From assembly GCA_963767925.1 (NCBI GenBank), contig CAVYGB010000002.1:2176001-2240000 (forward strand): a DNA stretch of 64,000 nt, written 5' to 3'. The stretch comes from an uncultured delta proteobacterium (GTDB lineage Bacteria > Myxococcota_A > Polyangia > Fen-1088). This document shows, one piece after another, positions 1-64,000 of the stretch. The notes below the pieces were generated by a model. The model searched no databases, had not been told where the DNA came from, and saw only the letters and a program-made list of their open reading frames with translations. The position numbers and the translations under genes are program-made. Within the stretch, counting starts at the first letter, position 1. Each line of letters opens with the position of its first letter.

Positions 1-2
1 TG

Positions 3-371
3 GGCTTTTATTACCGCAACAGCTGGGTGCTCATCCCCGTCTTCCTGGCCCTGCTGGGGACCTCGGTCGTCCCCTACGTGCGCGCCAAGAGCGAGGCCCT
101 CGGCTTCCCCGTGCAAGACGGGCTCATGCAGCGGACCGAGCGGATCGCCTACCTCGGCAGCGCGGTGGCGCTGGCCCCGATCTTCGAGGCCCTGGTCTTC
201 CCACACGACCGCCACCCCATGCACTGGCTGGCGGTGGGCGGCATCGTGTTCCTCTGCGTGACCAGCAACGCCACCGCCATCAGCCGCTTCGTTCGCCTGG
301 TGCGGGCCATGACGGCAGCCGGCACCCCCGGCCCCACCCCCCTCGAGCAGAAAAAAGACCGCGCCGCCTGA
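3..371 (+). CDS. CDP-alcohol phosphatidyltransferase family protein, C-terminal part (5' end outside window)
   Basis: Frame is open to the window edge; hydrophobic helices with PYVRAKSEALG...GLMQRTERI, typical of the PgsA/PIP-synthase C-terminus. Confidence 0.75.
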   Translation, partial: GFYYRNSWVLIPVFLALLGTSVVPYVRAKSEALGFPVQDGLMQRTERIAYLGSAVALAPIFEALVFPHDRHPMHWLAVGGIVFLCVTSNATAISRFVRLVRAMTAAGTPGPTPLEQKKDRAA

Positions 372-432
372 GCGCGCCGCCGGGGCCAACGGCGGCCGGC
401 AAGCTGACAGCGAGCGGACGGCGAGCGGTCTG

Positions 433-1152
433 CTAGCCGCCGAAGCGGGACTGCTTGGCGTCGTTGGCGAACATCTTCACGGTGTCGAGGGAGACGTCCT
501 CGAGGGCCCGGCCCAGCAGGGGGAGCTTGGCCAGCAGGTCGTGGGTGAGGGTGATGACGTGGCAGCCGGCGGCGTCGGCGTGGGCCAGGTTGAGCAGCTC
601 GCGCGGGCTGGCCCACAGCAGCTCGATCTGACGCTGGGGCCGGGCCAGCTCGACCGCCTCGGCCACCAGGGGGGCCGGGTCGCGGCCGGTGTCGGCGATG
701 CGCCCGGCGAAGATCGACACAACCGACGGCGGGCCGCCTTGCAGGGCGGGCAGCACCTCGCGCACCTGGGCCAGCGTGCAGATCGCGGTCACGTTCACCT
801 TGATGCCCCGGGCGCACAGGCGCGCGATCAGCGGGACGGCGCTCTCGCGGCGGGTGTTGGTGATGGGGATCTTGACGTAGACGTTGGCCCCCCAGGCGGC
901 GATGGTGGCCGCCTCCCGCTCCATCTCGGCGAACTCGTCGGCGAACACCTCGAAGGAGATCGGCCGGTCGGGCACCGCGGCCAGCAGCTCGCGGGCGAAG
1001 GCGGGGTAGTCGGTGATGCCCGCCTTGCGCATGAGGGTGGGGTTGGTGGTGAAGCCCTTGATGAGGGGGTTGCGGTAGAGGGCCAGGATGCCGGCCAGGT
1101 CGGCCCCGTCGGCGAAGATCTTCACGCGCAGGTCGTCCAGCCGCAGGCTCAT
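433..1152 (-). CDS. tal: Transaldolase (short TalC/FSA-type)
   Basis: IFADGA, GFTTNPTLM, ISFEV, Schiff-base Lys in VYVKIP, VNVTA, SIFAGRIAD, LLWASPR. Confidence 0.92.
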   Translation of the reverse strand: MSLRLDDLRVKIFADGADLAGILALYRNPLIKGFTTNPTLMRKAGITDYPAFARELLAAVPDRPISFEVFADEFAEMEREAATIAAWGANVYVKIPITNTRRESAVPLIARLCARGIKVNVTAICTLAQVREVLPALQGGPPSVVSIFAGRIADTGRDPAPLVAEAVELARPQRQIELLWASPRELLNLAHADAAGCHVITLTHDLLAKLPLLGRALEDVSLDTVKMFANDAKQSRFGG

Positions 1153-1715
1153 GTCGTCCTCTCCGCCGGCGTCACCGCCGCTGGCCCGGGGAGGGCCGAG
1201 ATCCAGGGGAGCGCGTCGAGCAGCGAGGGCACCGCCAGATCGTAGCCGACCGCGGCCGGCTCCTGGTAGCCGGTGCCCGTGATGTAGACGGTGCGGGTGC
1301 CGGCGCGGCGCCCGGCCTCGATGTCGCGCCAGCGGTCGCCCACCATCACGCTGCGCCCGAGGTCGATGCCGTGGTCCGCGGCCGCCGCCAGCAGCAACCC
1401 GGGCGCCGGCTTGCGGCAGGGGCAGCGGTCGGCGTCATCGTGGGGGCAGACCCGGGAGTCGTCGATCGGCAGCCGCGCGGCCAGGGCGACCTGCAGGGCC
1501 GCCACCAGCTCGGCGCTGGTCTGGCCCCGGGCGATGTCGGGCTGGTTGGTGACGACGACCAGGAACCAGCCGTCGGCCGCCAGGCGGCGGGTCGCCTCCT
1601 GCACGCCGGGCAAGATCTCCAGCTCGTGCAGGCCGCGCGGCGGGTGGGGCACGCCGTCGACGACGAAGGCCCGGTTGAGCACCCCGTCGCGATCGAGGAA
1701 CACCGCCCGCCTCAC
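1149..1715 (-). CDS. gmhB: D-glycero-D-manno-heptose 1,7-bisphosphate phosphatase (HAD IIIA)
   Basis: AVFLDRDGVLN, VVTNQ, CPH..C.CRKPAPG, MVGDRWRD; GTG start at 1715 overlaps the upstream stop. Confidence 0.9.
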   Translation of the reverse strand: MRRAVFLDRDGVLNRAFVVDGVPHPPRGLHELEILPGVQEATRRLAADGWFLVVVTNQPDIARGQTSAELVAALQVALAARLPIDDSRVCPHDDADRCPCRKPAPGLLLAAAADHGIDLGRSVMVGDRWRDIEAGRRAGTRTVYITGTGYQEPAAVGYDLAVPSLLDALPWISALPGPAAVTPAERTT

Positions 1716-2665
1716 GCCGGCCCCCGCATGGCGGCCAGCGAGCGGCGGATGGCCTCCCGGCTGCTCGAGGCGCAGCGCCAGCCGAGGGCCTGGATGCGGT
1801 CGGTGTTGAGGCGCACCACCGGGACGTCGCCCTTCCAGCCGCGGGGGCCGCCGGTGAAGTCGTAGCGGACGGCGCCGGGGGCGAGGCCCAGGCAGGCGAC
1901 CGCCAGGTCGGCGATCTCGCGGACCGTGAGGTAATCGCCGGTGGCGACGTTGAAGACCTGGTAGGGGCCCTCGGCCCGGGTGTGGGCCAGCAGCACGGCG
2001 GCCATCACGTCCTCGACGTGGATGTACGACTTGGACTGGCTGCCGTCGCCGAGGATGCGCAGGCTGCCGGGCTCGCGGCGGAGGGCGTTGAGGAAGTCGA
2101 AGCCTACCCCGTGGGTCTGGCGGGGGCCCACCACGTTGCCGAAGCGGAAGGCCCGGCCGACCATCCCGAACATGTGGGCGTAGGAACAGATGATCGCCTC
2201 GCCGGCCAGCTTGCTGGCGCCGTAGGTGGAGACCGGCAGCAGGGGCCCCCGGTCCTCCTGGCACTCGGTGGTGCCGACGTCGCCGTAGACCCCGCTGCCC
2301 GAGGCGTACAGGATCCGGCGGGCGCCGGTCCGGCGCATGGCCTCGACAACGTTGTGGGTCAGCACCGTCCCCTCGTCGAAGTCGATGGCCGGCTCGGTCA
2401 TGGCCCGGGCGATGTCCGGGTTGGAGGCGAGGTGGATGACGATCTCGTGCCCGGCCATGGCCGTCTGCAGCGCGGGCAGGTCCTTGGCGTCGCCGCGCAC
2501 CGCCCGGAAGCGGGGGTCGGTGATGTGGGCGTGGTGCTCGGTCCGCCCCGAGGAGTAGTTGTCGTAGATGGTGACGCCGGCGGTGGCCGGGTCGGCCAGC
2601 AGCCGCTCCACGAAGTGGCCGCCGATGAAGCCGGCGCCGCCGACGATGAAGACCGGGCCGCTCAT
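1712..2665 (-). CDS. NAD-dependent epimerase/dehydratase (extended SDR)
   Basis: GGAGFIG Rossmann motif, YASGSGVYG, YGASK catalytic motif; ATG 2665 overlaps the gmhA stop. Confidence 0.9.
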   Translation of the reverse strand: MSGPVFIVGGAGFIGGHFVERLLADPATAGVTIYDNYSSGRTEHHAHITDPRFRAVRGDAKDLPALQTAMAGHEIVIHLASNPDIARAMTEPAIDFDEGTVLTHNVVEAMRRTGARRILYASGSGVYGDVGTTECQEDRGPLLPVSTYGASKLAGEAIICSYAHMFGMVGRAFRFGNVVGPRQTHGVGFDFLNALRREPGSLRILGDGSQSKSYIHVEDVMAAVLLAHTRAEGPYQVFNVATGDYLTVREIADLAVACLGLAPGAVRYDFTGGPRGWKGDVPVVRLNTDRIQALGWRCASSSREAIRRSLAAMRGPA

Positions 2666-3291
2666 TTGACCGACTCCCACTTGGTGCTCGTGCGTTGCAG
2701 GGCGGGGTGGCTGACCAGCAGGTGCCAGACGACGGCGCACAGCCCCTCGGTGTGGGGGGTGATCCGCGCGCCGTGCAGGGGCGGGATGACGACGCAGGCC
2801 TCGGCCACCTGGGCGGTGAAGCCCCCGTCGCGCCCGACGATGCCGAACACCTTGGCCCCCCGCTGGCGGGCCAGCTCGGCCGCCCGCACCAGGCAGGCCG
2901 AGATGTTCTTGCTGGCGTCGCCGCCGCCCACCGAGAAGATCAGCAGGCCGTCGCGGGCCTGCAGGCGCGAGACCTCGAGCCAGGCGGCGAAGGCGCCCTC
3001 GAACCCCTCGTCGTTGATCCGGGCGGTCAGCTCGGACACGTTGTCGGTGGGGGCGTAGGCCTCGAAGCCGCACAGCTTGCGGAAGTCGTTGACCGCGTGG
3101 CTGGCGTGCCCGGCCGAGCCGCCCACCCCCAGCAGGAACAGGCGCCCGCCGCCCTCGCGCACCTGGGCCAGGCCGGTGGCCAGGCGCTCGATGGCCCCCG
3201 CGTCGAGGGCCCGCACGATCTCGATCGTCTCGTCCAGGTAGCTGCGGGCGAACATGGTGCGGGCCGGGGCGATCGCTTCAACGCCGGCCAT
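2662..3291 (-). CDS. gmhA: SIS-domain phosphoheptose isomerase
   Basis: LGVGGSAGHASH, RINDEG, FSVGGG..NI, GIVGRDGG, HTEG; heptose gene context. Confidence 0.85.
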   Translation of the reverse strand: MAGVEAIAPARTMFARSYLDETIEIVRALDAGAIERLATGLAQVREGGGRLFLLGVGGSAGHASHAVNDFRKLCGFEAYAPTDNVSELTARINDEGFEGAFAAWLEVSRLQARDGLLIFSVGGGDASKNISACLVRAAELARQRGAKVFGIVGRDGGFTAQVAEACVVIPPLHGARITPHTEGLCAVVWHLLVSHPALQRTSTKWESVK

Positions 3292-4546
3292 ACAGCGCCA
3301 CGGCGTGAACGATCAGCGTGAAGGTGAAGGTGACGAAGCCGGCGATGATCGCCATCAGGCCGATGACCGCCAGGTGGTTCTGCCAGGCCAGGCTGTCGAG
3401 CGACAGCCCGTGGCGCAGGTAGCGCAGCACGAGGGGAACGGCGAGGGCCACCCCCCCGGCGAACAGCGCGGCCGAGCCGAACACGGTGCGCGTGTAGGGG
3501 AAGATCTTCAGCCAGCGCCGCCGCTCGGCCTCCGACTGCCCGTACAGGGTCTGGGCGATGCAGCCCAGGTAGAAGCTCTGCAGGCCGAGGCCGAACAGGG
3601 CCATGCCGAGCATCTGCCAGTGCAGCGAGAGCGTGATCGGCCCCAGGGTGGCGGGGCCCAGCGCGGCGGGGAGGCTGAACAGCAGGCCGATCAGGGCGAG
3701 GAGGATCCCGGGCTTGAGGAGGAAGAAGTCCGCCCCCGAGACGAACATCGCCCGCAGGTTGATCCAGGCCGCCTTCCAGGGGGAAAACCAGCCCGAGCGC
3801 TTGTGGTGCGACAGGCGCCCCTCGCGGTCCTTGAGGAAGTGCACCGGCACCTCGGCGGTGCGCAGGCCCATGCGGACCGACTTGAGCACCATCTCCGAGG
3901 CGTACTCCCAGGACTGCGAGCGCAGGTCCATGCGGGCCAGCGCCTCCCGGGTGATGCCGCGCATGCCGCAGTGGATGTCCGAGAAGCGGCTGGCGTAGAC
4001 GACGTTGAGGATCCAGGTGGTGACGGGGGTGCCGAGGTAACGGTGCAGCGGCGGCATGGCCCCCGCTTCGATCGACCCGCGGAAGCGCGAGCCCATGATG
4101 TATTCGTGGCCGGCCCGGAACTGCTCGACGAAGGGGGCCAGGGCCCGGAAGTCGTAGGTGCAGTCGGCGTCGCCCATCAGCACCCACTTGCCGCGGATGA
4201 AGGGGAGCGCGTCGATGTAGGCCCGGCCCAGTCCGCGCCGGGGCGCCTGCAGCACGCGGGCCCCGTGGGCCAGGGCGATCTCGCGGGTGCGGTCGGTCGA
4301 GCTGTCGACGATGAGGATCTCGCCGCGCACGCCGGCCCGGGCCAGCCCCTCGTGGCACCAGGCCACGAAGTCGGCGATGGTCAGCTCCTCGTTGAGAGCG
4401 GGGATGACGATCGAGACCTCGGGATCGGGCTCGTCGTTGGCGGGCGCGTGCAGCACCACCTGGGGGTCCAGACCGGCCAGCAAGCTGGGCCCCGGCAGGG
4501 TCCCCCGGGGATCGCCAGGCTCGTTCCTCGAGGGGGATGTGCTCAC
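3278..4546 (-). CDS. GT2 glycosyltransferase, DPM/GtrB-like, with C-terminal transmembrane helices
   Basis: VSIVIPALNEE, ILIVDSSTDRT, GLGRAY, MGDADCTYD, GSRFRG, DIHCGMR; four hydrophobic C-terminal segments. Confidence 0.88.
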   Translation of the reverse strand: MSTSPSRNEPGDPRGTLPGPSLLAGLDPQVVLHAPANDEPDPEVSIVIPALNEELTIADFVAWCHEGLARAGVRGEILIVDSSTDRTREIALAHGARVLQAPRRGLGRAYIDALPFIRGKWVLMGDADCTYDFRALAPFVEQFRAGHEYIMGSRFRGSIEAGAMPPLHRYLGTPVTTWILNVVYASRFSDIHCGMRGITREALARMDLRSQSWEYASEMVLKSVRMGLRTAEVPVHFLKDREGRLSHHKRSGWFSPWKAAWINLRAMFVSGADFFLLKPGILLALIGLLFSLPAALGPATLGPITLSLHWQMLGMALFGLGLQSFYLGCIAQTLYGQSEAERRRWLKIFPYTRTVFGSAALFAGGVALAVPLVLRYLRHGLSLDSLAWQNHLAVIGLMAIIAGFVTFTFTLIVHAVALYGRR

Positions 4547-4653
4547 GGCCGGGTCAGTCTACCGGAGAGCCCGCTTCCGTCAACGCACCGTCACGCGCCT
4601 CGCCGTTGGCTGGCCCGTCGCGTTCAACGGGGTGTCCCGGCGCGCGCGGGCGC

Positions 4654-5367
4654 TCAGCGCGCGGGCTCGGCGGCCAGGAACGCCTCCAGATCGCGCAATC
4701 CCTGCGGCGAGCCGACCTCGTAGAAACGTTGCGCCACCTCGTGGCCGGCCAGCTCGCCGGCCAGGCTGAGCGCGTGGTAGAGGTCGGCCAGATCGGCGGG
4801 GTCGGCGGGCGGCAGGCGGTCGATCACGCCCCGGTCGAGCACGCTGAGGCCGTAGTCGATGTGCAACATGCGGGCGTCGGCCTGGCGCTTGTCGTAGCGC
4901 TGCAGCTCGCCGTTTTCGAAGATGACGTTGCTGCGATCCCAGCGGCCGCCGTTGCGCAGCACCGTCATCAGCGCCGGGCGCCCGGCCGCGTGGAAGGCGG
5001 CCACCACCGGGGGCAGCGCGATCGGTAGATAGGAGTCGCCGTACAGGACCAGGAAGGCCGGATCGAGCAGGCCCTCGTCGCGGCACAGGCGCAGGGCCCC
5101 CGCGGTGCCGCGGAGCTGGGTCCCCTCGTCGGCGTAGCGCAAGCGCAGGCCGAAGGCGCTGCCGTCGCCGAGGGCGTCGCGCACGAGGTCGCCCCGGTAG
5201 CCGATGCTCAGCACCACGTCGCGCACGCCCTCTCTGGCCAGCAGCTCGAGCTGGTGGTGGGCGAAGGGGCGGCCGGCCACCGGCAGGAGGATCTTGGGCC
5301 GCTCGTCGGTGAAGGGGCGCATGCGGGAGCCGCGGCCGCCGGCGAGGATGACCACCTGGAGCGGCAC
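4654..5367 (-). CDS. hddC: Sugar-1-phosphate nucleotidyltransferase (heptose-1-P guanylyltransferase-like)
   Basis: VVILAGGRGSRM..PKILLPVAGRPF, GTAGAL, LYGDSY, FYEVGS; adjacent to hddA. Confidence 0.8.
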   Translation of the reverse strand: MPLQVVILAGGRGSRMRPFTDERPKILLPVAGRPFAHHQLELLAREGVRDVVLSIGYRGDLVRDALGDGSAFGLRLRYADEGTQLRGTAGALRLCRDEGLLDPAFLVLYGDSYLPIALPPVVAAFHAAGRPALMTVLRNGGRWDRSNVIFENGELQRYDKRQADARMLHIDYGLSVLDRGVIDRLPPADPADLADLYHALSLAGELAGHEVAQRFYEVGSPQGLRDLEAFLAAEPAR

Positions 5368-5375
5368 GGCGCCCC

Positions 5376-6356
5376 TCAGTCCCGCACCGACACGACCGAG
5401 CCGTCGTGGTCGAAGAAGAAGCGCACCTCGGTGAGCCCCTCGGCGGCCAGAGCCTGCCGCAGGGCCGGCGGGTTGTCGGCGTAAAACAGCAGGAAGCCGC
5501 CCCCGCCCGCGCCGACCAGCTTGCCGCCCAGGGCCCCGTTTTTCATGCCCACGTCGTACCAGCGGTCGATCTGGGGGTTGGTCACGTCGGGCGAGCGGCG
5601 CCGCTTCCAGTCCCAGTGCTCCTGCATCATGGCGGCGAAGCCGCGTACGTCCCCCTGCTCGAGCGCGGTGCGGATGCGCAGGCCCAGGTCCTTGGTGAAG
5701 TGCAGGTTCTCCAGCATGGTGGCGTCGCCGGTCTGCGACTGCTGGTTCTGGTGCTCGAGGATGGTCGAGGCGTCGCGGGAGTAGCCGGTGAAGAACATCA
5801 GGAGGCGCTCCTCCAGGTCGTGCAAGGTGGCGTTCGACACCGACAGGGGCGAGACCCGCACGTTGCCGTCGGGGGCGAAGTCCATGGCGATGAGCCCGCC
5901 GTAGGCGGCGACGTACTGGTCCTGCTTGCCGACGTTCGAGCGCAGGATGTCGATCTCGATGTGGCAGGCCTCCTCGGCCAGGGCGCCCGCCGTGACGTGC
6001 TCGCGCTTGAAGGCGTAGACCGCGCGCAGCAGGCCCACCGTGAAGGAGCCGGAGGAGCCGAGGCCAGTGCCCGAGGGGATGTCGGCCAGGCTGACGATCT
6101 CGAGGGCGGGGCCCACCGGGTGACGGCGCAGCACCTCGCGGATGAGGGCGTGCTTGATCTCGTCGACGGTGGTGGTGCGCTCGAGCTGCGAGTACTTGAG
6201 CAGGTAGTCGTTGGTGAAGGTCCGGTTGATCCCGATGTAGATGTACTTGTTGATCGCCGCCGAGAGCACGAAGCCGCCGTGCTTCTGGTAGTAGGAGGGC
6301 AGGTCGGTGCCGCCGCCCCCCAGCGCGATCCGCATCGGCGTCCGGACGATGATCAT
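5376..6356 (-). CDS. hddA: GHMP kinase, D-glycero-alpha-D-manno-heptose-7-phosphate kinase
   Basis: RTPMRIALGGGGTDLP, DIPSGTGLGSSG, GKQDQY, GGKLVGAGGGGFLL. Confidence 0.88.
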   Translation of the reverse strand: MIIVRTPMRIALGGGGTDLPSYYQKHGGFVLSAAINKYIYIGINRTFTNDYLLKYSQLERTTTVDEIKHALIREVLRRHPVGPALEIVSLADIPSGTGLGSSGSFTVGLLRAVYAFKREHVTAGALAEEACHIEIDILRSNVGKQDQYVAAYGGLIAMDFAPDGNVRVSPLSVSNATLHDLEERLLMFFTGYSRDASTILEHQNQQSQTGDATMLENLHFTKDLGLRIRTALEQGDVRGFAAMMQEHWDWKRRRSPDVTNPQIDRWYDVGMKNGALGGKLVGAGGGGFLLFYADNPPALRQALAAEGLTEVRFFFDHDGSVVSVRD

Positions 6357-7150
6357 CGGCGTCGGGCCACGATGGTGAAGCCGAGGCTCTCGGTGGGGTC
6401 GGGCAGGGCCCGGTCCAGCAGGCGCACACCCGCCGCCACCGCCAGCATGGCCGGCCCCACCAGGGGCAAGGTCCACAGGCGCGGGCGGCGCGCGGTGGTC
6501 GCCTCGTGCCCCAGCTTGCCCATGGCCTGGGCCAGGCCGCCCACCTCGGCCACCTGCAGGGCCAGGTAGCTGTTGAGCTTGTGCCCCAGCAGGCTCCACA
6601 GGCCGCCCTGGGGATCGACCTGCTCCACCTCGAGGCCGGCGGCGTCGCAGAGCTGGCGCAGGCCGTGGGGGGTGTAGCGGAAGTAGTCGTGCGGCTCCTC
6701 GTGCAGCCGGAAGGAGAAGGGGGCCGACAGCAGGAGCAGGCCGCCCGGGCGCAGCACCCGGCCCATCTCCTTGACCAGGTCGCCGGGGTGGGGCGTGTGC
6801 TCGAGGACCTGCGAGCTCAGCACCGTGTCGAAGTCCCCGTCGGGGAAGGGCAGCCGCTTGCCGTCGTAGGTCAGGTCGACGGCGGCGCGGGCCCGCCGGC
6901 CGGTCTCGGTCAGCAGGAAGGTCGGCTCGTATTCGATGCCGATGTATTCGCGGACGTGAGGCTGGAAGAGATGAGCGAAGGGCTTCTCCCCGCAGCCGAC
7001 GTCGAGCAGGCGGCCGCTGGCGCGGGGGGCGACGCGGGCCAGGGACGCCTCCAGGTGGGACCACTGCAGGTCGACCCAGTCGGAGGTGGCCCGCACCGCC
7101 CGCCGGATGGGGGGCAGGTCGAGCAGGTTCTGCAAGGCGCTCACCGCCAA
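6353..7150 (-). CDS. Class I SAM-dependent methyltransferase
   Basis: LLDVGCGEKP, LPFPDGDFDTVLSSQVLEH, LRPGG, HEEPHDYFRYT. Confidence 0.88.
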   Translation of the reverse strand: MAVSALQNLLDLPPIRRAVRATSDWVDLQWSHLEASLARVAPRASGRLLDVGCGEKPFAHLFQPHVREYIGIEYEPTFLLTETGRRARAAVDLTYDGKRLPFPDGDFDTVLSSQVLEHTPHPGDLVKEMGRVLRPGGLLLLSAPFSFRLHEEPHDYFRYTPHGLRQLCDAAGLEVEQVDPQGGLWSLLGHKLNSYLALQVAEVGGLAQAMGKLGHEATTARRPRLWTLPLVGPAMLAVAAGVRLLDRALPDPTESLGFTIVARRR

Positions 7151-7157
7151 CCCCTTA

Positions 7158-8591
7158 TCACGGAACGGTCCGGGCGCGCCGGAACCGGGCGGCCAGGGCG
7201 GGCAAGGCGGGCAGGACCAGGGCGGCCAGGGCCAGCAGGGTGCAGACGATGGTCCAGACCGTGTAGCGGTTGTCGGGGCCGCCGGCGGTCAGCAGCACGC
7301 TCAGCAGATACGACAGGCCGGACAGCACCAGCAGCAGGGGCAGCGGCGGCGCCCCCCGCAGGTAGCGGAAGGCGGTGAGGGGCAGCAGGGCCAGCGAGAG
7401 CAGGACGTAGATCCAGGCGGAAAAGCCGATCCAGGTCTGCTGCAGGTCCATCCAGTCGAGGCGCTGCAGGGTGGCGACCGAGGGCTCGTAGGTGCGGGCC
7501 AGGTCGTGGAAGGGGGCCGCCGAGAGGTAGAAGTAGCGGCGGGGCGGCTCGAGACCCCCCAGCCGCATCAGCCGCAGGGTCATGTCCCACTTGTGGCGCA
7601 GGTAGGCCCCGGGGTGGTCGACGATGGCCCGGATCCAGTTGCGCGACAGGCGCTGTAGCTGGGCCTCGTCGGACAGGAGGTTGAACACCAGGACGCAGCC
7701 GTCATCGCGGAAGTAGGCGCAGTGGTAGAGGGTGTCGTTGAAGTCGGGGCGGAACTGCTGGCGCATCTCGGGCAGCCCCATGCCGGGGGTGAGCAGGCCG
7801 GTCTGCGGGTCGATGACGATCTCGTCGATCTTCAGGGAGATGGAGATGAGATCGAAGGCGGCGGCCCGCTGCCAGAAGTTGGTGGCCTTCGCGTGGGGGG
7901 CCAGGGTGGCCCGCAGGCCGAGGGTCAGCACCAGGGTCAGGGCGAGCGCGCCGAGGCTGGCCAGCAGCAGGCGGGGGGCGGGGGAGCGGCGCTGCAGGGC
8001 GGGCAGCTCGAGCAGCAGCAGGACCAGCAAGGGCCAGACCGCGGCGGCGGCGTTGTGGCGCAGGCCGATGGCCAGCAGGAAAAACAGGACGGCCAGGCCC
8101 CGGGCGAGCCAGCGCCAGCGGCCGCCCAGCGGGGCGAGGGCGAAGGCCACCCCGGCCAGCATGGTGGCGTGCATCAGCGTGTCCTTCCAGACCGCGGCCA
8201 CGCAGCAGAGCGAGGGGAGGAAGGACCCCACGCCGAGCAGGGCGAGGGCCCGGGCCGGCAGGGGGCCCGGCAGCGCCCAGAAGATCCCGGTCAGCCCCAG
8301 CCAGTACACCCCGGCGATGATCACCAGCATGCCGCCCGGCCCGGGCACGAGGCGGTCGGTGAAGCGCCAGATGACCGCCATCAAGATGGGGTGGTGATCG
8401 GTGTACAGGCCGTCGCGCGCCTGCTGGAGCTGGTTGCCCGAGTCGCGCGACATGAAGCCCGGGTAAAACAGCTCGAGGGTGAGGGCGAAGGCCAGGGCCC
8501 CCACCAGCGCCATCACAAGCGCCCCCCGCTGCCCGGCCAGCGCCCGCAGCAGCGGGTGCCGCTGCCCGGCGGGCCGTCTCTCGGCGCCCAT
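7158..8591 (-). CDS. Polytopic membrane protein, possible GT-C fold glycosyltransferase
   Basis: Many hydrophobic segments; first loop YPGFMSRDS..Q..QA..G.YTDHHP, then WKD and LRHNA; large periplasmic loop; start at ATG 8591 uncertain. Confidence 0.6.
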   Translation of the reverse strand: MGAERRPAGQRHPLLRALAGQRGALVMALVGALAFALTLELFYPGFMSRDSGNQLQQARDGLYTDHHPILMAVIWRFTDRLVPGPGGMLVIIAGVYWLGLTGIFWALPGPLPARALALLGVGSFLPSLCCVAAVWKDTLMHATMLAGVAFALAPLGGRWRWLARGLAVLFFLLAIGLRHNAAAAVWPLLVLLLLELPALQRRSPAPRLLLASLGALALTLVLTLGLRATLAPHAKATNFWQRAAAFDLISISLKIDEIVIDPQTGLLTPGMGLPEMRQQFRPDFNDTLYHCAYFRDDGCVLVFNLLSDEAQLQRLSRNWIRAIVDHPGAYLRHKWDMTLRLMRLGGLEPPRRYFYLSAAPFHDLARTYEPSVATLQRLDWMDLQQTWIGFSAWIYVLLSLALLPLTAFRYLRGAPPLPLLLVLSGLSYLLSVLLTAGGPDNRYTVWTIVCTLLALAALVLPALPALAARFRRARTVP

Positions 8592-8926
8592 GGAAGTGTC
8601 GGTCACGATGTCGCGCAGTCCTTCTCCGCACGCGCGCGGCGAGCGCGCCCTTGTTAGCACAGCCGGCTGTCCCCGCCCGTCAAATCGGGCGCCTCGGCGC
8701 GTGGCGCGTGCGGAGCCGCCGAGCTTGCTCGGCGCGAAGCTCGCGTGCTGATCGGTGCGCTGAGGGTAACGGAATGTGCCCCCGTGTCCCTGGGGCTCGG
8801 GGCGTGAATTGCAGACACGGTCGGGCGGGTGGGGGCACACCCGGCGGCGCCGCGAGCGGTCGCGCGTCGTCGAGCAAGATCGCTGGGTTCGACGCCGGCA
8901 ATGGCCTCGATCACGAGCGGCTCGGC

Positions 8927-8941
8927 TGGCGTGACGCTTGC
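8927..8941 (+). promoter_or_regulatory. Candidate sigma-54 (-24/-12) promoter
   Basis: TGGCGTGACGCTTGC matches TGGC-N7-TTGC spacing, about 25 nt before ATG 8967. Confidence 0.4.
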
Positions 8942-8966
8942 GATGGGGCGGGCGCCGAGGAGCGTG

Positions 8967-9797
8967 ATGAAGATGAAACGGGCATCAGGGATCGTGTCGC
9001 TTGTGGCGGTGGCCTTTCTCCCCGCCTGCGTGCTGGAAGTGCAGGACGAACCCGAAGGGGGCTGGAACGGACCGCGCGGCGGAGAGTGGGGCGGAACCGC
9101 CGGCACCGGCAGCACCTCGACGGGAGGCTCGGGCCGGCGCGACGCCAGCGCCCCCGACACGAGGCGCGCGCGCGACGGCGGCAGCCGCACCGACGCGCCC
9201 CGCACCCCGCCGCCACCGGACGCCGCCCCCGAGCCGCCCGAGCCCCCCGAGGTCGACGCCGGCTACCCGCCGCCGAGCGAGGAGATGGTCTGTCGCCACG
9301 ATCAGCAGTGCCAGGGTGGGCGCTGCGTGGCCGGCGCCTGCCAGCGCCCGTGCACCACCGACGAGCCCTGTGGCACCGGCCAGGTCTGCACGGGCGGCTT
9401 CTGCCAGGGCAGCCCCCAGCCGGGTGGCCAGTGTGTCTACGCCAGCGACTGCGGCAGCGACGCCACCTGCGTGAACGGCTTTTGCCACGAGCGCTGCGGA
9501 GAGGACGGCGACTGCTCGAGCTCGGCCGACCGCTGCGACCGGGGCCTGTGCCGCCCGGACGTCCGGCCCATTCCGCAATGCACCGGCAACGCCCAGTGCC
9601 CCGCCGACCGCACCTGCGTGGACGCCGTCTGCCGCAACCCCTGCCGCGACGACAGCCAGTGTGGACCGGGCTGCTCGGGGACCGTCTGCTCGGGCGGCTA
9701 CTGCTTCATGCCCGAGGAGCTGACCCCTCCGACCTGCCCGCCGATGCCCCCCACCTGCGGCACCCCCACCGGCTGCGGCCCCACCTGCAGGCAGTAG
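8967..9797 (+). CDS. Cys-rich repeat lipoprotein
   Basis: RBS GAGGA; signal peptide ending FLPAC; Gly/Pro linker; about six C..D..C..G..C..G.C repeats. Confidence 0.8.
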   Translation: MKMKRASGIVSLVAVAFLPACVLEVQDEPEGGWNGPRGGEWGGTAGTGSTSTGGSGRRDASAPDTRRARDGGSRTDAPRTPPPPDAAPEPPEPPEVDAGYPPPSEEMVCRHDQQCQGGRCVAGACQRPCTTDEPCGTGQVCTGGFCQGSPQPGGQCVYASDCGSDATCVNGFCHERCGEDGDCSSSADRCDRGLCRPDVRPIPQCTGNAQCPADRTCVDAVCRNPCRDDSQCGPGCSGTVCSGGYCFMPEELTPPTCPPMPPTCGTPTGCGPTCRQ

Positions 9798-9817
9798 CCG
9801 GATTCCAGCTCTGAAAA

Positions 9818-9877
9818 CACCTCTCCCCGCGGTCTGCCGTGGGGAGAGGTCGGCGCGTCTGCGCGCCGGGTGAGGGG
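9818..9877 (+). repeat. REP-like palindromic element, copy 1
   Basis: cacctctccccgcgg...cgtggggagaggt hairpin plus a second hairpin and GGTGAGGGG; 58/60 identical to 16971-17030. Confidence 0.8.
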
Positions 9878-10081
9878 CTTCCGGCGTGGCAACCGCCCCC
9901 TGAGTAGGAGGTGCGCCGACCTTTGCCGGCGCAATCGCGGCGCGGCGGCGGGAAAAATCGGCATTTCTCGCGAGGGCGCTCTCGGGACGGGCGGCACCTA
10001 CCGATGAGCCTGGAATCCATTGGACACTTGGCCCTTCTCCGTCCAGGCAGCGGCGCGCGCATTGCGCGTCATCGGCTTACC

Positions 10082-10110
10082 TTGACGTGAGGTGTCTAAG
10101 TATCTAAAAT
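10082..10110 (+). promoter_or_regulatory. Sigma-70 promoter of the FHA gene
   Basis: TTGACG-N17-TAAAAT in an AT-rich patch directly before the ORF. Confidence 0.7.
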
Positions 10111-10120
10111 TTCAGCTTTT

Positions 10121-11101
10121 GTGAGCCTCCCCCGACTCCCCGACGAGCTGCCCACCGAGGCCGGCACTGCCCGGACGGACACAGTCATGTGGACGCTCCG
10201 CTTCATCTCCGGCAAATACCAGGGCGGCGAGTTTCCGCTGCGCCCCAACCGCGAGATCATCGTGGGGCGATCGTCCGACCTCGACATGGTCCTGGTCGAG
10301 GACATGGTGTCGCGCAAGCACGCCAAGATCACCACCGACGAGAAGGGGGTGTCGATCCAGGACATGGGGTCGACAAACGGCACCTTCGTCAACGGCGAGA
10401 AGGTCCGCAAGGTCGACCTGAAAGACGGCGACCGGATCCTCATCGGGACCTCGATCATCAAGCTCGTCGGCGTGACCGGCGAGGGCGTCGAGGCGCTGTC
10501 CGAGAAGGAAGCCCGCTCGAAGATGCAGGTGACGGCCAGCCACCGGCCCTCGCCCAAGTCGATGTCCGGCAACCTGGAGGAGATCCCGCTGCCGGACCTC
10601 CTGCAGCTCCTGTCGACAAGCCGCAAGTCGGGGGTGCTGGTGCTGCGCTCCGATTGGGGGGTGGGCCGGATCTTCTTCCGCAAGGGGCAGATCTACTTCT
10701 CCACCATCCAGGAGGGCATGGCGCAGGTGGCGCCCAAGAAGGCCCTGTTCCGGATGCTCGGGTGGAACCAGGGGGTGTTCGAGCTCGAGCCCCCCGACGA
10801 CCGCCCCGCCCTCGAGGAGATCTCCGACTCGATGGAGGCGCTCCTCATGGAGGGCATGCGCCAGCTCGACGAGTTCCGGGTCATCACCTCCGAGCTGCCG
10901 GCGGCCAACGCCCCCGTCTCGGTGGCGCGCCCGCTGGTGCCCCGCCTGCGCGACCTGCGCCCCGACGAGCTCGACGTGTTCCAGCTCGCCGTGTTCCCCA
11001 CCAGCGCCCAGGCGCTGATGGACCACAGCCGCCTGACCGATCTCGACACCGCCCGCTGCCTGCTGACCCTGCTCCAGCGCGGCTATCTCGTGGTCGGGTA
11101 G
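10121..11101 (+). CDS. FHA domain + DUF4388 protein
   Basis: IVGRS..D, VSRKHA, DMGSTNGTFVNG (FHA); MSGNLEEIPLPDLLQLL..SRKSGVL, LLMEGMRQLDE (DUF4388); start GTG 10121 or ATG 10187. Confidence 0.9.
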   Translation: MSLPRLPDELPTEAGTARTDTVMWTLRFISGKYQGGEFPLRPNREIIVGRSSDLDMVLVEDMVSRKHAKITTDEKGVSIQDMGSTNGTFVNGEKVRKVDLKDGDRILIGTSIIKLVGVTGEGVEALSEKEARSKMQVTASHRPSPKSMSGNLEEIPLPDLLQLLSTSRKSGVLVLRSDWGVGRIFFRKGQIYFSTIQEGMAQVAPKKALFRMLGWNQGVFELEPPDDRPALEEISDSMEALLMEGMRQLDEFRVITSELPAANAPVSVARPLVPRLRDLRPDELDVFQLAVFPTSAQALMDHSRLTDLDTARCLLTLLQRGYLVVG

Positions 11102-11147
11102 CCGGCCACCGCGCCGGCGCGGTCAGCGCCGCAGGCGCGCGCCCCGG

Positions 11148-11999
11148 TCAGAGCCGCAGGACCAGGCCCTCGGCCGCCGCCACCAGCACCAGGCCGTCGG
11201 CGCCGAGCTCCTGGACCTGCCGGCGGCCGCGGTCGAGGAGCTGATCGATGTCGTGGTCGCTGTAGTCCTGGTCGTAGTGGAACAGGGCCAGCCGGCGCAC
11301 GCGCGCCCGCAGGGCGGTGGTGATGGCCTGCTCGGACGAGGAGAGGCCCCGGTCGGGGTAGGCGGCGTGATCTTCGGGGGAGAAGGTGGCGTCGTGGATC
11401 AGGAGATCGGCGTCGGCGTAGAGGGCCAGCGCCTCGGGCGAGGGGCCCTCGGGGCCGTAGCCGGCGTCGCTGGCGTAGACCAGCACCTTGTCGCCGTCCT
11501 CGATGCGGAAGGCGAGGGCGCTGGTCAGGCCGTGGGGGTTGGCCTGGGTGCGCACGGTGGCCCCGCCCACCCTGAAGGTCTCTCCGGGCGGGGCGGCCTT
11601 CATCTCGATGCGGGCGCTGAGGTTCTTGATGGTCTGCACCGGGAAATACTGGGCGGCCATCTGCCGCTCGAGGACCTCCTCGAGCAGGCCGGGCGTCTGG
11701 GCCCCGCCGTGGACGACGAACTGGTTGCCGGGGGTGTAAAACGGGCCGAAGAAGGGGAAGCCCTGGATGTGGTCCCAGTGGGCGTGCGACAGCAGGAAGG
11801 AGGCGCGTCCCTGGCCGCGCCCGAACTCGCCGGCCAGCAGGGCCAGCCCCAGGTTGCGGGCCCCGGTGCCGCAGTCGAGGATGACGATCTCCCCGTCGGA
11901 CAGGCGGACCAGCACGCAGGCGGTGTTGCCGCCGTAGCGGACCGTGCTGGGGCCGGGCGCCGCGATCGATCCGCGCACGCCGAAGAAGGTGACCTCCAT
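11148..11999 (-). CDS. MBL-fold metallohydrolase (phosphodiesterase-like)
   Basis: FFGVRGS..PGP.T.RYGGNT, SHAHWDHIQGFPFF, LIHDA, LFHYD. Confidence 0.88.
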   Translation of the reverse strand: MEVTFFGVRGSIAAPGPSTVRYGGNTACVLVRLSDGEIVILDCGTGARNLGLALLAGEFGRGQGRASFLLSHAHWDHIQGFPFFGPFYTPGNQFVVHGGAQTPGLLEEVLERQMAAQYFPVQTIKNLSARIEMKAAPPGETFRVGGATVRTQANPHGLTSALAFRIEDGDKVLVYASDAGYGPEGPSPEALALYADADLLIHDATFSPEDHAAYPDRGLSSSEQAITTALRARVRRLALFHYDQDYSDHDIDQLLDRGRRQVQELGADGLVLVAAAEGLVLRL

Positions 12000-12979
12000 C
12001 AGGCCTTCCCGACCTTGGCCGGTAGCGGCGGCTTGCCGGCCTCGGCGGCGCGGCCGAGCGGCAGGTCGAGCCCCTCGTAGGCCGCCGTCACCCGCAAGTT
12101 GGCGTCCGCGCGGGCGGCCACCTCGCGGGCCTGGGCCAGCATGACGTCGATCTCGTCGTCGGACCGCTCGGGGGCGTGGTGGTAGAGAGCGAGGGCCCGG
12201 GCCCCCGCCTCGCGCGCGATCTCGATGGCGTCGCTGGGGCGCGAGTGCCCGAAGTGGGGCATGGCCCGGTAGTCCTCGGGCGTGAACATGGTGTCGTAGA
12301 TGACGAGGTCGGCCCCCTCACACAGCCCGACCACGGCGGCGCGCATCTCGCGCAGGGCCTCGCGGGCGGCGGGCGAGAGATCGCCCTCGGGGGGGCGGGC
12401 CACGAACTCCTCGCCGAACAGGATGTCGACGAAGGGGGCGGTGTCCGAGACGTAGGCCACCCGCGCGCCGTCGGCGACGACCGCGTAGGCGGTGGCGACG
12501 TAGGGGTGGTTCAGGCGGGTCGACTCGACCCGGGCGTCCTCGATCTCGAAGCGGGCGCCCTCGGGCAGCTCGCGAAACACGACCTCCGCCCGCACCTGGT
12601 TGAAGGGGACCGGGAAGTAGGGGGCGTCGTTCTGGCTGGTGAGCACCGAGCGCAGGTGGCCGCCGTTGCGCTCGCGGGCGTGGACCACGAGGCGGCTGCC
12701 CGCGCGGTACAGGGGTGCGAAGAAGGGCAGGCCCTGGATGTGATCCCAGTGGGTATGGCTGACCAGGATGTGGGTCTCGCTGGGGGCGGCGGTGGCGGCG
12801 GCGGCGTCGGGGCCAGTGATCTCCTTGCCCAGGCGGCGGATGCCGGTCCCGGCGTCGATCACGATGCGCGTGCCACTGTCGGTGACCACCTCGACGCACG
12901 AGGTGTTCCCGCCGTACCGTTCCGTGCGAGGACCTGGCACCGGCAGCGAACCCCGCACCCCGAAGAAGCGCACTCTCAT
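11999..12979 (-). CDS. MBL-fold metallohydrolase, paralog of the downstream gene
   Basis: MRVRFFGVRGS, RYGGNTSCV, SHTHWDHIQGLPFF, FGHS, LYHHAP. Confidence 0.88.
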   Translation of the reverse strand: MRVRFFGVRGSLPVPGPRTERYGGNTSCVEVVTDSGTRIVIDAGTGIRRLGKEITGPDAAAATAAPSETHILVSHTHWDHIQGLPFFAPLYRAGSRLVVHARERNGGHLRSVLTSQNDAPYFPVPFNQVRAEVVFRELPEGARFEIEDARVESTRLNHPYVATAYAVVADGARVAYVSDTAPFVDILFGEEFVARPPEGDLSPAAREALREMRAAVVGLCEGADLVIYDTMFTPEDYRAMPHFGHSRPSDAIEIAREAGARALALYHHAPERSDDEIDVMLAQAREVAARADANLRVTAAYEGLDLPLGRAAEAGKPPLPAKVGKA

Positions 12980-13102
12980 CGCGGACTCATGGTGGGGTGC
13001 CTCCCTGGGCCGGACCCGTACGAAGCCCCGTGCACCCGCACGGTGACGATCCCTGAACTTTAACATAGCCCGTGGCCACCCGTCAGGGCAGCCCCGCGGC
13101 TG

Positions 13103-13540
13103 CTACTTCAGGCCGAGCGCGCGGTTGAGCTCGTCGATCTTCTTGAAGTAGGTCTTGCGGTCGTAACGGACGTTGAGGATGTGAAATTCCTTCTTCGTCA
13201 GCCCGACACAACCGAAGCAGTAGGTGCACTCGCTGCAGGAGTAACACTCGACCAGATAGGCCGAGCCGCGGCAGCCCTCGCTGCGCGTGCAGTGGGTGCA
13301 GTCGTGGCAGCGCTGCGAGTCCTTGCAGTGCGAGCTGCCGGTGCAGCTCCGGCAACTCTCGCAGTGGGTGCAGCGGTAGCAGTCGTGGCAGGTCTTGCAG
13401 AAGGTGCAGCTCATGCATCCCTCGCAGCCCACGCAGTTGTAGCTGAGCGGGTTCTCCAGCCCCCCCCCGTACGACTGTCGCAGCCGATCGAGCTCGGCCA
13501 GGAAGTCCCCCCTCGTCATCAGGCCCGCCGCGTTGTCCAT
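13103..13540 (-). CDS. Small protein with period-3 (CxxC)n cysteine repeats
   Basis: CVGCEGCMSCTFCKTCHDCYRCTHC... ending CFGCVGL..KEFHILN. Confidence 0.8.
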   Translation of the reverse strand: MDNAAGLMTRGDFLAELDRLRQSYGGGLENPLSYNCVGCEGCMSCTFCKTCHDCYRCTHCESCRSCTGSSHCKDSQRCHDCTHCTRSEGCRGSAYLVECYSCSECTYCFGCVGLTKKEFHILNVRYDRKTYFKKIDELNRALGLK

Positions 13541-13586
13541 GAGGCCCCCCCAATTTACGCCAAGGACGGGTTAGATTTCAGTGTCC

Positions 13587-14276
13587 ATGTGTGGCCGCAT
13601 GACCCTGTCCCGCCGCGATCTCGACGAGGTCGCCGACGAGCTCGAGGCGGTGTACCTGCCGGGGATGGCGGCCAGCTACCGGCCGCGCTTCAACCTGGCC
13701 CCCACCGACGCCCACATGGTGCTCCGGCTGGAGGGCGGGGCGGGGGGCCGCCGCCTGCTAATGCCGGCCGTGTGGGGGCTGGGGCTGCCCGGGCGGGGAC
13801 CGCTGCTGATCAACGCCCGCGCCGAGACCGCGGCGGTGCTCGGCAGCTTCCGGGAGGCGTTCGCCCGGCGCCGGTGTGTGATACCCGCCGACGGGTTCTA
13901 CGAGTGGCAGGGGCAGGGTGAGACCCGGCGCCCGTTCTGGATCCACCCGCCCGGCGGAGGGCTGCTGCGGCTGGCGGGGCTGTACGACGAGGCGCCCGGC
14001 GGGGGGCTGCGGTTCACCGTCCTCACCACGGCCGCCAGCTCCGACGTGGCCGCACTGCACGACCGGATGCCGGTGCTGCTGTCGGACGAGGGGGTCGGCG
14101 CCTGGCTGCGGGACGGCGGCGGCGCGCTGCTGCGCCCGGCGCCCGGGGGGGCGCTGGTGGCCCTCGCCGTATCCCGTCGTGTGAACTCGGTAAAAAACGA
14201 CGATCCGGGGTGCCTGCTGCCCGAGGCGGAGGGGACCCATCCTGGAGACCGTCAGCTCCGCCTTTTTCCCCTATAA
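13587..14276 (+). CDS. SOS response-associated peptidase (SRAP/YedK/HMCES family)
   Basis: N-terminal [45 protein letters not shown]. Confidence 0.93.
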
Positions 14277-14288
14277 TTCGCCGCTCTC

Positions 14289-16373
14289 ATGTCCGCCCCG
14301 GTCGAAGCCCGAGTCGCAAAGCAGCCCAAGCTCGCTCGCACCCGAAACATCGGGGTGGTCGCGCACATCGATGCGGGCAAGACCACCGTCAGCGAGCGGT
14401 TCCTGTTTTACGCCGGGCGCATCCACAAGATTGGGCGAGGTCCACGACGGCGAGGCCCAGATGGACTGGATGCCGCAGGAGCGCGAGCGCGGCATCACCA
14501 TCACGGCGGCCGCCACCACCATCGAGTGGAAGAACCACGAGCTGCACCTGATCGACACCCCCGGCCACGTCGACTTTACCATCGAGGTCGAGCGATCGCT
14601 GCGCGTGCTCGACGGGGCGGTGGTCGTGTTCTGCGGGGTCTCGGGGGTCGAGCCCCAGTCCGAGACGGTCTGGCGGCAGGCCGACAGCTTTCACGTGCCC
14701 CGGCTGGCCTTCATCAACAAGATGGACCGCGCGGGGGCCGACTTCGACTCGGTGGTCGAGGAGATCAGGACCCGCCTGGGCGCCCGCCCGGTGCCGATCC
14801 AGCTGCCCATCGGGGCGGAGGACCAGTTCCAGGGGGTGGTCGATCTGGTCGAGCAGAAGGCGCTCTACTTCACCGGCGAACGAGGACGAGCCCCCCGGGT
14901 GGACGCGGTCCCCTCGGCGATGGCGGCGGCGGTGGCGGCGGCGCACGAGCGCCTGGTCGAGGCGGCGGCCGACTTCGACGACGCCATCGCCGCGGCTTTC
15001 ATCGAGGGGCAGCCCATCGCCCCGGCGGCGCTGAAGGCGGCGCTGCGCAAGGGGACGGTGGCCTGCGCGATCGTGCCGGTGCTGGCGGGGGCGGCCCTGC
15101 GCAACAAGGGGGTGCAGCCGCTGCTCGATGCCGTGTGCGACTACCTGCCGTCGCCGCTCGAGGTGCCGCCGGTCAAGGGGGTGGTGCCCGGCACCGAGGA
15201 GGAGGTCACCCGCCCGCCCGAGGACAGCGCCCCCTTCTGCGCGCTGGCCTTCAAGGTGGCGATGGACGAGGGGCGCAAGAACGTCTACCTGCGGGTCTAC
15301 TCCGGGGTGCTCCGCCCCGGCGACGATATCCAGAACGCGCGCACCCGGCGCAACGAGAAGCTGGCCCGCCTGTTCTCGGTGCACGCCAACCGGCGCGAGC
15401 GGATCGAGCGGGCGGGGCCCGGGAGCATCGTGGTGGCGATGGGGCTCAAGGACGTCGGCACGGGCGACACGCTGTGCTCGCCCGAAGGCGCCGATCCTGC
15501 TCGAGCGGATCGTGGCCCAGGAGCCGGTGATCTCGCGGGCCATCGAGCCGAGCACCCAGGCCGACAAGGAGAAGCTCGACTTCGGGCTCGGCAAGCTGGC
15601 CGACGAGGACCCCACCTTCCGCCAGGGCGAAGACGCCGAGACCGGGCAGACCATCATCCGCGGCATGGGCGAGCTGCACCTCGACATCATGGTGGACCGC
15701 CTGAAGCGCGAATACGGCGTCGAGGCGAACGTGGGGCGGCCCCAGGTCGTCTACCGGGAGACGCTGGCCAAGGCGGGTGAGGGCGAGGCGCGGTTCGAGC
15801 GGACGCTCGACGACGAGAGTCTGTTCGGGCACGCGCGGGTGCGGGTGGCGCCGCGGCCCGCGGGGCGGCGGCAACGATCTGCGCATGGAGCTGGTGCGGG
15901 CGGAGCCGGTGCCGGGGGCGAAGGTTGTCGATGCGCCGCCGGCGATCCTCGAGGCGGCGATGGAGGGGGCGCGGGAGGCGATGCGGTCGGGGCCGCAGGG
16001 GTATCCCTTCGAGGACATCGAGGTGGTCATCACCGGGATCGAATACCGGCCGGATGCTTCGACGCCGGCGGGGCAGAAGGCTGCCGTGGGCGAGGCGTTG
16101 CGGCACGCGTCGCGCGATGCGGGGACGCGGCTGCTCGAGCCGATCATGCGGGTCGAGGTGACGGCGCCGGAGCAGCACGTGGGTGACGTGCTGGGCGATC
16201 TGAATGCGCGGCGGGCGCAGATCCAGGACGTCGGGTTCCGGGGCAACCTGCGGGTGATTCTGGCGAAGGTGCCGATGCGACGCATGTTCGGGTATTCGAC
16301 GGACTTGCGGTCGGCGACGCAGGGGCGGGCGAACTACTCGATGCAGTTCGATACCTACGACGCCTGGGAGTGA
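14289..16373 (+). CDS. fusA: Elongation factor G paralog, read across three +1 frameshifts (about 14433, 15482, 15858)
   Basis: [70 protein letters not shown] spread over four ORFs; each break is one extra base in a GGG or CCC run. Confidence 0.88.
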
Positions 16374-16386
16374 GCAGCGCCGTCTT

Positions 16387-16430
16387 GCGTGCGCGTTGCG
16401 TGCGTGCGTGCGTGAGTGAGTGCGTGCGTG
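16387..16430 (+). repeat. (GCGT)n simple-sequence repeat
   Basis: gcgtgcgcgttgcgtgcgtgcgtgcgtgagtgagtgcgtgcgtg. Confidence 0.7.
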
Positions 16431-16479
16431 GCGGGGACCCGGACGCGCGGGGCTGCGTGCGGTCGGCGGGGGCCGATCC

Positions 16480-16580
16480 GTGGGCTCGGCGGGGGTCGCT
16501 CCGTGCTTTTCGGCGGGGGGCGTGCTCGGTGCGGGGCGTGGGCTCGGTGAGGGGGACGCTCCGTGCTTTCCGGCGGGGGG
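16480..16580 (+). repeat. Two imperfect copies of a ~42-bp unit
   Basis: gtgggctcgg..ggggg(t/a)cgctccgtgcttt(t/c)cggcgggggg at about 16480 and 16538. Confidence 0.65.
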
Positions 16581-16583
16581 GGC

Positions 16584-16871
16584 GGGGGGAGGTGGGGATG
16601 GGTTTCCCGGGGGACGGCCCCTTTACGCGCGGTCGGGGGGAGACTCTCGGGGCCTGGTGGGGGGCTGGTGATGGGCGAGCGTGGGTGGCCTGGGGGACGG
16701 CCCCTTCACGCGCGGTCGGGGGGAGACTCGCGGGCCTGGTGGGGGGCTGGTGATGGGCGAGCGTGGGTGGCCTGGGGGAGCGCGCGGGGCCTCGACTCGC
16801 GCCTTGGCAACCGCCGCAGACGGCGGTGCAGGGGCTCCACGCCCCCGGGAAACCCATCCCCACCTCCCCCC
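16584..16871. repeat. MITE/REPIN-like element: perfect 30-bp inverted repeats enclosing an 83/82-bp tandem duplication
   Basis: GGGGGGAGGTGGGGATGGGTTTCCCGGGGG (16584-16613) is the exact reverse complement of 16842-16871; tandem units at 16609-16691 and 16692-16773. Confidence 0.75.
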
Positions 16872-16970
16872 ACCCCGTGAAGGCCTACATTTTCTCCGCT
16901 GCGCGGCGGGTGGAGAGCGATCAGATCCCGTTCAGGCGAGGTCACGTCTCCCGCGGGGCCCTGGGCCATT

Positions 16971-17030
16971 CACCTCTCCCCGCGGTCTGCCGTGGGGAGA
17001 GGTCGACGCGTCTGCGCGGCGGGTGAGGGG
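16971..17030 (+). repeat. REP-like palindromic element, copy 2
   Basis: Near-identical to 9818-9877. Confidence 0.8.
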
Positions 17031-17179
17031 GGGAGCAATAGGCAACTGCGGTCGTTGGCGGGAGGATGGGGAGGTTGTGGTGGGGGCCGTCGGGTGATCG
17101 GCCGACGTCGCAGCGGAGCTTCATCGTGCCGGCGCGTTCGAGGGTAGTCGGGAGCCTCTGGCCTTTGAAGGGCATGGCG

Positions 17180-17346
17180 AGGTTGAAGACTGCCGCGGGC
17201 GGCGATCACCCGCACCGCCCGCCAGCGGCAATACGCCCAGAGCGCGCCGTAGCGCCGGCAGATCGAGCAAGTGCAGGCGGTGAGGTGCCGCGGCACCCGG
17301 GCGACCTCGAGGCGGACGGCGCCGCAGTGGCAGAGGCGCGGATCAT
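17180..17346 (-). pseudogene. GFA (glutathione-dependent formaldehyde-activating) family fragment
   Basis: MIRAS (frameshift) CHCGAVRLEV...CTCSICRRYGALWAY; similarity is lost after about 50 codons. Confidence 0.65.
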
Positions 17347-17454
17347 CAAAACGTGGCCTCCCGGCACATCTTGTCGCCCTCGACGCGATGGGGACTACGC
17401 CAGATCGGCATCTCGGGGGCCGGTTCTGTGCGATGCTGGCTGAGCAGGCCAATC

Positions 17455-18645
17455 ATGCGGTGGTTCTCGTTCACGCTTCTCATCAGCGGCGGCGCGCTGC
17501 TCGGGCATCTCTATCTCTACCGGCGGCTGGTGCGGCCGTTGCGGCTGCGCCGGTCGATCCGCCTGGCCCTGGGCGCCTTGCTGCTCTTCATGACGGTGTT
17601 TCTGCTCTTCCGGGGGCCCGTGCGCGACCTCGGCCCCGCGGTGAAAAACGCCCATGACCTGGTGGCGTTTGGCTGGATGGCGCTCGCGCTGAGCTTCATC
17701 GTCGCCACCGCGCTGGGCGACGCCATCCGGCTCGGCGAGGCGCTGGCCAGCAGGCTCCGCCGCAGGCGGGCCGGGCCGCCGGCCGATCCGGCGACCGTGT
17801 CGGGCGAGATCGATCCGGGCCGGCGCGCGTTCGTGCGCTGCTTGCCGGTGTCGGTGCTCGCGGGCGGCGGCATCACGGCCGCGTACTCCAGCGGGCGCGC
17901 CTTCGGCCCGGCGGAGATCAGCGAGGTGCCGGTGCGCTTGCCGCGGCTGCCCCGCACGCTCGATGGGTTGACCATCGTCCAGCTCACGGACGTGCACGTG
18001 GGCCCGTACATCGGGCGGCGCTTCGTCGAGCGGCTCGTCGCCCAGGCGAACGCGCTGGCACCCGACCTGGTGGTCATCACCGGCGACCTGGTCGACGGCA
18101 ACGTCGCCACCCTCGGCCAGGCGGTCTCGGCCCTGGGCGGCCTGCACGCCCGCTTCGGGCGCTACTTCGTCACCGGCAACCACGAGTACTACTCCGGCGT
18201 GACGCCCTGGACGCAGTTCCTGGAACAGATCGGCATCCCGGTCTTGCGCAATCGCCACCTGCCGATCGGAGACGGCGGCGGCACGTTCGATCTCGTCGGG
18301 GTCGACGACTGGAGCGGCGCCCGCCGGCGCGGCGGCCAGGGCTACGACCTGAAAGCGGCGCTGCGCGGCCGGGATAGCGATCGCGCCGCGGTCCTGCTCG
18401 CGCATCAGCCGCGCAACTTCGAGGCCGCGGCCCCGGGCGGCATCGGCCTGCAGATCTCCGGTCACACCCACGGCGGCCAGGTCTTCCCCATGACGATGCT
18501 CGTCGGCCTGGACTTCCCCTACACCCGAGGCCTGTACCGCCACCAGGACAGCCACCTCTACGTCAGCCGCGGCTGCGGCTTCTGGGGCCCCCCCTCCCGC
18601 CTGGGCAGCCCGCCCGAGATCGCCAAGCTGGTGTTGACCGTCTGA
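17455..18645 (+). CDS. Membrane-anchored metallophosphoesterase (YkuE/YaeI-like)
   Basis: N-terminal TM helices; QLTDVH, ITGDLVD, VTGNHEYY, LLAHQP, SGHTHGGQ, YVSRGCG. Confidence 0.92.
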   Translation: MRWFSFTLLISGGALLGHLYLYRRLVRPLRLRRSIRLALGALLLFMTVFLLFRGPVRDLGPAVKNAHDLVAFGWMALALSFIVATALGDAIRLGEALASRLRRRRAGPPADPATVSGEIDPGRRAFVRCLPVSVLAGGGITAAYSSGRAFGPAEISEVPVRLPRLPRTLDGLTIVQLTDVHVGPYIGRRFVERLVAQANALAPDLVVITGDLVDGNVATLGQAVSALGGLHARFGRYFVTGNHEYYSGVTPWTQFLEQIGIPVLRNRHLPIGDGGGTFDLVGVDDWSGARRRGGQGYDLKAALRGRDSDRAAVLLAHQPRNFEAAAPGGIGLQISGHTHGGQVFPMTMLVGLDFPYTRGLYRHQDSHLYVSRGCGFWGPPSRLGSPPEIAKLVLTV

Positions 18646-18871
18646 ACGTTGGTGGTGGTTCGAGTCCGACCAGTGCTCTGGGTTGGTAGCGGGCGGCGCC
18701 GACGGAAGGTACGCGGAGCTCGCTCCGCCCACCGGCCACATCCCCGGCAGAGCGAGGCGCTACCCCGTCTCCGAACGCCGGCGGGCGTCGACGAGCAGGT
18801 CGTCGCGCCGCTGGTACGTCGCGGCAGGGAGGCTCAAACATCGGGGCCTTCTTGCCGATGATGAGCAGCGC

Positions 18872-20062
18872 ATGCTCGTGGCGCGCGCATCCTCCACCCC
18901 GACGGACGCGGCGGCCAACGGGCGGTCGGTGCTGCTGGTGGACGACGGCCCGCAGAACCGGGTGCTGTTCCAGGCCATCCTCGAGTTTGCCGGGTATCGG
19001 GTGCTGGTGGCCGAGGAGGGCGCCGCGGCGCTCGAGCTGCTGGCGCGCGAGCCGGTCGACCTGATGGTGCTCGACTACATGATGCCGGGAATGGACGGGG
19101 CGGAGGTGGCTCGGCGCGTTCGGCTCGACCCCGAGCGCAGCGACCTGCCAATCGTCATGTTGACCGCGTCGCACGAGGAGAACCACATCGAGGCCGCCTT
19201 CGCAGCCGGGGCCAACGACTACCTCACCAAGCCGGTCGACCGGCGCATCCTGCTGGCCCGGGTGGCGTCCATGATCAAGGCGGCCGACGATGGCCGCCAG
19301 GCCCAGCAGGTGGTGGTGCTCGAGGGGGAGCGCCGCACCCTGCTCACCGAGATCGAGGAGGCCGCGCGCATCCAGCAGGGGCGCTTGCCGCGGCTGCCGA
19401 TCACCTCGGGGGGCTGGACGCTCGCCGGGGCGCTGGTCCCCTGCCGGCACGTCGGCGGCGACCTGCTCGACGTGATCGTGGATGGGGAGGGGGGCCTGGT
19501 GCTGGTGCTGCTCGACGTCTCGGGGCACGGGCTGGGCGCCGCCCTGGTGGCGGCGTCCATCAGCGCCCAGGTGCGCGAGCTGGTCGCCCGGCACCCGGTG
19601 GACGAGACCGTCTACCAGCTCAACAACCTGCTGTGCCGGGAGAGCGACGACAAATACGCCTGCGTGGCCGTGCTCTCGCTGCAGGAGCGGCGCGCGGTGG
19701 TAGTGAACGCCGGCCTGCCCCCGGTCTGCCTGATCCGCGGCGGCGCCTGCATCGCGCGCTTCGACCGCGCCGGCTTCCCGCCCGGGCTGGCCGCCGACAC
19801 GCGCTACGATGCCCAGACCTGCGACATCCAGCCTGGCGACCGCCTGGTGCTGATGAGCGACGGCCTCACCGAGCCCTTCGGCCACGCGACCTCGGTCGAC
19901 CCCGTCCTGCACCACCTCGGCTTGCTGTCCCCCGACCTGCACCTCGACGGGCTGAGCCCCACCGTCCTCGGCGACCGCATGATGGCCCTCCTCCGCGAGG
20001 GCCACCCCGTCGATGTCGACGACGTCACCCTCCTGGTCGCCGAGCGCCTCCCCGCCCACTGA
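18872..20062 (+). CDS. Response regulator receiver + SpoIIE/PP2C phosphatase
   Basis: VLLVDD, LDYMMPGMDG, YLTKP; VGGDLLD, DVSGHG, VNAG, MSDGLTE, DDVTLL. Confidence 0.92.
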   Translation: MLVARASSTPTDAAANGRSVLLVDDGPQNRVLFQAILEFAGYRVLVAEEGAAALELLAREPVDLMVLDYMMPGMDGAEVARRVRLDPERSDLPIVMLTASHEENHIEAAFAAGANDYLTKPVDRRILLARVASMIKAADDGRQAQQVVVLEGERRTLLTEIEEAARIQQGRLPRLPITSGGWTLAGALVPCRHVGGDLLDVIVDGEGGLVLVLLDVSGHGLGAALVAASISAQVRELVARHPVDETVYQLNNLLCRESDDKYACVAVLSLQERRAVVVNAGLPPVCLIRGGACIARFDRAGFPPGLAADTRYDAQTCDIQPGDRLVLMSDGLTEPFGHATSVDPVLHHLGLLSPDLHLDGLSPTVLGDRMMALLREGHPVDVDDVTLLVAERLPAH

Positions 20063-20198
20063 CCAGACCCCCGGGACGGCCCGCCAGCGCGCGCCGGGTG
20101 GGGGCGACCTCACGCTCGCGGGCCGATCTTTTCCACCGGCGGCTTTGCGGTCGACCGCCAGGGTGACGCGGGCAGCCGGGCGCGGCATACTCCGGCGC

Positions 20199-20777
20199 AT
20201 GCGCGCATACCTGCTTCCCTTGTCGCTGTCGCTCGCCGTCGGCTGCTCGTCCACGCAGCGGCCCGATGGCGGCAAGGGGCTGCTCGCGGCGGGGGCGCAG
20301 GCGCCGGATCTGAAGGCGCCGGATCACCGCGGGGCCGAGGTGGCGTTGCGCGACGGGCGGGCCTCGCTGGTGTTCTTCTATCCGAAGGACGACACGCCTG
20401 GCTGTACCCGCGAGGCGTGCGCCTTCCGGGACACCTGGCAGCGGTACGAGGCGGCGGGGCTGCGCGTGATCGGGGTATCGACCGACAGCGACGCCTCTCA
20501 CCGCGCGTTCGCCGAGAAGCACCGGCTGCCCTTCCCGCTCATCGCCGACGGCGAACGGGTATGGGCCCAGAGCTTCGGGGTGGGCCCGTTCTTCGGCATG
20601 ACCCGGCGGGTGAGCTTCCTGATCGGGAGCGACGGCCGCATCCACAAGGTTTACCCGAAGATCGATCCCGGCCAGCACGCCGCCGAGGTCCTGAGCGACG
20701 CCGGCGCCCTCGGGGTGACGAACCCGACCGGCAGCCGCGCCGACGCTCGGTCCACCAAGACCGAGGCCGGCCGGTGA
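20199..20777 (+). CDS. bcp: Peroxiredoxin (BCP/PrxQ) with lipoprotein signal
   Basis: FFYPKDDTPGCTREAC; LAVGC lipobox. Confidence 0.88.
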   Translation: MRAYLLPLSLSLAVGCSSTQRPDGGKGLLAAGAQAPDLKAPDHRGAEVALRDGRASLVFFYPKDDTPGCTREACAFRDTWQRYEAAGLRVIGVSTDSDASHRAFAEKHRLPFPLIADGERVWAQSFGVGPFFGMTRRVSFLIGSDGRIHKVYPKIDPGQHAAEVLSDAGALGVTNPTGSRADARSTKTEAGR

Positions 20778-21622
20778 CGTCCCGGCGAACAGCGGCAACC
20801 GCGCTGGTGGCGGCCAGCGCGCTGGGGATCGCCTGCAGCGAGGAAGGACCGGAGCTGATGGCCAGCGCGCCGGAGGGGCTGCGGATCCTCGCCTACAACA
20901 TCCACCACGGCGAGGGCACCGACGATCAGATCGACCTTCCGCGCCTCGCCAGCGTGATCCTGGAACAGGACCCTGACCTCGTCGCCCTGCAGGAGGTGGA
21001 CCGCGGCGCCGCGCGGACCGGTGGCGTGGATCAGGCCGCCGTGCTCGGCGAGCTGACCGGCCTCACGCCCCTTTATGGTCCCTTCATGGACTTCGACGGC
21101 GGCAGCTACGGGATGGCGCTGCTCACCCGCTGGGAGGTGGTGCGATCCCGGAACATCGAGCTGCCCGGCGCCTGCCTCGACTGCCCATGCAACCCCTTCC
21201 CCTGCCCCGAGGGCCGCACATCGATGATGGCCGTGGTCCGCTCCCCCCGAGACGGGAAGACCGTCACCTTCGCCGGCGTCCACCTCTACGGCTCGGAGGC
21301 CGAACGCCTCGCCCAGGCCAGCGCCCTCACCACCGAGCTGGCGACCGAACCCACCCCGGCCATCCTGGCCGGCGACTTCAACGCGCAACCCGGCACCCCC
21401 GTGATGACCCTCCTCGATCCCACCTGGCACATCCTGGAAAAGGAAGGCCCCCCCGCCACCTTCCCCGCCCCCGCCCCCACCCGCGAGATCGACTACATCC
21501 TCCTCCGCAAGGACAGCGACGTCGAGGTAACCCGCCACATCGTCCTCGAAGAAGCCGCAGCCTCCGACCACCGCCCCATCCTGTCCGACCTGCTCCTCAC
21601 CCGCCCCGCCAACGCGCGGTAG
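20774..21622 (+). CDS. Endonuclease/exonuclease/phosphatase (EEP) family lipoprotein
   Basis: LAYNIHHG, DLVALQEVD, VHL, ILAGDFNA, IDYI, ASDHRP; GTG overlaps the bcp stop. Confidence 0.88.
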   Translation: MTSRRTAATALVAASALGIACSEEGPELMASAPEGLRILAYNIHHGEGTDDQIDLPRLASVILEQDPDLVALQEVDRGAARTGGVDQAAVLGELTGLTPLYGPFMDFDGGSYGMALLTRWEVVRSRNIELPGACLDCPCNPFPCPEGRTSMMAVVRSPRDGKTVTFAGVHLYGSEAERLAQASALTTELATEPTPAILAGDFNAQPGTPVMTLLDPTWHILEKEGPPATFPAPAPTREIDYILLRKDSDVEVTRHIVLEEAAASDHRPILSDLLLTRPANAR

Positions 21623-21916
21623 AGCAGCGACCGGTTTGCCCGGAGGGTCCCCGGCGTTCGTTGATCAAACCGTCCGGTGATCCAGACGCTGCAGCCCAGC
21701 GGCTCCGAGCCTGGATCGCCGGGTTTCAACCGCAACCCCGCAGGCGCGCGTACAGCCGCGGACGCCCGCCACGTCCAGCCGCTCATGGCGGCGCCGCACT
21801 CCCTGCGTGCACCCGACTGCTGCTTGTAGCAAAACGGCACTCAGGTTAGAGCCAGCCGCTGAAACCTGTGGAGAATTTGCGCCGATGGGCGAAACGAGGT
21901 GTCGAGGCCGGGACGC

Positions 21917-22100
21917 GTGCTCGTGGGCGTGTTCGAGCGCGTGTTCGTGTTCGTGTTCGAGTTCGTGTGGGGCGAGCGTTGAGCGGCCAGGCGGCTCTCG
22001 GTGCGCGTAAATCACGCGAGCCGAGGCCCGCGGGCCGAACACGCTCACCACACACGGACACGAACTCGAACACGCGCTCGCACACGAGCACGACCACGAC
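21917..22100. repeat. Inverted pair of degenerate hexamer tracts (GTGTTC)n / (GAACAC)n
   Basis: gtgttcgtgttcgtgttcgagttcgtg at 21917-21968 faces acacgaactcgaacacg...cacgagcacgaccacgac at 22038-22100. Confidence 0.65.
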
Positions 22101-22114
22101 AGCCGCGGCAGTCA

Positions 22115-22369
22115 TCAGGGTTGGTGGCGGTGCATGCCGGCGAGCCGAGTGAGCATCGCGCACAGCCGGTCGAGCAGAGACATCACCGCTTCGATCTCGG
22201 TATCGGGAGCAAGTCCCAGGATTGCAACGCCTCCAAGGCGGCTGCCGCCTCGGACGCTTCGCCTCTGGCGGTGCGGAACCGTGAGATCCGGTCGGCGCCC
22301 GTTCGGCTGGATGCCTCGGCGATGCCCAGGTATGCCGACAACAGCGCGCCGAAGCTGGTCCTGCAACAA
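22115..22369 (-). pseudogene. Four-helix-bundle (23S rRNA IVP-like) protein fragment, frameshifted and 5'-truncated
   Basis: LQDQLRRAVVGIP / GIAEASSRTGADRISRFRTARGEASEAAAALE / SLLDRLCAMLTRL read across two frameshifts. Confidence 0.65.
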
Positions 22370-23038
22370 GCTCAAGACCGGGTGCCAATGGGATGCCATC
22401 CCCCGCGAGTTCGGCAGCGGCAGCGTGTGCTACCAGCGGTTCCAGCAGTGGCGAGCGGCCGGCGTGTTCCACATGATGCACGTGGAGATGGTCCTCTACT
22501 ACGACCAGCATGTTGGCGTCGACCTGAGCTGGTGCTCGCTCGACAGCGCCACTGTCAAGGCACCAAAAGGGGGGACCTCACCGGCCCCAGTCCGACCGAT
22601 CGGGCCAAACTCGGGACCAAGCGCCACATCCTGACCGACGCCGACGGCGTGCCCCTGGCCGTCACCATCACAGGGGCGAACGTGCACGACAAGTGGATGG
22701 TGGGCCAGACCCTGGATGCCATGGTCCTGCGGGGCCCTCGTGGTCCACGTCGCCCCAAGAGCTTGTGCCTCGACAAAGGCTACGACTACGACTACGCCGA
22801 CTGTGAGCAGGAGGTTCGCCGCCGTCGAATCGTTCCTCACATCCGCCGGCGAGGCGAACCACCACTGGTCGGCTGTGTTCACGGTAGGCCGCGACGCTGG
22901 GTGGTCGAGCGCACCAACAGCTGGCACAACCGATATCGAGGTCTTCTCATCCGCTGGGAACGCAAAGCCGAGAATTACTTAGCCTTCGTTCGGCTCGCCT
23001 GTCCGCTGATTGCCTTCAACGCTGCCTCTCGTGCGTAA
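22368..23038 (+). pseudogene. IS5-family DDE transposase, N-terminally truncated; orfA/orfB joined by a -1 shift at AAAAGGGGGG (22565-22574)
   Basis: KTGCQWDAIPREFG, YQRFQQW, LDSATVKAP; DRAKLGTKRHILTDADGVPL, LDKGYD, RWVVERTNSW. Confidence 0.88.
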
Positions 23039-23062
23039 TTCACAGGTTCCAGCGGCTCACTC

Positions 23063-23605
23063 TTAAGGCCAATGCCGGTGGGTGGGGACGCGGACCAGGG
23101 TCACGACTCGGGCGACCTCATTCCCTGCATCACGCACCCGCAACGTGAGGTAGGTCCCCACCCGACCGTCGAGCGCGCGCGAAGTGTTGAGACCGGACGC
23201 TTGCACGTCGTTGCCGTCGATCGACAGGATCATGGCGCCGGGACGAATGCCGGCCCTTTCCGCCGATGATCCGGGGGCGACCGTGAGAACCTCGACTTCC
23301 GCCCGCGCCCGGATCGACAGTTCCACCCAACCGTGCTTCCGGCGATCCAGGAGCCCGAAGGTGCCGAGGTCGAGCACCATACTGGTCGGGGGCACTTCGA
23401 ACCACCGCCGGTCTCCCGCGTGGCGCCGGGACGGGTCGGTGATGTGGAGCTGTATCAGCTGTCCCGGGGGCACCGCCGGGATGGAGAATTTGCCGGCGGC
23501 GTCGCCGCGGCCTTCCAGCGCGTGGCTCAGGCGAGAGCGAGCGCCGCCACCGCCGACTGCCCCTGAGGTGTTCTCTTTGGAGACATATCTCGCCGTCTGA
23601 CCGTT
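23063..23605 (-). pseudogene. Carboxypeptidase-regulatory-like + PDZ domain gene fragment
   Basis: DAAGKFSIPAVPPG; VLTVAPGSSAERAGIRPGAMILSIDG; no ATG before the upstream in-frame stop; its TAA is the IS target. Confidence 0.55.
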
Positions 23606-23651
23606 CTAGACTGACCACCGTTCGTGGGTTCATCGTTTCAGGAGGAACAGC

Positions 23652-23948
23652 ATGAAAAACGCACGCGCGCTACTGACGGCAGCAGCCGTGGGCCTTCTCG
23701 CCTTCCATGGGTCACCGTTCACTGCGGATAGCGCTCGGGGTTCGCCGGCCTGCCAGCGCCCCATGGGCTTTCATATCGATTGCTCATGTCCATCGGGAGT
23801 CGGGCGGGGCTGCATATGTGCGCCCTGCCAGGTACCCGGTGGGATCTGGTGCCAGGAGCGAGACTCGGAGACCTGCAATGCCTGCGGCCTCGAATACACG
23901 CAAGGGTGCGACCAGTTCGGATCGTGCAACTGTCGGGGCGAATCGTAG
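23652..23948 (+). CDS. Small secreted 12-Cys protein (98 aa)
   Basis: Strong RBS AGGAGG; signal peptide MKNARALLTAAAVGLLAF; 12 cysteines in the mature part. Confidence 0.7.
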   Translation: MKNARALLTAAAVGLLAFHGSPFTADSARGSPACQRPMGFHIDCSCPSGVGRGCICAPCQVPGGIWCQERDSETCNACGLEYTQGCDQFGSCNCRGES

Positions 23949-24721
23949 TGCCGGGGAGTGGCAGCGCGGCCGCCCGGCCAGGGAGCATTCGGGGACGATG
24001 GAGATCGCGCCTCCCGCTGACCATGGCCGCCGTGGCATGTGGTCTGACGGCTTTTGTCCTCTGGCGGATCTTCTCTCCGGCTTCCATGGCCAACTCGCGA
24101 TCTGTCGCCGCCGAGCGATCGGCAGCTTCCACGGCACGAAGGCCCACCCACGGGTCCGATCGCAGGATCCCGGGGTTCGCTCAGGGAGTGCCGACTTTCA
24201 CGCGCTCGCAGAGCGGCCAACCAGCCATACAGGATGTGCCGGGGGCGCCCGGATACGATCCGACGAATTTTTCCGGCCTGGTCTCGATGAGCAAGGTGTT
24301 CGAGGCCGAGCCCAGGGACGAGCAATGGGCCGGTCGGATCGAAGCCTGGATCAGTGCCAGGCTGGTAGAGGATCTGCGTTCGATCGCACCCCTGGTGAAA
24401 GCTACCGTTGAATGCCGAACGACGGCCTGCCGGTGGCGTTGGTCCGCACCGCAGGAAGCACAACCGAACACCGAAGAGGTCATGCGCTGGGTTCAGCGAA
24501 CCTTGTACATGGGCTCAATCACCGAGAACACGGGGCGAGACGAGATCACGACTGCATATTTTGGGGGAGGGAGGGGCTTCACGGGTTTGCAGATGGGCGA
24601 TGCCGCCGCGTTGATAGAGCGGCTGAAACACCGCCGAGCATCAATCTTGCGCAGCATCCACGAGGGCCGCCGGTCGCATCTGGACGCGCATATCCCGCGA
24701 GCGGCGTGGCCGAAGCTCTGA
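23948..24721 (+). CDS. Hypothetical membrane-anchored protein
   Basis: One TM segment; EPRDEQWA...VECRTTACR motif; GTG overlaps the upstream stop (alternative ATG about 24023). Confidence 0.65.
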   Translation: MPGSGSAAARPGSIRGRWRSRLPLTMAAVACGLTAFVLWRIFSPASMANSRSVAAERSAASTARRPTHGSDRRIPGFAQGVPTFTRSQSGQPAIQDVPGAPGYDPTNFSGLVSMSKVFEAEPRDEQWAGRIEAWISARLVEDLRSIAPLVKATVECRTTACRWRWSAPQEAQPNTEEVMRWVQRTLYMGSITENTGRDEITTAYFGGGRGFTGLQMGDAAALIERLKHRRASILRSIHEGRRSHLDAHIPRAAWPKL

Positions 24722-24744
24722 GCAGGGCCTCAGGAGGATCTCGA

Positions 24745-25416
24745 ATGACTGCGTTCGCACGCTGGTTGCCGGAAGTGGCGTGGTTCGGATTGGTGGCAGC
24801 CGGGACGTTTGGCGTAGCTGCCGCCGTTGCGACCGGTTTCGGCGAGGGCGACAGCTCGCGCCCGCTGAGCCAGGTGGCGCCTGACCACGTAGCACCCGGG
24901 CGGTCAGAAGTGGCGAGGGAGCAAGCACCGGCGTCTGCCCGCAGAGCCGCGGCTGGTGAAAACCTGGGGCGGCTCACCGAGTCCGTCCCCAGCCGGGTTC
25001 CGGTGCCCCCGCTCACGGCCCTCGATCGCGCGGCGGTGCACTCGGCGGAGGCCAGCGCGTTGCGAGGCGCCCTGGTCCAGGCCATCAACCCCTATGTCTT
25101 TCGCTCACCGGGATGTCTGCCCGCGGATCATCCCGAGCTGACCGTGGCTCAGTTCGACCTTCAGGTGCAGTCATCGAGACAAGAGGCCACGGTGACGGGA
25201 ACCAGGAGCCTCCGTGTGATCGATGGCCCCGCCCTCGACCCGAAGATCCTCGACTGCTTCCTGTCCAGGGTTCCGGAGCCCCTCTTCGTGACCCCGCCAT
25301 CGGGCACTGCCTTTCCCGAATTCCAGGGAGACGCCGCCGTCCGGATGTTCCTGAGCGGCACCCCCGGCTGCAAGCCCGACGGACAGCCTCCGGCCGCTTC
25401 GTCTGACTCTCTCTAG
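24745..25416 (+). CDS. Hypothetical membrane-anchored protein
   Basis: RBS AGGAGG, ATG 24745, N-terminal TM, C-terminal domain with three Cys. Confidence 0.6.
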   Translation: MTAFARWLPEVAWFGLVAAGTFGVAAAVATGFGEGDSSRPLSQVAPDHVAPGRSEVAREQAPASARRAAAGENLGRLTESVPSRVPVPPLTALDRAAVHSAEASALRGALVQAINPYVFRSPGCLPADHPELTVAQFDLQVQSSRQEATVTGTRSLRVIDGPALDPKILDCFLSRVPEPLFVTPPSGTAFPEFQGDAAVRMFLSGTPGCKPDGQPPAASSDSL

Positions 25417-25958
25417 CAGCGCCACCACCCAAGTTTTGACTTCGATGTTGCTCAGCGATCGAGGCAGACACGATCCGCCCGGAAGATCCGCCGCGGCCGT
25501 CCACGACATTCCGTCCAGGGACGCGAGACGGTCGCCGGTACGAATCCCCCGATTGAACCGTCGAAGCTCGCTCCCGTCCTCGGTCAGGTAGACCAGGCCT
25601 TCCAAAAAGGCTCTGGTTGGATCCGGTCAGAGCTCCGCTTCTCCTTTGAAGCGGCGGTCCCGGCATGCCATTCGGAAATGCTGGACCTGCTCAGGGGGCG
25701 GCTCGCCCGGCCGGCGTCATGGGGTCGTGCCCTTTCAGAGCTGACACCACTCCCCGCCGTCGGAGAGTTGCACTCCTGGCATTCGTCCGGGATGTCGACC
25801 AGGTCGCGCGCCTCCGTCGTATCGGAGACGCGTCGAGCGCCAAATCGGTTCTATGGGGCCGTATCGAAGGCCGCACGACCAATCATCGAGTGACATATAC
25901 CATCGAGTCATATAAAAATGTCCCCACAACTGCGGAGGCTGGCAACAGGAGGCGACCC

Positions 25959-26507
25959 GTGACCGAGTCAGTTTCGACGGTGGTCCTCATCGATGACGAT
26001 GTCTCATTCACCCATCGTCTTTCCCGGCTGCTGCGTTCGGATGGTCATTCCGTCGCGGTGGCCAGCACCGGAGCTGCTGGCATCGAATTGCTGCGAGCGG
26101 CATCGAGACCTGGAGCGATCGTTTTAGAGCCGAATCTCGCGGGGGCGGCCTGGTATCAGCTCCTCCGGCTGGCCGCCCAGCGGGTCGGCTCCTCACGGCT
26201 GCTGGTCATCACCGCCTTCTGGTCAGTGGCGCTGGCCCAGGAGGCGCAGACGTCCGGGGCAGAGGTCTGTCTGCGAAAGCCGATCAGTGATAGCGAAATG
26301 AGGAGCCTGGTGAGGAGAGCACCCGCCGATCGGGCGTTCCAGGCACCCCGGGCCGGCGACCCGCCGAGCCTCGCGGGGGTGGAGTGGGAATACGTGAACC
26401 AGGTCATCCGCGATTGTCGGGGAAATATGAGCCAGGCGGCTCGACTGCTCGGGATCCATCGGCCGTCCCTCTACAAGAAGCTGCGCAAACATCCTCCGAT
26501 CCGATGA
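25959..26507 (+). CDS. RegA/PrrA-like response regulator (receiver + Fis HTH); phosphoacceptor Asp replaced by Glu
   Basis: RBS AGGAGG; VVLIDDD, GAIVLEPNL, ITAF, LRKP; SLAGVEWEYVNQVIRDCRGNMSQAARLLGIHRPSLYKKL. Confidence 0.82.
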   Translation: MTESVSTVVLIDDDVSFTHRLSRLLRSDGHSVAVASTGAAGIELLRAASRPGAIVLEPNLAGAAWYQLLRLAAQRVGSSRLLVITAFWSVALAQEAQTSGAEVCLRKPISDSEMRSLVRRAPADRAFQAPRAGDPPSLAGVEWEYVNQVIRDCRGNMSQAARLLGIHRPSLYKKLRKHPPIR

Positions 26508-26517
26508 ACCTCGCTCG

Positions 26518-26922
26518 CTACTTCCAGACTTCGACTTTTAGGCCGGGGACCTTGGGGAAGCTGCGGGGGTCTCGGGTGGCGATTGACCAGGCGCGGCCCA
26601 GGGCGGTTGCCGCGATCAGGAGATCGTGAGGGCCGATGTTGGTTCCTCTTGCGGCCAGGGTCGCCCAGAGGCGTGCGTGGACGCGCGCGGTGACCTCGTC
26701 GAAAGGCAGAACCACCAGGGTGGCCAGGATGCGTTCCACGAATGCTTCGCGGCGGGCTCTCACGGCTACCGGGGCTGCGCGGTGCACGCCATGGAGCAAC
26801 TCGGAAGCGGTGATGGCCGAGAGTGCGGCCCCCTCACCCGCGCGCTGGGCGAGCTTTGCCGGAAGGTCGAAGGCGCCGCGCTCCGAAGCGATGAACACAC
26901 TGGAGTCGATCAGGACTCCCAG
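26518..26922 (-). CDS. vapC: PIN-domain toxin
   Basis: GVLIDSSVFI, SAITASELLHG, GPHDLLIAATAL, ATRDPRSF; probable start is CTG at 26922, overlapping the antitoxin end. Confidence 0.85.
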   Translation of the reverse strand: MGVLIDSSVFIASERGAFDLPAKLAQRAGEGAALSAITASELLHGVHRAAPVAVRARREAFVERILATLVVLPFDEVTARVHARLWATLAARGTNIGPHDLLIAATALGRAWSIATRDPRSFPKVPGLKVEVWK

Positions 26923-27191
26923 GGCGACCTCGGCAGCTTGCCTTGCCGGCGCGTCAGCGCGCGGATGGTTTTGCGGTACCCGTCGTCCACCGGGGGGAGC
27001 TCCTCCAGGAGCCGCAAGAAGTCGCCGATCGTGCTCTTCGCGGCGCGGCTGCTTGCGACCGGGATTATCCGGCACACCGCTTCCCCTCCCTTTTCGACGA
27101 TGAATTCCTCGCCGCGGTAGCGTACACGTGACACGACGTCCGAAAAGGATCGGGCGGCCTCCGTGGCGGAGATCTTCTTCGGCGCAGCCAT
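26910..27191 (-). CDS. Phd/YefM-family antitoxin
   Basis: ISATEAARSFSDVVSRVRYRGEEFIVEKGGEAVCRIIP; directly upstream of vapC. Confidence 0.85.
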   Translation of the reverse strand: MAAPKKISATEAARSFSDVVSRVRYRGEEFIVEKGGEAVCRIIPVASSRAAKSTIGDFLRLLEELPPVDDGYRKTIRALTRRQGKLPRSPWES

Positions 27192-27194
27192 GAC

Positions 27195-27211
27195 AATCAG
27201 ATTATCAGATT
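27195..27211. promoter_or_regulatory. Candidate TA operator
   Basis: Tandem ATCAGATT repeat (AATCAGATT is near-palindromic) immediately 5' of the antitoxin ATG. Confidence 0.45.
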
Positions 27212-27478
27212 CGGGCAAGCGAACCACCCTGTGGCGACCAGGTGCGCGGGCTGGTGAGCACGTCCCGCTGTGAATCCCGTATACAACCAGGCGGTCGCGC
27301 TCGTGCGCCCTCGCGATGTACCGGCGGGGCTGCGGGCCCGCCCGCCGAGCGCGAGGCCATCCGCCGGGCGATCGGACGGGGCACCGACGCCCCCAGAGGG
27401 GCGGGGCTCTTGCCATCGTAGTCGGGTTCCCCCCGGCGAGCGCGGGGGGGTGTATATTTGGGGGCGGATGGTGGGGTG

Positions 27479-30400
27479 ATGCTCAGCGAAGAGGAGGCTC
27501 GGGCGCCCGCTGAGAGGGGGCCAGCGGGGCGGCAGCGGCTCGATCGGTGGCTGCACCGGCGGGCGCTGTCCCTGGACGTCTTTCTCGAGCTCGCGATCGG
27601 CCTGGCCGAGGGGCTGGATCGCCTGCACACCCGGAAGCTGCTGCACCGGCACCTTCATCCCGGCAACGTGCTGGTGGACGAGGACGGCGTTCCGGCGCTC
27701 CTGGACCCTCAGGGCGCCGAGCTGGGCGCCGATGAGCTGGCCTACATGGCTCCCGAACAGACGGGGCGCATGGATCGGGTGGCGGACGAGCGGGCGGACC
27801 TGTATTCGCTGGGGGCGATCTACCATCGGCTGCTGACCGGGGCGCCTCCTTTTGCCGGCACCGATCCCATCGATCTGGTGCACGCCCACCTGGCCCGCCC
27901 GCCCACGGCGCCCGAGCAGCTCAATCCGCTGGTCCCGCCCGTCCTCTCGCAGCTCGTCTTGCGGCTGCTCGCCAAGATGCCGGAGCAGCGCTACCAGAGC
28001 GCGCAGACCCTGCTGACCGACCTTTACCACGCGCGGGCACGCCTCCGTCACGACGGCACCATCACCCCCTTCGAGCTCGGCCGTGCCGACCTGGTTTCCG
28101 AGCTGCCGCTGCCGGCGACGCTGTTCGGCCGCGAGGGCGAGCTGCAGGCGCTGCAGGCGAGCTGGGCGACGGTCGCGGCCGGTGGGTCCCGGATCGTCCT
28201 TCTGGCCGGGGCCGCGGGCGCCGGCAAGTCCCGGCTGGCCCGGGCCCTGGAGACGCAGGTGACCGCCGAGGGTCAGGGCCGTTCCCTTTCGGGAACGTTC
28301 CCCCGCCGCCAGAACGCTTCCCCCTATGCCCCGGTGGTGGAGGCGCTGAGCGGCCTGTTGCGCCGTCTCCTGGCCGAACCGGAGCCGGTGCGCGCGGCCT
28401 GGGCGCGCGGGGTCCGGCTGGCCCTGGGCCGCAACGCCGCCGTCATCACCGGGCTGATCCCCGAGCTGGCCCGCCTGATCGGCCAGCCGCGGCCGGTGCG
28501 TGCCCTGGACCCGTCGGGGAACCGGAATCGATTCCAGCAGGCGTTCCTGGCGTTCATGCGGGCCCTCCTGGAACAGCAGCCGCTGCTGCTCTTTCTCGAC
28601 GATCTGCAGTGGGCGGACGCGGAGTCCCTGCGCCTGGTGCAGACGCTGGCGAGCGCGCCCGACCTGTCGCGCTTGCTGCTCCTCGGGGCCTACCGCAGCG
28701 AGGGCGTCGAGCCCGAGCATCCCCTCCTGGCGACCATCGGCGCCCTCCGCGACGGGGAGGCCCGGCTCACCATCCTCGCCTTGCCGCCTCTCGAGGTGGC
28801 GAGCATCGCCGAGCTGTGCGCCGCCGCCCTGGATGCCGCGCCCGATCGGGTCTACCCGCTGGCCCAGGTGTTGCGGCGCAAGACCGCCGGCAACCCGTTC
28901 TTCGTCGAGCAGCTCCTTCGGTTTTTGCAGAAGACCGGACTGCTCCGCCGGGTCTCCGACCGGGACGGGTGGGACTGGGAGCTGGCAGAGGTCGAGCGGG
29001 TGAACGTCACCGACAACGTGGCCGACCTGCTGATCGCCGCGCTTCACCACGTGCCCCAGCCGGTTCGCGCCGTGCTGGGTGCGGCCGCCTCCATCGGGCG
29101 GACGATCCCCCTGTCCTGGCTGGCCGTCGCCAGCGGCCAGCGCCCCGAGGAGATCGCCGCGGCGGTCCGCAGCGCGATCAGCGAGGGGTACCTGGTCGGC
29201 CTGCCCGGCGAGGCCAACGGACTCGATCCTGACGAGCAGCAGCGCTTTCAGTTCGCCCACGACTGGTTGCAGCAGGCCTGCTTGCCGCTGCTCGCTGCCT
29301 CCGAGCAGCGGCGCCTGCACCTCGCCCTGGGGCGGCACCTGCTGTCGTCGGACCTCGAGGAGGGTCCGGCGGATGACCTGCTGCTGGCTGGGCTCGCGCA
29401 CCTCGATCTCGTCCACGACGACCTCGGAACCCCGGAGGAACGGCTGCGCGTCTGCAGGCTGAACGGCCGGGCGGCCCGGCTGGCGCGGGCCACCTCGGCG
29501 TACGCCCAGGCGCTGGCGCACCTCCAGCGCGCCATCGCGCTTTTGCCGGCGGACCCCTGGATGTACGAGCGGCCGCTCACCTTCTCGCTCTATCGCGACG
29601 CGCTCGAGTGCGCGCTGGTGTGCGACGCGCGGCCGCTGGCGGACACCCTGTTCCGGACCGCGCTCGAGGGACTGCCCCGGCCCCGCGACGCCAGCGATCT
29701 CTATCGGATCCGCAGCGACGCCGCCATGACTGGCGGCGCCATGGCGGAGGCGATCGAGTGGGCCCGCCGCGGGCTCCAGATCCTGGGGCTGGACCTGCCC
29801 GCGGCGGAGGCGGCCGCGGCGGGCGCGGAGGAGCTGCAGACCGCGCGCGCGAACCTGGCCCGGGTCACCTTCGAAGAGATCGCCAGCCGGCCCGCCCTCA
29901 CCGACCCGGAGGTCGCATCCGCCATGGTGTTGCTGCGGGGGCTGCTGGCGCCCACCTACGTGACCGGCTCGGCGCTCTTCCCGTTCGTGCTGGGACGCCT
30001 GCTCAACCTGTCACTGGCGGGTGGACCTTCGGCCTCGTCGGCGACGGCCTACGCCTTTCATGCGATGGTGCTGGCCTGCCAGAGCGGCGAGACCGCCGCC
30101 GGCCATCGCTTCGGCGAGCTGGCCCTGGCCCTCGCCGATCGGTTCGGCGACCCGGTGGAGAGGCTCGGGGCCAGCGCCGCCTTCCTCCACAACCTCGCCC
30201 CCTGGCGGACGCCCCTGCGGGCCATCGTTCCCCGCCTGTACCAGGTCCAGGCCCAAGGTCTGGAGTCGGGGGACATCCACCACGCCATGGCCTGCGCCGG
30301 CGGCGCGGCCATGATCCTCTTTCACCAGGGCGTCGAGCTCCACCGGGTGGTGCCGGCGCTCGAGGCGGTTATGGCCAGCTCGCGTCACGCCCACGTCCTG

Positions 30401-32947
30401 GGCAACGCCACGACCCTGGCCATCTACCGCCAGCACGCCGCCCGTCTGCAGGGCCTCGGCCGCGAGCCACCCTCCGTTCCGGGCGTCGATTCGACGGGCG
30501 AGACGATCACCCTGCCTGCTGCCTCGCTGCAGGAGGCGGCTTTCGTCCGGCAGCTCACCCCCCAGCAGCTCGGGACCTATCACTCCCTGCGCTTGCAGCT
30601 CTGCTACCTGCTGGGAGACCTGACCGGCGCCAGCGCGGCCAGCGCGGCTGCCCGGCCCCTGCTGACCCAGCCCCGGCTCTCGGTCTTGCTCTCGGAGCAG
30701 GTGTTTTACACGGCCCTGTGCCTGGCGGCTGGCGACGCGGGTCCGCCGGTCGCGGCGCTCGCCGATCTGGTCGAGCGGCTCCGGGTCTGGGCGGAGGACT
30801 GTCCCGAAAACTTCCGGCACAAGCACCTGCTGCTCGCCGCCGAGCTGGCCCGCATCGAGGGGCGAACGCTCGATGCCCAGCGGGGGTACGACGAGGCGAT
30901 CCAGGCGGCCGCGCGCGAGCAGTTCCTGCAGGACGAGGCCCTCGCGCACGAGCTGGCCGCGCGCTTTCACCGCGCCGACGGCCGGCGGCGGTTCGCCGGG
31001 CTCTACCTTCGCGGCGCGCGCGAGCTGTACCGCAAGTGGGGAGCGGCGGCCAAGGTCGAGGCCCTGCAGGAGGAGTTTCCCGAAGAGGACAGCGACCCCG
31101 CGCCGGCGGATGGGCGCCGTCCCGGCCCGGAGGCCCACCTCCCCGCGGAGGTCTCGCTCGACGTGAACACGCTCGTGCGGGCGGCGGAGGCAATCTCGCA
31201 GGAGGTCGCCCTCGCCCGCGTCCTGGACAAGCTGATGGAGGTCTGCCTGGCGACCACCGGCGCCGAGCGGGGGGCGGTGTTGCTGGTGGAGGAGGAGGGT
31301 CTGGTGCTGCGGGCGCGCCGCTCGCTCTCCGAGGCGACCTCGCTGCACCGGGAGCCGCTGGCCCGGACCGGGCACCTGCCGCGGATGATGGTGGAGAAGG
31401 TCGAGGAGTCGGGGGAGGTGCTCGTGCTGGCCGATGCCTCCGCGCACGTCGTCTTTGGCCAAGATCCTCACGTTCGCGCCCAGCGCGTGCGCTCCGCCCT
31501 GGTCCTGCCCATCTTTCGGCAAGGCCGCCTGACGGGCGTGCTCTATCTCGAGAACAACCTCGCCACCCGCGTCTTCAAGCCGGAGCGGGTGCGGCTCCTG
31601 CAGCTCCTCTCCTCCCAGATCGCGGGCGCGCTGGAGAACGGCCGCCTCTTCGAGCGGCTCGCCCGGGAGGAGCAGGCGCTGCGCTTTCTGGCCGAGGCGA
31701 GCGCCGCCCTCGGCGAGTCCCTGGACTACCAGCGGGCGCCGCGCCGGGTGGCGGAGCTGGCGGTGTCCTGGCTGGCGGACGCCTGCACGGTCTACCTCGT
31801 GGAGGGCGAGGAGGTGCGCGGGATGGCCTCGGCCAGCGCGGATCCCACCCGGCAGCCCGGCCTGGATCAGATGAACCGCCGCCTGACCGAGAACGGGTTG
31901 CCCCCCTTCGTCAGGCAGGTGCTGCGGTCGGGCGCCCCGATCTTCCTGCCCGAGGTCGGGCGCGATGACCTCGCCCACTACGCCCAGGACGAGCAGGTGA
32001 TCCAGCTCCTCGAGGCGATGGGGATGCGGAGCGCGATGGTGCTGCCGCTGTCCGCCCGCGGTCGCATCGTCGGGGTCATCAGCCTGGTGGCCACCGATCC
32101 CAGCCGCCGCTGGAACGACGGGGACCTGGCGGTGGCGACCGAGCTGGCCCGCCGGGCGGCAGCGGCCATCGACAACGCCCGCCTCTACCATCAGAAGGAA
32201 GAGGCGGTGCGCCTGCGCGACGAGTTTCTCTCCATCGCCTCCCACGAGCTCCGGACCCCCATCGCCTCACTGCGCTTGATGACCGACATGATCGGGGCGA
32301 GCGGCAGCGGCCGGCCCGGATCGTCAGAGCCCGAGCCCGCCGAGGCGGCGCTGACCGGCCCCGAGCTCACCCGGGCGGTGGCGCTGATCGGGCGGCAGGC
32401 CCGCCGGCTCCAGACGCTGGTGGGCGACCTGCTGGACGTGGAGCAGATCCGCACCGGCGCGCTGCGGATCCACCTCGAGCCGGTCGAACTGGTCGAGGTC
32501 GCGCAGAACGCCGTCCGCACCTACCGCCTGGAGGCGGAGCGTGCCGGCTGCCAGGTGGAGGTCGCCGCCGCCGCGCCCGTCGTGGGCCGCTGGGACCGCC
32601 TGCGGCTCGAGCAGGTCCTGGCCAACCTGCTCTCCAACGCCTTCAAGTTCGCCCCCGGCGCCCCGGTCGAGATCGCCGTCTCCGCGCTCCCCGGGGCGGC
32701 CCGCCTGGTGGTCAGCGACCGCGGCATCGGCATCCCCGCCGAGCGCCTCCCCCACCTCTTCCGCCGCTTCGAGCGCGCCGTCCCCGCCGACAACTACGGC
32801 GGCCTGGGCCTGGGCCTCTACATCGTCAAGAGCATCGTGGAAAGCCTGCGCGGCGAGGTCTCGGTGGAGAGCGTCCCCCAGCGATCCACCCGCTTCATCG
32901 TCACCCTCCCGCTGGACCCCCACGCCGGCGTCCTCACCGGCGCCTGA
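27479..32947 (+). CDS. Hybrid degenerate Ser/Thr kinase - AAA ATPase - GAF - GAF - histidine kinase
   Basis: HRHLHPGN, YMAPEQTGR, DLYSLG; Walker A GAAGAGKS, LDDLQWAD; LYLENN GAF; IASHELRTP, NLLSNAFKF, DRGIGI, GLGLGL. Confidence 0.92.
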   Translation: MLSEEEARAPAERGPAGRQRLDRWLHRRALSLDVFLELAIGLAEGLDRLHTRKLLHRHLHPGNVLVDEDGVPALLDPQGAELGADELAYMAPEQTGRMDRVADERADLYSLGAIYHRLLTGAPPFAGTDPIDLVHAHLARPPTAPEQLNPLVPPVLSQLVLRLLAKMPEQRYQSAQTLLTDLYHARARLRHDGTITPFELGRADLVSELPLPATLFGREGELQALQASWATVAAGGSRIVLLAGAAGAGKSRLARALETQVTAEGQGRSLSGTFPRRQNASPYAPVVEALSGLLRRLLAEPEPVRAAWARGVRLALGRNAAVITGLIPELARLIGQPRPVRALDPSGNRNRFQQAFLAFMRALLEQQPLLLFLDDLQWADAESLRLVQTLASAPDLSRLLLLGAYRSEGVEPEHPLLATIGALRDGEARLTILALPPLEVASIAELCAAALDAAPDRVYPLAQVLRRKTAGNPFFVEQLLRFLQKTGLLRRVSDRDGWDWELAEVERVNVTDNVADLLIAALHHVPQPVRAVLGAAASIGRTIPLSWLAVASGQRPEEIAAAVRSAISEGYLVGLPGEANGLDPDEQQRFQFAHDWLQQACLPLLAASEQRRLHLALGRHLLSSDLEEGPADDLLLAGLAHLDLVHDDLGTPEERLRVCRLNGRAARLARATSAYAQALAHLQRAIALLPADPWMYERPLTFSLYRDALECALVCDARPLADTLFRTALEGLPRPRDASDLYRIRSDAAMTGGAMAEAIEWARRGLQILGLDLPAAEAAAAGAEELQTARANLARVTFEEIASRPALTDPEVASAMVLLRGLLAPTYVTGSALFPFVLGRLLNLSLAGGPSASSATAYAFHAMVLACQSGETAAGHRFGELALALADRFGDPVERLGASAAFLHNLAPWRTPLRAIVPRLYQVQAQGLESGDIHHAMACAGGAAMILFHQGVELHRVVPALEAVMASSRHAHVLGNATTLAIYRQHAARLQGLGREPPSVPGVDSTGETITLPAASLQEAAFVRQLTPQQLGTYHSLRLQLCYLLGDLTGASAASAAARPLLTQPRLSVLLSEQVFYTALCLAAGDAGPPVAALADLVERLRVWAEDCPENFRHKHLLLAAELARIEGRTLDAQRGYDEAIQAAAREQFLQDEALAHELAARFHRADGRRRFAGLYLRGARELYRKWGAAAKVEALQEEFPEEDSDPAPADGRRPGPEAHLPAEVSLDVNTLVRAAEAISQEVALARVLDKLMEVCLATTGAERGAVLLVEEEGLVLRARRSLSEATSLHREPLARTGHLPRMMVEKVEESGEVLVLADASAHVVFGQDPHVRAQRVRSALVLPIFRQGRLTGVLYLENNLATRVFKPERVRLLQLLSSQIAGALENGRLFERLAREEQALRFLAEASAALGESLDYQRAPRRVAELAVSWLADACTVYLVEGEEVRGMASASADPTRQPGLDQMNRRLTENGLPPFVRQVLRSGAPIFLPEVGRDDLAHYAQDEQVIQLLEAMGMRSAMVLPLSARGRIVGVISLVATDPSRRWNDGDLAVATELARRAAAAIDNARLYHQKEEAVRLRDEFLSIASHELRTPIASLRLMTDMIGASGSGRPGSSEPEPAEAALTGPELTRAVALIGRQARRLQTLVGDLLDVEQIRTGALRIHLEPVELVEVAQNAVRTYRLEAERAGCQVEVAAAAPVVGRWDRLRLEQVLANLLSNAFKFAPGAPVEIAVSALPGAARLVVSDRGIGIPAERLPHLFRRFERAVPADNYGGLGLGLYIVKSIVESLRGEVSVESVPQRSTRFIVTLPLDPHAGVLTGA

Positions 32948-32949
32948 GC

Positions 32950-33317
32950 GAGAGCCGGCGGGCCAACTTCCGCCATTCGAAGAACGGCTACGCGGTGGCG
33001 GGCGTGCTGCACCACGAGCTGATCGCCGACAAGTTCAACTTCGCGTCGGGCACCGCGGATCCGAAGATCTGGGATGAGATCTCCCGCGAGGACGTCTGGA
33101 CCTTGTGGGTCTTCAACCTGAAGACGGGGACCGCGAAGGAGTTCCTGGCCTCCCCGGCGGGTACTTCCAGACCGCCGTGCTGGAAGGCCGCGCCTTCGTG
33201 ATCGCCTACTCCGACACCACGGGCAAGAGCACCGTCTACGAGCTGGCCGACGACGGCGCCCTCGACCAGCGCTTCACCGTCCCGGGCGACTTCGTCAAGT
33301 GGCAGCGCGTGCGCTGA
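32950..33317 (+). pseudogene. C-terminal fragment of an MxcI-like protein, frameshifted near 33145
   Basis: ANFRHSKNGYAVAGVLHHE...WTLWVFNL / LEGRAFV...STVYELADDG...RFTVPG..KWQRVR; no 5' half; resemblance recalled, not searched. Confidence 0.5.
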
Positions 33318-33332
33318 GCCGCGGCCAGCGGA

Positions 33333-33633
33333 CCCCTCACCCCTCCCTGTACCCGCTGCCGCGGGGCGCGGGCCAACAGCCGGCGAGGTGTCCCCGGTGG
33401 CGCGGACTCGGCGAGATTTTCGCTCTCCTCTGAGCCGGCGAGGTGTCCCCGATTCTCATTCAGGGGGGTACATATGGCACGGACTCGGCGAGATTTTCGC
33501 TCTCCTCTGAGCCGGCGAGGTGTCCCCGATTCTCATTCAGGGGGGTACATATGGCACGGACTCGGCGAGATTTTCGCTCCCCCTGACCCGTTCGCCCTCG
33601 CCCCGCGGAGCGGGGAGAGGGAGGGGTGAGGGG
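33333..33633. repeat. Inverted REP-like pair (33333-33372, 33595-33633) enclosing a 77-bp tandem repeat
   Basis: Unit ggactcggcgagattttcgctctcctctgagccggcgaggtgtccccgattctcattcaggggggtacatatggcac starts at 33404, 33481 and (partial) 33558. Confidence 0.8.
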
Positions 33634-33701
33634 TCTCCGGGCAATCGTTACGTGCTCCGGGCCGGTGCAGGGATCCGCACCAGGCGCGGGCACATACGCG
33701 T

Positions 33702-34187
33702 TCAGTTCGAGCCGGGGGCCGGCGGGGGCGGGGGCGTCGGCGGGGTCGCGGCCGGGGGGCAGGCTTCGAATGCGGCTTCGAAGCGATCGGCGCAGGCCTC
33801 GCGCTGGCCGGGGTTCGCGCGCAGGCACTGGGCGAAGGCCGTGCGCGCGGCCCGCGCGCACTGGGCGTCACGGGCCGGTGGCGGCGGTGGGGGTGGGGGC
33901 GCCCCGGTGCACGCTCGGGCGGCGGCCTCGGCGCGATCGCTGCAAGCCTCGCGCTGGTCGGGGTTCGCGCGCAGGCACTCGGCGAAAGCCTCGCGCACAT
34001 CGATCAGGCACTGCCGCTGCGCCGGGTCCCGCGCCGGGGGGGGCGGTGGGGCCGGCCGGGCGAGAGAGGAGATCGCCTCGGGCTCGGGGGACGAAAGGTC
34101 GGCGCCGTCCTCCTCCGGCCCGGCGCAGGCGGCGAAGAGGCAGGCGATCGCGAGCGTCGAGCTGGCGCATGCAGTTCGTAGGGTCAT
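33702..34187 (-). CDS. Lipoprotein with two internal Cys-containing repeats
   Basis: RBS AGGAG; LFAAC lipobox; QC....R.AFA.CLRANP.QREAC.DR twice, separated by poly-Pro. Confidence 0.78.
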   Translation of the reverse strand: MTLRTACASSTLAIACLFAACAGPEEDGADLSSPEPEAISSLARPAPPPPPARDPAQRQCLIDVREAFAECLRANPDQREACSDRAEAAARACTGAPPPPPPPPARDAQCARAARTAFAQCLRANPGQREACADRFEAAFEACPPAATPPTPPPPPAPGSN

Positions 34188-34223
34188 GAGGTGGTCTCCT
34201 TGATCGTGCGGTTGACTCGCCGA

Positions 34224-34259
34224 CGTGAATGGCGCGAGCCCGCCGTCCCTTCGAAAAAA
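34224..34259 (-). promoter_or_regulatory. Candidate ECF-dependent promoter, copy A
   Basis: Minus strand TTTTTTCGAAGGG-N8-CTCGCGCCATTCACG; matches 37104-37140. Confidence 0.55.
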
Positions 34260-34276
34260 GCGACGGCGCAGCGCGA

Positions 34277-34810
34277 TCAGGGCGCCGGCGGAGGCGGCGG
34301 GGGCGGGGGGAGGCCGGCGTCCGCCGCTGCCCCCGGGTCCACGCGCAGGACCTGGAAGGCGACGAGCCGATCGATGTCTGCCTCGGCCGTCCCGGAGTCG
34401 GGTCTCAGGGTCGAGGCCAGCCGCGCGCGGCGGCCGTCGCTGTCCTCTTCCTCGATGAACAGGCGGTCGGTCGGCGTCCCGGGCGTCACCGGCAGGCGCA
34501 GGCGGGCGGGGATCGCGAGGGTCGTCCCGGCCGGCTGCACGATCACCGCGGGGCCGGCGGGCAGGGTCGCCGCGCCGGCAAGGTTCCGGCCGCCACGCTC
34601 GATCCGGATCTCGAGATCGTGGGGGAGCGACCCGGGCGGGATGCGTAGCCAGACGCCGGCCAGCACCGGGTCCTCCTCGGCGGTGACGGTGATCAGGGCC
34701 CCGCGGGCCGCCAGCACCAGCACCCCCTTCCCCGCGACCGACCCGACGACCTCCCGGTCCTGACAGCCGGCCGCGGCGAGCGCGAGGAGGAGGGCGACGC
34801 GGCCGCTCAT
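34277..34810 (-). CDS. Lipoprotein with ZU5-like beta domain
   Basis: LAAAGC lipobox; LRIPPGSL, GPAVIVQPAGTTLAIPARLRLP. Confidence 0.65.
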   Translation of the reverse strand: MSGRVALLLALAAAGCQDREVVGSVAGKGVLVLAARGALITVTAEEDPVLAGVWLRIPPGSLPHDLEIRIERGGRNLAGAATLPAGPAVIVQPAGTTLAIPARLRLPVTPGTPTDRLFIEEEDSDGRRARLASTLRPDSGTAEADIDRLVAFQVLRVDPGAAADAGLPPPPPPPPAP

Positions 34811-36498
34811 CGGTCGGCCCCGAGCGCCTGCTCGACGTCGCCGCGGTGTCGCCCGGAGGGGAAGCGGCGCAGGTACTCGCGCAGGCGGGCGCGCGCGCCC
34901 GCCGGGTCGCCGAGCTGGCGGCGGCAATAGGCCGAGGCGTGCAGGGCCTCCTCGGCGAGCGGGCCCGTCCCGCCGGCCAGCGCCCCGTACTCCCGCTCGG
35001 CGCGGGCGCAGTCGCCGCCGTCGCGGGCCAGGTTCGCGCGCAACAGGCGCAGCTCGTCGCGCCGCTCGTTCGCCGGATACCGGGCGACGAAGGCGTCGAT
35101 CTCGCGCGCGGCGTCGGTCAGCGCCCGGGCCCGCAGCGCGGCCTCGATCAGCGACAGGTCGACCTCGGGCCCGAGCCCGCTCTCCGGGAAGCGGCGCCGG
35201 TGCTCGAGGAACACCCGCCGCGCCTTCTCCGGCTCGTCGAGCTTCTTGAGCAGCAGCAGCCCCCGCTCGTAGAGCGCCAGCTCGGCCCGGGGGCCCTCGG
35301 CCGAAAGCCGCGCGAAGGAGGCGGCTGCCTGCGCGTAGCGACCGCGGGATGCGAGGGCCTGGGCCTCCCGGTAGGGATCTCGCCCGGCGGGCGCCGGCGG
35401 GTCGGGAGATGCGGGCGGGGCTGCCGCGGGAGCGGGCGAGACCTCCGTGGGCGGGGCCGAGGCCGCAACCGGAGCGGCGGGGGTCGGGGCGGGTGGCGGG
35501 ATCGGTGAAGGCGGAGGGACTGGCGGCGCCGGGCTCCGGGAGGGGGAGGGGCGGGCGGCCGGGAGGGGAAGGGATGGCGGAGGCGCCGCCGCGAGCCGGC
35601 GGGCGGGAAGGTGGCGCGCCCGCTTCTCGCGCGCGATTGCCAGTCGCTTCGCGTGCTGCTGGCTGTGCGACCGCGGCGACGCGGTGGGGGTGATCGGCGG
35701 CGACGCGGCGGAGGCGATCGGCGCAGGCGCGATCGGCGCGGATGCAACCGGCGCCACGGCGGTTGAAACACCCGGGGAGGGAGAGTCGGGAACGGCGGCG
35801 CTCGCGCGCGACGACCAGACTTGCCCCGGGCCGACCAGCCGCTCCACCCCGGGGCCCGTCACCCGCACGCGCCCCTCGGTGACCGTGACGTCGACCGCGC
35901 CGTCGGCGGTAGCCCGCACCGCGAACACCGTGCCCACCACGACGACGGAGTAGCCGGCCGCGCCCACCACCACCGGGCGGTCGGGCGGGCGGCGTCGGAC
36001 GGTGAGGGCGACCTCGCCGCGCTCGAGCTGGATCGCGACGCCGCCCGACCCGCGCCGGCTCAGCTTCGCGCCCGTGGCCCGGCCGAGGCGCAGCTCGAGG
36101 TCGGCAAAGCGTACGACGGCGCCACCACGGGCCCCGGTCGCCACCCTGGCGCCGTCGCCGACGGCGGCCCCCGCTCCGGCCGCGGCGGCCGACTGCCCGC
36201 GCGCCTCGATCCGCAGCTCGCCGTCGCTCGAGGCGATCCGGGCCAGGGGCTCGGCGGTCCCGCTCCCCCGGACCGCCCACCACACGAACAGCGCCGCGGC
36301 CGCGCCGGCGACCGCGACCAGGTGCCAGCCGCGCCTCCCCTCCTGCCAGCGGGAGAGCCCCCCCGCGATCACCCGCTGGCGCGCCCCGGGCGGCACCGCC
36401 ACCGGCCGGGCGACCGAAGCGATGAGGCGCGCCGCCTCCGACCCGCTCCGCTGCTCGACCATCCGGCGCGGCCCCCGTCCGTCCCGCTCGTCGCCCAT
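34807..36498 (-). CDS. FecR-domain / TPR anti-sigma factor
   Basis: Single TM; LERGEVAL, VVVVGTVFAV, VTVTEGRVRV (FecR); Pro-rich linker; TPR ending EYLRRFPSG. Confidence 0.85.
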   Translation of the reverse strand: MGDERDGRGPRRMVEQRSGSEAARLIASVARPVAVPPGARQRVIAGGLSRWQEGRRGWHLVAVAGAAAALFVWWAVRGSGTAEPLARIASSDGELRIEARGQSAAAAGAGAAVGDGARVATGARGGAVVRFADLELRLGRATGAKLSRRGSGGVAIQLERGEVALTVRRRPPDRPVVVGAAGYSVVVVGTVFAVRATADGAVDVTVTEGRVRVTGPGVERLVGPGQVWSSRASAAVPDSPSPGVSTAVAPVASAPIAPAPIASAASPPITPTASPRSHSQQHAKRLAIAREKRARHLPARRLAAAPPPSLPLPAARPSPSRSPAPPVPPPSPIPPPAPTPAAPVAASAPPTEVSPAPAAAPPASPDPPAPAGRDPYREAQALASRGRYAQAAASFARLSAEGPRAELALYERGLLLLKKLDEPEKARRVFLEHRRRFPESGLGPEVDLSLIEAALRARALTDAAREIDAFVARYPANERRDELRLLRANLARDGGDCARAEREYGALAGGTGPLAEEALHASAYCRRQLGDPAGARARLREYLRRFPSGRHRGDVEQALGADR

Positions 36499-37079
36499 CA
36501 CCGCGTGTACCCCAGCTTTCTCAGGATGCGCTCGAAGTCCCGGCGCGCGTAGTGGAGGCGCGACCAGACCGTCTCGACCTTGCAGCCCACCAGCTCGGCG
36601 ACCTCCTCGCAGGCCAGGCCCTCGATCTCGAAGAGCACCAGCACCTCGCGCTTGCGCGCCCCCATGCGCCGGAGGACGGCGTCGACGACCGCTTTGTCCT
36701 CGCGCGCCTCGAAGGCGCGGTCGGGCCGCAGCGGCGGCGGCGCGACGGTGGGCTCGCGTCCGAACAGCCGGCGCAGCCCCTCGCGGAAGCGGCGCTGGCG
36801 GTGGCGGTCCGCGACGATGTTGGCCACCATCCGGTACAGCCAGGTCGAAAATCGCCCCTCCAGGAACGAGGAGAGCTTGCGGAAGGCGACCACGAAGACC
36901 TCCTGGCAGATGTCCTCGACCTCCGATGCGTCCGCGCCCAGCCGCCAGGCCGAGCGGTAGACGAAGTCGAAGTGCGCCGCATAAAGCTCGTTCCAGGCAC
37001 GCTCCTCCCCCTGCCGGCACCGCGCCAGCACCTCGCTGTCCCAGGAGGACAGCGCCGAGTGGGCCACTTTCTCGACCAC
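36498..37079 (-). CDS. ECF RNA polymerase sigma factor
   Basis: EDICQEVF, FSTWLYRMVAN, REVLVLFEIEGL..EEVAELVG..VETVWSRLHYAR; start codon approximate. Confidence 0.9.
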   Translation of the reverse strand: MVEKVAHSALSSWDSEVLARCRQGEERAWNELYAAHFDFVYRSAWRLGADASEVEDICQEVFVVAFRKLSSFLEGRFSTWLYRMVANIVADRHRQRRFREGLRRLFGREPTVAPPPLRPDRAFEAREDKAVVDAVLRRMGARKREVLVLFEIEGLACEEVAELVGCKVETVWSRLHYARRDFERILRKLGYTR

Positions 37080-37103
37080 GGCGATCTCGTCCCCGGTTCC
37101 CGC

Positions 37104-37140
37104 CGTGGATTGCGCGAGGTCGGTCCCCCCTTCAAAAAAA
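37104..37140 (-). promoter_or_regulatory. Candidate ECF-dependent (autoregulatory) promoter, copy B
   Basis: Minus strand TTTTTTTGAAGGG-N9-CTCGCGCAATCCACG directly upstream of the sigma gene. Confidence 0.55.
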
Positions 37141-37159
37141 GATCGCGCCCGCCAGCCGA

Positions 37160-38077
37160 TCACGGCAGCCGCCACCCGAGCCGCCCGCACAGCAGGCCCT
37201 GGACGCGGGGCGACCGCGCCGCGACCCCGCTGCCCGCCACCTCCAGAGCGGCGCGCCCGAGCGGCGCGGCGACGATCGCCTCGACGCCCAGCTCGAAGCC
37301 CCCCGGCAGCCCCCACGCCGCCCGCCCGAACCCGCCCAGCGCCGGCAGGGCCGTCCAGGCCCGGCGGCCACCCACCAGCCCCGCGCCCTCGGCGCCCCCC
37401 GCCGTCAGGCTCGCCGCGACCAGCCCGCCCCCGCACAGCCCCGTGCTCCCGAGGTGGCCACACCCGCCCAGCGAGCCGCCGGCGAGGAACCGGCGCGCAA
37501 CGAGCGTGCCTCGCGGATCGCCCGCGACGACAACGGCCTGTTGCTCGCGGTCGGTCGACGCGCCCCAAAGCGCCACGAGCAGCCGGCCCGTTCGCAGCGA
37601 CAGGTCCAGCGCGAACGCCGGCGCCGCGGCGGCCGGCAGCTCGGCCCAGGCCGCCACCCCTGCCGCCAGGGCCACCCCCGCCAGCCTGGGCTCCGGCGCC
37701 ACCCGCAGCTCGCGCCCGGACCAAACGATCCCGGACAGGTACCGATCGACGATCAGCGCGCTCGTCTCGACAACCGCCGCACAGGCAGGGTCGGCCGGTC
37801 GCACCTCGCGCAGCAGCACCACCTCGCCCGCGGGCCTCTCCACGCGCAGCCGCCAGGGCGCGTCCCCCGGCCCCGCGGGCTCGAGCGTGACGCTAAGGTC
37901 GCCCGCCGCCGCGGCTGGTCCCACCCCGACGCGCCTCCCCGGCAGCCGGCGCTGGAGCGCGAGCGCCAGCCCCTGCGCCGCCGGACAGGGCGCGCCGGAA
38001 TCGCTCGCGGCGCTCACCATCAGCGTGCCGGTGACCTCACCGGCGACGAGGAGGCCGAGAACAACCCCGGTGAACAT
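37160..38077 (-). CDS. Hypothetical exported protein, probable C-terminal beta-barrel
   Basis: Signal-like N-terminus, CP...C pair, amphipathic strands ending GRLGWRLP; head of the ECF cluster. Confidence 0.6.
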   Translation of the reverse strand: MFTGVVLGLLVAGEVTGTLMVSAASDSGAPCPAAQGLALALQRRLPGRRVGVGPAAAAGDLSVTLEPAGPGDAPWRLRVERPAGEVVLLREVRPADPACAAVVETSALIVDRYLSGIVWSGRELRVAPEPRLAGVALAAGVAAWAELPAAAAPAFALDLSLRTGRLLVALWGASTDREQQAVVVAGDPRGTLVARRFLAGGSLGGCGHLGSTGLCGGGLVAASLTAGGAEGAGLVGGRRAWTALPALGGFGRAAWGLPGGFELGVEAIVAAPLGRAALEVAGSGVAARSPRVQGLLCGRLGWRLP

Positions 38078-38289
38078 GGCGATCGACGTTCAGGCGGTCG
38101 CGATCGCCGCCAGCAACAGGGTCACGCGCCCCGCCGCGCTCTCCTTGCGGTCGCCGGTGACGAGGTGCTTGTCTGCTTCACGCATCCGGACGCGTCCTCT
38201 CGAGCCGCTGGCATCCTAGGCCGATCGCGGCCCCGCTGGAAAGCCGCTGGCGGATCGACGGCCGACGTCAGAGCAGCGCCCCGCGTCGG

Positions 38290-39372
38290 TCACAGCGTCG
38301 CGAACGGCGGTCGGCGTGCCCACCTTTGCCCTCTCCCCGCGGCCGTCTGCGGCCGTGGGGAGAGGGAACGTTCCGGCATGATGGCGCGCATCTCGGCCTC
38401 TTCTTTGGTGCCTTTGACGTTCATGTAGATGACCATCGCCTCGGCAAAGTCCTCGTGAAGCGAATTCTTGGCGTACTGGGAGGGAAAGATTCCGTCGGCC
38501 TTGCCGGCGGCCTTCCATGGGTCCCAGCGGGATCGTTTTCGTCCGGTCCCCAGTTCTTCTGGCTGAAGATGTGTCCGGTCTCGTGGATGAGCGATTGGTC
38601 CATGGACCACTGGGGCGGCTTGAACCAAGCGTGAGCTTCTGTGCCGCTCAGAGCAGTCAGCCGGCGGCTCTCTGCCTTGTTCTCGACCGGATAGAGGCTG
38701 ACGATCCCCGCCTCACCGGCCGTCATGTACGACTGGAAATCTGGATTTTTGTACTTCTTTGCCCAGAATGAATCGGAGGGGTTCGGGTTGGGCTCGACCA
38801 CCACCTCCTTGATTGCCAGGAGCGCGGACCGCGGCAGGGCGGCCAGGGCGGCCGACACCTCCTCGATGGTGTGCAGGTGCGCGGGGGCATCTCGGAGGCG
38901 CGTCTGGCCGCATGGTGACCTTCACGGTCACGTCGCCGACCTTCACCTCATGGGTCACAGCCTCTGCTTTGCCCGAGGTGAAGGCATGCTCCCCGATGTC
39001 CTTGGCCGGTGTGAATGAGTGCGGTTCCCTTCTGGTCGACGTCTGATACGCGGTCTTGTCGTGGGGGTGTTTGCCAAGCTGCTCGGCGGCGAGCGTCTGG
39101 ACAGCAGCGGGCAACGCGCGGAAGGTGAAGTCCTTGGCCAGATCTTGATAGTTCCGGGCCAGCGGACGTGGCGACGCCTCGGCCGCTGCCAGCATCGCGC
39201 TCAAGGTCTCGCAGCACGTCGCCTTCGCCGTGTTCTCCGCCGGGATCGTCGGCCCGGAGATGCCGCTCTGGTTCGCGGCGTTCCTGGCCGCTGCGATCGC
39301 CGTGGCCTGGTCCCGCGTCGCCCTCCGCCGCCACAGCTTGCTCGAGGTCGGCGTGGGCGCCGCCGTCGGCAC
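38290..39372 (-). pseudogene. Fragmented zinc metallopeptidase-like gene
   Basis: SLIHETGH (HExxH) and SQYAKNSLHEDFAE lie in different frames; at least two frameshifts; 3' end runs into a REP element. Confidence 0.6.
38329..38366. repeat. REP-like hairpin
   Basis: ccctctccccgcggccg-tctg-cggccgtggggagaggg. Confidence 0.7.
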
Positions 39373-39570
39373 TGTGGGCGCCGTCGTCGCCCGCGCCTTC
39401 TTCTAACTCACGTCCGACGGGCCTCGGAGGCACCTGGGTGTACGCCAGGTACTCGGAAACGGGCCGCCAGGCTCGGGCGTAGGAGATGACGACTATGTGA
39501 CGCGTGTCGGTTAGACTCGGCTTGATGCGGTCGGGCGGCTGAGTCCCGTGCTCGTGGTAACCTCAAACTC

Positions 39571-40140
39571 ATGAGCGCTCCGAGGCACTTCGCAGACATC
39601 GCGCCCGAGCGGGTCCGACCCTTGCGGCGCGTAGAGTACGAAGCGCTGGTGGCTCAAGGCCTATTTACCGACGAGCGGATCGAGCTTCTGGAGGGAGTGA
39701 TCGTCGAGATGAGCCCACAGAATCCTCGCCACGCCGCAGTGGTCGAACGTCTAACCAACCGGCTCGTCCGGGCCGTCGGCGATCGCGCCAGCGTGCGCGT
39801 CCAGCTCCCTCTCGCCGTTTCTGACGAGTCGATGCCGGAGCCGGACCTGGCCGTCGTGCCGGTGGCGGACCACGATCGCGAGCATCCCACAACGGCCTGG
39901 CTCGTGATCGAGGTCGCCGATGCGTCGTTGCGAAAGGACCGGCGGGTCAAGAGCGAGGTCTACGCGCGAGGCGGTGCTCTGGAGTACTGGATCGTCAACC
40001 TGATCGACGGCTGCATCGAGGTCCACACCGACGCAGTCGACCTGGCCTACAAAACCGTCACCACTGTGCGCGCTGGTGAGTCCCTCTGTCTGCGTCGGTT
40101 CCCCGACGTGGAACTCGCGGTGGCGGACATCCTTCGCTGA
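39571..40140 (+). CDS. Uma2-family PD-(D/E)XK endonuclease-like protein
   Basis: RIELLEGVIVEMSPQNPRH, PEPDLAVV, LVIEVADASL..DR..K..VYA, EYWIVNL. Confidence 0.92.
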   Translation: MSAPRHFADIAPERVRPLRRVEYEALVAQGLFTDERIELLEGVIVEMSPQNPRHAAVVERLTNRLVRAVGDRASVRVQLPLAVSDESMPEPDLAVVPVADHDREHPTTAWLVIEVADASLRKDRRVKSEVYARGGALEYWIVNLIDGCIEVHTDAVDLAYKTVTTVRAGESLCLRRFPDVELAVADILR

Positions 40141-40221
40141 CCGCTTCGACCTTACGAGCTGGATCGCCGCGCGCATGCGCACTTCGGAGACCCGGCCCCC
40201 CGCTGCAACCCGACCCTGCGG

Positions 40222-40325
40222 TCACCGCTCCCAGAGCCCGGCCAGGTCGATCTCCGGGGCGTCGAACGGGCTCAGGCGCACGACCACATCACCGTCGTGC
40301 CGGCCGAAGAGGTGCCAACACCCCG
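40222..40325 (-). pseudogene. C-terminal fragment of a second Uma2 gene
   Basis: WHLFGRHDGDVVVRLSPFDAPEIDLAGLWER*; ends next to the left direct repeat. Confidence 0.5.
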
Positions 40326-40420
40326 GACCCGCGCGGTCACTCGGGGCGTCGGTCGTCGAGCGCTGATTCGACAGACCTCGTTGACCGATGAGGACGCCCT
40401 TCACGGGTGCGTGAGCGAAT

Positions 40421-41041
40421 TCACCACGGGTCCGGCTCAGGTTGGACCTTGGTGAGACGACTCTCCAGGTGACGACGGATCTGCTGACGGGCGCGGTAGA
40501 TGCGGGTCCCCACCGTCGACCGCGGGATGTCGAGCGCGCGACCGATGGCGTCGTAAGACCTCCCGGCTGCGGAAAGCAGGAAAGCCCGCCGAAGCGACTC
40601 ACTCAACCTGGGAAGTACGTCGAACACCGCTTGCCTGTCCAGCCCCTGCCACGGGGCCTCCGGCTCAGCCGGGAGGTAGGGGACTTGTTCGATGACGTCA
40701 TCCGCGTCGAGCGAAATGCGGTTCCTGGGGGAACGCACCCGGTCCAGAAACAGGTTCTGCATGATAATCAGCAGCCAGGCGCGAGTTCCGGCCGGTCCGA
40801 TGCGGATGCTCCAGCGCTTCAGCGCGCGTTCGACGGTATCGTGCAGCAGGTCCTCGGCATCCGAGCGATTACGGGTCAGGAGGACTGCACGTTTCTCGAG
40901 GACTGCAAGATGAGACATCAGAAAGCCACTGTCTGTTCCGCTTGTGCGCGTGGCTTTTGGCGTCGCCGCTGAGCGCCCCGGACCCTCCCCTCCGAGGTCG
41001 AAATGAAACCCATACCGTTGCGCAACAGACGTCGGTTCCAT
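40421..41041 (-). CDS. ECF RNA polymerase sigma factor
   Basis: LTRNRSDAEDLLHDT, RAWLLIIMQNLFLD, SYDAIGRALDIPRSTVGTRIYRAR; RBS GGAGGA before ATG 41041 (alternative 40918). Confidence 0.85.
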   Translation of the reverse strand: MEPTSVAQRYGFHFDLGGEGPGRSAATPKATRTSGTDSGFLMSHLAVLEKRAVLLTRNRSDAEDLLHDTVERALKRWSIRIGPAGTRAWLLIIMQNLFLDRVRSPRNRISLDADDVIEQVPYLPAEPEAPWQGLDRQAVFDVLPRLSESLRRAFLLSAAGRSYDAIGRALDIPRSTVGTRIYRARQQIRRHLESRLTKVQPEPDPW

Positions 41042-41102
41042 TGGCTTCCTCCGCTGCCCGAACGCTAGGGTTTGCGCTCTCCCGACCCAAGCCCCCAACC
41101 GA

Positions 41103-41132
41103 CGGACGGTCGATCGGGCCGATAAGCGGTCG
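41103..41132 (-). promoter_or_regulatory. Candidate LytTR box upstream of the island sigma gene
   Basis: Minus strand CGACCGCTTA-N10-CGACCGTCCG, 62 nt from the ATG; followed by TTGGGT-N17-TAGCGT. Confidence 0.45.
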
Positions 41133-41180
41133 CCTTTTGCTGGCGGGTGGGCCCGAGGGGTCTTTGCCCCTGCCTGCGAA

Positions 41181-41387
41181 TCAGCGCCTTGGGCCCGGCT
41201 CCATCCCTTCAACGACCACTGGCCAGCGACCGACCACCACTGGCAGCGCCCGCCTGGCCTGCGCGCTCGAAACGAACACGGTGATACAGGGCCTCCCGTC
41301 GACAAGTCCCTCCGCGACGCCTTCGACGCCTTCGATCCGATCCACCCAGGTCTCGGCGTGTTCGAGGGCTTCTATGAACGTCATCAT
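41181..41387 (-). CDS. Small hypothetical protein (68 aa)
   Basis: Starts 7 nt after the kinase stop; IEGVEGVAEG..DGRPCITVFV...LP..VGRWPVVVE. Confidence 0.6.
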   Translation of the reverse strand: MMTFIEALEHAETWVDRIEGVEGVAEGLVDGRPCITVFVSSAQARRALPVVVGRWPVVVEGMEPGPRR

Positions 41388-41394
41388 TGGCAGC

Positions 41395-44300
41395 TCAGGT
41401 GGGTTGGCTTTCGACGACGGGGTTCCGAACTGGCAGAGTGATAGTCACGCTGACGCCGTCTCCGCGTTCGATCTCCAGGCTGTAACCGTCGCTCCCGAAA
41501 AGATATGACAACCGCTGGCGCACGCTCTTGAGCCCCGTGCCTGTGCCGCGAATGCCACCCTTGCCCCAGCCGAGACCGTTGTCTTCAATGCGGATGGTGC
41601 ACTCCGAAGCGCCGACTGTCACGACAACCTGAATTCGCCCTCCGTCGAGCTTGGGCGAGATGCCGTGCTTCACAGAGTTCTCGACCAGGGGCTGAACCGT
41701 CAGCGCCGGAAGGCGCACCCGAGCGAGGTCGCCCGTCGAAGAGATGTCGTAGTTCAGCTTGTCGCCGAATCTTAGCTGTTCGAGGAGGAGATAGGTGCTG
41801 GTGATGCGAAGCTCTTCGTCGAGGCCCACGGTGTGGTCCGCGCTCACGGTGAGCATGTAGCGATAGAGTTGGGCGAGCTTCAGCACTGCCATCTCCGCCT
41901 TCGCGGCGTCGGTCACGATCAGCTGCGCGATCGTGCTCAGGGCATTGTAGAGGAGGTGGGGGTTGACCTTGGCCTGGAGGGCCTCAAGCTGGGAGCGGTG
42001 CAGGTCGGCATTGTTGAGGGCAATCGCCGCCTGGTGACCCAGAAGCGCGACCAGCTTCCTCTGGCGTTCGCCGAACGCCGAGATCGTCAGCCCGTTCTCC
42101 AGATACAAGACGCCTACCAGCGTTCCACGCGCCATCAGCGGCAGGCAGAAGATGGATCCCGGCCGATTCTCCCGCACATGTGGATCGCCCTTGAATCGGC
42201 TGTCCGTGCCCACGTCGGGGATGTGGAGCGCCTCCCGGACCCGAGCGACGAATAGCACGACGCTCTCGGCGAGCAATCGAGTCCCTCGAAGGGGCTCCAT
42301 GCCGACCTGCTGGGCCCTGTCGTTCACGTCCCATCCCGCTGCGATCAACAGATCGCCGTCGCTCTCCTTGACCAGGAGGGCCCGCTCGGCACCAGCCGTG
42401 GTGGCCAGTACCCTCAGGAGCCGCTCGGTCAGCCGGTCGCTCCGGGTCTCGGCGGCGATGGCATACGATGCACGCATGACCGCCTCGGCGTCGATGTCGT
42501 CTTGTTCGCTCGGCGCGACAGCTCCGTCGGTGTTGGTGACGGCCGACCTTCCGGGGTAGGTGGCGGTGAGCTGCGCTACCTTCGCCGACGCGCCCCAGCG
42601 CTCGTAACTATAGGCAGCTATCCGCATCTGCTGGCTCACCAGGGCTAGTTCGCCGCGGGTCTCGTACAGGCTTGCCAGGCGCTCGCAGGCCAGGGCGTGG
42701 GTCAGGTAGTGGTCGAACGCGCCGGCCTGCTCTATGGCATTGCGATAGGTCGCGACCGCGGCGTCCGATCGGCCCTGGAAACGGGCGACCTCAGCTTCTG
42801 CAAGCAGCTGGGTCGGCTGGAAGTTCTCGGGCATCAGCAGGGAGAGCTTGCGCAGGCGCTTCAAACTGGTCGCGACGAACGCGGGCGGGCGCCTCCTGGA
42901 AGCGCCCGACGTGGTTGCACCTCGACACCCTGCCAGGATGCGAAACAGGTCGAAAAACGCCGTGTGCAAGGGGTTTCCCTGCACTACCCGGTTCGAGCGG
43001 AGGCCACGCGCAAGGTCGAGCACGGAGCCGTCCTCTCCCCACAGGTAGTGCAGGCTCATCCGCAGGAGCGCGAAAACACCGCTATATGCCTCGTGCTCGA
43101 GCTTCGGAGCGGTGGGCGCATCGACGAGCGCTTCCGGCCCACGGGACAGAGCGTCGCACCAGGTCCGGACCATCGTAGTCAACACGGCGCTCGCATCCCC
43201 TCCGATACGGCGCGCTTGAACTTCACAGTCATCGAGGCGTCGTCGAATCTCCGCGATCTTGAAGCCGCACATGGGAAGAGACGTCGAGATGCCATCGAGG
43301 AAGTTGGCCGCCACCATGTGCTCCCCGGTCTGCAGGCAACGCTCGAGCTCGGATTCGTAGCGAGTGACGTTGTCCTGGTTCGAACGTTGGAAGGGGCCGA
43401 AGAACGTGAGCATGAGGAATGACACCCGGCAGGCTACGAACGGCGGCGATCGCTCGTCCGCAAGGCGGCTGGCGATGGTGGCGACCTCGACGGCCCGCTC
43501 ATATCGGCCGAAGAGGACGCGATAGAGGACGGCGAGAGAGATGTACGCCATCGGCGACTGCGGCGCGTTGCCGAGGCGAAATGTCAGCGCAATGAGCTTC
43601 AAGCAAACCAGCCCATTCAGCGGTTGGTTGGTCCAGTAGGTCGGCGCCCAGAGCAGGATGAGCAGCTCCAGCACGGTCCGGTCGCGCTCGCTGGACTGGT
43701 CCGGGCGGGCCAGCAGGACCGATCCGGAGAGGTGGCGGGCACGCGTCATCACCAGGGCCAAGGCCACCATCAGCCTGGGCAGCGAAGGCCGGGATGGTAA
43801 CTTGACGCCCAGCTTGGCGAGCGCCAGCAGGCCCGCTTCGATGACGTCCTTGTATCGCTGCAGATGCAGGTAGAGAAGCATTCTGGTCCGCTGCAACGCT
43901 ATCGCCTGGCGCTCGTCGCAGCCGTGCGCGGCGAGCTCCTCGAAAAGCCGCTCGGCTTCGGAAAACTCGGCCGACAGGTAGCTCGACTCCGCCAGCCGAA
44001 GCTTGATCGAGAACGCCAGATCGGGCCGCGAGCTCCCCGAGTCAGCGAGCGCCTCGAGCGCCGCGCCGAAGAGAGCCCGGGCGGTGCGGTAGGCCACCGA
44101 TACGCGAGCGGCGTCGGCCGCGCCCAGGTTGAGCTCGACGAGACAGCGGCATTGCTCGGGAGTGAGACGGCGGCGCACCCGATTGAGGTGGTCGACTATC
44201 TCGAAGGCATCGCCGGGGGCCGGGGCGGGGGAGGCCGCGAGGAGGGCCAGCCCGATCTCGTAGTCGAAGCGGGCGACCTCCTCGGCATCGCACAGCGAAC

Positions 44301-46335
44301 GAGCGGCCTGAGCAACCCGATCGTGAACGAACCGATAGAGCAGGTCGTCCCGGTTGGCCTCATTGGGGACGTGAGCGCCGGGCCGTCGCTCGCGGCGGAG
44401 GAACCCCTCTCCACAAAGCGCCAGGAGGGCTTCGCGCAGTTCGACGGGTTCGAGCGCCGCCACCGTGGCCAGGATGGGCTCCGAGATGTCACCCCCGAAG
44501 CAGGACGCCGCTTTCAGCAAGCCGCGACAGGTGGGCGTGAGGTCATCCATGCGCGCTACGATGAGACTCAGGAGGTTGTCCCCCACCGGCGCCTGGAAGC
44601 CGGGCGGGGGGATGAACTCCCAGCGAAACTCGCAATCGCTGCGGAGTCGCCGCAGCACGCCCTTACCCTGGAAGCTCCGGATGAGCTCGAGCACGAAGAG
44701 CGGGTTGCCTCGTGACTCCTGGAACAGGAAGGCGGCCAGCTCCGCCCCGTTGCGGCATCCCTCGAGGACGCTCTCGGAGAGCTCGTTGGTCTCGGGAAGC
44801 GAGAGGTTCGCCAGGTTGACGGTTCCGGCGAGGCCGGATTCCGCGAGCTGGCTCAGGGCCCTTTCGGTTTGCGACTGGCCCCCGTCAGGGCCGCGGTGGG
44901 AGAGCACCAGGAGCCAGTGTGGACGGGGCAGCGCCAGAAATAGCCGATGCATGAGCGCCAGTGAGGCAAGGTCGGCCCACTGGCAATCGTCGAAGATGAG
45001 CACGATTGGTCGGCTCCCATCGCCCAGAGCATCCGCGAAGGCATCGATCGCGCTGTGGAAGCGATTCTCGGTTTCGGTGGGACCAAGTTGGGGCACCTGT
45101 CCCGGTGCTCCCATCAGGAGCTGCAGGCGAGGGACCCGCTCGGCCAGCACGGCCCGCAGGTTCTCGGCGATCAGCGCAAAGCGCCGCCGCCAGAACCGCA
45201 CGTTCGCCTCGCTCCCAGTGAGCACATGGTCGACGAAGCCGTACAGCGCCGAGAGGATCGCGCCATAGGGAGCCTGTCGGTACTGCTCGAACTTACCGCC
45301 GAGAATCAGACGCGGCGGTGAAGCAAGCTGGCCCACGAACTCGGAGAGCAACCGCGACTTGCCGCTTCCTGCAGGACCGATGATACGCAGGATGCGCGTG
45401 CCTCCTTGCAGCGCCTCTTCGGCGGCATGGCGGAGAGCGGAGAGCTCCAGCACACGGCCGCACAGCGCCGGCGCCTTCAACCGCAACGGTGCCTTCCCGC
45501 GGCCGCCCGGGGGCGGGGCTCTCTGGTCGAAAAACAGGTGCTCAAGCTCCTCGAAGACTTCCAGCGCGGATGACGGGCGCTGGGAGGGGTCCTTGGCCAG
45601 CAGCCTGCCGACGAGGTCCTCGAGCGCGCCGGGAACTTCCGGCCGGTGCCGAGCGAGAGGCTCCGGCCGCGTCGCAAGGAGGCGATAGAGCAGCTCGTGC
45701 CGCTCGTCTGCCTCGAACGGGAACTGCCCACTGAGCAGGTAATACAGGGTGCATCCCAGAGCGTAGAGGTCGGCGCGATGGTCCACCGGGTGGTCGACGC
45801 GCCCGGTCTGTTCGGGCGCGCTACAAAGGGTCAACCGATCCACGGGGGTAGTGCCCCCCGTCGGCCCCCCCGCGATGGTGGCGTGCCCGAAGTGGGTGAG
45901 CCGGACCTCTCCGCTGGCGCGATCCCAGAGGATCGAGCCGGGGGTAAGTCGCAGGTGCGCGATGCCGTGCCGGTGGCAAGTGTCGAGAGCGCGGCAGAGC
46001 CGGCGTCCGATCGCGAGGACCTGGGGAATGGCCAGACCCTGGGCTCGCTGAACGAAGACCGGCCGGCCGTTGAAGTGCTCGAGAATGAGGTAGCTGGTCC
46101 GGTCCTGGTCCACCCGCGCGATGGGCTGCAAGGTCCCGGGCAGCCGTTGGGGCGAGGCCGCAAGGACCTGTAGCTCGTGGTCGAGCCTGAGCACCTCCTG
46201 AAGGGGAGGAAACTCCTCGCCGGGGGTCTTGGCCAGGAAGGGCGCTCCATCGCCCACACGGAGCGCCCGGTGAACCAGGTAGCCCTCGATGTCGTATTCG
46301 ATACCCTGGAGCGTGTAGCCCCCAATGCGTTCCAT
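41395..46335 (-). CDS. Hybrid pseudokinase - AAA ATPase - GAF - LytS-type histidine kinase
   Basis: HLRLTPGS/HFG degenerate kinase motifs, APEQTGR; GPAGSGKS, FDDCQWAD; VLYLENG GAF; LQAKVNPHLLYNAL, QPLVENSVKHG, IEDNGLG, GTGLKSVRQRL. Confidence 0.9.
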   Translation of the reverse strand: MERIGGYTLQGIEYDIEGYLVHRALRVGDGAPFLAKTPGEEFPPLQEVLRLDHELQVLAASPQRLPGTLQPIARVDQDRTSYLILEHFNGRPVFVQRAQGLAIPQVLAIGRRLCRALDTCHRHGIAHLRLTPGSILWDRASGEVRLTHFGHATIAGGPTGGTTPVDRLTLCSAPEQTGRVDHPVDHRADLYALGCTLYYLLSGQFPFEADERHELLYRLLATRPEPLARHRPEVPGALEDLVGRLLAKDPSQRPSSALEVFEELEHLFFDQRAPPPGGRGKAPLRLKAPALCGRVLELSALRHAAEEALQGGTRILRIIGPAGSGKSRLLSEFVGQLASPPRLILGGKFEQYRQAPYGAILSALYGFVDHVLTGSEANVRFWRRRFALIAENLRAVLAERVPRLQLLMGAPGQVPQLGPTETENRFHSAIDAFADALGDGSRPIVLIFDDCQWADLASLALMHRLFLALPRPHWLLVLSHRGPDGGQSQTERALSQLAESGLAGTVNLANLSLPETNELSESVLEGCRNGAELAAFLFQESRGNPLFVLELIRSFQGKGVLRRLRSDCEFRWEFIPPPGFQAPVGDNLLSLIVARMDDLTPTCRGLLKAASCFGGDISEPILATVAALEPVELREALLALCGEGFLRRERRPGAHVPNEANRDDLLYRFVHDRVAQAARSLCDAEEVARFDYEIGLALLAASPAPAPGDAFEIVDHLNRVRRRLTPEQCRCLVELNLGAADAARVSVAYRTARALFGAALEALADSGSSRPDLAFSIKLRLAESSYLSAEFSEAERLFEELAAHGCDERQAIALQRTRMLLYLHLQRYKDVIEAGLLALAKLGVKLPSRPSLPRLMVALALVMTRARHLSGSVLLARPDQSSERDRTVLELLILLWAPTYWTNQPLNGLVCLKLIALTFRLGNAPQSPMAYISLAVLYRVLFGRYERAVEVATIASRLADERSPPFVACRVSFLMLTFFGPFQRSNQDNVTRYESELERCLQTGEHMVAANFLDGISTSLPMCGFKIAEIRRRLDDCEVQARRIGGDASAVLTTMVRTWCDALSRGPEALVDAPTAPKLEHEAYSGVFALLRMSLHYLWGEDGSVLDLARGLRSNRVVQGNPLHTAFFDLFRILAGCRGATTSGASRRRPPAFVATSLKRLRKLSLLMPENFQPTQLLAEAEVARFQGRSDAAVATYRNAIEQAGAFDHYLTHALACERLASLYETRGELALVSQQMRIAAYSYERWGASAKVAQLTATYPGRSAVTNTDGAVAPSEQDDIDAEAVMRASYAIAAETRSDRLTERLLRVLATTAGAERALLVKESDGDLLIAAGWDVNDRAQQVGMEPLRGTRLLAESVVLFVARVREALHIPDVGTDSRFKGDPHVRENRPGSIFCLPLMARGTLVGVLYLENGLTISAFGERQRKLVALLGHQAAIALNNADLHRSQLEALQAKVNPHLLYNALSTIAQLIVTDAAKAEMAVLKLAQLYRYMLTVSADHTVGLDEELRITSTYLLLEQLRFGDKLNYDISSTGDLARVRLPALTVQPLVENSVKHGISPKLDGGRIQVVVTVGASECTIRIEDNGLGWGKGGIRGTGTGLKSVRQRLSYLFGSDGYSLEIERGDGVSVTITLPVRNPVVESQPT

Positions 46336-46359
46336 GGCCGGCCCTTTCGCTAGACCATC

Positions 46360-46524
46360 CTAGTTCCCTGGAACGGTGATTTCTTGCATATCTCGCCGGC
46401 CCTCTTCGTCCCTGGCTGCGTTGCTCGTCGGTCAAATACGCCAGGTATTCACCCTCTTCGCGCCTTGCCAGGAACGAAGATGCCTCGCCGACATATGCAA
46501 GACTTCACTGTTCCAGGGGACTAG
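46360..46524. repeat. 165-bp imperfect palindrome bounded by CTAG (MITE-like or structured RNA)
   Basis: ctagttccctggaacggtgatttcttgcatat ... atatgcaagacttcactgttccaggggactag; inner stem tcttcgtccctggc / gccaggaacgaaga. Confidence 0.7.
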
Positions 46525-47552
46525 GCGAAAGGCGGAGGCAGCGTCGGCATGAACCCGAGATACGCCTTGTAAGTGACCGCGCCGCGCTCGTCGATCACCA
46601 GCTTGATGTCCAGCCAGCGATAGACCCAGGTTCGCAACCCATCGAGGCGGCTCACCGTGACACCCCACCACGTCCTGAGCGCCTCCCTCTTCGAAGGTGA
46701 AACTTTGTCACGCGCGCCTTCTTCCCAGGCCGAATCGGGCGCCAGGGTTCCTTTGCCGTTGAACTGCGAGAAGGCCAGCCCCAGTCGGGGTCCGACAGCA
46801 TCTCCCACCGTGATGTCCAGAAACGCGGTCTCTCCGCTGGGCCGGTAGCGGCGGGCCAGGACGTCGCCGATGATCCCCATCGATCCGGGCCAGCCGATTC
46901 GTCCAAGGTAGTCGACCACGCTCCCTCTCGGTACGGCAACGTAGAACTTGGTGGTGCAGGGAGTCCGGGCCAGCATGGCCGAGACGTGAATGAGCGATCC
47001 TTCGGGCGGGAGGCAGCGGAGGCAGTGTTGCAACGCCACCAAGGAGGAGCAGTCGACACCAGAGCGGACGAGGAGCGCGAGGCCGGCCTGGCCGATGTCC
47101 CAGGCCAGGTCGCTATTGACCGCAGGCGTCCGCTCGCAGCGGGTCAGATAGTCCGGCTCGAGGCAAAAGCCCGGGCTGGCCAGCGGGGCGGAGCGCTGAA
47201 AGTGGTGGTCGAGATCGTATTCGAGCCAGAAGAAGGGTGTTCTGGAGAAGGCTGGGTCGGAGTTCCACAACCGGAACAATTCGAGCGTTGCCCGCCATGC
47301 GGGAGCCGAGGCTTGGCCGCCGAGACGGCTCTCGAAGCGGTCGGCGGCCTCCCGGTCTCGCACCATGGTCAGGAAATCAACCTGATCCTCCCCGTCCTCG
47401 AGACGGCACTCCAAGTAATACGACACCGTCGAAGGTGGCAGCGAGGCGGCGATCGAACGGCAGTCCTCCAGTCGCCGGGCGGAGACCAGAGCCTCCGGCA
47501 GCGTCGGGCGGATGACATCGAAAACCGCGACCGGATCCCAGAAGGTGGCCAT
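46521..47552 (-). CDS. Conserved hypothetical protein, possible ABBA/PT-barrel prenyltransferase-like fold
   Basis: YYLECRL..QVDF, WLEYD, TKFYV, YLGRIGWPG, KREAL..W, DIKLV...YKAYLGF. Confidence 0.6.
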   Translation of the reverse strand: MATFWDPVAVFDVIRPTLPEALVSARRLEDCRSIAASLPPSTVSYYLECRLEDGEDQVDFLTMVRDREAADRFESRLGGQASAPAWRATLELFRLWNSDPAFSRTPFFWLEYDLDHHFQRSAPLASPGFCLEPDYLTRCERTPAVNSDLAWDIGQAGLALLVRSGVDCSSLVALQHCLRCLPPEGSLIHVSAMLARTPCTTKFYVAVPRGSVVDYLGRIGWPGSMGIIGDVLARRYRPSGETAFLDITVGDAVGPRLGLAFSQFNGKGTLAPDSAWEEGARDKVSPSKREALRTWWGVTVSRLDGLRTWVYRWLDIKLVIDERGAVTYKAYLGFMPTLPPPFA

Positions 47553-47557
47553 GGTCC

Positions 47558-48235
47558 CTACCAGCCGTTCAGCCAGCCCCGAGCGCGGTATTCGCAGTCC
47601 AGGACCCGGCAAAGGACCTCGGCTTGCTCGCGTGCGCTGGTCGGATCCTGCGGCCCCGGATGCTCTCCGGCCTTCCGGATGAACTCTAGAGTCCTGCTGA
47701 AGTCGCTTCCTGGAGCGAGTTGGCTCCAGCGGACCGCGAGCTCGGCGCACAAGGGCTGATCGTTGATCACCTGGGTGGCAAACCCTTTCAGATAGAAGGA
47801 AAAGTAGATGAGATCGAGGAAGAGCCCGTCTCCACGTCTCCAGAGGTCGGGGGTGACTCTCTCCACGTGACACTTGCCAAGGGCGCGGCGAGATTCCTGG
47901 GGGTTGGTGAGGAAATGCTCGAAATCATCCCTCAGCAGGGCAAAGAGCCGCCCGGTCCAGAACTGCAGATCTTGCTGGGCCTTGGCGTAGGCCGTAGGGT
48001 CGCCCTGAATGGAGCCCGCTTGGGGCGTGGGAGCCTGGCCGTGAGGATTGCCCGACGAGACCCGCAGATCGTAGGAAGCGTTCTCGATGCCGATACACGC
48101 CAAACGCATGTTGGCGTCGTTGATGTTGAACCGGGCAAAGCTGGTCCGTAGATCTTCGTGGGACTCGCGGCGATACGCTGACACCGAGGTGGTATGGAAG
48201 ACGAACGAGAGCGGGGTACGCGGCGGATGATTCAT
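47558..48235 (-). CDS. Hypothetical protein (225 aa)
   Basis: ATGA overlap with the dyp stop; protein-like composition; no motif recognised. Confidence 0.7.
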   Translation of the reverse strand: MNHPPRTPLSFVFHTTSVSAYRRESHEDLRTSFARFNINDANMRLACIGIENASYDLRVSSGNPHGQAPTPQAGSIQGDPTAYAKAQQDLQFWTGRLFALLRDDFEHFLTNPQESRRALGKCHVERVTPDLWRRGDGLFLDLIYFSFYLKGFATQVINDQPLCAELAVRWSQLAPGSDFSRTLEFIRKAGEHPGPQDPTSAREQAEVLCRVLDCEYRARGWLNGW

Positions 48236-49713
48236 GGCCGACCTTCCGTCAGGAGAACGTCGAGACCGGGCAAGCTCGGCGCGAAGAGGTATTCGCTCCC
48301 CCGAAGCGTGACCAGGTCATAAAAGTCGAAGTCCAGCTCGATGGTCTCGCTGATCTTCCGGTGGCGGTCCTCGGTGTAGAAGCTCTCCCGGTCGCGAGGC
48401 CTCTGGGCGATCAGAGAGTCTCCGCCCGGAGTGGGCCAGGCGTGCAGGTCGACAGAGCGAGCATTGGCCCAGTTTTTCTGGACGAACTCGAACTGCTCCC
48501 GAATCGACCCCTGCATACAAAGAAACAGCAGGCCACGAGAGCCGTCGTCCTGTTGCGAACGGTCTTGCAAGGGTGAGCCGTAAGGAATTCCGCGACGGGT
48601 TAGAGTACGCCTTTGTTCCTGGTCGAGATCTCCGGTGGTGCCTCGCGGGTTCATCTTGCGGACGTGCGCGGAGAACGGGCAGGTCCGACCGGAAGGGTCC
48701 CGATCGAAGTTGAAGTTGTTCTGGGCAGTTGGGTCGATGGTCGAGGGGGCCAGCCAGCTGGGCCAGGGGGTACCGTCGACGTCACGACCCAGGAGCCGGC
48801 GCTTGATGAACCGGTCGATCTCCAAAATGGTCGGTTGCGCGTTCCCGAAGGGCTCATAGCCAGCGCCGCGATTCTTTTCTTGCCAGAGTTGGGCCAGGAA
48901 CGGCCCCCGCCGCTCGAGCCGCTCGGCGTACTCTGCAACCCTCCGGTGAAAGCCCCCGACATCCTGGGACAGCTTTCGGTAGACGACGTAGGAGCCGCAG
49001 CTCTCCGGGGCGAGCGGATCCCTGGCGAGCACGACGGAGAGGCGGCGCCGAGGATCGATCGTAGGATCGGGGTCGCCTTTCCCGTACTGTTTGTCGCCGA
49101 TGGCTTGCCAGTGCGCATCCAGGTAAATCGGTTGGCTGGAGCCATCTCGAAAGCCGAAGTGTTCGTGTCGCTCACCTTCCGGGCTTTTCAGCGGATGGCC
49201 CGTCTGGTCGAGCGCCAGACCCCACTCCAGATGAATTTCTGCGCGCGAGTCGGCGCGGAGGACCTCCACGAGGTCGTCGAGGCGATGCTGGTTGTCGCAG
49301 GCGAGCATGGCCATGCCGTGCCAGGGTCGCCGGTAGCTGTCCTGCCACTGCTCGGGAGGCAGGTCGTCGAGGAGATCGGAGGTCTCCGGGTGTCGACTGC
49401 CCAGGATGAAGGCTCGATCCATCTGCGCGACGTCGTGGCCGAGGTGGGCCAGACCCGCGGCGGTAAAGAAGAGGTTCACCAGGGGCGCCTCCCGAGCCGC
49501 TTCGTCGTGAGCCTTGGCGCTGGTTACCGGCATTCGCGCCAGGTGACCGTGGAAGAACTCCCGGAGCCAGGCACGCGGAGCCTCCGCTCTGGTACGAAAC
49601 CGGAAAAAGACGTGCGCCGCCTTCAGTTTTCCAAAGCCCCGCAGGATGTTGCCTTGCAAGTCCTGGTACAGGCGATCGTCCGGAACCTCAACGTCGTTGT
49701 GACAAAACCTCAT
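48232..49713 (-). CDS. DyP-type (dye-decolorizing) heme peroxidase
   Basis: DLQGNILRG, EHFGFRDGSSQP (GxxDG), GSYVVYRKLSQDV, AHVRKMNPR, RRGIPYG, GLLFLC, QFEFVQKNWAN, EYLFAPSL. Confidence 0.92.
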   Translation of the reverse strand: MRFCHNDVEVPDDRLYQDLQGNILRGFGKLKAAHVFFRFRTRAEAPRAWLREFFHGHLARMPVTSAKAHDEAAREAPLVNLFFTAAGLAHLGHDVAQMDRAFILGSRHPETSDLLDDLPPEQWQDSYRRPWHGMAMLACDNQHRLDDLVEVLRADSRAEIHLEWGLALDQTGHPLKSPEGERHEHFGFRDGSSQPIYLDAHWQAIGDKQYGKGDPDPTIDPRRRLSVVLARDPLAPESCGSYVVYRKLSQDVGGFHRRVAEYAERLERRGPFLAQLWQEKNRGAGYEPFGNAQPTILEIDRFIKRRLLGRDVDGTPWPSWLAPSTIDPTAQNNFNFDRDPSGRTCPFSAHVRKMNPRGTTGDLDQEQRRTLTRRGIPYGSPLQDRSQQDDGSRGLLFLCMQGSIREQFEFVQKNWANARSVDLHAWPTPGGDSLIAQRPRDRESFYTEDRHRKISETIELDFDFYDLVTLRGSEYLFAPSLPGLDVLLTEGRP

Positions 49714-49776
49714 GCCGAACCCCCCTTCGACCCCGACAGTAAGCTGCGGTTCTGCGGGGCCGCAATCCGCTACCCT

Positions 49777-49807
49777 TGAGCGGTCGATTCGAGAGGATGA
49801 GCGGTCG
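49777..49807 (-). promoter_or_regulatory. LytTR-type direct-repeat box upstream of dyp
   Basis: Perfect CGACCGCTCA-N11-CGACCGCTCA (21-bp period), 64 nt from the dyp ATG; followed by TTGCGG-N18-TACTGT. Confidence 0.65.
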
Positions 49808-49822
49808 GTAGGCGGTTCCGGA

Positions 49823-50566
49823 CTACGACCAACGACGAAGATTGTCGGAATAGCGTCGGCTGGACTCGATCTCGCTGCCTTCGTCCAGAATCACTTTGAT
49901 CCGGCCGTCCGTGAGCCGCTTGAGTGAAGCGACGTGTTGCATGTTCACGATGCTGTTGCGGTGAATGCGGACGAAGTCTTCTGGATCGAGCCGGTTCTCC
50001 AGCTCCACCAGCGGTGTGTCGATCAGGTACTCACGGCTGCTGGTCCTCACGGTTGTGTAGCCCTGTTCAGCCCGAAACAACAGCACTTCGTCGAGAGTCA
50101 CAAAGAAGGTCGAGTCGCCCACGCGGCAGGCCAGACGCCGAGGGCCAATTTGGCGGGAGGATCTAAGCACCGAGAGCATCTGGTCCAGCGGAGGAGCCGG
50201 ACCTCGTTGTTGTGCCTGGCTCACACGCGCGACCGCCGCTGCCAGTTCCTGGGGCTCGATGGGCTTGAGCAGATAGTCGACGGCGCTCGCTCGGATCGCC
50301 TGGACAGCGTACTTGTCGAAGGCAGTGGTAAAGATCACCGCCGCGCCGTGGTTTCCGGCCTTGAGAACCTCGAAGCCATCGAAACCGGGCAATGAGACAT
50401 CGAGGAAGACGAGATCCGGCTCCTCAGCGGCGATGAGGCGGACCGCTTCGGGCCCGTTATCCGCTTCTGCGATGACCTGCAAGGTCCCCGCATGCGCCTC
50501 CAGGAGCCGACGCAGGCGCTCGCGCGAAGCAGCCTCGTCTTCAACGATTATCGTGCGCAGGGCCAT
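49823..50566 (-). CDS. LytTR-family response regulator
   Basis: IIVEDE, FLDVSLPGFDG, FTTAFDKYA, YLLKP; FVRIHRNSIVN, SSRRY. Confidence 0.93.
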   Translation of the reverse strand: MALRTIIVEDEAASRERLRRLLEAHAGTLQVIAEADNGPEAVRLIAAEEPDLVFLDVSLPGFDGFEVLKAGNHGAAVIFTTAFDKYAVQAIRASAVDYLLKPIEPQELAAAVARVSQAQQRGPAPPLDQMLSVLRSSRQIGPRRLACRVGDSTFFVTLDEVLLFRAEQGYTTVRTSSREYLIDTPLVELENRLDPEDFVRIHRNSIVNMQHVASLKRLTDGRIKVILDEGSEIESSRRYSDNLRRWS

Positions 50567-50809
50567 CTGCGACCTCGGCCGGCGAAGCTACACGATGCGC
50601 CATTTTATGACAAGGGCTACTCCCAGGTCTCGATGTCGATCCCTACTCTGGTAGCCAGCGATACCAGGCGCGCCGCTGCGGGACGACCTGCCTCGCGGGC
50701 CGCAGCCGAGGGGTAGCCACTCGAGGCGCCGGTCGTCGAGCGCTGATTCGACAGCCTTCACGTATTCAACGTACGCGGGCGGAAAATCCGTGGGCTTCGT
50801 GTCCCTGGC

Positions 50810-51841
50810 TCACGGATCCCCGGCGGCCAGCGCCGCGATCTCGCTGGCGGTGAGGACGCGGTTGTAGATGCGGAGGTCGTCGATGCGGCCGGGCCAGCGC
50901 TCCTCTTCGCCGCGGTCGGGCTCGAAGGCGCCCAGGATGACCTGGGTGATGGCGGCGCCGGTCCGGTAGTTGTTGGTGCCGCTGTCGGCGAGGGTGCCGT
51001 CGACGTGAAGAGCGTGGGATCCCGCCCGGTGGGTGTAGACCAGGTGGGTCCAGCCGCCCGGGGCGGCGGCGCTGGCCTGCACCACCGAGGTGTCGGCAGC
51101 GCTGTTCCAGAGCCAGACCGCGGGGAACCCGCGCTGCAGCCCCACCTGAACGCCCAGGTCGGTCGAGTTGTTGAAGGACAGCAGCGTCCTCCGGAAGTCG
51201 CCGATGGGCGCGGGCAGCCAGAACCAGAGGGAGATCGACCGCTCGACCGACACCTCCGGGATCAACGAGGCCGGCAGCATGACGTAACCGGAGCTCCCGT
51301 CGAGCGCCAGGGCGCCGCCGTTGCTGAACTGGTCCGTGGGAAATCCATCCGGCCAGGTGACGGCGCCGGCCGCGATCCCGAGCTGCGTGCCGCTGTCGTC
51401 GGGGACCGAGGTGCCGCTGACAGGGTCCAGGCGGTAGCGGGCGAGGAGCCCCGCGGATAGAGACGAGTCGGTCTGAACGTCGACGGGTGCGTCGCGGGCG
51501 GCGCCGTCCGGCTCCGCCCTCGAGTCGAGAGCGGCTCCGCTGTCACTCGGAACATCGGCGGTCGCCCCGGCGTCTTCGGGCGCGCCATCGACCGCCCGGT
51601 CCGGCGGCCGGGCCGTGTCCGATCCCAGGCTCGGACCGTCCGTCCCGCCGGAGAGGTAAGCCGGGTTGGCTCCCGTGCAGGCCAGCGCCCCGAGGCAGAC
51701 CAGGGCGGCGGTAGCGCGCGGGATGGCCGCCCGGAATGGGCGCCGCCTGCACCCGGCCCGGCCAGGGCTCGGGGTGCCGGGCGGGCGACCGGGGGCATCG
51801 CGGGTGAGCTGGAAGGCACCCACCAGCACGGTGAAGGTCAT
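50810..51841 (-). CDS. LamG/concanavalin-like domain exported protein
   Basis: LGALAC lipobox-like; GLLARYRLD, LALDGSSGYV, SISLWF, WTHLVY, LHVDG, GRIDDLRIYNRVLTASEI; start uncertain. Confidence 0.8.
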   Translation of the reverse strand: MTFTVLVGAFQLTRDAPGRPPGTPSPGRAGCRRRPFRAAIPRATAALVCLGALACTGANPAYLSGGTDGPSLGSDTARPPDRAVDGAPEDAGATADVPSDSGAALDSRAEPDGAARDAPVDVQTDSSLSAGLLARYRLDPVSGTSVPDDSGTQLGIAAGAVTWPDGFPTDQFSNGGALALDGSSGYVMLPASLIPEVSVERSISLWFWLPAPIGDFRRTLLSFNNSTDLGVQVGLQRGFPAVWLWNSAADTSVVQASAAAPGGWTHLVYTHRAGSHALHVDGTLADSGTNNYRTGAAITQVILGAFEPDRGEEERWPGRIDDLRIYNRVLTASEIAALAAGDP

Positions 51842-52120
51842 CGCCCGCAGCAGCACGCCCACGAACACCGAGAGCACCACATCGAGGCGGAGGCCGGAGG
51901 GGAGCTGTCCGCGCGCGTCGCGGACGGCGTTCACCTGGACATCCGTGTCATGGGACCGGCGCCTTGCCAGTCCGCTGGCGTTTCCGAACGGGACCACACC
52001 CCTCCTTCGGATCGGGTCTCCCGGTCCCAGGCTTTAGGTTCTCCAGCAGAATCAGTGGGTCATCTGAGCGCCAGGAGCTGATAACATCGGCGCGGGGCGC
52101 AGCATGACCGGCGAGATCTC

Positions 52121-53314
52121 GTGAAGGCCGGGAGAGGTATTTCCTGGCGGCGGTGGGTCTGGCGGGCCTTCCAGGCCCTCGGAGCGCTGCTGGTGCTGGT
52201 CATCGCCGTGGCGCTGTTCCAGGGTTGCGCCGCCTTCGGCAAGCGGGCGAGCGGCGATCGGCTGGCGCGCATGTCGCGCTCTCCGCAGTGGGGCGACGGC
52301 AAGTTCGTCAACCCCCAGCCGCTGGTCAACCACTTCTGGGAGATGTTCTCCGGGGCCACCGGCGCCAGCCTGCACGGGCGCCCCACCGAGACGCTGCCCG
52401 TCCAGCGGCCGCCGCGCGCCCGCTTCGAGACGCCGCCCGGCAGCGGCCTGCGTGTCACCTGGATGGGGCACTCGTCGCTGCTGGTCGAGATCGACGGCCA
52501 TCGTGTGCTGACCGACCCGGTCTGGAGCCACCGGGTTTCGCCCCTGGGATGGGTGGGGCCCGAGCGCTGGCACGGCCCCCTCATCGCCCTCGAGGAGCTG
52601 CCGGCGATCGACGCGGTGGTGGTGTCCCACGATCACTACGACCACCTCGACCACGACACCATCACGGCGATGGCGACGGCGCCGGGGTGGGAACGCACGA
52701 TCTTCGTCGTGCCGCTGGGGATCGGGGCCAACCTGGCCTACTGGGGCGTGCCGGAGGCGCGCATCGTCGAGCTGGACTGGTGGCAGGAGACGCGGGTCCG
52801 CCGCCTCACCATCGTCTGCACGCCCGCCCGGCACGCCTCCGGCCGCATGCTGATCGACAACGACGCCAAGCTCTGGGCCGGCTACGCGCTCATCGGCTCG
52901 CAGCGCCGGGTCTACTTCTCGGGGGACACGGGCCTGTTCCCCGCGATGAAGGAGATCGGCGCGAAGCTGGGTCCCTTCGATCTCACGATGATCGAGGTGG
53001 GCGAATACAACCGGGCCTGGCCCGACTGGCACATCGGCCCCGAGCAGGCGGTGCGCGCCCACCAGATGGTGCGCGGCGGCCTCATGCTCCCGATCCACTG
53101 GGGCCTCTTTCGCCTCGCCTACCACACCTGGACCGAGCCCATCGAACGCGTGCTGGTGGCGGCGCGCGCCGCCGGCGTCACGCTGGCGATTCCCCGCCCC
53201 GGTCAGAGCTTCGAGCCGGACGCCCCGCCCCCGGTCGAGCGCTGGTGGCCGGAGCTACCGTGGCAGACGGCCCAGGAGCACCCGGTGGTCTCCACCCAGG
53301 TGGACGGGCGTTGA
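52121..53314 (+). CDS. MBL-fold hydrolase (NAPE-PLD/RomA-like)
   Basis: TWMGHSS, LTDPVWS, SHDHYDHLD, TPARHASGR, FSGDTG, PIHWG. Confidence 0.9.
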   Translation: MKAGRGISWRRWVWRAFQALGALLVLVIAVALFQGCAAFGKRASGDRLARMSRSPQWGDGKFVNPQPLVNHFWEMFSGATGASLHGRPTETLPVQRPPRARFETPPGSGLRVTWMGHSSLLVEIDGHRVLTDPVWSHRVSPLGWVGPERWHGPLIALEELPAIDAVVVSHDHYDHLDHDTITAMATAPGWERTIFVVPLGIGANLAYWGVPEARIVELDWWQETRVRRLTIVCTPARHASGRMLIDNDAKLWAGYALIGSQRRVYFSGDTGLFPAMKEIGAKLGPFDLTMIEVGEYNRAWPDWHIGPEQAVRAHQMVRGGLMLPIHWGLFRLAYHTWTEPIERVLVAARAAGVTLAIPRPGQSFEPDAPPPVERWWPELPWQTAQEHPVVSTQVDGR

Positions 53315-53348
53315 GACCTCCGCCGAGCGCCACCCGCGGGTCGGGGGG

Positions 53349-54290
53349 TTACCTGGTGCCGATGCTCAGGTTGCTGATGTAGACGGTTCGCGTGCGGTTG
53401 TTGGAGATGCCGAGCTCGGTGTTGTAGATGCCGCCGTCCCAGTGGGCGGCTCCCGTCTTGGGCGGCTGGAAGCCGAGGTTGTCGCGGCGCTGGTAGACCT
53501 CCTCGCCGTCGATGAACACCTGGACGTAGCCGTCCGCGCGGTAGTCGACCTCGACGCGGAAGTCGTACCAGCGCATCGGCTCGAGCCTCTTGCTGAGCTG
53601 GGTGGTGCCCCCGCACCGGACGATGAGATCGCCGTTGTTGTGACCTTCGAGCATCCACATGGGACCGCCGGGCCGGATGTGCTGGGCGAAGGTCGCGTTG
53701 ATGTCGATGCTCGTGATCATGTAGCCCCAGGCGTAGCTGACCTTGCTGCCGAAGGGGAACGCGTAGGTCGTGTTCGAGACGGCGCTCCTGGGCTTGTTGT
53801 TCGGCGAGGTGCGGAAGTTGTCACCCGCCTCCCAGACCACGCGCATGACCTTGCCCCGCGCGCCGAGCGGATCGTCCACGCGCTGATAGCGGCTCGGCGG
53901 AATGCTGGTCGGGGAGGGCGTCAACCCGGCGGCGTCCTGCTCGAAGTCCTGGGAAAAGACGATGGCGCCCCCGGCGATCGGTCCCTGGGAGCTCGGCGAG
54001 CCCCCGCCTTCTCCGGCCCCCGCGATGCCGCTGGCGTCCCCGCCGGCGTCGGGCAGGGCGCCGTCCTCCGCGGCGGCGTCCTCCGCGCCGCTCCCGCCCG
54101 CCTGGCTTGCGGCGTCGGGATCCCCGGTCGCGCCGCCGTCCGGACCGGCGCTGGGAACCCCGGCCCGCCGACCACCCGAACCGCCCGTGCCAGGACCGGG
54201 TTCGGGGGGGCCGGGCTGGCTTCTGCCGGCAGAGCCGCACGCCAGGGTGAAGAGGGGCAACCAGACGAGGGAGCGCAACAACGGTTTCAT
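53349..54290 (-). CDS. Polysaccharide-lyase-like (beta-jelly-roll) lipoprotein
   Basis: TLAC lipobox, Gly/Asp linker; KPRSAV, FAQH, RWYDFRVEV, GYVQVFIDG, GGIY, VYISNLSIG. Confidence 0.6.
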   Translation of the reverse strand: MKPLLRSLVWLPLFTLACGSAGRSQPGPPEPGPGTGGSGGRRAGVPSAGPDGGATGDPDAASQAGGSGAEDAAAEDGALPDAGGDASGIAGAGEGGGSPSSQGPIAGGAIVFSQDFEQDAAGLTPSPTSIPPSRYQRVDDPLGARGKVMRVVWEAGDNFRTSPNNKPRSAVSNTTYAFPFGSKVSYAWGYMITSIDINATFAQHIRPGGPMWMLEGHNNGDLIVRCGGTTQLSKRLEPMRWYDFRVEVDYRADGYVQVFIDGEEVYQRRDNLGFQPPKTGAAHWDGGIYNTELGISNNRTRTVYISNLSIGTR

Positions 54291-54587
54291 CACGCTCTAT
54301 TGGCGGCAGCGCCCCTTTGTTCCGAAAGAAAGTGACGACGCGATGTGCCGGCCGGCGGTCCGGGGAGGTTCTTGCGTCTGGCCAGGGCGGGGCGCCCTGG
54401 AGGCTCCTCGAACCGCCTTCGGCACGCGACGCCTTTGGCTCGGCATGCACGCGCTGCCCTCGCGACCTCCGCGGGCCGCGTGTTAGTCTCGGCGTGCGTG
54501 TGAGCGATTGTCTCGCTGCGAGCTGCTCAGGGCCCACAGTACCAGGGGTGAAGTCCGTCGGTTGCGCGCCCCTGCATCAGGAGTCTC

Positions 54588-55592
54588 ATGAACAACATCC
54601 CGACTCGGCGAAGGTTCCTGGAACACGCGGCCCTGCTGAGCATCGCGCTGCCGCTCCGGCGAGCCAGCGCGGCGGTGAGACCCGTCCAGCGTGCCGGTGG
54701 ATCGCACCTGCGTACCTCGCTCAACGCCTACTCGTTCGCCGACCTGCTGACCGCCAGGACCAAGGATCCCAGCAAAGGCCTCGACCTGTTTCAGCTCTGC
54801 GACTTCTGCGCCAAGCACGATTTCGACGCCGTGGACCTCACCGGCTACTTCTTTCCGGGCTATCCGCAAGCCCCCGAGCGCAGCTACCTCATCAAGCTCA
54901 AGCGCCACGCCTTCGACCTCGGCCTGGAGATCAGCGGCACCGGCGTGCGCAACGACTTCACCGCCGCCGACAAGGCCGTCCGCAGCGAGGGCGTCCAGCG
55001 CATCAAGACCTGGATCGAGGTGGCCGCCACGCTGGGCGCACCCACCGTCCGCGCCTTTGCCGACTCCCAGGCCCCCTTCAAGAACTGGCAGCAGGCCTCG
55101 GGCAACGCGAGCCGCCCCGCGGTCGAGACCTGGATGGCCGACTCGCTCCGACAGTGCGCCGAGCACGGCCAGAAATTTGGCGTCGTGGTGGCGGTGCAGA
55201 ATCACGGTGACTTCATCGACACGGGCGAGAAGCACCTCAGCCTGCTCAAGCGGGTAGACCACGACTGGTGCCGGGCCATGGTGGACACCGGCCAGTACCG
55301 GAGCGCCGATCCTTATGCCGACATCGCCACCATGGCCCCCTACGCGGTCAACTGGCAGATCAAGGAGACACTCGGCAACACCATGGAATCGCCCCACATC
55401 GACATGAAGAAGCTGGTCACGATCATCCGGAAATCCGGCTACCGCGGCTACCTTCCCATCGAGACCCTGGTGATGAAGCGGACGAGCTACGATCCCTACG
55501 TGGAGGCGCCCAAGCTCCTGGCCGAGCTCCGCCAGGCCATGCAAGACACCACGTCGATCGCTGCCACGCCCAGGGCACAGGCCGCCCGCTGA
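54588..55592 (+). CDS. Tat-exported sugar phosphate isomerase/epimerase (xylose isomerase-like TIM barrel)
   Basis: TRRRFL Tat motif; SLNAYSF, DAVDLTGYFF, VQNHGDF, VDTG, NWQIKE, GYRGYLPIETL. Confidence 0.88.
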   Translation: MNNIPTRRRFLEHAALLSIALPLRRASAAVRPVQRAGGSHLRTSLNAYSFADLLTARTKDPSKGLDLFQLCDFCAKHDFDAVDLTGYFFPGYPQAPERSYLIKLKRHAFDLGLEISGTGVRNDFTAADKAVRSEGVQRIKTWIEVAATLGAPTVRAFADSQAPFKNWQQASGNASRPAVETWMADSLRQCAEHGQKFGVVVAVQNHGDFIDTGEKHLSLLKRVDHDWCRAMVDTGQYRSADPYADIATMAPYAVNWQIKETLGNTMESPHIDMKKLVTIIRKSGYRGYLPIETLVMKRTSYDPYVEAPKLLAELRQAMQDTTSIAATPRAQAAR

Positions 55593-55615
55593 CCGACCTG
55601 GCTCCGAGGGTGGGG

Positions 55616-56065
55616 TCAGCCGTTCGAGGCGCTGCTGCCGGTCCCGTCGAGGACCCTCCGCGCGGCAGCCACCAGATCGGCCGCATCGACCGGCTTGTGA
55701 AGGACGTCCAGCCTCGGATATCCCCAGTGTGGTCCGGCCGCCGTGAGGACCAGGACCGGCACCTGCGCCAGCCGGGCCGAGGCGCGAAGCTCGTCGAGGA
55801 AGGACCATCCATCCATCAACGGCATCATGAGGTCGAGCAGGATGAGGTCCGGCAACCGCTCCGCGGCGGCCAGGTACTCGAGCGCGCGTGGCGCGTCGTT
55901 CAGCCCCACCGTCTCGAACCCGTCGTCCTCGAGCACCTCCCGCACCGCTTCACAGATCTCCCAGTCGTCATCCAGCACGAGCACCAGCCGCCGCGGCGAG
56001 TCCGCCGCCGCCAGCGGGATCTCGGCCGTTTGCTTCAGAGCCTCTGACACCGGCGCGTTGTCCAT
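55616..56065 (-). CDS. Single-domain response regulator
   Basis: VLVLDDD, LLDLMMPLMDGW, VLTA, LHKP. Confidence 0.88.
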   Translation of the reverse strand: MDNAPVSEALKQTAEIPLAAADSPRRLVLVLDDDWEICEAVREVLEDDGFETVGLNDAPRALEYLAAAERLPDLILLDLMMPLMDGWSFLDELRASARLAQVPVLVLTAAGPHWGYPRLDVLHKPVDAADLVAAARRVLDGTGSSASNG

Positions 56066-56140
56066 CGGCCCGGAAAGCTGGGTTCGCGGCGGCGCTCGTA
56101 CAAGATGCGACAACCCGATTGGCCGAGAATCGAGGACACC

Positions 56141-56881
56141 ATGGGCCACGACATCCGCGCGATCGAGGAACGAGCCTTCGCCGCCTGGCCCGCCGAGCAG
56201 GTCCGCGCCCTGGGCCCCTGGCGCTTCCGCAGCACCCGCGGCGTCACCCACCGGGGCAACTCCGTCTGGCCCGACGGCCTCGCCGGCATCCCCTCGCTGG
56301 ACGCCGCCATCGAAGCCGCCGAAGCCTTCTACGCCGACCGCGCCTTGCCCGCGCAGTTCCAGGTCACCCCCCTGGCCCCACCCGGCCTCGACCGCGCCCT
56401 GCAAGCCCGCCGCTACACCCCCGGCGTCTCCGTAGCCGTCCAGGTCGCCGCCGCCAGCGCCGTGCCCCCGGCGCCCCGGCCCGGATCCTTCAGTCGGACG
56501 ATGTCCGAGGCCTGGTTCACGGTCTCCGGTCGGCTGGGCCGCTACGCCAAGGTCCCGGAGATCTACGCCGCCCTGCTGGCCCGGATCGGCCCCCGCGCCG
56601 TCTTCGCCCAGGCCGAGATCGATGGTGAAGTCGCCGCAGTCGGGCTCGGCGTCGTCGACCGGCCGTGGCTGGGGATTTCCAGCATGCTCACGCTTCCTTC
56701 CCACCGGGGCCGCGGTCTGGGCCAGGCCGTGCTCAGCGCCCTCGCCGCCGCCGCCCGACAGGAGGGTTGCGACCACCTCTACCTGCAGGTCGACCGCGAC
56801 AACGCCCCCGCCCTGGCCCTGTACGCCCGCTGCGGGTTCGAGGAGGTTTACGGCTACCACTATCGCGAGCGGGAAGTCTGA
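56141..56881 (+). CDS. GNAT N-acetyltransferase
   Basis: AFAAWPA, GVTHRGNSV, HRGRGLG, LYLQVDRDNAPALALY..CGF. Confidence 0.9.
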   Translation: MGHDIRAIEERAFAAWPAEQVRALGPWRFRSTRGVTHRGNSVWPDGLAGIPSLDAAIEAAEAFYADRALPAQFQVTPLAPPGLDRALQARRYTPGVSVAVQVAAASAVPPAPRPGSFSRTMSEAWFTVSGRLGRYAKVPEIYAALLARIGPRAVFAQAEIDGEVAAVGLGVVDRPWLGISSMLTLPSHRGRGLGQAVLSALAAAARQEGCDHLYLQVDRDNAPALALYARCGFEEVYGYHYREREV

Positions 56882-56894
56882 GGCGCGCCGCCCC

Positions 56895-57749
56895 TCAGAC
56901 CGGTGGGTGGCGCTCGCTGCGGGTCGCCGGAGCCGCCGGCCCATCGGGCGCCCGGTTGTGGCGCGCCGCCCGCCCCAGCAGCCATCCCCCGCTGATCCGG
57001 CTCCCAGCCGTACGCAGCGTGCGCGGCAAGAGCCCGGAGGTCGCGCGCATGGCCCGCTCCGCCCGCCGGAACCGGCGCTCGGCCCGCCCGTCCCAGTGGA
57101 CGCCGAGCTGGTCGCGTATCCGCGGGGGCGTCATCCCCAGCGTGAACAGCCGCTGCAGCGAGAGCAGCGGCCGCAACGGCACGTGCAACGCCAGCGGAAA
57201 CGTCGGCGCGAGAATGAACCCCGCGAGCTCCCGCCCCACCTCCGTGACGTCGAGCTTGTCGATCGTCTCGCGGACGTAGGCCTCGAAAGCCGCGAGGGTG
57301 GCCGGCTGATCGGCGCGGCGGATGCCGAACACCTCGGCGACCCTGGTCATCTCCTGGTAGTAGGTCTCCCAATCCGCCGCGGAGAGCGGCCCGACCAGCC
57401 GCGTGTAGCAGAGCAGGGCGGTGTCGACCAAGGTGGCGTGGACCCAGAGCAGGTTGGCCGGGTCGTTGGCCCGGTAGGTCGCCCCGGTGACGTGCTCGTG
57501 CATGCGATGAATCCGCGCCCCGACGTTGCGCGCGAGCGTCTCGCTGCCAAAGACCACCCCGGAGGTCGCCTCCAGGGTGCCGATGAGCCGCCGGAACGGA
57601 TTGGCTTTGAAGTCGCTGTGGTCTTGCACGGCTTGCGCGACCGGGGCGTGAGCAAGCTGGAGGAGGAGGGCGCGTCCCGCGCCGATCAGCAAGGCGGGCT
57701 CCATGCTGACCCGGCGGATCACGGCGCCTTCGGGGAAGAAGTCGGCCAT
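56895..57749 (-). CDS. Oxygenase MpaB/DUF2236 family protein
   Basis: GAGRALLLQLAH..VAQAVQDHSDF, RRLIGT, IHRMHEHV, YRANDPANLLWVHATL. Confidence 0.88.
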   Translation of the reverse strand: MADFFPEGAVIRRVSMEPALLIGAGRALLLQLAHAPVAQAVQDHSDFKANPFRRLIGTLEATSGVVFGSETLARNVGARIHRMHEHVTGATYRANDPANLLWVHATLVDTALLCYTRLVGPLSAADWETYYQEMTRVAEVFGIRRADQPATLAAFEAYVRETIDKLDVTEVGRELAGFILAPTFPLALHVPLRPLLSLQRLFTLGMTPPRIRDQLGVHWDGRAERRFRRAERAMRATSGLLPRTLRTAGSRISGGWLLGRAARHNRAPDGPAAPATRSERHPPV

Positions 57750-57945
57750 CGCTGGGCTCGAGTATGACCCCGCCAGGGGGTGGGGACGAGGCGCGGGGTG
57801 TCCGGGCGCTCCTGGCGCGCGGAGACGTCGCTACGGATGGCATCAGCTAGCCCGTGAGATCTCAGTACGCGATGGAGGGATGATGATCTGACGGGCGTAG
57901 CGCGGCGTGCCGCCCGCCGAAGACTCATCCTGGATGAAGACCGTC

Positions 57946-60900
57946 TCACTCGACCGCTGCAGCCAGGACGATCGCCCAGCCTGTATCAACCCAGCGGGTG
58001 GTCCCCTTTGGCGTTCCCTCCAGGTACCGCACTCGATTCACCAGCGCTTCATCGAGTCGACCGCCATCTTCGCTGCTCGCGTCCTTCGCTGCAACCACCC
58101 AGGCGACGTCTGTCGTGGTGATCACTCGAGGGCGGAACCCGCCGTCTCCGCCGTCGATGCGGATGCCACCGCTGGTGCGCTCCAGGATCCGGCAGCGACG
58201 CCCGTCTCGTTCTACCCACCCTTGCGGGCCCACCCGCTGAACCACCTCGTCAAGCACGGCGTCGGCGCGCGCAAGGGTGTCGGGCGGTAGCCGCCGGGAG
58301 CTGCCGCGACCCTTTCCCAGGGAACGCCAGGTCGCATGGTCAAGCGCGGGCACGGCCCATTGTTCGTCTTCGGCGAGCCAACGGGCTACGCCACAGTACC
58401 GCCAGCGGTCTTCGGCTTGTCGGGCCAGGACGAACGCGGTCTCCCCCGGCTGGCGGTCGATCACCGGTCTCTCCAGACGGTCCGGCTCGGTGAAGGCGCC
58501 CCTCTCGGTCACAACTATGAACAAATGTCCCTCGAAGCGGCCCGTCTTGATCGGAGGCTCCGAGGCCAGGCCGAAGGCGGTGGCCAACTGGTTCCGGGCG
58601 AGGAGTTCGCCGGGTGCGGGGGCGATGCGTTCGGGCGGCACATGGTCTACCAGAAGGGCGATGGGGATCATGTCCGCCTTAGCCGGGATGGGCTGATGAG
58701 CGGGGTTGTCAGAGCGTAGCTTCCAGCTTCCTTCCTTCTCGACGATGCGCTTGACCTGGTAAGCATAGCTGCCGTGCTGGTCGGGGGTCTTGACCAGGGC
58801 GACGCGGCCGGCGACGGCACCCAGGCCAACGCCGCGGGCCCACCGCATGATCAGCCAGTCGCCGTCGGCGATGGGATTGGCTCCCCCGGCCATCGAGTCG
58901 CCGGCGGCGCGAACCGCAAAGACCTCGTCCTGGACGCCCTCGAAGGGCAGGCTGACTTCCGCGATGTCCGGTGCGTCGGTCCGGATGCCCTCGGCCCGGC
59001 CGGCGGCGACGCGGAGGCTGGGAAACGCGAGGAGGCGGCCGCGCGGCGGCAGGGTGAGTACTTTGCCCTTGGGCTCGATCCACCAGCCGTCAGGGGAACG
59101 GGAGAGTCGCACTTCGAAAGCGGTGCCGGGCTGGCCGGCGGCCGGGCCGAACCAGCGCCGCATCAGGTCGGGGAGGCGGTTTGCCGGCGTCCCCGCGGGG
59201 CGGGCGACGTTGCAGAACTCCTTGGCGAAGCGAAAGGTCCAGACGGCGCCGTCGGGCAATCGGACGTCGGTTTCGCCCGTGGGGATCGTGGGTCGAGCGG
59301 CGCGGGCAGGGAGCTTGAGGATCGGGTCGCGCTTGTTCCAGGTGAGACGGCAAGTGAAACCGTCACCGGGTTCGGACACGCTGAGTCGGGCGCGGTGGCG
59401 GGAGAGTTGATAATCAACGAGCTCTCTGGTCATCGATGTCGCGGCGGCGACCAGGTCCGGAGGTATTCGAAGGCGGAGTACGACCTTCTCCCCGTCGGTC
59501 GCGAACCAGCCTTCGCGAATCCAGTGAGCAATGGCGTGATCACGCCAGAATGAGACCCACACGTCTGGCGAAGGGGTTTGGAGGGTGGGGAGCGCGTGAG
59601 TGTCCTGAAGCTCGCGCAGGAGCTCCGGAGACCGCTGGATGAACGCCTGGCTGCGCTCTGCGAGCTCGGCTACCGCCATTCCGGTAGCAAGGGCCTCCGC
59701 TTCCAGGACGGATTCGAGCACGATCATGTTCCAGGATTGGCCCGGAGAGCTTCGATCTATCGTGTCCAGCCAATCCCCAAGCGCCTCGAGGACGCGGAGC
59801 TCCTCGTCATCGAGATGTCCCTCCTGCCGGACGAACCGGAACCAACCGCCGTGGACTTTGCGCAGGGACTCCGGACGGTACCCCATTCGGTAGAGCTCGC
59901 CCGCCGTGGGTCGGTCGCCCCGGGTGGCAACGAGCTCCCGGTAGACACGCTCGACTTCCAGGGCCCCGCGAGGCAGGAACACCGCCAGCAGGTCCTTCGC
60001 CTCGAGTTCCACGTCGAGCGAGCATCCCGGTGGGAGCTCGGGACGGGCGGCCGACTGCAAGAAGTCCCGGAGCGACGTGGGTCTGGCGACCAGGGAGAGA
60101 AGACGGCGGATCCGGTCGAGAAAGATGCGGTGGTTTCCCACGAAATCGATGACGACGAGCGAGCGCTTCCCCTCGCTGGTGCGCAGGCCTCGGCCCAACT
60201 GCTGCAGGAACACGATGGACGACTCGGTGGGGCGAAGCATCACCACCCGGTCGACCGCCGGGACGTCTACGCCTTCGTTGAACATGTCGACCACGCAGAG
60301 GGCTTCCAGCTCGCCGCTTGCGAGGCGCTCCAGGGAGAGAACGCGATCAGCGGAGCCGGCGCCGGCGTAAACGGCCTCAACGCGAACCGCCTTGGCGCGC
60401 AGCCAGTCCCGGACAAAGCGCGCGTGCTCTATGGAGCAGCAGAAGACCAGTGTCCGCGAGCCGGGGTGCTTGGCCCAACCCTCCCAGAGTCGGTCCATCC
60501 GCCGTTGGGTCTGGACGGCAGCCGCCAGGGCCGCCGGATCGAAACTGCGGTTCCGCCAGGGAATCTGGGCGTAGTCCACGTCGTCCCGGAGCCCAACGTA
60601 GGAGAAGGGCACGAGACGCCCACGGGTTATGCCCGCGCCGAGGTCAGCCCGGTAAGCGACGAAGTCGTCGAAGAGACCGAGGATGTCTCCTTCGTCCGCG
60701 CGGTCGGGCGTGGCGGTTAGACCGATCAGGAAGGCCGGGTCGAGGTGGTCGAGTACACGGCGGTAGGTTGGGGCGCTCGCGTGATGGACCTCGTCCACGA
60801 CGACGTAGTCGAAGGCGTTGCCGAGGAGACGGTCCAGGTTCTCGGGGCGGCTGAGCTTCTGGACGGACGCCATGACCACGGGAGCTTCGAGCTGGAGTAG

Positions 60901-62178
60901 GTCGCCGGCACACCAGCCGATGTTTGCTGGCTGGCCAGAGGCGAGCAGTATGCGTCGGAAGGTTCGAGCGGCCTGGGTGAGAAGTTCCTCCCGATGAGCC
61001 AGGAACAGCACGCGCGGCCACCTCCCTGTTTCGCGCGCCACTCGACCCAGGTCGAAGGCGGCCAGCCAGGTCTTGCCCAGCCCCGTGGCGAGGACGACCA
61101 GTGCCCGTCGGCGACCCTGCGCTCTGGCCGCCGCCAGGGCGGTGAGCGCCTCCTCCTGGAATTCGTGGGGATCGGGTGGCGGGGGTGGGTCCTCGACGTC
61201 CACATCCCCCGGGGGCGGAGGGCGGGGGTTGGCGAGAACCCGGCGTTCATAGTCGTCTATCCATGCTGCGCTGAGATCGATGGCGGCGGTCCAGAGGGAC
61301 TCGAAGGCGTTGGTGACCGCGTCGTACGCACCCGGGTCGATCGTGCGGTCGACGCGCAAGTTCCATTCGATGCCGGTCTCCAGTGCGGAGCGCGAGATGT
61401 TGCTGCTCCCGACGAAGGCCACCTGGGAGTCGGGACCTTCGAAGCGCCAGGACTTGGGATGGAAGGCGCATTCCGAGCCGTCCGGACGGGTGGTCTCGAC
61501 GACGCGGACCTCCAGTCGGGGAGATTCGGGCGACGACCCACCCTCCACGCGATGGTCCATCTGCGACCATGCCAGGAGTTCGCGCAGGGCCGAGACCTGG
61601 GTAAAGGCGAGGTAGTCGCCGGTCACGAGTCGTACTCGTGCCCGGCCGTGTAGGGCTGAGAAGACGCTGGGCTCCAGCACCTCGAGACCGCTCTCGGTGA
61701 CGAAGGCCGCGACGATGGCGATCTCCCTGGCGGTTGCGAAGAGGGGCCAGAGGTGCCGGCCGAACGGGTCCGTGCGCCCGCCGGTGGCCAGCGGGGACGG
61801 TCTTTCGTGCGGTTGACTGACCCGACCGGCAGTCACCGGGTGGGGCTCGCCCGTTGGGTGCTCGACACCTCCCGCAAAGCGCGGGATGACGTGCACGTGT
61901 AGATGCATCGTGGTTTGGCCGGCTACCAGGCCGGCGCTGAAGCCCACGTTGTAACCAGCCGGTTGCAGTTCCCGATCGAGCGACGCTTTGACCTCCTCCA
62001 CCAGCGCCCACAGCGCCCGTTTCTCGGCGTCGGTGGCGTCGAAGTAGCTCGGTACCTCCCGTCGGGAGACCACCAGGGTGTGGCCCGGTCCGGTCCCGGG
62101 ACGGTCCCTGACGGCGAAGGCCAGGGCGTTGCTCGCGACCCATTCGGTCTGGGGGATGTCGAGGAAGCGCGAAGGCAT
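57946..62178 (-). CDS. HIT - PLD nuclease - SF2 (DEAD/DEAH) helicase - S24 (LexA-like) peptidase fusion
   Basis: GHTLVV, GQTTMHLHVHVIPR (HIT); FHPKSW...FVGSSNIS (PLD); LATGLGKT, VDEVHH, GLTATPDR, QQLGRGLR; VAAG, GDSM, IADGD, VKR, LRSDNP (S24). Confidence 0.88.
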   Translation of the reverse strand: MPSRFLDIPQTEWVASNALAFAVRDRPGTGPGHTLVVSRREVPSYFDATDAEKRALWALVEEVKASLDRELQPAGYNVGFSAGLVAGQTTMHLHVHVIPRFAGGVEHPTGEPHPVTAGRVSQPHERPSPLATGGRTDPFGRHLWPLFATAREIAIVAAFVTESGLEVLEPSVFSALHGRARVRLVTGDYLAFTQVSALRELLAWSQMDHRVEGGSSPESPRLEVRVVETTRPDGSECAFHPKSWRFEGPDSQVAFVGSSNISRSALETGIEWNLRVDRTIDPGAYDAVTNAFESLWTAAIDLSAAWIDDYERRVLANPRPPPPGDVDVEDPPPPPDPHEFQEEALTALAAARAQGRRRALVVLATGLGKTWLAAFDLGRVARETGRWPRVLFLAHREELLTQAARTFRRILLASGQPANIGWCAGDLLQLEAPVVMASVQKLSRPENLDRLLGNAFDYVVVDEVHHASAPTYRRVLDHLDPAFLIGLTATPDRADEGDILGLFDDFVAYRADLGAGITRGRLVPFSYVGLRDDVDYAQIPWRNRSFDPAALAAAVQTQRRMDRLWEGWAKHPGSRTLVFCCSIEHARFVRDWLRAKAVRVEAVYAGAGSADRVLSLERLASGELEALCVVDMFNEGVDVPAVDRVVMLRPTESSIVFLQQLGRGLRTSEGKRSLVVIDFVGNHRIFLDRIRRLLSLVARPTSLRDFLQSAARPELPPGCSLDVELEAKDLLAVFLPRGALEVERVYRELVATRGDRPTAGELYRMGYRPESLRKVHGGWFRFVRQEGHLDDEELRVLEALGDWLDTIDRSSPGQSWNMIVLESVLEAEALATGMAVAELAERSQAFIQRSPELLRELQDTHALPTLQTPSPDVWVSFWRDHAIAHWIREGWFATDGEKVVLRLRIPPDLVAAATSMTRELVDYQLSRHRARLSVSEPGDGFTCRLTWNKRDPILKLPARAARPTIPTGETDVRLPDGAVWTFRFAKEFCNVARPAGTPANRLPDLMRRWFGPAAGQPGTAFEVRLSRSPDGWWIEPKGKVLTLPPRGRLLAFPSLRVAAGRAEGIRTDAPDIAEVSLPFEGVQDEVFAVRAAGDSMAGGANPIADGDWLIMRWARGVGLGAVAGRVALVKTPDQHGSYAYQVKRIVEKEGSWKLRSDNPAHQPIPAKADMIPIALLVDHVPPERIAPAPGELLARNQLATAFGLASEPPIKTGRFEGHLFIVVTERGAFTEPDRLERPVIDRQPGETAFVLARQAEDRWRYCGVARWLAEDEQWAVPALDHATWRSLGKGRGSSRRLPPDTLARADAVLDEVVQRVGPQGWVERDGRRCRILERTSGGIRIDGGDGGFRPRVITTTDVAWVVAAKDASSEDGGRLDEALVNRVRYLEGTPKGTTRWVDTGWAIVLAAAVE

Positions 62179-62224
62179 GGCTGGGACCCGCGGTGGCGGC
62201 GACAGGTGCCTCGCCCTTCGACCC

Positions 62225-64000
62225 TCAGCCGCTGGCGAGGGTGGCGTACTCCTCGAACAGGGGGGCGGACATGGGGTGGGTCACCTTCCAGGTGATTGCG
62301 ATCGGTCGGTCTCCCGTGTGGCTCTCGTAGACGACCGGGCCAAGGAAGGCGTAGGCGTCGTCGGGCGATGGGCGGACGAAGAGATAGAAGGTCCAGCCGT
62401 TGCCTGGGCTCTCGAGGTAGCGTCTCCCGCTTGAGGTGGTGACGCTGGCTGCCCCCTGGGTCTCCCAGTGGAAGTGGTCCCGGCTGATGGCGAAGTCGCG
62501 GTAGCGGGTCGATGGTGAGAAGTCCTTGCCGGTCTTGTCCAGGGTCACGAACAGCAGCTCGCGCTTTTGCCCTGGCACGGCGAGGATGCCGCCCTGGGGG
62601 ACGGAGCCCTTCTTGCCGGGGACCACGTAGCCGACGGCGGCCACAATCTCTCTTCGGCCGTAGTGGCGATGAAGGGCGAGTGGCCACTCCGGAACCGGAT
62701 AGATGTCCGACGCGAGCCCCACCCGGTCTTCGAGGACCTCTCGCAGCTCCTCGAACTCCTCCACGAGACCTGGCCTCGCGGCGAGGTACCGGGCGGTCTC
62801 CTCGGCGGCACGCAGCACACCCCGATGGCTGAGCTGGAAGTCCAGCATGTGCATGCGTATCCGGTCGCGTGGGCCCGGTTCGATGGTCTCGCCGCGGGCG
62901 GCGGTCGCAAGCAGGTCACGGTAGGCACGGAGGCGCTGCGGTTCGTCGGTGTGGGTCAGCCAGCCTAGCCGGCGACTGACCTCCTCGGTCTCCTCGTCGC
63001 CGTAACCGGCTGGGAGCAGCCCGGCGATCTTCCGGATGGTGGTCCATCCGAAGTCGTTGCGGTTGTAGACGTCCTCGAGCTCCCGGCCCGACTCTTCGAG
63101 GAAGTGGCGCAACGAGACCTTGCCGCCTGGGGTCGCGGAGGCCACCTGGCGGAGCTCCTGGGCCAGACGCTTGGAGCCCCCCGCCAGGGACGCGCGAAGG
63201 CTGCGGAGGATGGTCTCGCGCGCGACGGCGTCGAGCTGGACGGCGCAACCGCTGGGTAGATAGGGGAAGCCCTCCTCGACGGCGCTGCGGACCTTGGCGC
63301 GCGGTAGGCCGGTGAGGGCGGAGAGGATGCCGTCGAAGCGAAACTCCTCCCGGTGTTGCCCGATGAAGTCCAGGACCAGGCAGGTGCTCTTGCCCTTGTG
63401 CATCCGCAGCCCCCGCCCAAGTTGCTGCAGGAACAGGGTGGCGCTCATGGTGGGCCGCAGGAGCAGCAGGGTGTCGACGAAAGGCAGGTCCACGCCCTCG
63501 TTGTAGAGGTCGCAGGTGAACAGCACGTTCACGTCTCGGCTCCGCAGTTGACCTGGGGCGGCCTCCCGCTCCTTGTCGGGGGAGTCACCGTGGAGGGCCA
63601 GGGCTGGCACGCCGGCGGCGGTGAATTGGGCCGCCATGAAGCGGGCGTGTTCGATGCTCACGCAGAACCCGAGGGCGCGCACGGAGCGGACGTCCCTCAC
63701 TCGGCGGCCGAGCTGGTGCAGCACGAGTTGCGCGCGGGCCTGGTGGCCGCTGTAGATGCCGGCCAGCTCGGCCGCGTCGTACCCTTTGCGCGACCAGCGA
63801 ACCTTGGTCAGATCGACACCGTCGGACACGCCGTAGTACTCAAACGGCACGAGGAGCTGTCGCTCGAGGGCATGCCACAGCCGCAACTCCGCCGCGATGT
63901 GGCCGTCGAAGTCGGGTAGGAGGGACTTCTCGTCGCTCCGCTCGGGGGTGGCGGTGAGCCCCACCATCAGGTCGGGCCTGAGCCGGGGTACCACCTTCTG
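62225..64000 (-). CDS. SF2 helicase with C-terminal DUF3427 domain (5' end outside window)
   Basis: GLTATPERSD, GFCVSIEHA, DLYNEGVDLP, QQLGRGLR; LLFVTLDK..FSPSTRYRDFAIS..HFHWETQ, LFVR, AFLGP. Confidence 0.88.
   Translation of the reverse strand, partial: QKVVPRLRPDLMVGLTATPERSDEKSLLPDFDGHIAAELRLWHALERQLLVPFEYYGVSDGVDLTKVRWSRKGYDAAELAGIYSGHQARAQLVLHQLGRRVRDVRSVRALGFCVSIEHARFMAAQFTAAGVPALALHGDSPDKEREAAPGQLRSRDVNVLFTCDLYNEGVDLPFVDTLLLLRPTMSATLFLQQLGRGLRMHKGKSTCLVLDFIGQHREEFRFDGILSALTGLPRAKVRSAVEEGFPYLPSGCAVQLDAVARETILRSLRASLAGGSKRLAQELRQVASATPGGKVSLRHFLEESGRELEDVYNRNDFGWTTIRKIAGLLPAGYGDEETEEVSRRLGWLTHTDEPQRLRAYRDLLATAARGETIEPGPRDRIRMHMLDFQLSHRGVLRAAEETARYLAARPGLVEEFEELREVLEDRVGLASDIYPVPEWPLALHRHYGRREIVAAVGYVVPGKKGSVPQGGILAVPGQKRELLFVTLDKTGKDFSPSTRYRDFAISRDHFHWETQGAASVTTSSGRRYLESPGNGWTFYLFVRPSPDDAYAFLGPVVYESHTGDRPIAITWKVTHPMSAPLFEEYATLASG

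Follow-up and report, generated by a model that had tools for sequence, protein, structure and literature searches.

The gene considered here, P0001, is located in a window that comprises the whole 64,000-nucleotide stretch of DNA analysed, and consists of a single open frame of 1410 residues on the minus strand. The encoded protein is made up of a SauUSI-type PLD nuclease, an SF2 motor and a coupler, together with a B3-like barrel, an S24 domain of the LexA/CI type, a shortened SRA domain and a tail, and it carries a HIT domain at the N terminus (Table 1). All of the motifs that an earlier note on this DNA had listed, namely the HIT triad HLHVH, the PLD motif (H240-x-K242), the SF2 motifs and the Ala-Gly, Ser and Lys of the S24 domain, could be located. 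The note had also mentioned about 240 residues of further domains past the S24 domain; domains are indeed present there, but they span about 225 residues, and to its list has to be added the B3-like barrel that precedes the S24 domain. When the family domain models were run against all other frames of the locus none of them scored, which means that P0001 has no hidden frameshift. A promoter and terminator scan gave no signal above shuffles, and among sequencing runs the search listed a single DNA run, of small share, and none of RNA.

Table 1. Features of P0001 and of the adjoining gene, in positions of the window.
Feature	Position	Strand	Remarks
Whole gene P0001, 1410 aa	57946..62178	-	HIT - PLD - SF2 - coupler - B3-like - [Ala-Gly] S24 - SRA-like - tail
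HIT domain, residues 1-125	61804..62178	-	Triad H92/H94/H96 (61891-61905); Pfam PF01230, E 3.7e-16
PLD-family nuclease, residues 129-315	61234..61794	-	H240, K242, N260, E271 = SauUSI H119, K121, N139, E150
SF2 ATPase/translocase, residues 336-690	60109..61173	-	Pfam ResIII + Helicase_C
Helical coupler with winged-helix-like part, residues 691-935	59374..60108	-	Model pLDDT 88; SauUSI 7CLG match
B3-like DNA-binding barrel, residues 938-1040	59059..59367	-	R.NgoAVII B3 4RD5 match
Predicted scissile bond A1059-G1060	58999..59004	-	120/120 close homologues
S24 autopeptidase domain, residues 1047-1184	58627..59040	-	Pfam PF00717 above cut-off; LexA 3K2Z, Z 13.1
S24 dyad, S1095 and K1143	58894..58896 and 58750..58752	-
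Shortened SRA/DUF3427-like domain, residues 1186-1292	58303..58623	-	7CLG 803-953 match
Conserved C-terminal domain (tail), residues 1296-1410	57949..58293	-	38 columns at least 90% conserved
Upstream gene, 3' part (1046 aa, extends beyond the window; L001 10225-13365)	62225..64000	-	PADLOC mREase_IV, E 6.5e-222

The HIT, ResIII and Helicase_C models of Pfam match P0001 with 60, 118 and 47 bits, respectively, and Peptidase_S24 with 35.8 (cut-off 23.3). PLDc_2 reaches 20, which is under its cut-off of 27, and the nuclease is secured by the alignment with SauUSI (7CLG), covering residues 158–684 at E 4.7e-73. Each of the four PLD residues is found in 108 of the 108 homologues covering the site. 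The motor has the Walker A lysine K369 (109/109 homologues), a DEVH sequence at 462–465 (D462, E463 and H465 in 114/114) and motif VI at 657–666. The earlier view of a restriction-like defence nuclease-motor is borne out by the PADLOC mREase_IV model (E 5.6e-83), by the SauUSI alignment, by the defence context, with SauUSI-like and GmrSD_N genes upstream, and by a patchy distribution, a match being present in 43 of 401 genomes of the phylum (G000 and partial matches included).

The coupler model superimposes on residues 618–798 of SauUSI (7CLG) with Z 8.0 and an rmsd of 2.9 over 106 aligned residues, tied with generic winged helices. A sulfur-binding (SBD) reader at residues 800–935 was also considered. 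However, the SBD matches reach Z 6.6 compared to 8.0 for the SauUSI coupler, and this region was therefore assigned to the coupler; a Foldseek search with it gave nothing at E 0.001.

We now turn to the DNA-binding domains. The barrel following the coupler matches the B3 domain of R.NgoAVII (4RD5) with Z 7.3, i.e. below 8, at an rmsd of 3.2 over 101 residues. Other B3 domains (FUS3, ARF1, RAV1, UbaLAI and BfiI) match at Z 4–7, and all fold-match rows for the region are of the B3 type, while an ESM Atlas search with the barrel gave no match. For the SRA-like domain, residues 803–953 of 7CLG are matched with Z 8.1 (rmsd 2.7, 88 aligned) and many SRA domains with Z 5–6.5. The hhalign probability against the DUF3427 set is 73%, and the ESM Atlas leads are all SRA/DUF3427-like, with scores under 0.9. 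The tail domain, searched inside a four-domain model, has a best Z under 4 and no match in Pfam or PHROG. The prediction packs the four C-terminal domains into a single unit (pTM 0.88).

It is important to point out that the residues of the SauUSI 5mC pocket, D858 and W868, are absent in P0001; the profile alignment shows a deletion of the Asp loop and another residue in place of the Trp. Both are retained by the upstream gene and by 135 of 137 DUF3427-type S24 proteins. P0001 is thus SauUSI-like in its working, but is not classed as a 5mC-dependent member. The DNA mark that it reads is probably other than the 5mC of SauUSI, and such a mark may be recognised by the altered SRA and by the B3 barrel.

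Next, we consider the S24 domain. The earlier note would have been refuted by a lack of conservation of its residues in homologues, and this refutation did not occur. The C-terminal half of P0001 has 407 homologues, and in the best 120 of them the Ala-Gly, Ser and Lys are invariant (120/120), which shows that the arrangement is more than chance. A more distant sample was drawn from 150 listed representatives at 50% identity, of which 100 span the domain. Among these 100, 57 have Ala-Gly/Ser/Lys and 29 Cys-Gly/Ser/Lys, so that bond and dyad are intact in 86 of 100, and 6 have lost the scissile dipeptide but keep Ser and Lys. Ala-Gly and Cys-Gly are the scissile bonds of LexA and UmuD (PMC9926225). 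A1059-G1060 lies 36 residues ahead of the Ser, between the coupler and the SRA domain, and the LexA encoded in this genome has its Ala-Gly at the aligned position. Over 118 residues the model fits LexA 3K2Z with the Z score given in Table 1, and the best Foldseek matches are cleavable lambda CI forms (8GMU, 2HNF and 2HO0), with RecA-bound CI at E 2.4e-6.

Both recA and lexA are present in the genome of P0001. In LexA, the pocket for RecA F203 is formed by F111, L113 and V153 (PMC9926225). When positions are counted from Ser and Lys, the corresponding hydrophobic residues are kept in P0001 as F1087, V1089 and Y1140, and among 255 Ala-Gly-type proteins the pocket has F in 249, V/I/L in 248 and Y/F/W/L in 228; these residues double as core residues of the fold. 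The acidic patch of LexA (D150–E152, facing K232/R243/K245 of RecA) is missing, P0001 having no acid at K-6 to K-4. Two acids occur there in 0 and one acid in 69 of the 255 proteins, and the wider loop by the patch is mildly acidic (1.85 vs 1.25 per 9 residues). A complex prediction with two copies of the genome's RecA and the B3-S24 part scored 0.00 and bears on neither side. The conserved residues and the fold models suggest that the S24 domain likely engages RecA-ssDNA filaments and then breaks its own chain at Ala1059-Gly1060.

What such a cut would do to the enzyme can be approached by comparing architectures. The S24-SRA module, with intact Ala-Gly/Ser/Lys, is also found by Pfam in repressor-type proteins that stand alone, where it follows an HTH (P0325, P0331 and P0338), which means that in P0001 the B3 takes the place of the HTH. 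Since the cut would sever the SRA reader, and since the arrangement B3-S24 resembles that of HTH-S24 in repressors, we tentatively favour, at a little under even chances, that cleavage upon host DNA damage switches the enzyme off, that is, an SOS off switch bringing about restriction alleviation. The full-length enzyme of 156 kDa, dimeric through its PLD part by analogy with SauUSI, would bind foreign DNA via the B3 and the SRA/tail, followed by ATP-driven translocation and cutting. Cleavage induced by RecA* would then give a HIT-PLD-SF2-coupler-B3 piece of 118 kDa and an S24-SRA-tail piece of 38 kDa, and targeting would be lost as operator binding is lost by CI/LexA. In SauUSI, the ATPase is described in a passage of PMC7913695 as being activated by binding of the target to the SRA. 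Restriction alleviation would in this way be self-contained: when the enzyme nicks the chromosome, RecA* is provoked and the enzyme is destroyed, so that the cut is predicted to act as a fuse against attack on the cell's own chromosome.

The off switch has to face several observations. The natural genes L062 and P0298 end after the B3, like the predicted N-terminal product, and keep the PLD His/Lys and the helicase motifs, which argues that this product may be an active enzyme. Among 46 S24 proteins with no SRA/DUF3427 match, the chain ends within 15 residues past the S24 domain in 37, 30 of which are intact; here the cut removes no reader, and switching off then needs the S24 as a necessary oligomerisation domain. 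The predicted packing of the four C-terminal domains means, moreover, that the pieces might remain together after the cut.

The same observations can be taken in favour of the opposite outcome, the damage-triggered activation proposed in the earlier note. In that scenario the S24-SRA-tail part masks the B3 or the motor, and RecA* arising in an infection removes the mask and frees a relaxed nuclease, which either kills the infected cell or destroys the invader. The frequent S24-ended chains, from which the cut takes off the S24 alone, the catalytic motifs of the B3-ended genes and the predicted packing of B3 with S24 (same pTM) would all fit, as would the fact that UmuD is activated by cleavage (PMC9926225) and that a suicidal nuclease triggered by damage, GAPS4, is known from a section of PMC13748975. 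The lack of any DNA methyltransferase family among 124 neighbours scanned at 24 loci (E 1e-6, heuristic gene calls) points the same way. However, genes with intact His/Lys persist without the S24 (L062, P0298, P0267, P0274, P0315 and P0322), and its loss is thus not plainly lethal. Non-specific DNA barely stimulates the SauUSI ATPase, as a passage of PMC7913695 has it, and the HTH-S24-SRA parallel points to DNA binding being lost on cleavage. We consider activation unlikely, at about one chance in four.

Another option is that the S24 domain serves mainly to sense RecA* filaments or to tether the protein to them, or for oligomerisation; docking would recruit or sequester the nuclease, and cleavage would be at most a timer. 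From LexA genetics, substitution of the catalytic Lys by Arg would be expected to block cleavage. A large sister clade PLD-SF2-coupler-S24-DUF3427, drawn from 1360 matches, keeps Cys-Gly and Ser and has Arg for this Lys in 118 of 119 members, so that a conserved scissile motif is no proof of cleavage, which weighs against the off switch as well. In this clade the RecA determinants are also better preserved than they are in the Lys clade (F 120/120, Y/F 120/120 and an acid at K-6 to K-4 in 119/120), and its Pseudoalteromonas form L063 is a PLD-SF2-coupler-S24(Arg) protein with no reader domain behind the S24. The 6 representatives without the dipeptide would fit as well. In the clade of P0001, however, the Lys is invariant, and the dipeptide is paired with the dyad in most of the distant representatives, which makes this option rather improbable.

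Somewhat less probable still is a real but RecA-independent cleavage, triggered by a ligand or DNA structure on the altered, arginine-rich SRA, or a cut that moves the enzyme away from SRA-dependent targets and onto B3-only ones. It is precisely in the clade with the altered SRA that the acidic RecA patch is weak, S24 and this SRA move together onto HTH proteins, and S24-less forms exist both as B3-only and as B3-SRA-tail. Against this, the hydrophobic RecA pocket is kept, the SRA-tail is found without S24 too and is hence no dedicated trigger for it, and the ligand would be a hypothetical one.

It is also important to note that this copy has drifted. Its HIT domain, with the triad intact, has 16 of 60 family-conserved columns changed, where 100 homologues have a median of 1, and the coupler is partly degenerate, with 11 of 57 conserved columns missed (family median 2). 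A compensating frameshift is ruled out as the cause, as no other frame scores. Relatives have a SAM methyltransferase in place of the HIT, or no HIT at all. Thus, of the nucleotide-processing module that had been described, the domain and its triad are there, but it is accessory to the design, not essential, and judging from its columns probably decaying in P0001. That the family works as off switch while P0001 itself is no longer functional seems very improbable: about 40 of 465 conserved columns are missed, with clusters in HIT and coupler (the 108 full-length members have a median of 12), and in a quick tree, of whose 98 forks 25 are open, the sister row P0006 has lost the HIT triad, but the reading frame is uninterrupted, none of the catalytic residues of PLD, SF2 and S24 is altered, and for SF2, B3, S24 and SRA the columns missed equal the family median.

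Compared with SauUSI, the ATP-dependent restriction enzyme of type IV from Staphylococcus aureus, P0001 has the same PLD H-K-N-E residues, and its nuclease, SF2 ATPase, helical coupler and SRA-fold domain are arranged as in SauUSI. In both cases there is no cognate DNA methyltransferase in the vicinity, and there is a companion of nucleotide-hydrolase type, MutT adjoining SauUSI and HIT being fused in P0001. It differs in the B3 and S24 between coupler and SRA, the N-terminal HIT, the extra C-terminal domain and the missing 5mC pocket. With LexA, lambda CI and UmuD it shares the fold, site, dyad and RecA-F203 pocket of the S24, but whereas those belong to repressors or to a polymerase subunit, here the domain is inside a 1410-residue nuclease-motor, with more domains downstream; unlike in LexA the acidic patch is absent, and the Ser-to-Lys spacing is 48 instead of 37. 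NgoAVII and CglI combine a PLD nuclease, a B3 domain (in P0001 a predicted, B3-like one) and an SF2 ATPase, as described in a passage of PMC7913695, but as R2H2 subunits, whereas P0001 is a single chain with no Z1/C domains detected and no cognate methyltransferase among its neighbours, and carries S24 and SRA. The proposed logic, proteolysis silencing a restriction motor-nuclease after DNA damage, is that of type IA/IB enzymes, where ClpXP degrades HsdR (PMC12707154); in P0001 the protease would be built in, RecA*-gated and on a type IV-like single chain.

Our literature search found no description of such an enzyme with a built-in S24. One can speculate, and we regard it as possible, if on balance doubtful, that this whole SauUSI-like branch (>1000 matches in myxobacteria, other Deltaproteobacteria and Gammaproteobacteria) is wired to SOS at the protein level. 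A portable S24 would read RecA-ssDNA; in the Lys clades it would cut the reader off the motor, and in the Arg clade it would be a non-cleaving RecA tether that can even replace the reader. The RecA*-cleaved proteins covered in PMC9926225 are repressors and UmuD. If the proposal is true, RecA* gates defence effectors besides these, a restriction nuclease-motor that carries a RecA-gated cut of its own joins them, and a one-protein answer is given to how modification-dependent enzymes spare their own host. Since cleavable, non-cleavable, S24-less and Arg forms are all natural, a clean test is possible.

Finally, some observations on occurrence and neighbours can be added. A P0001-type gene was not found in the 40 nearest relatives, the phage collection gave no match, and the plasmid search gave 5 weak records. 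That DdaA could be an S24 protein was rejected, as it is listed as a WYL protein. The upstream gene, 46 bp from P0001, is a canonical SauUSI-like PLD-SF2-DUF3427 enzyme. An obligatory two-gene system was rejected, since a similar gene adjoins in 5 of 24 related loci, many of them on short contigs, and the upstream gene is an optional partner. There is no DNA methyltransferase among the 6 neighbours scanned at the locus of P0001 itself. Two small class I SAM methyltransferases are present among the 124 neighbours of the related loci.

The 1410-residue product of the ORF under study, P0001, was found to contain all the motifs listed in the earlier note, so that the observation made there, a HIT-PLD-helicase fused to a LexA-type S24 domain, is itself confirmed. 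The closest solved relative is SauUSI (7CLG, E 4.7e-73, residues 158–684) and the top PADLOC model is mREase_IV (E 5.6e-83, residues 139–731); none of the NCBIfam models scored above its own cut-off. The catalytic residues of SauUSI, H119, K121, N139 and E150 (available text of PMC3141236), correspond to H240, K242, N260 and E271, each of which is kept in 108 of the 108 homologues covering the site, that is, the best 120 minus 12 fragments.

Features of P0001 and of neighbouring or related loci
Feature	Location	Strand	Match or content
P0001 ORF, 1410 aa	57946-62178	minus	
HIT	P0001 residues 13-101		Pfam
PLDc_2	P0001 residues 223-296		Pfam, weak, below cut-off
ResIII + Helicase_C	P0001 residues 337-667		Pfam
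Peptidase_S24	P0001 residues 1056-1169		Pfam, above cut-off
B3-like barrel	P0001 C-terminal half		R.NgoAVII B3, Z 7.3; other B3 domains lower
S24 domain	P0001 C-terminal half		LexA, Z 13.1
SRA domain	P0001 C-terminal half		SauUSI 803-953, Z 8.1
Defence-type cluster	L001 13524-19998, just outside the window		203-aa ORF, GmrSD_N, WYL pair, ADP-ribosylglycohydrolase
SAM methyltransferase adjoining a related gene	L005 2253-2915		

The AlphaFold2 model of residues 930–1410 is confident (pLDDT 93, pTM 0.88), and a structural search with it gave four parts, namely a B3-like barrel, S24, SRA and a tail, the last of which matched nothing above Z 4. The top Foldseek ranks are lambda CI fragments, RecA-bound and hyper-cleavable. 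Residues 691–935 are modelled as helices with a winged-helix-like unit, matching the SauUSI coupler (618–798) with Z 8.0, a score equalled by generic winged helices. According to the available text of PMC7913695, SauUSI is laid out as PLD, SF2, coupler and SRA, and the domain matches therefore describe P0001 as the SauUSI plan with B3 and S24 inserted ahead of the SRA and with two further additions, HIT at the start and the tail at the end. The SRA is also shortened. In a profile alignment it lacks the loop bearing D858, and W868 is replaced, these being two of the predicted 5mC-pocket residues of SauUSI (same source, available text).

Our literature search, which reached few subscription papers, found no restriction enzyme, SauUSI-like or otherwise, described as carrying an S24 domain; proteins of this kind could appear in the homologue tables of supplements. 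In public databases, homologues already bear labels such as helicase/HIT/LexA fusion. The architecture is thus on record as an annotation, though we found no interpretation of it.

We now turn to the S24 domain. A search with residues 700–1410 yielded 407 proteins among the 7992 candidates scored, and in the best 120 of these A1059, G1060, S1095 and K1143 are each present in 120 of 120, that is, the S24 residues are indeed conserved in homologues. As these 120 are close relatives (46–65% identity), the count was redone on 50%-identity representatives, 552 at E 1e-10. Among the best 150 of the 552, 100 span the domain; Ala-Gly/Ser/Lys is found in 57, Cys-Gly/Ser/Lys in 29 and an altered set in 14. 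Cleavage occurs at Ala-Gly in LexA and at Cys-Gly in UmuD, and in LexA F111, L113 and V153 accept F203 of RecA, with D150–E152 as an acidic patch (available text of PMC9926225). The pocket equivalents in P0001, mapped by their distance from Ser and Lys, are F1087, V1089 and Y1140, positions that are kept in most of the 255 Ala-Gly-type proteins (249, 248 and 228, respectively). At the acidic-patch positions P0001 has no acid, and among the 255 proteins one acid occurs in 69 and two in none. The source genome has an intact recA (on C2) and lexA. A second recA is present as two overlapping pieces in different frames (L066 and L067, G000:C10:1609991-1610780), which is either a frameshift or an assembly error.

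The reading that we tentatively favour is one in which the RecA-ssDNA filament would dock on S24, a cut at 1059/1060 would give pieces of 118 and 38 kDa, and this cut would switch the enzyme off. This direction is preferred because SRA binding starts the SauUSI motor (available text of PMC7913695) and the cut removes the SRA, because B3 occupies the place of the HTH in repressors with the same S24-SRA module, and because proteolysis of restriction motors in response to DNA damage is already known (available text of PMC12707154). The repressor-type proteins are the stand-alone P0325, P0331, P0338 and P0332, where an S24-SRA unit with intact Ala-Gly, Ser and Lys follows an HTH, called by Pfam in three and by eye in the fourth. 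They are CI-like repressors in which the autopeptidase is followed by a possible sensor of DNA or nucleotides.

The earlier note had instead proposed a damage-triggered nuclease, switched on by RecA-dependent cleavage. Its interpretation is partly supported; the favoured reading reverses the effect of the cut, and activation we consider rather unlikely. In its favour, S24-terminal forms exist and B3-terminal genes keep intact motifs. The chain ends after B3 in L062 and P0298, and of the 46 S24 proteins with no SRA hit, 37 end within 15 residues past S24, 30 of these being intact (verified at the DNA level for L010 and L063). In further variants the last domain is the SRA or the tail.

The chief finding that counts against simple cleavage is a clade with Arg at the catalytic Lys. 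A search from the distant member P0269 (1360 hits among 7993 candidates) led to a sister group of greater size, built as PLD-SF2-coupler-S24-DUF3427 and lacking B3, that spans Gamma- and Deltaproteobacteria, with Paraglaciecola, Spiribacter, Geobacter and SAR324 among the named members. Among the matches listed (P0343–P0461), 118 of 119 new proteins have the Arg while keeping Cys-Gly and Ser; P0421 from Paraglaciecola is an example of the Arg type. Lys-to-Arg replacement impairs LexA cleavage; a literature search for this effect found no paper. The RecA determinants are kept in the Arg forms (F in 120/120, an acid in 119/120). S24 in these proteins can therefore be retained for a role other than fast cleavage, probably binding of the RecA-ssDNA filament. 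The SRA pocket is canonical in 135 of 137 sister-group (DUF3427-type S24) proteins. That S24 serves as a tether is improbable, and RecA-independent cleavage or a specificity switch slightly more so.

HIT is often replaced by a SAM methyltransferase in the sister group. Such a class I enzyme (Methyltransf_25/11/12) takes the place of the N-terminal HIT or adjoins the gene in P0104, P0117 and many matches of the P0269 search. In L063 (6288-9239), an Arg-type member from Pseudoalteromonas, the chain stops at S24 and the reader domain is absent; nearby are genes for a small SAM methyltransferase and an ABC three-component system, and a DUF3427 helicase gene in convergent orientation.

Of the 465 columns conserved in the family, P0001 departs from about 40 (median 12). 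HIT accounts for 16 of these (out of 60; median 1) and the coupler for 11 (out of 57; median 2), both regions being intact in family-typical members such as P0016 from Archangium and P0041 from Anaeromyxobacter; the losses in SF2, B3, S24 and SRA are typical of the family, and that P0001 is a dead copy is very improbable. In P0006, next to P0001 in the tree, the HIT triad is gone. Together, the drift and this loss indicate that HIT is accessory to the enzyme and probably fading in the lineage.

S24 is absent from P0267, P0274, P0315 and P0322, where B3 is fused straight to the SRA-tail and the PLD His/Lys and helicase motifs are intact. In a rapidly built tree of the helicase (covering 102 of 325 rows, SH-aLRT support only, 25 of 98 forks open), the S24-less forms are dispersed among Ala-Gly rows, which suggests repeated loss of S24. 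The Cys-Gly forms cluster with plain SauUSI-like neighbour genes, separate from the Ala-Gly forms (SH-aLRT 99), and the Arg forms fall in a single clade (SH-aLRT 100) that also takes in a single Lys row and a single Ala-Gly chimera. PNP-kinase proteins also carry B3, some of them together with the SRA-tail. P0277 and P0293 join a PNP-phosphorylase-kinase and a B3-like barrel to a metallophosphoesterase or an SRA-tail unit; reader domains can thus move from one conflict-type protein to another. In P0287 a fragment of an HNH nuclease is followed by an S24 of this type whose site is intact, so at least one more class of nuclease carries the domain. In L004, L011 and L012 the gene is spread over two or more frames, reflecting either broken genes or long-read errors.

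Finally, a canonical SauUSI-like gene (PADLOC E 6.5e-222) that keeps the equivalents of both D858 and W868 lies 46 bp upstream of P0001. The upstream cluster holds the 203-aa ORF, which has no assignment, and a 645-aa GmrSD_N (DUF262) protein; two divergent WYL-WCX (PafBC-like) genes and the ADP-ribosylglycohydrolase lie on the other strand. The C-terminal region of P0001 has matches in 43 of 401 genomes of the phylum, counting the source genome and partial matches, and none in the 40 nearest relatives searched. The related loci, 24 in all, have a SauUSI-like gene with DUF3427 next door in 5 cases, and a defence-type, nuclease or toxin-antitoxin gene lies at most three genes away in 14, as judged by reading, with no background control. 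No DNA methyltransferase family was found in 124 scanned of 128 picked neighbours, the other four having already been identified as SauUSI-like. Further along, in L002, a protein at 273-1436 weakly matches PADLOC PDC-S11, and a short stretch at 1461-1928 is similar to the terminal part of the WYL gene L001 17962-19035, which suggests a duplication or rearrangement in this area, close to where the contig ends.
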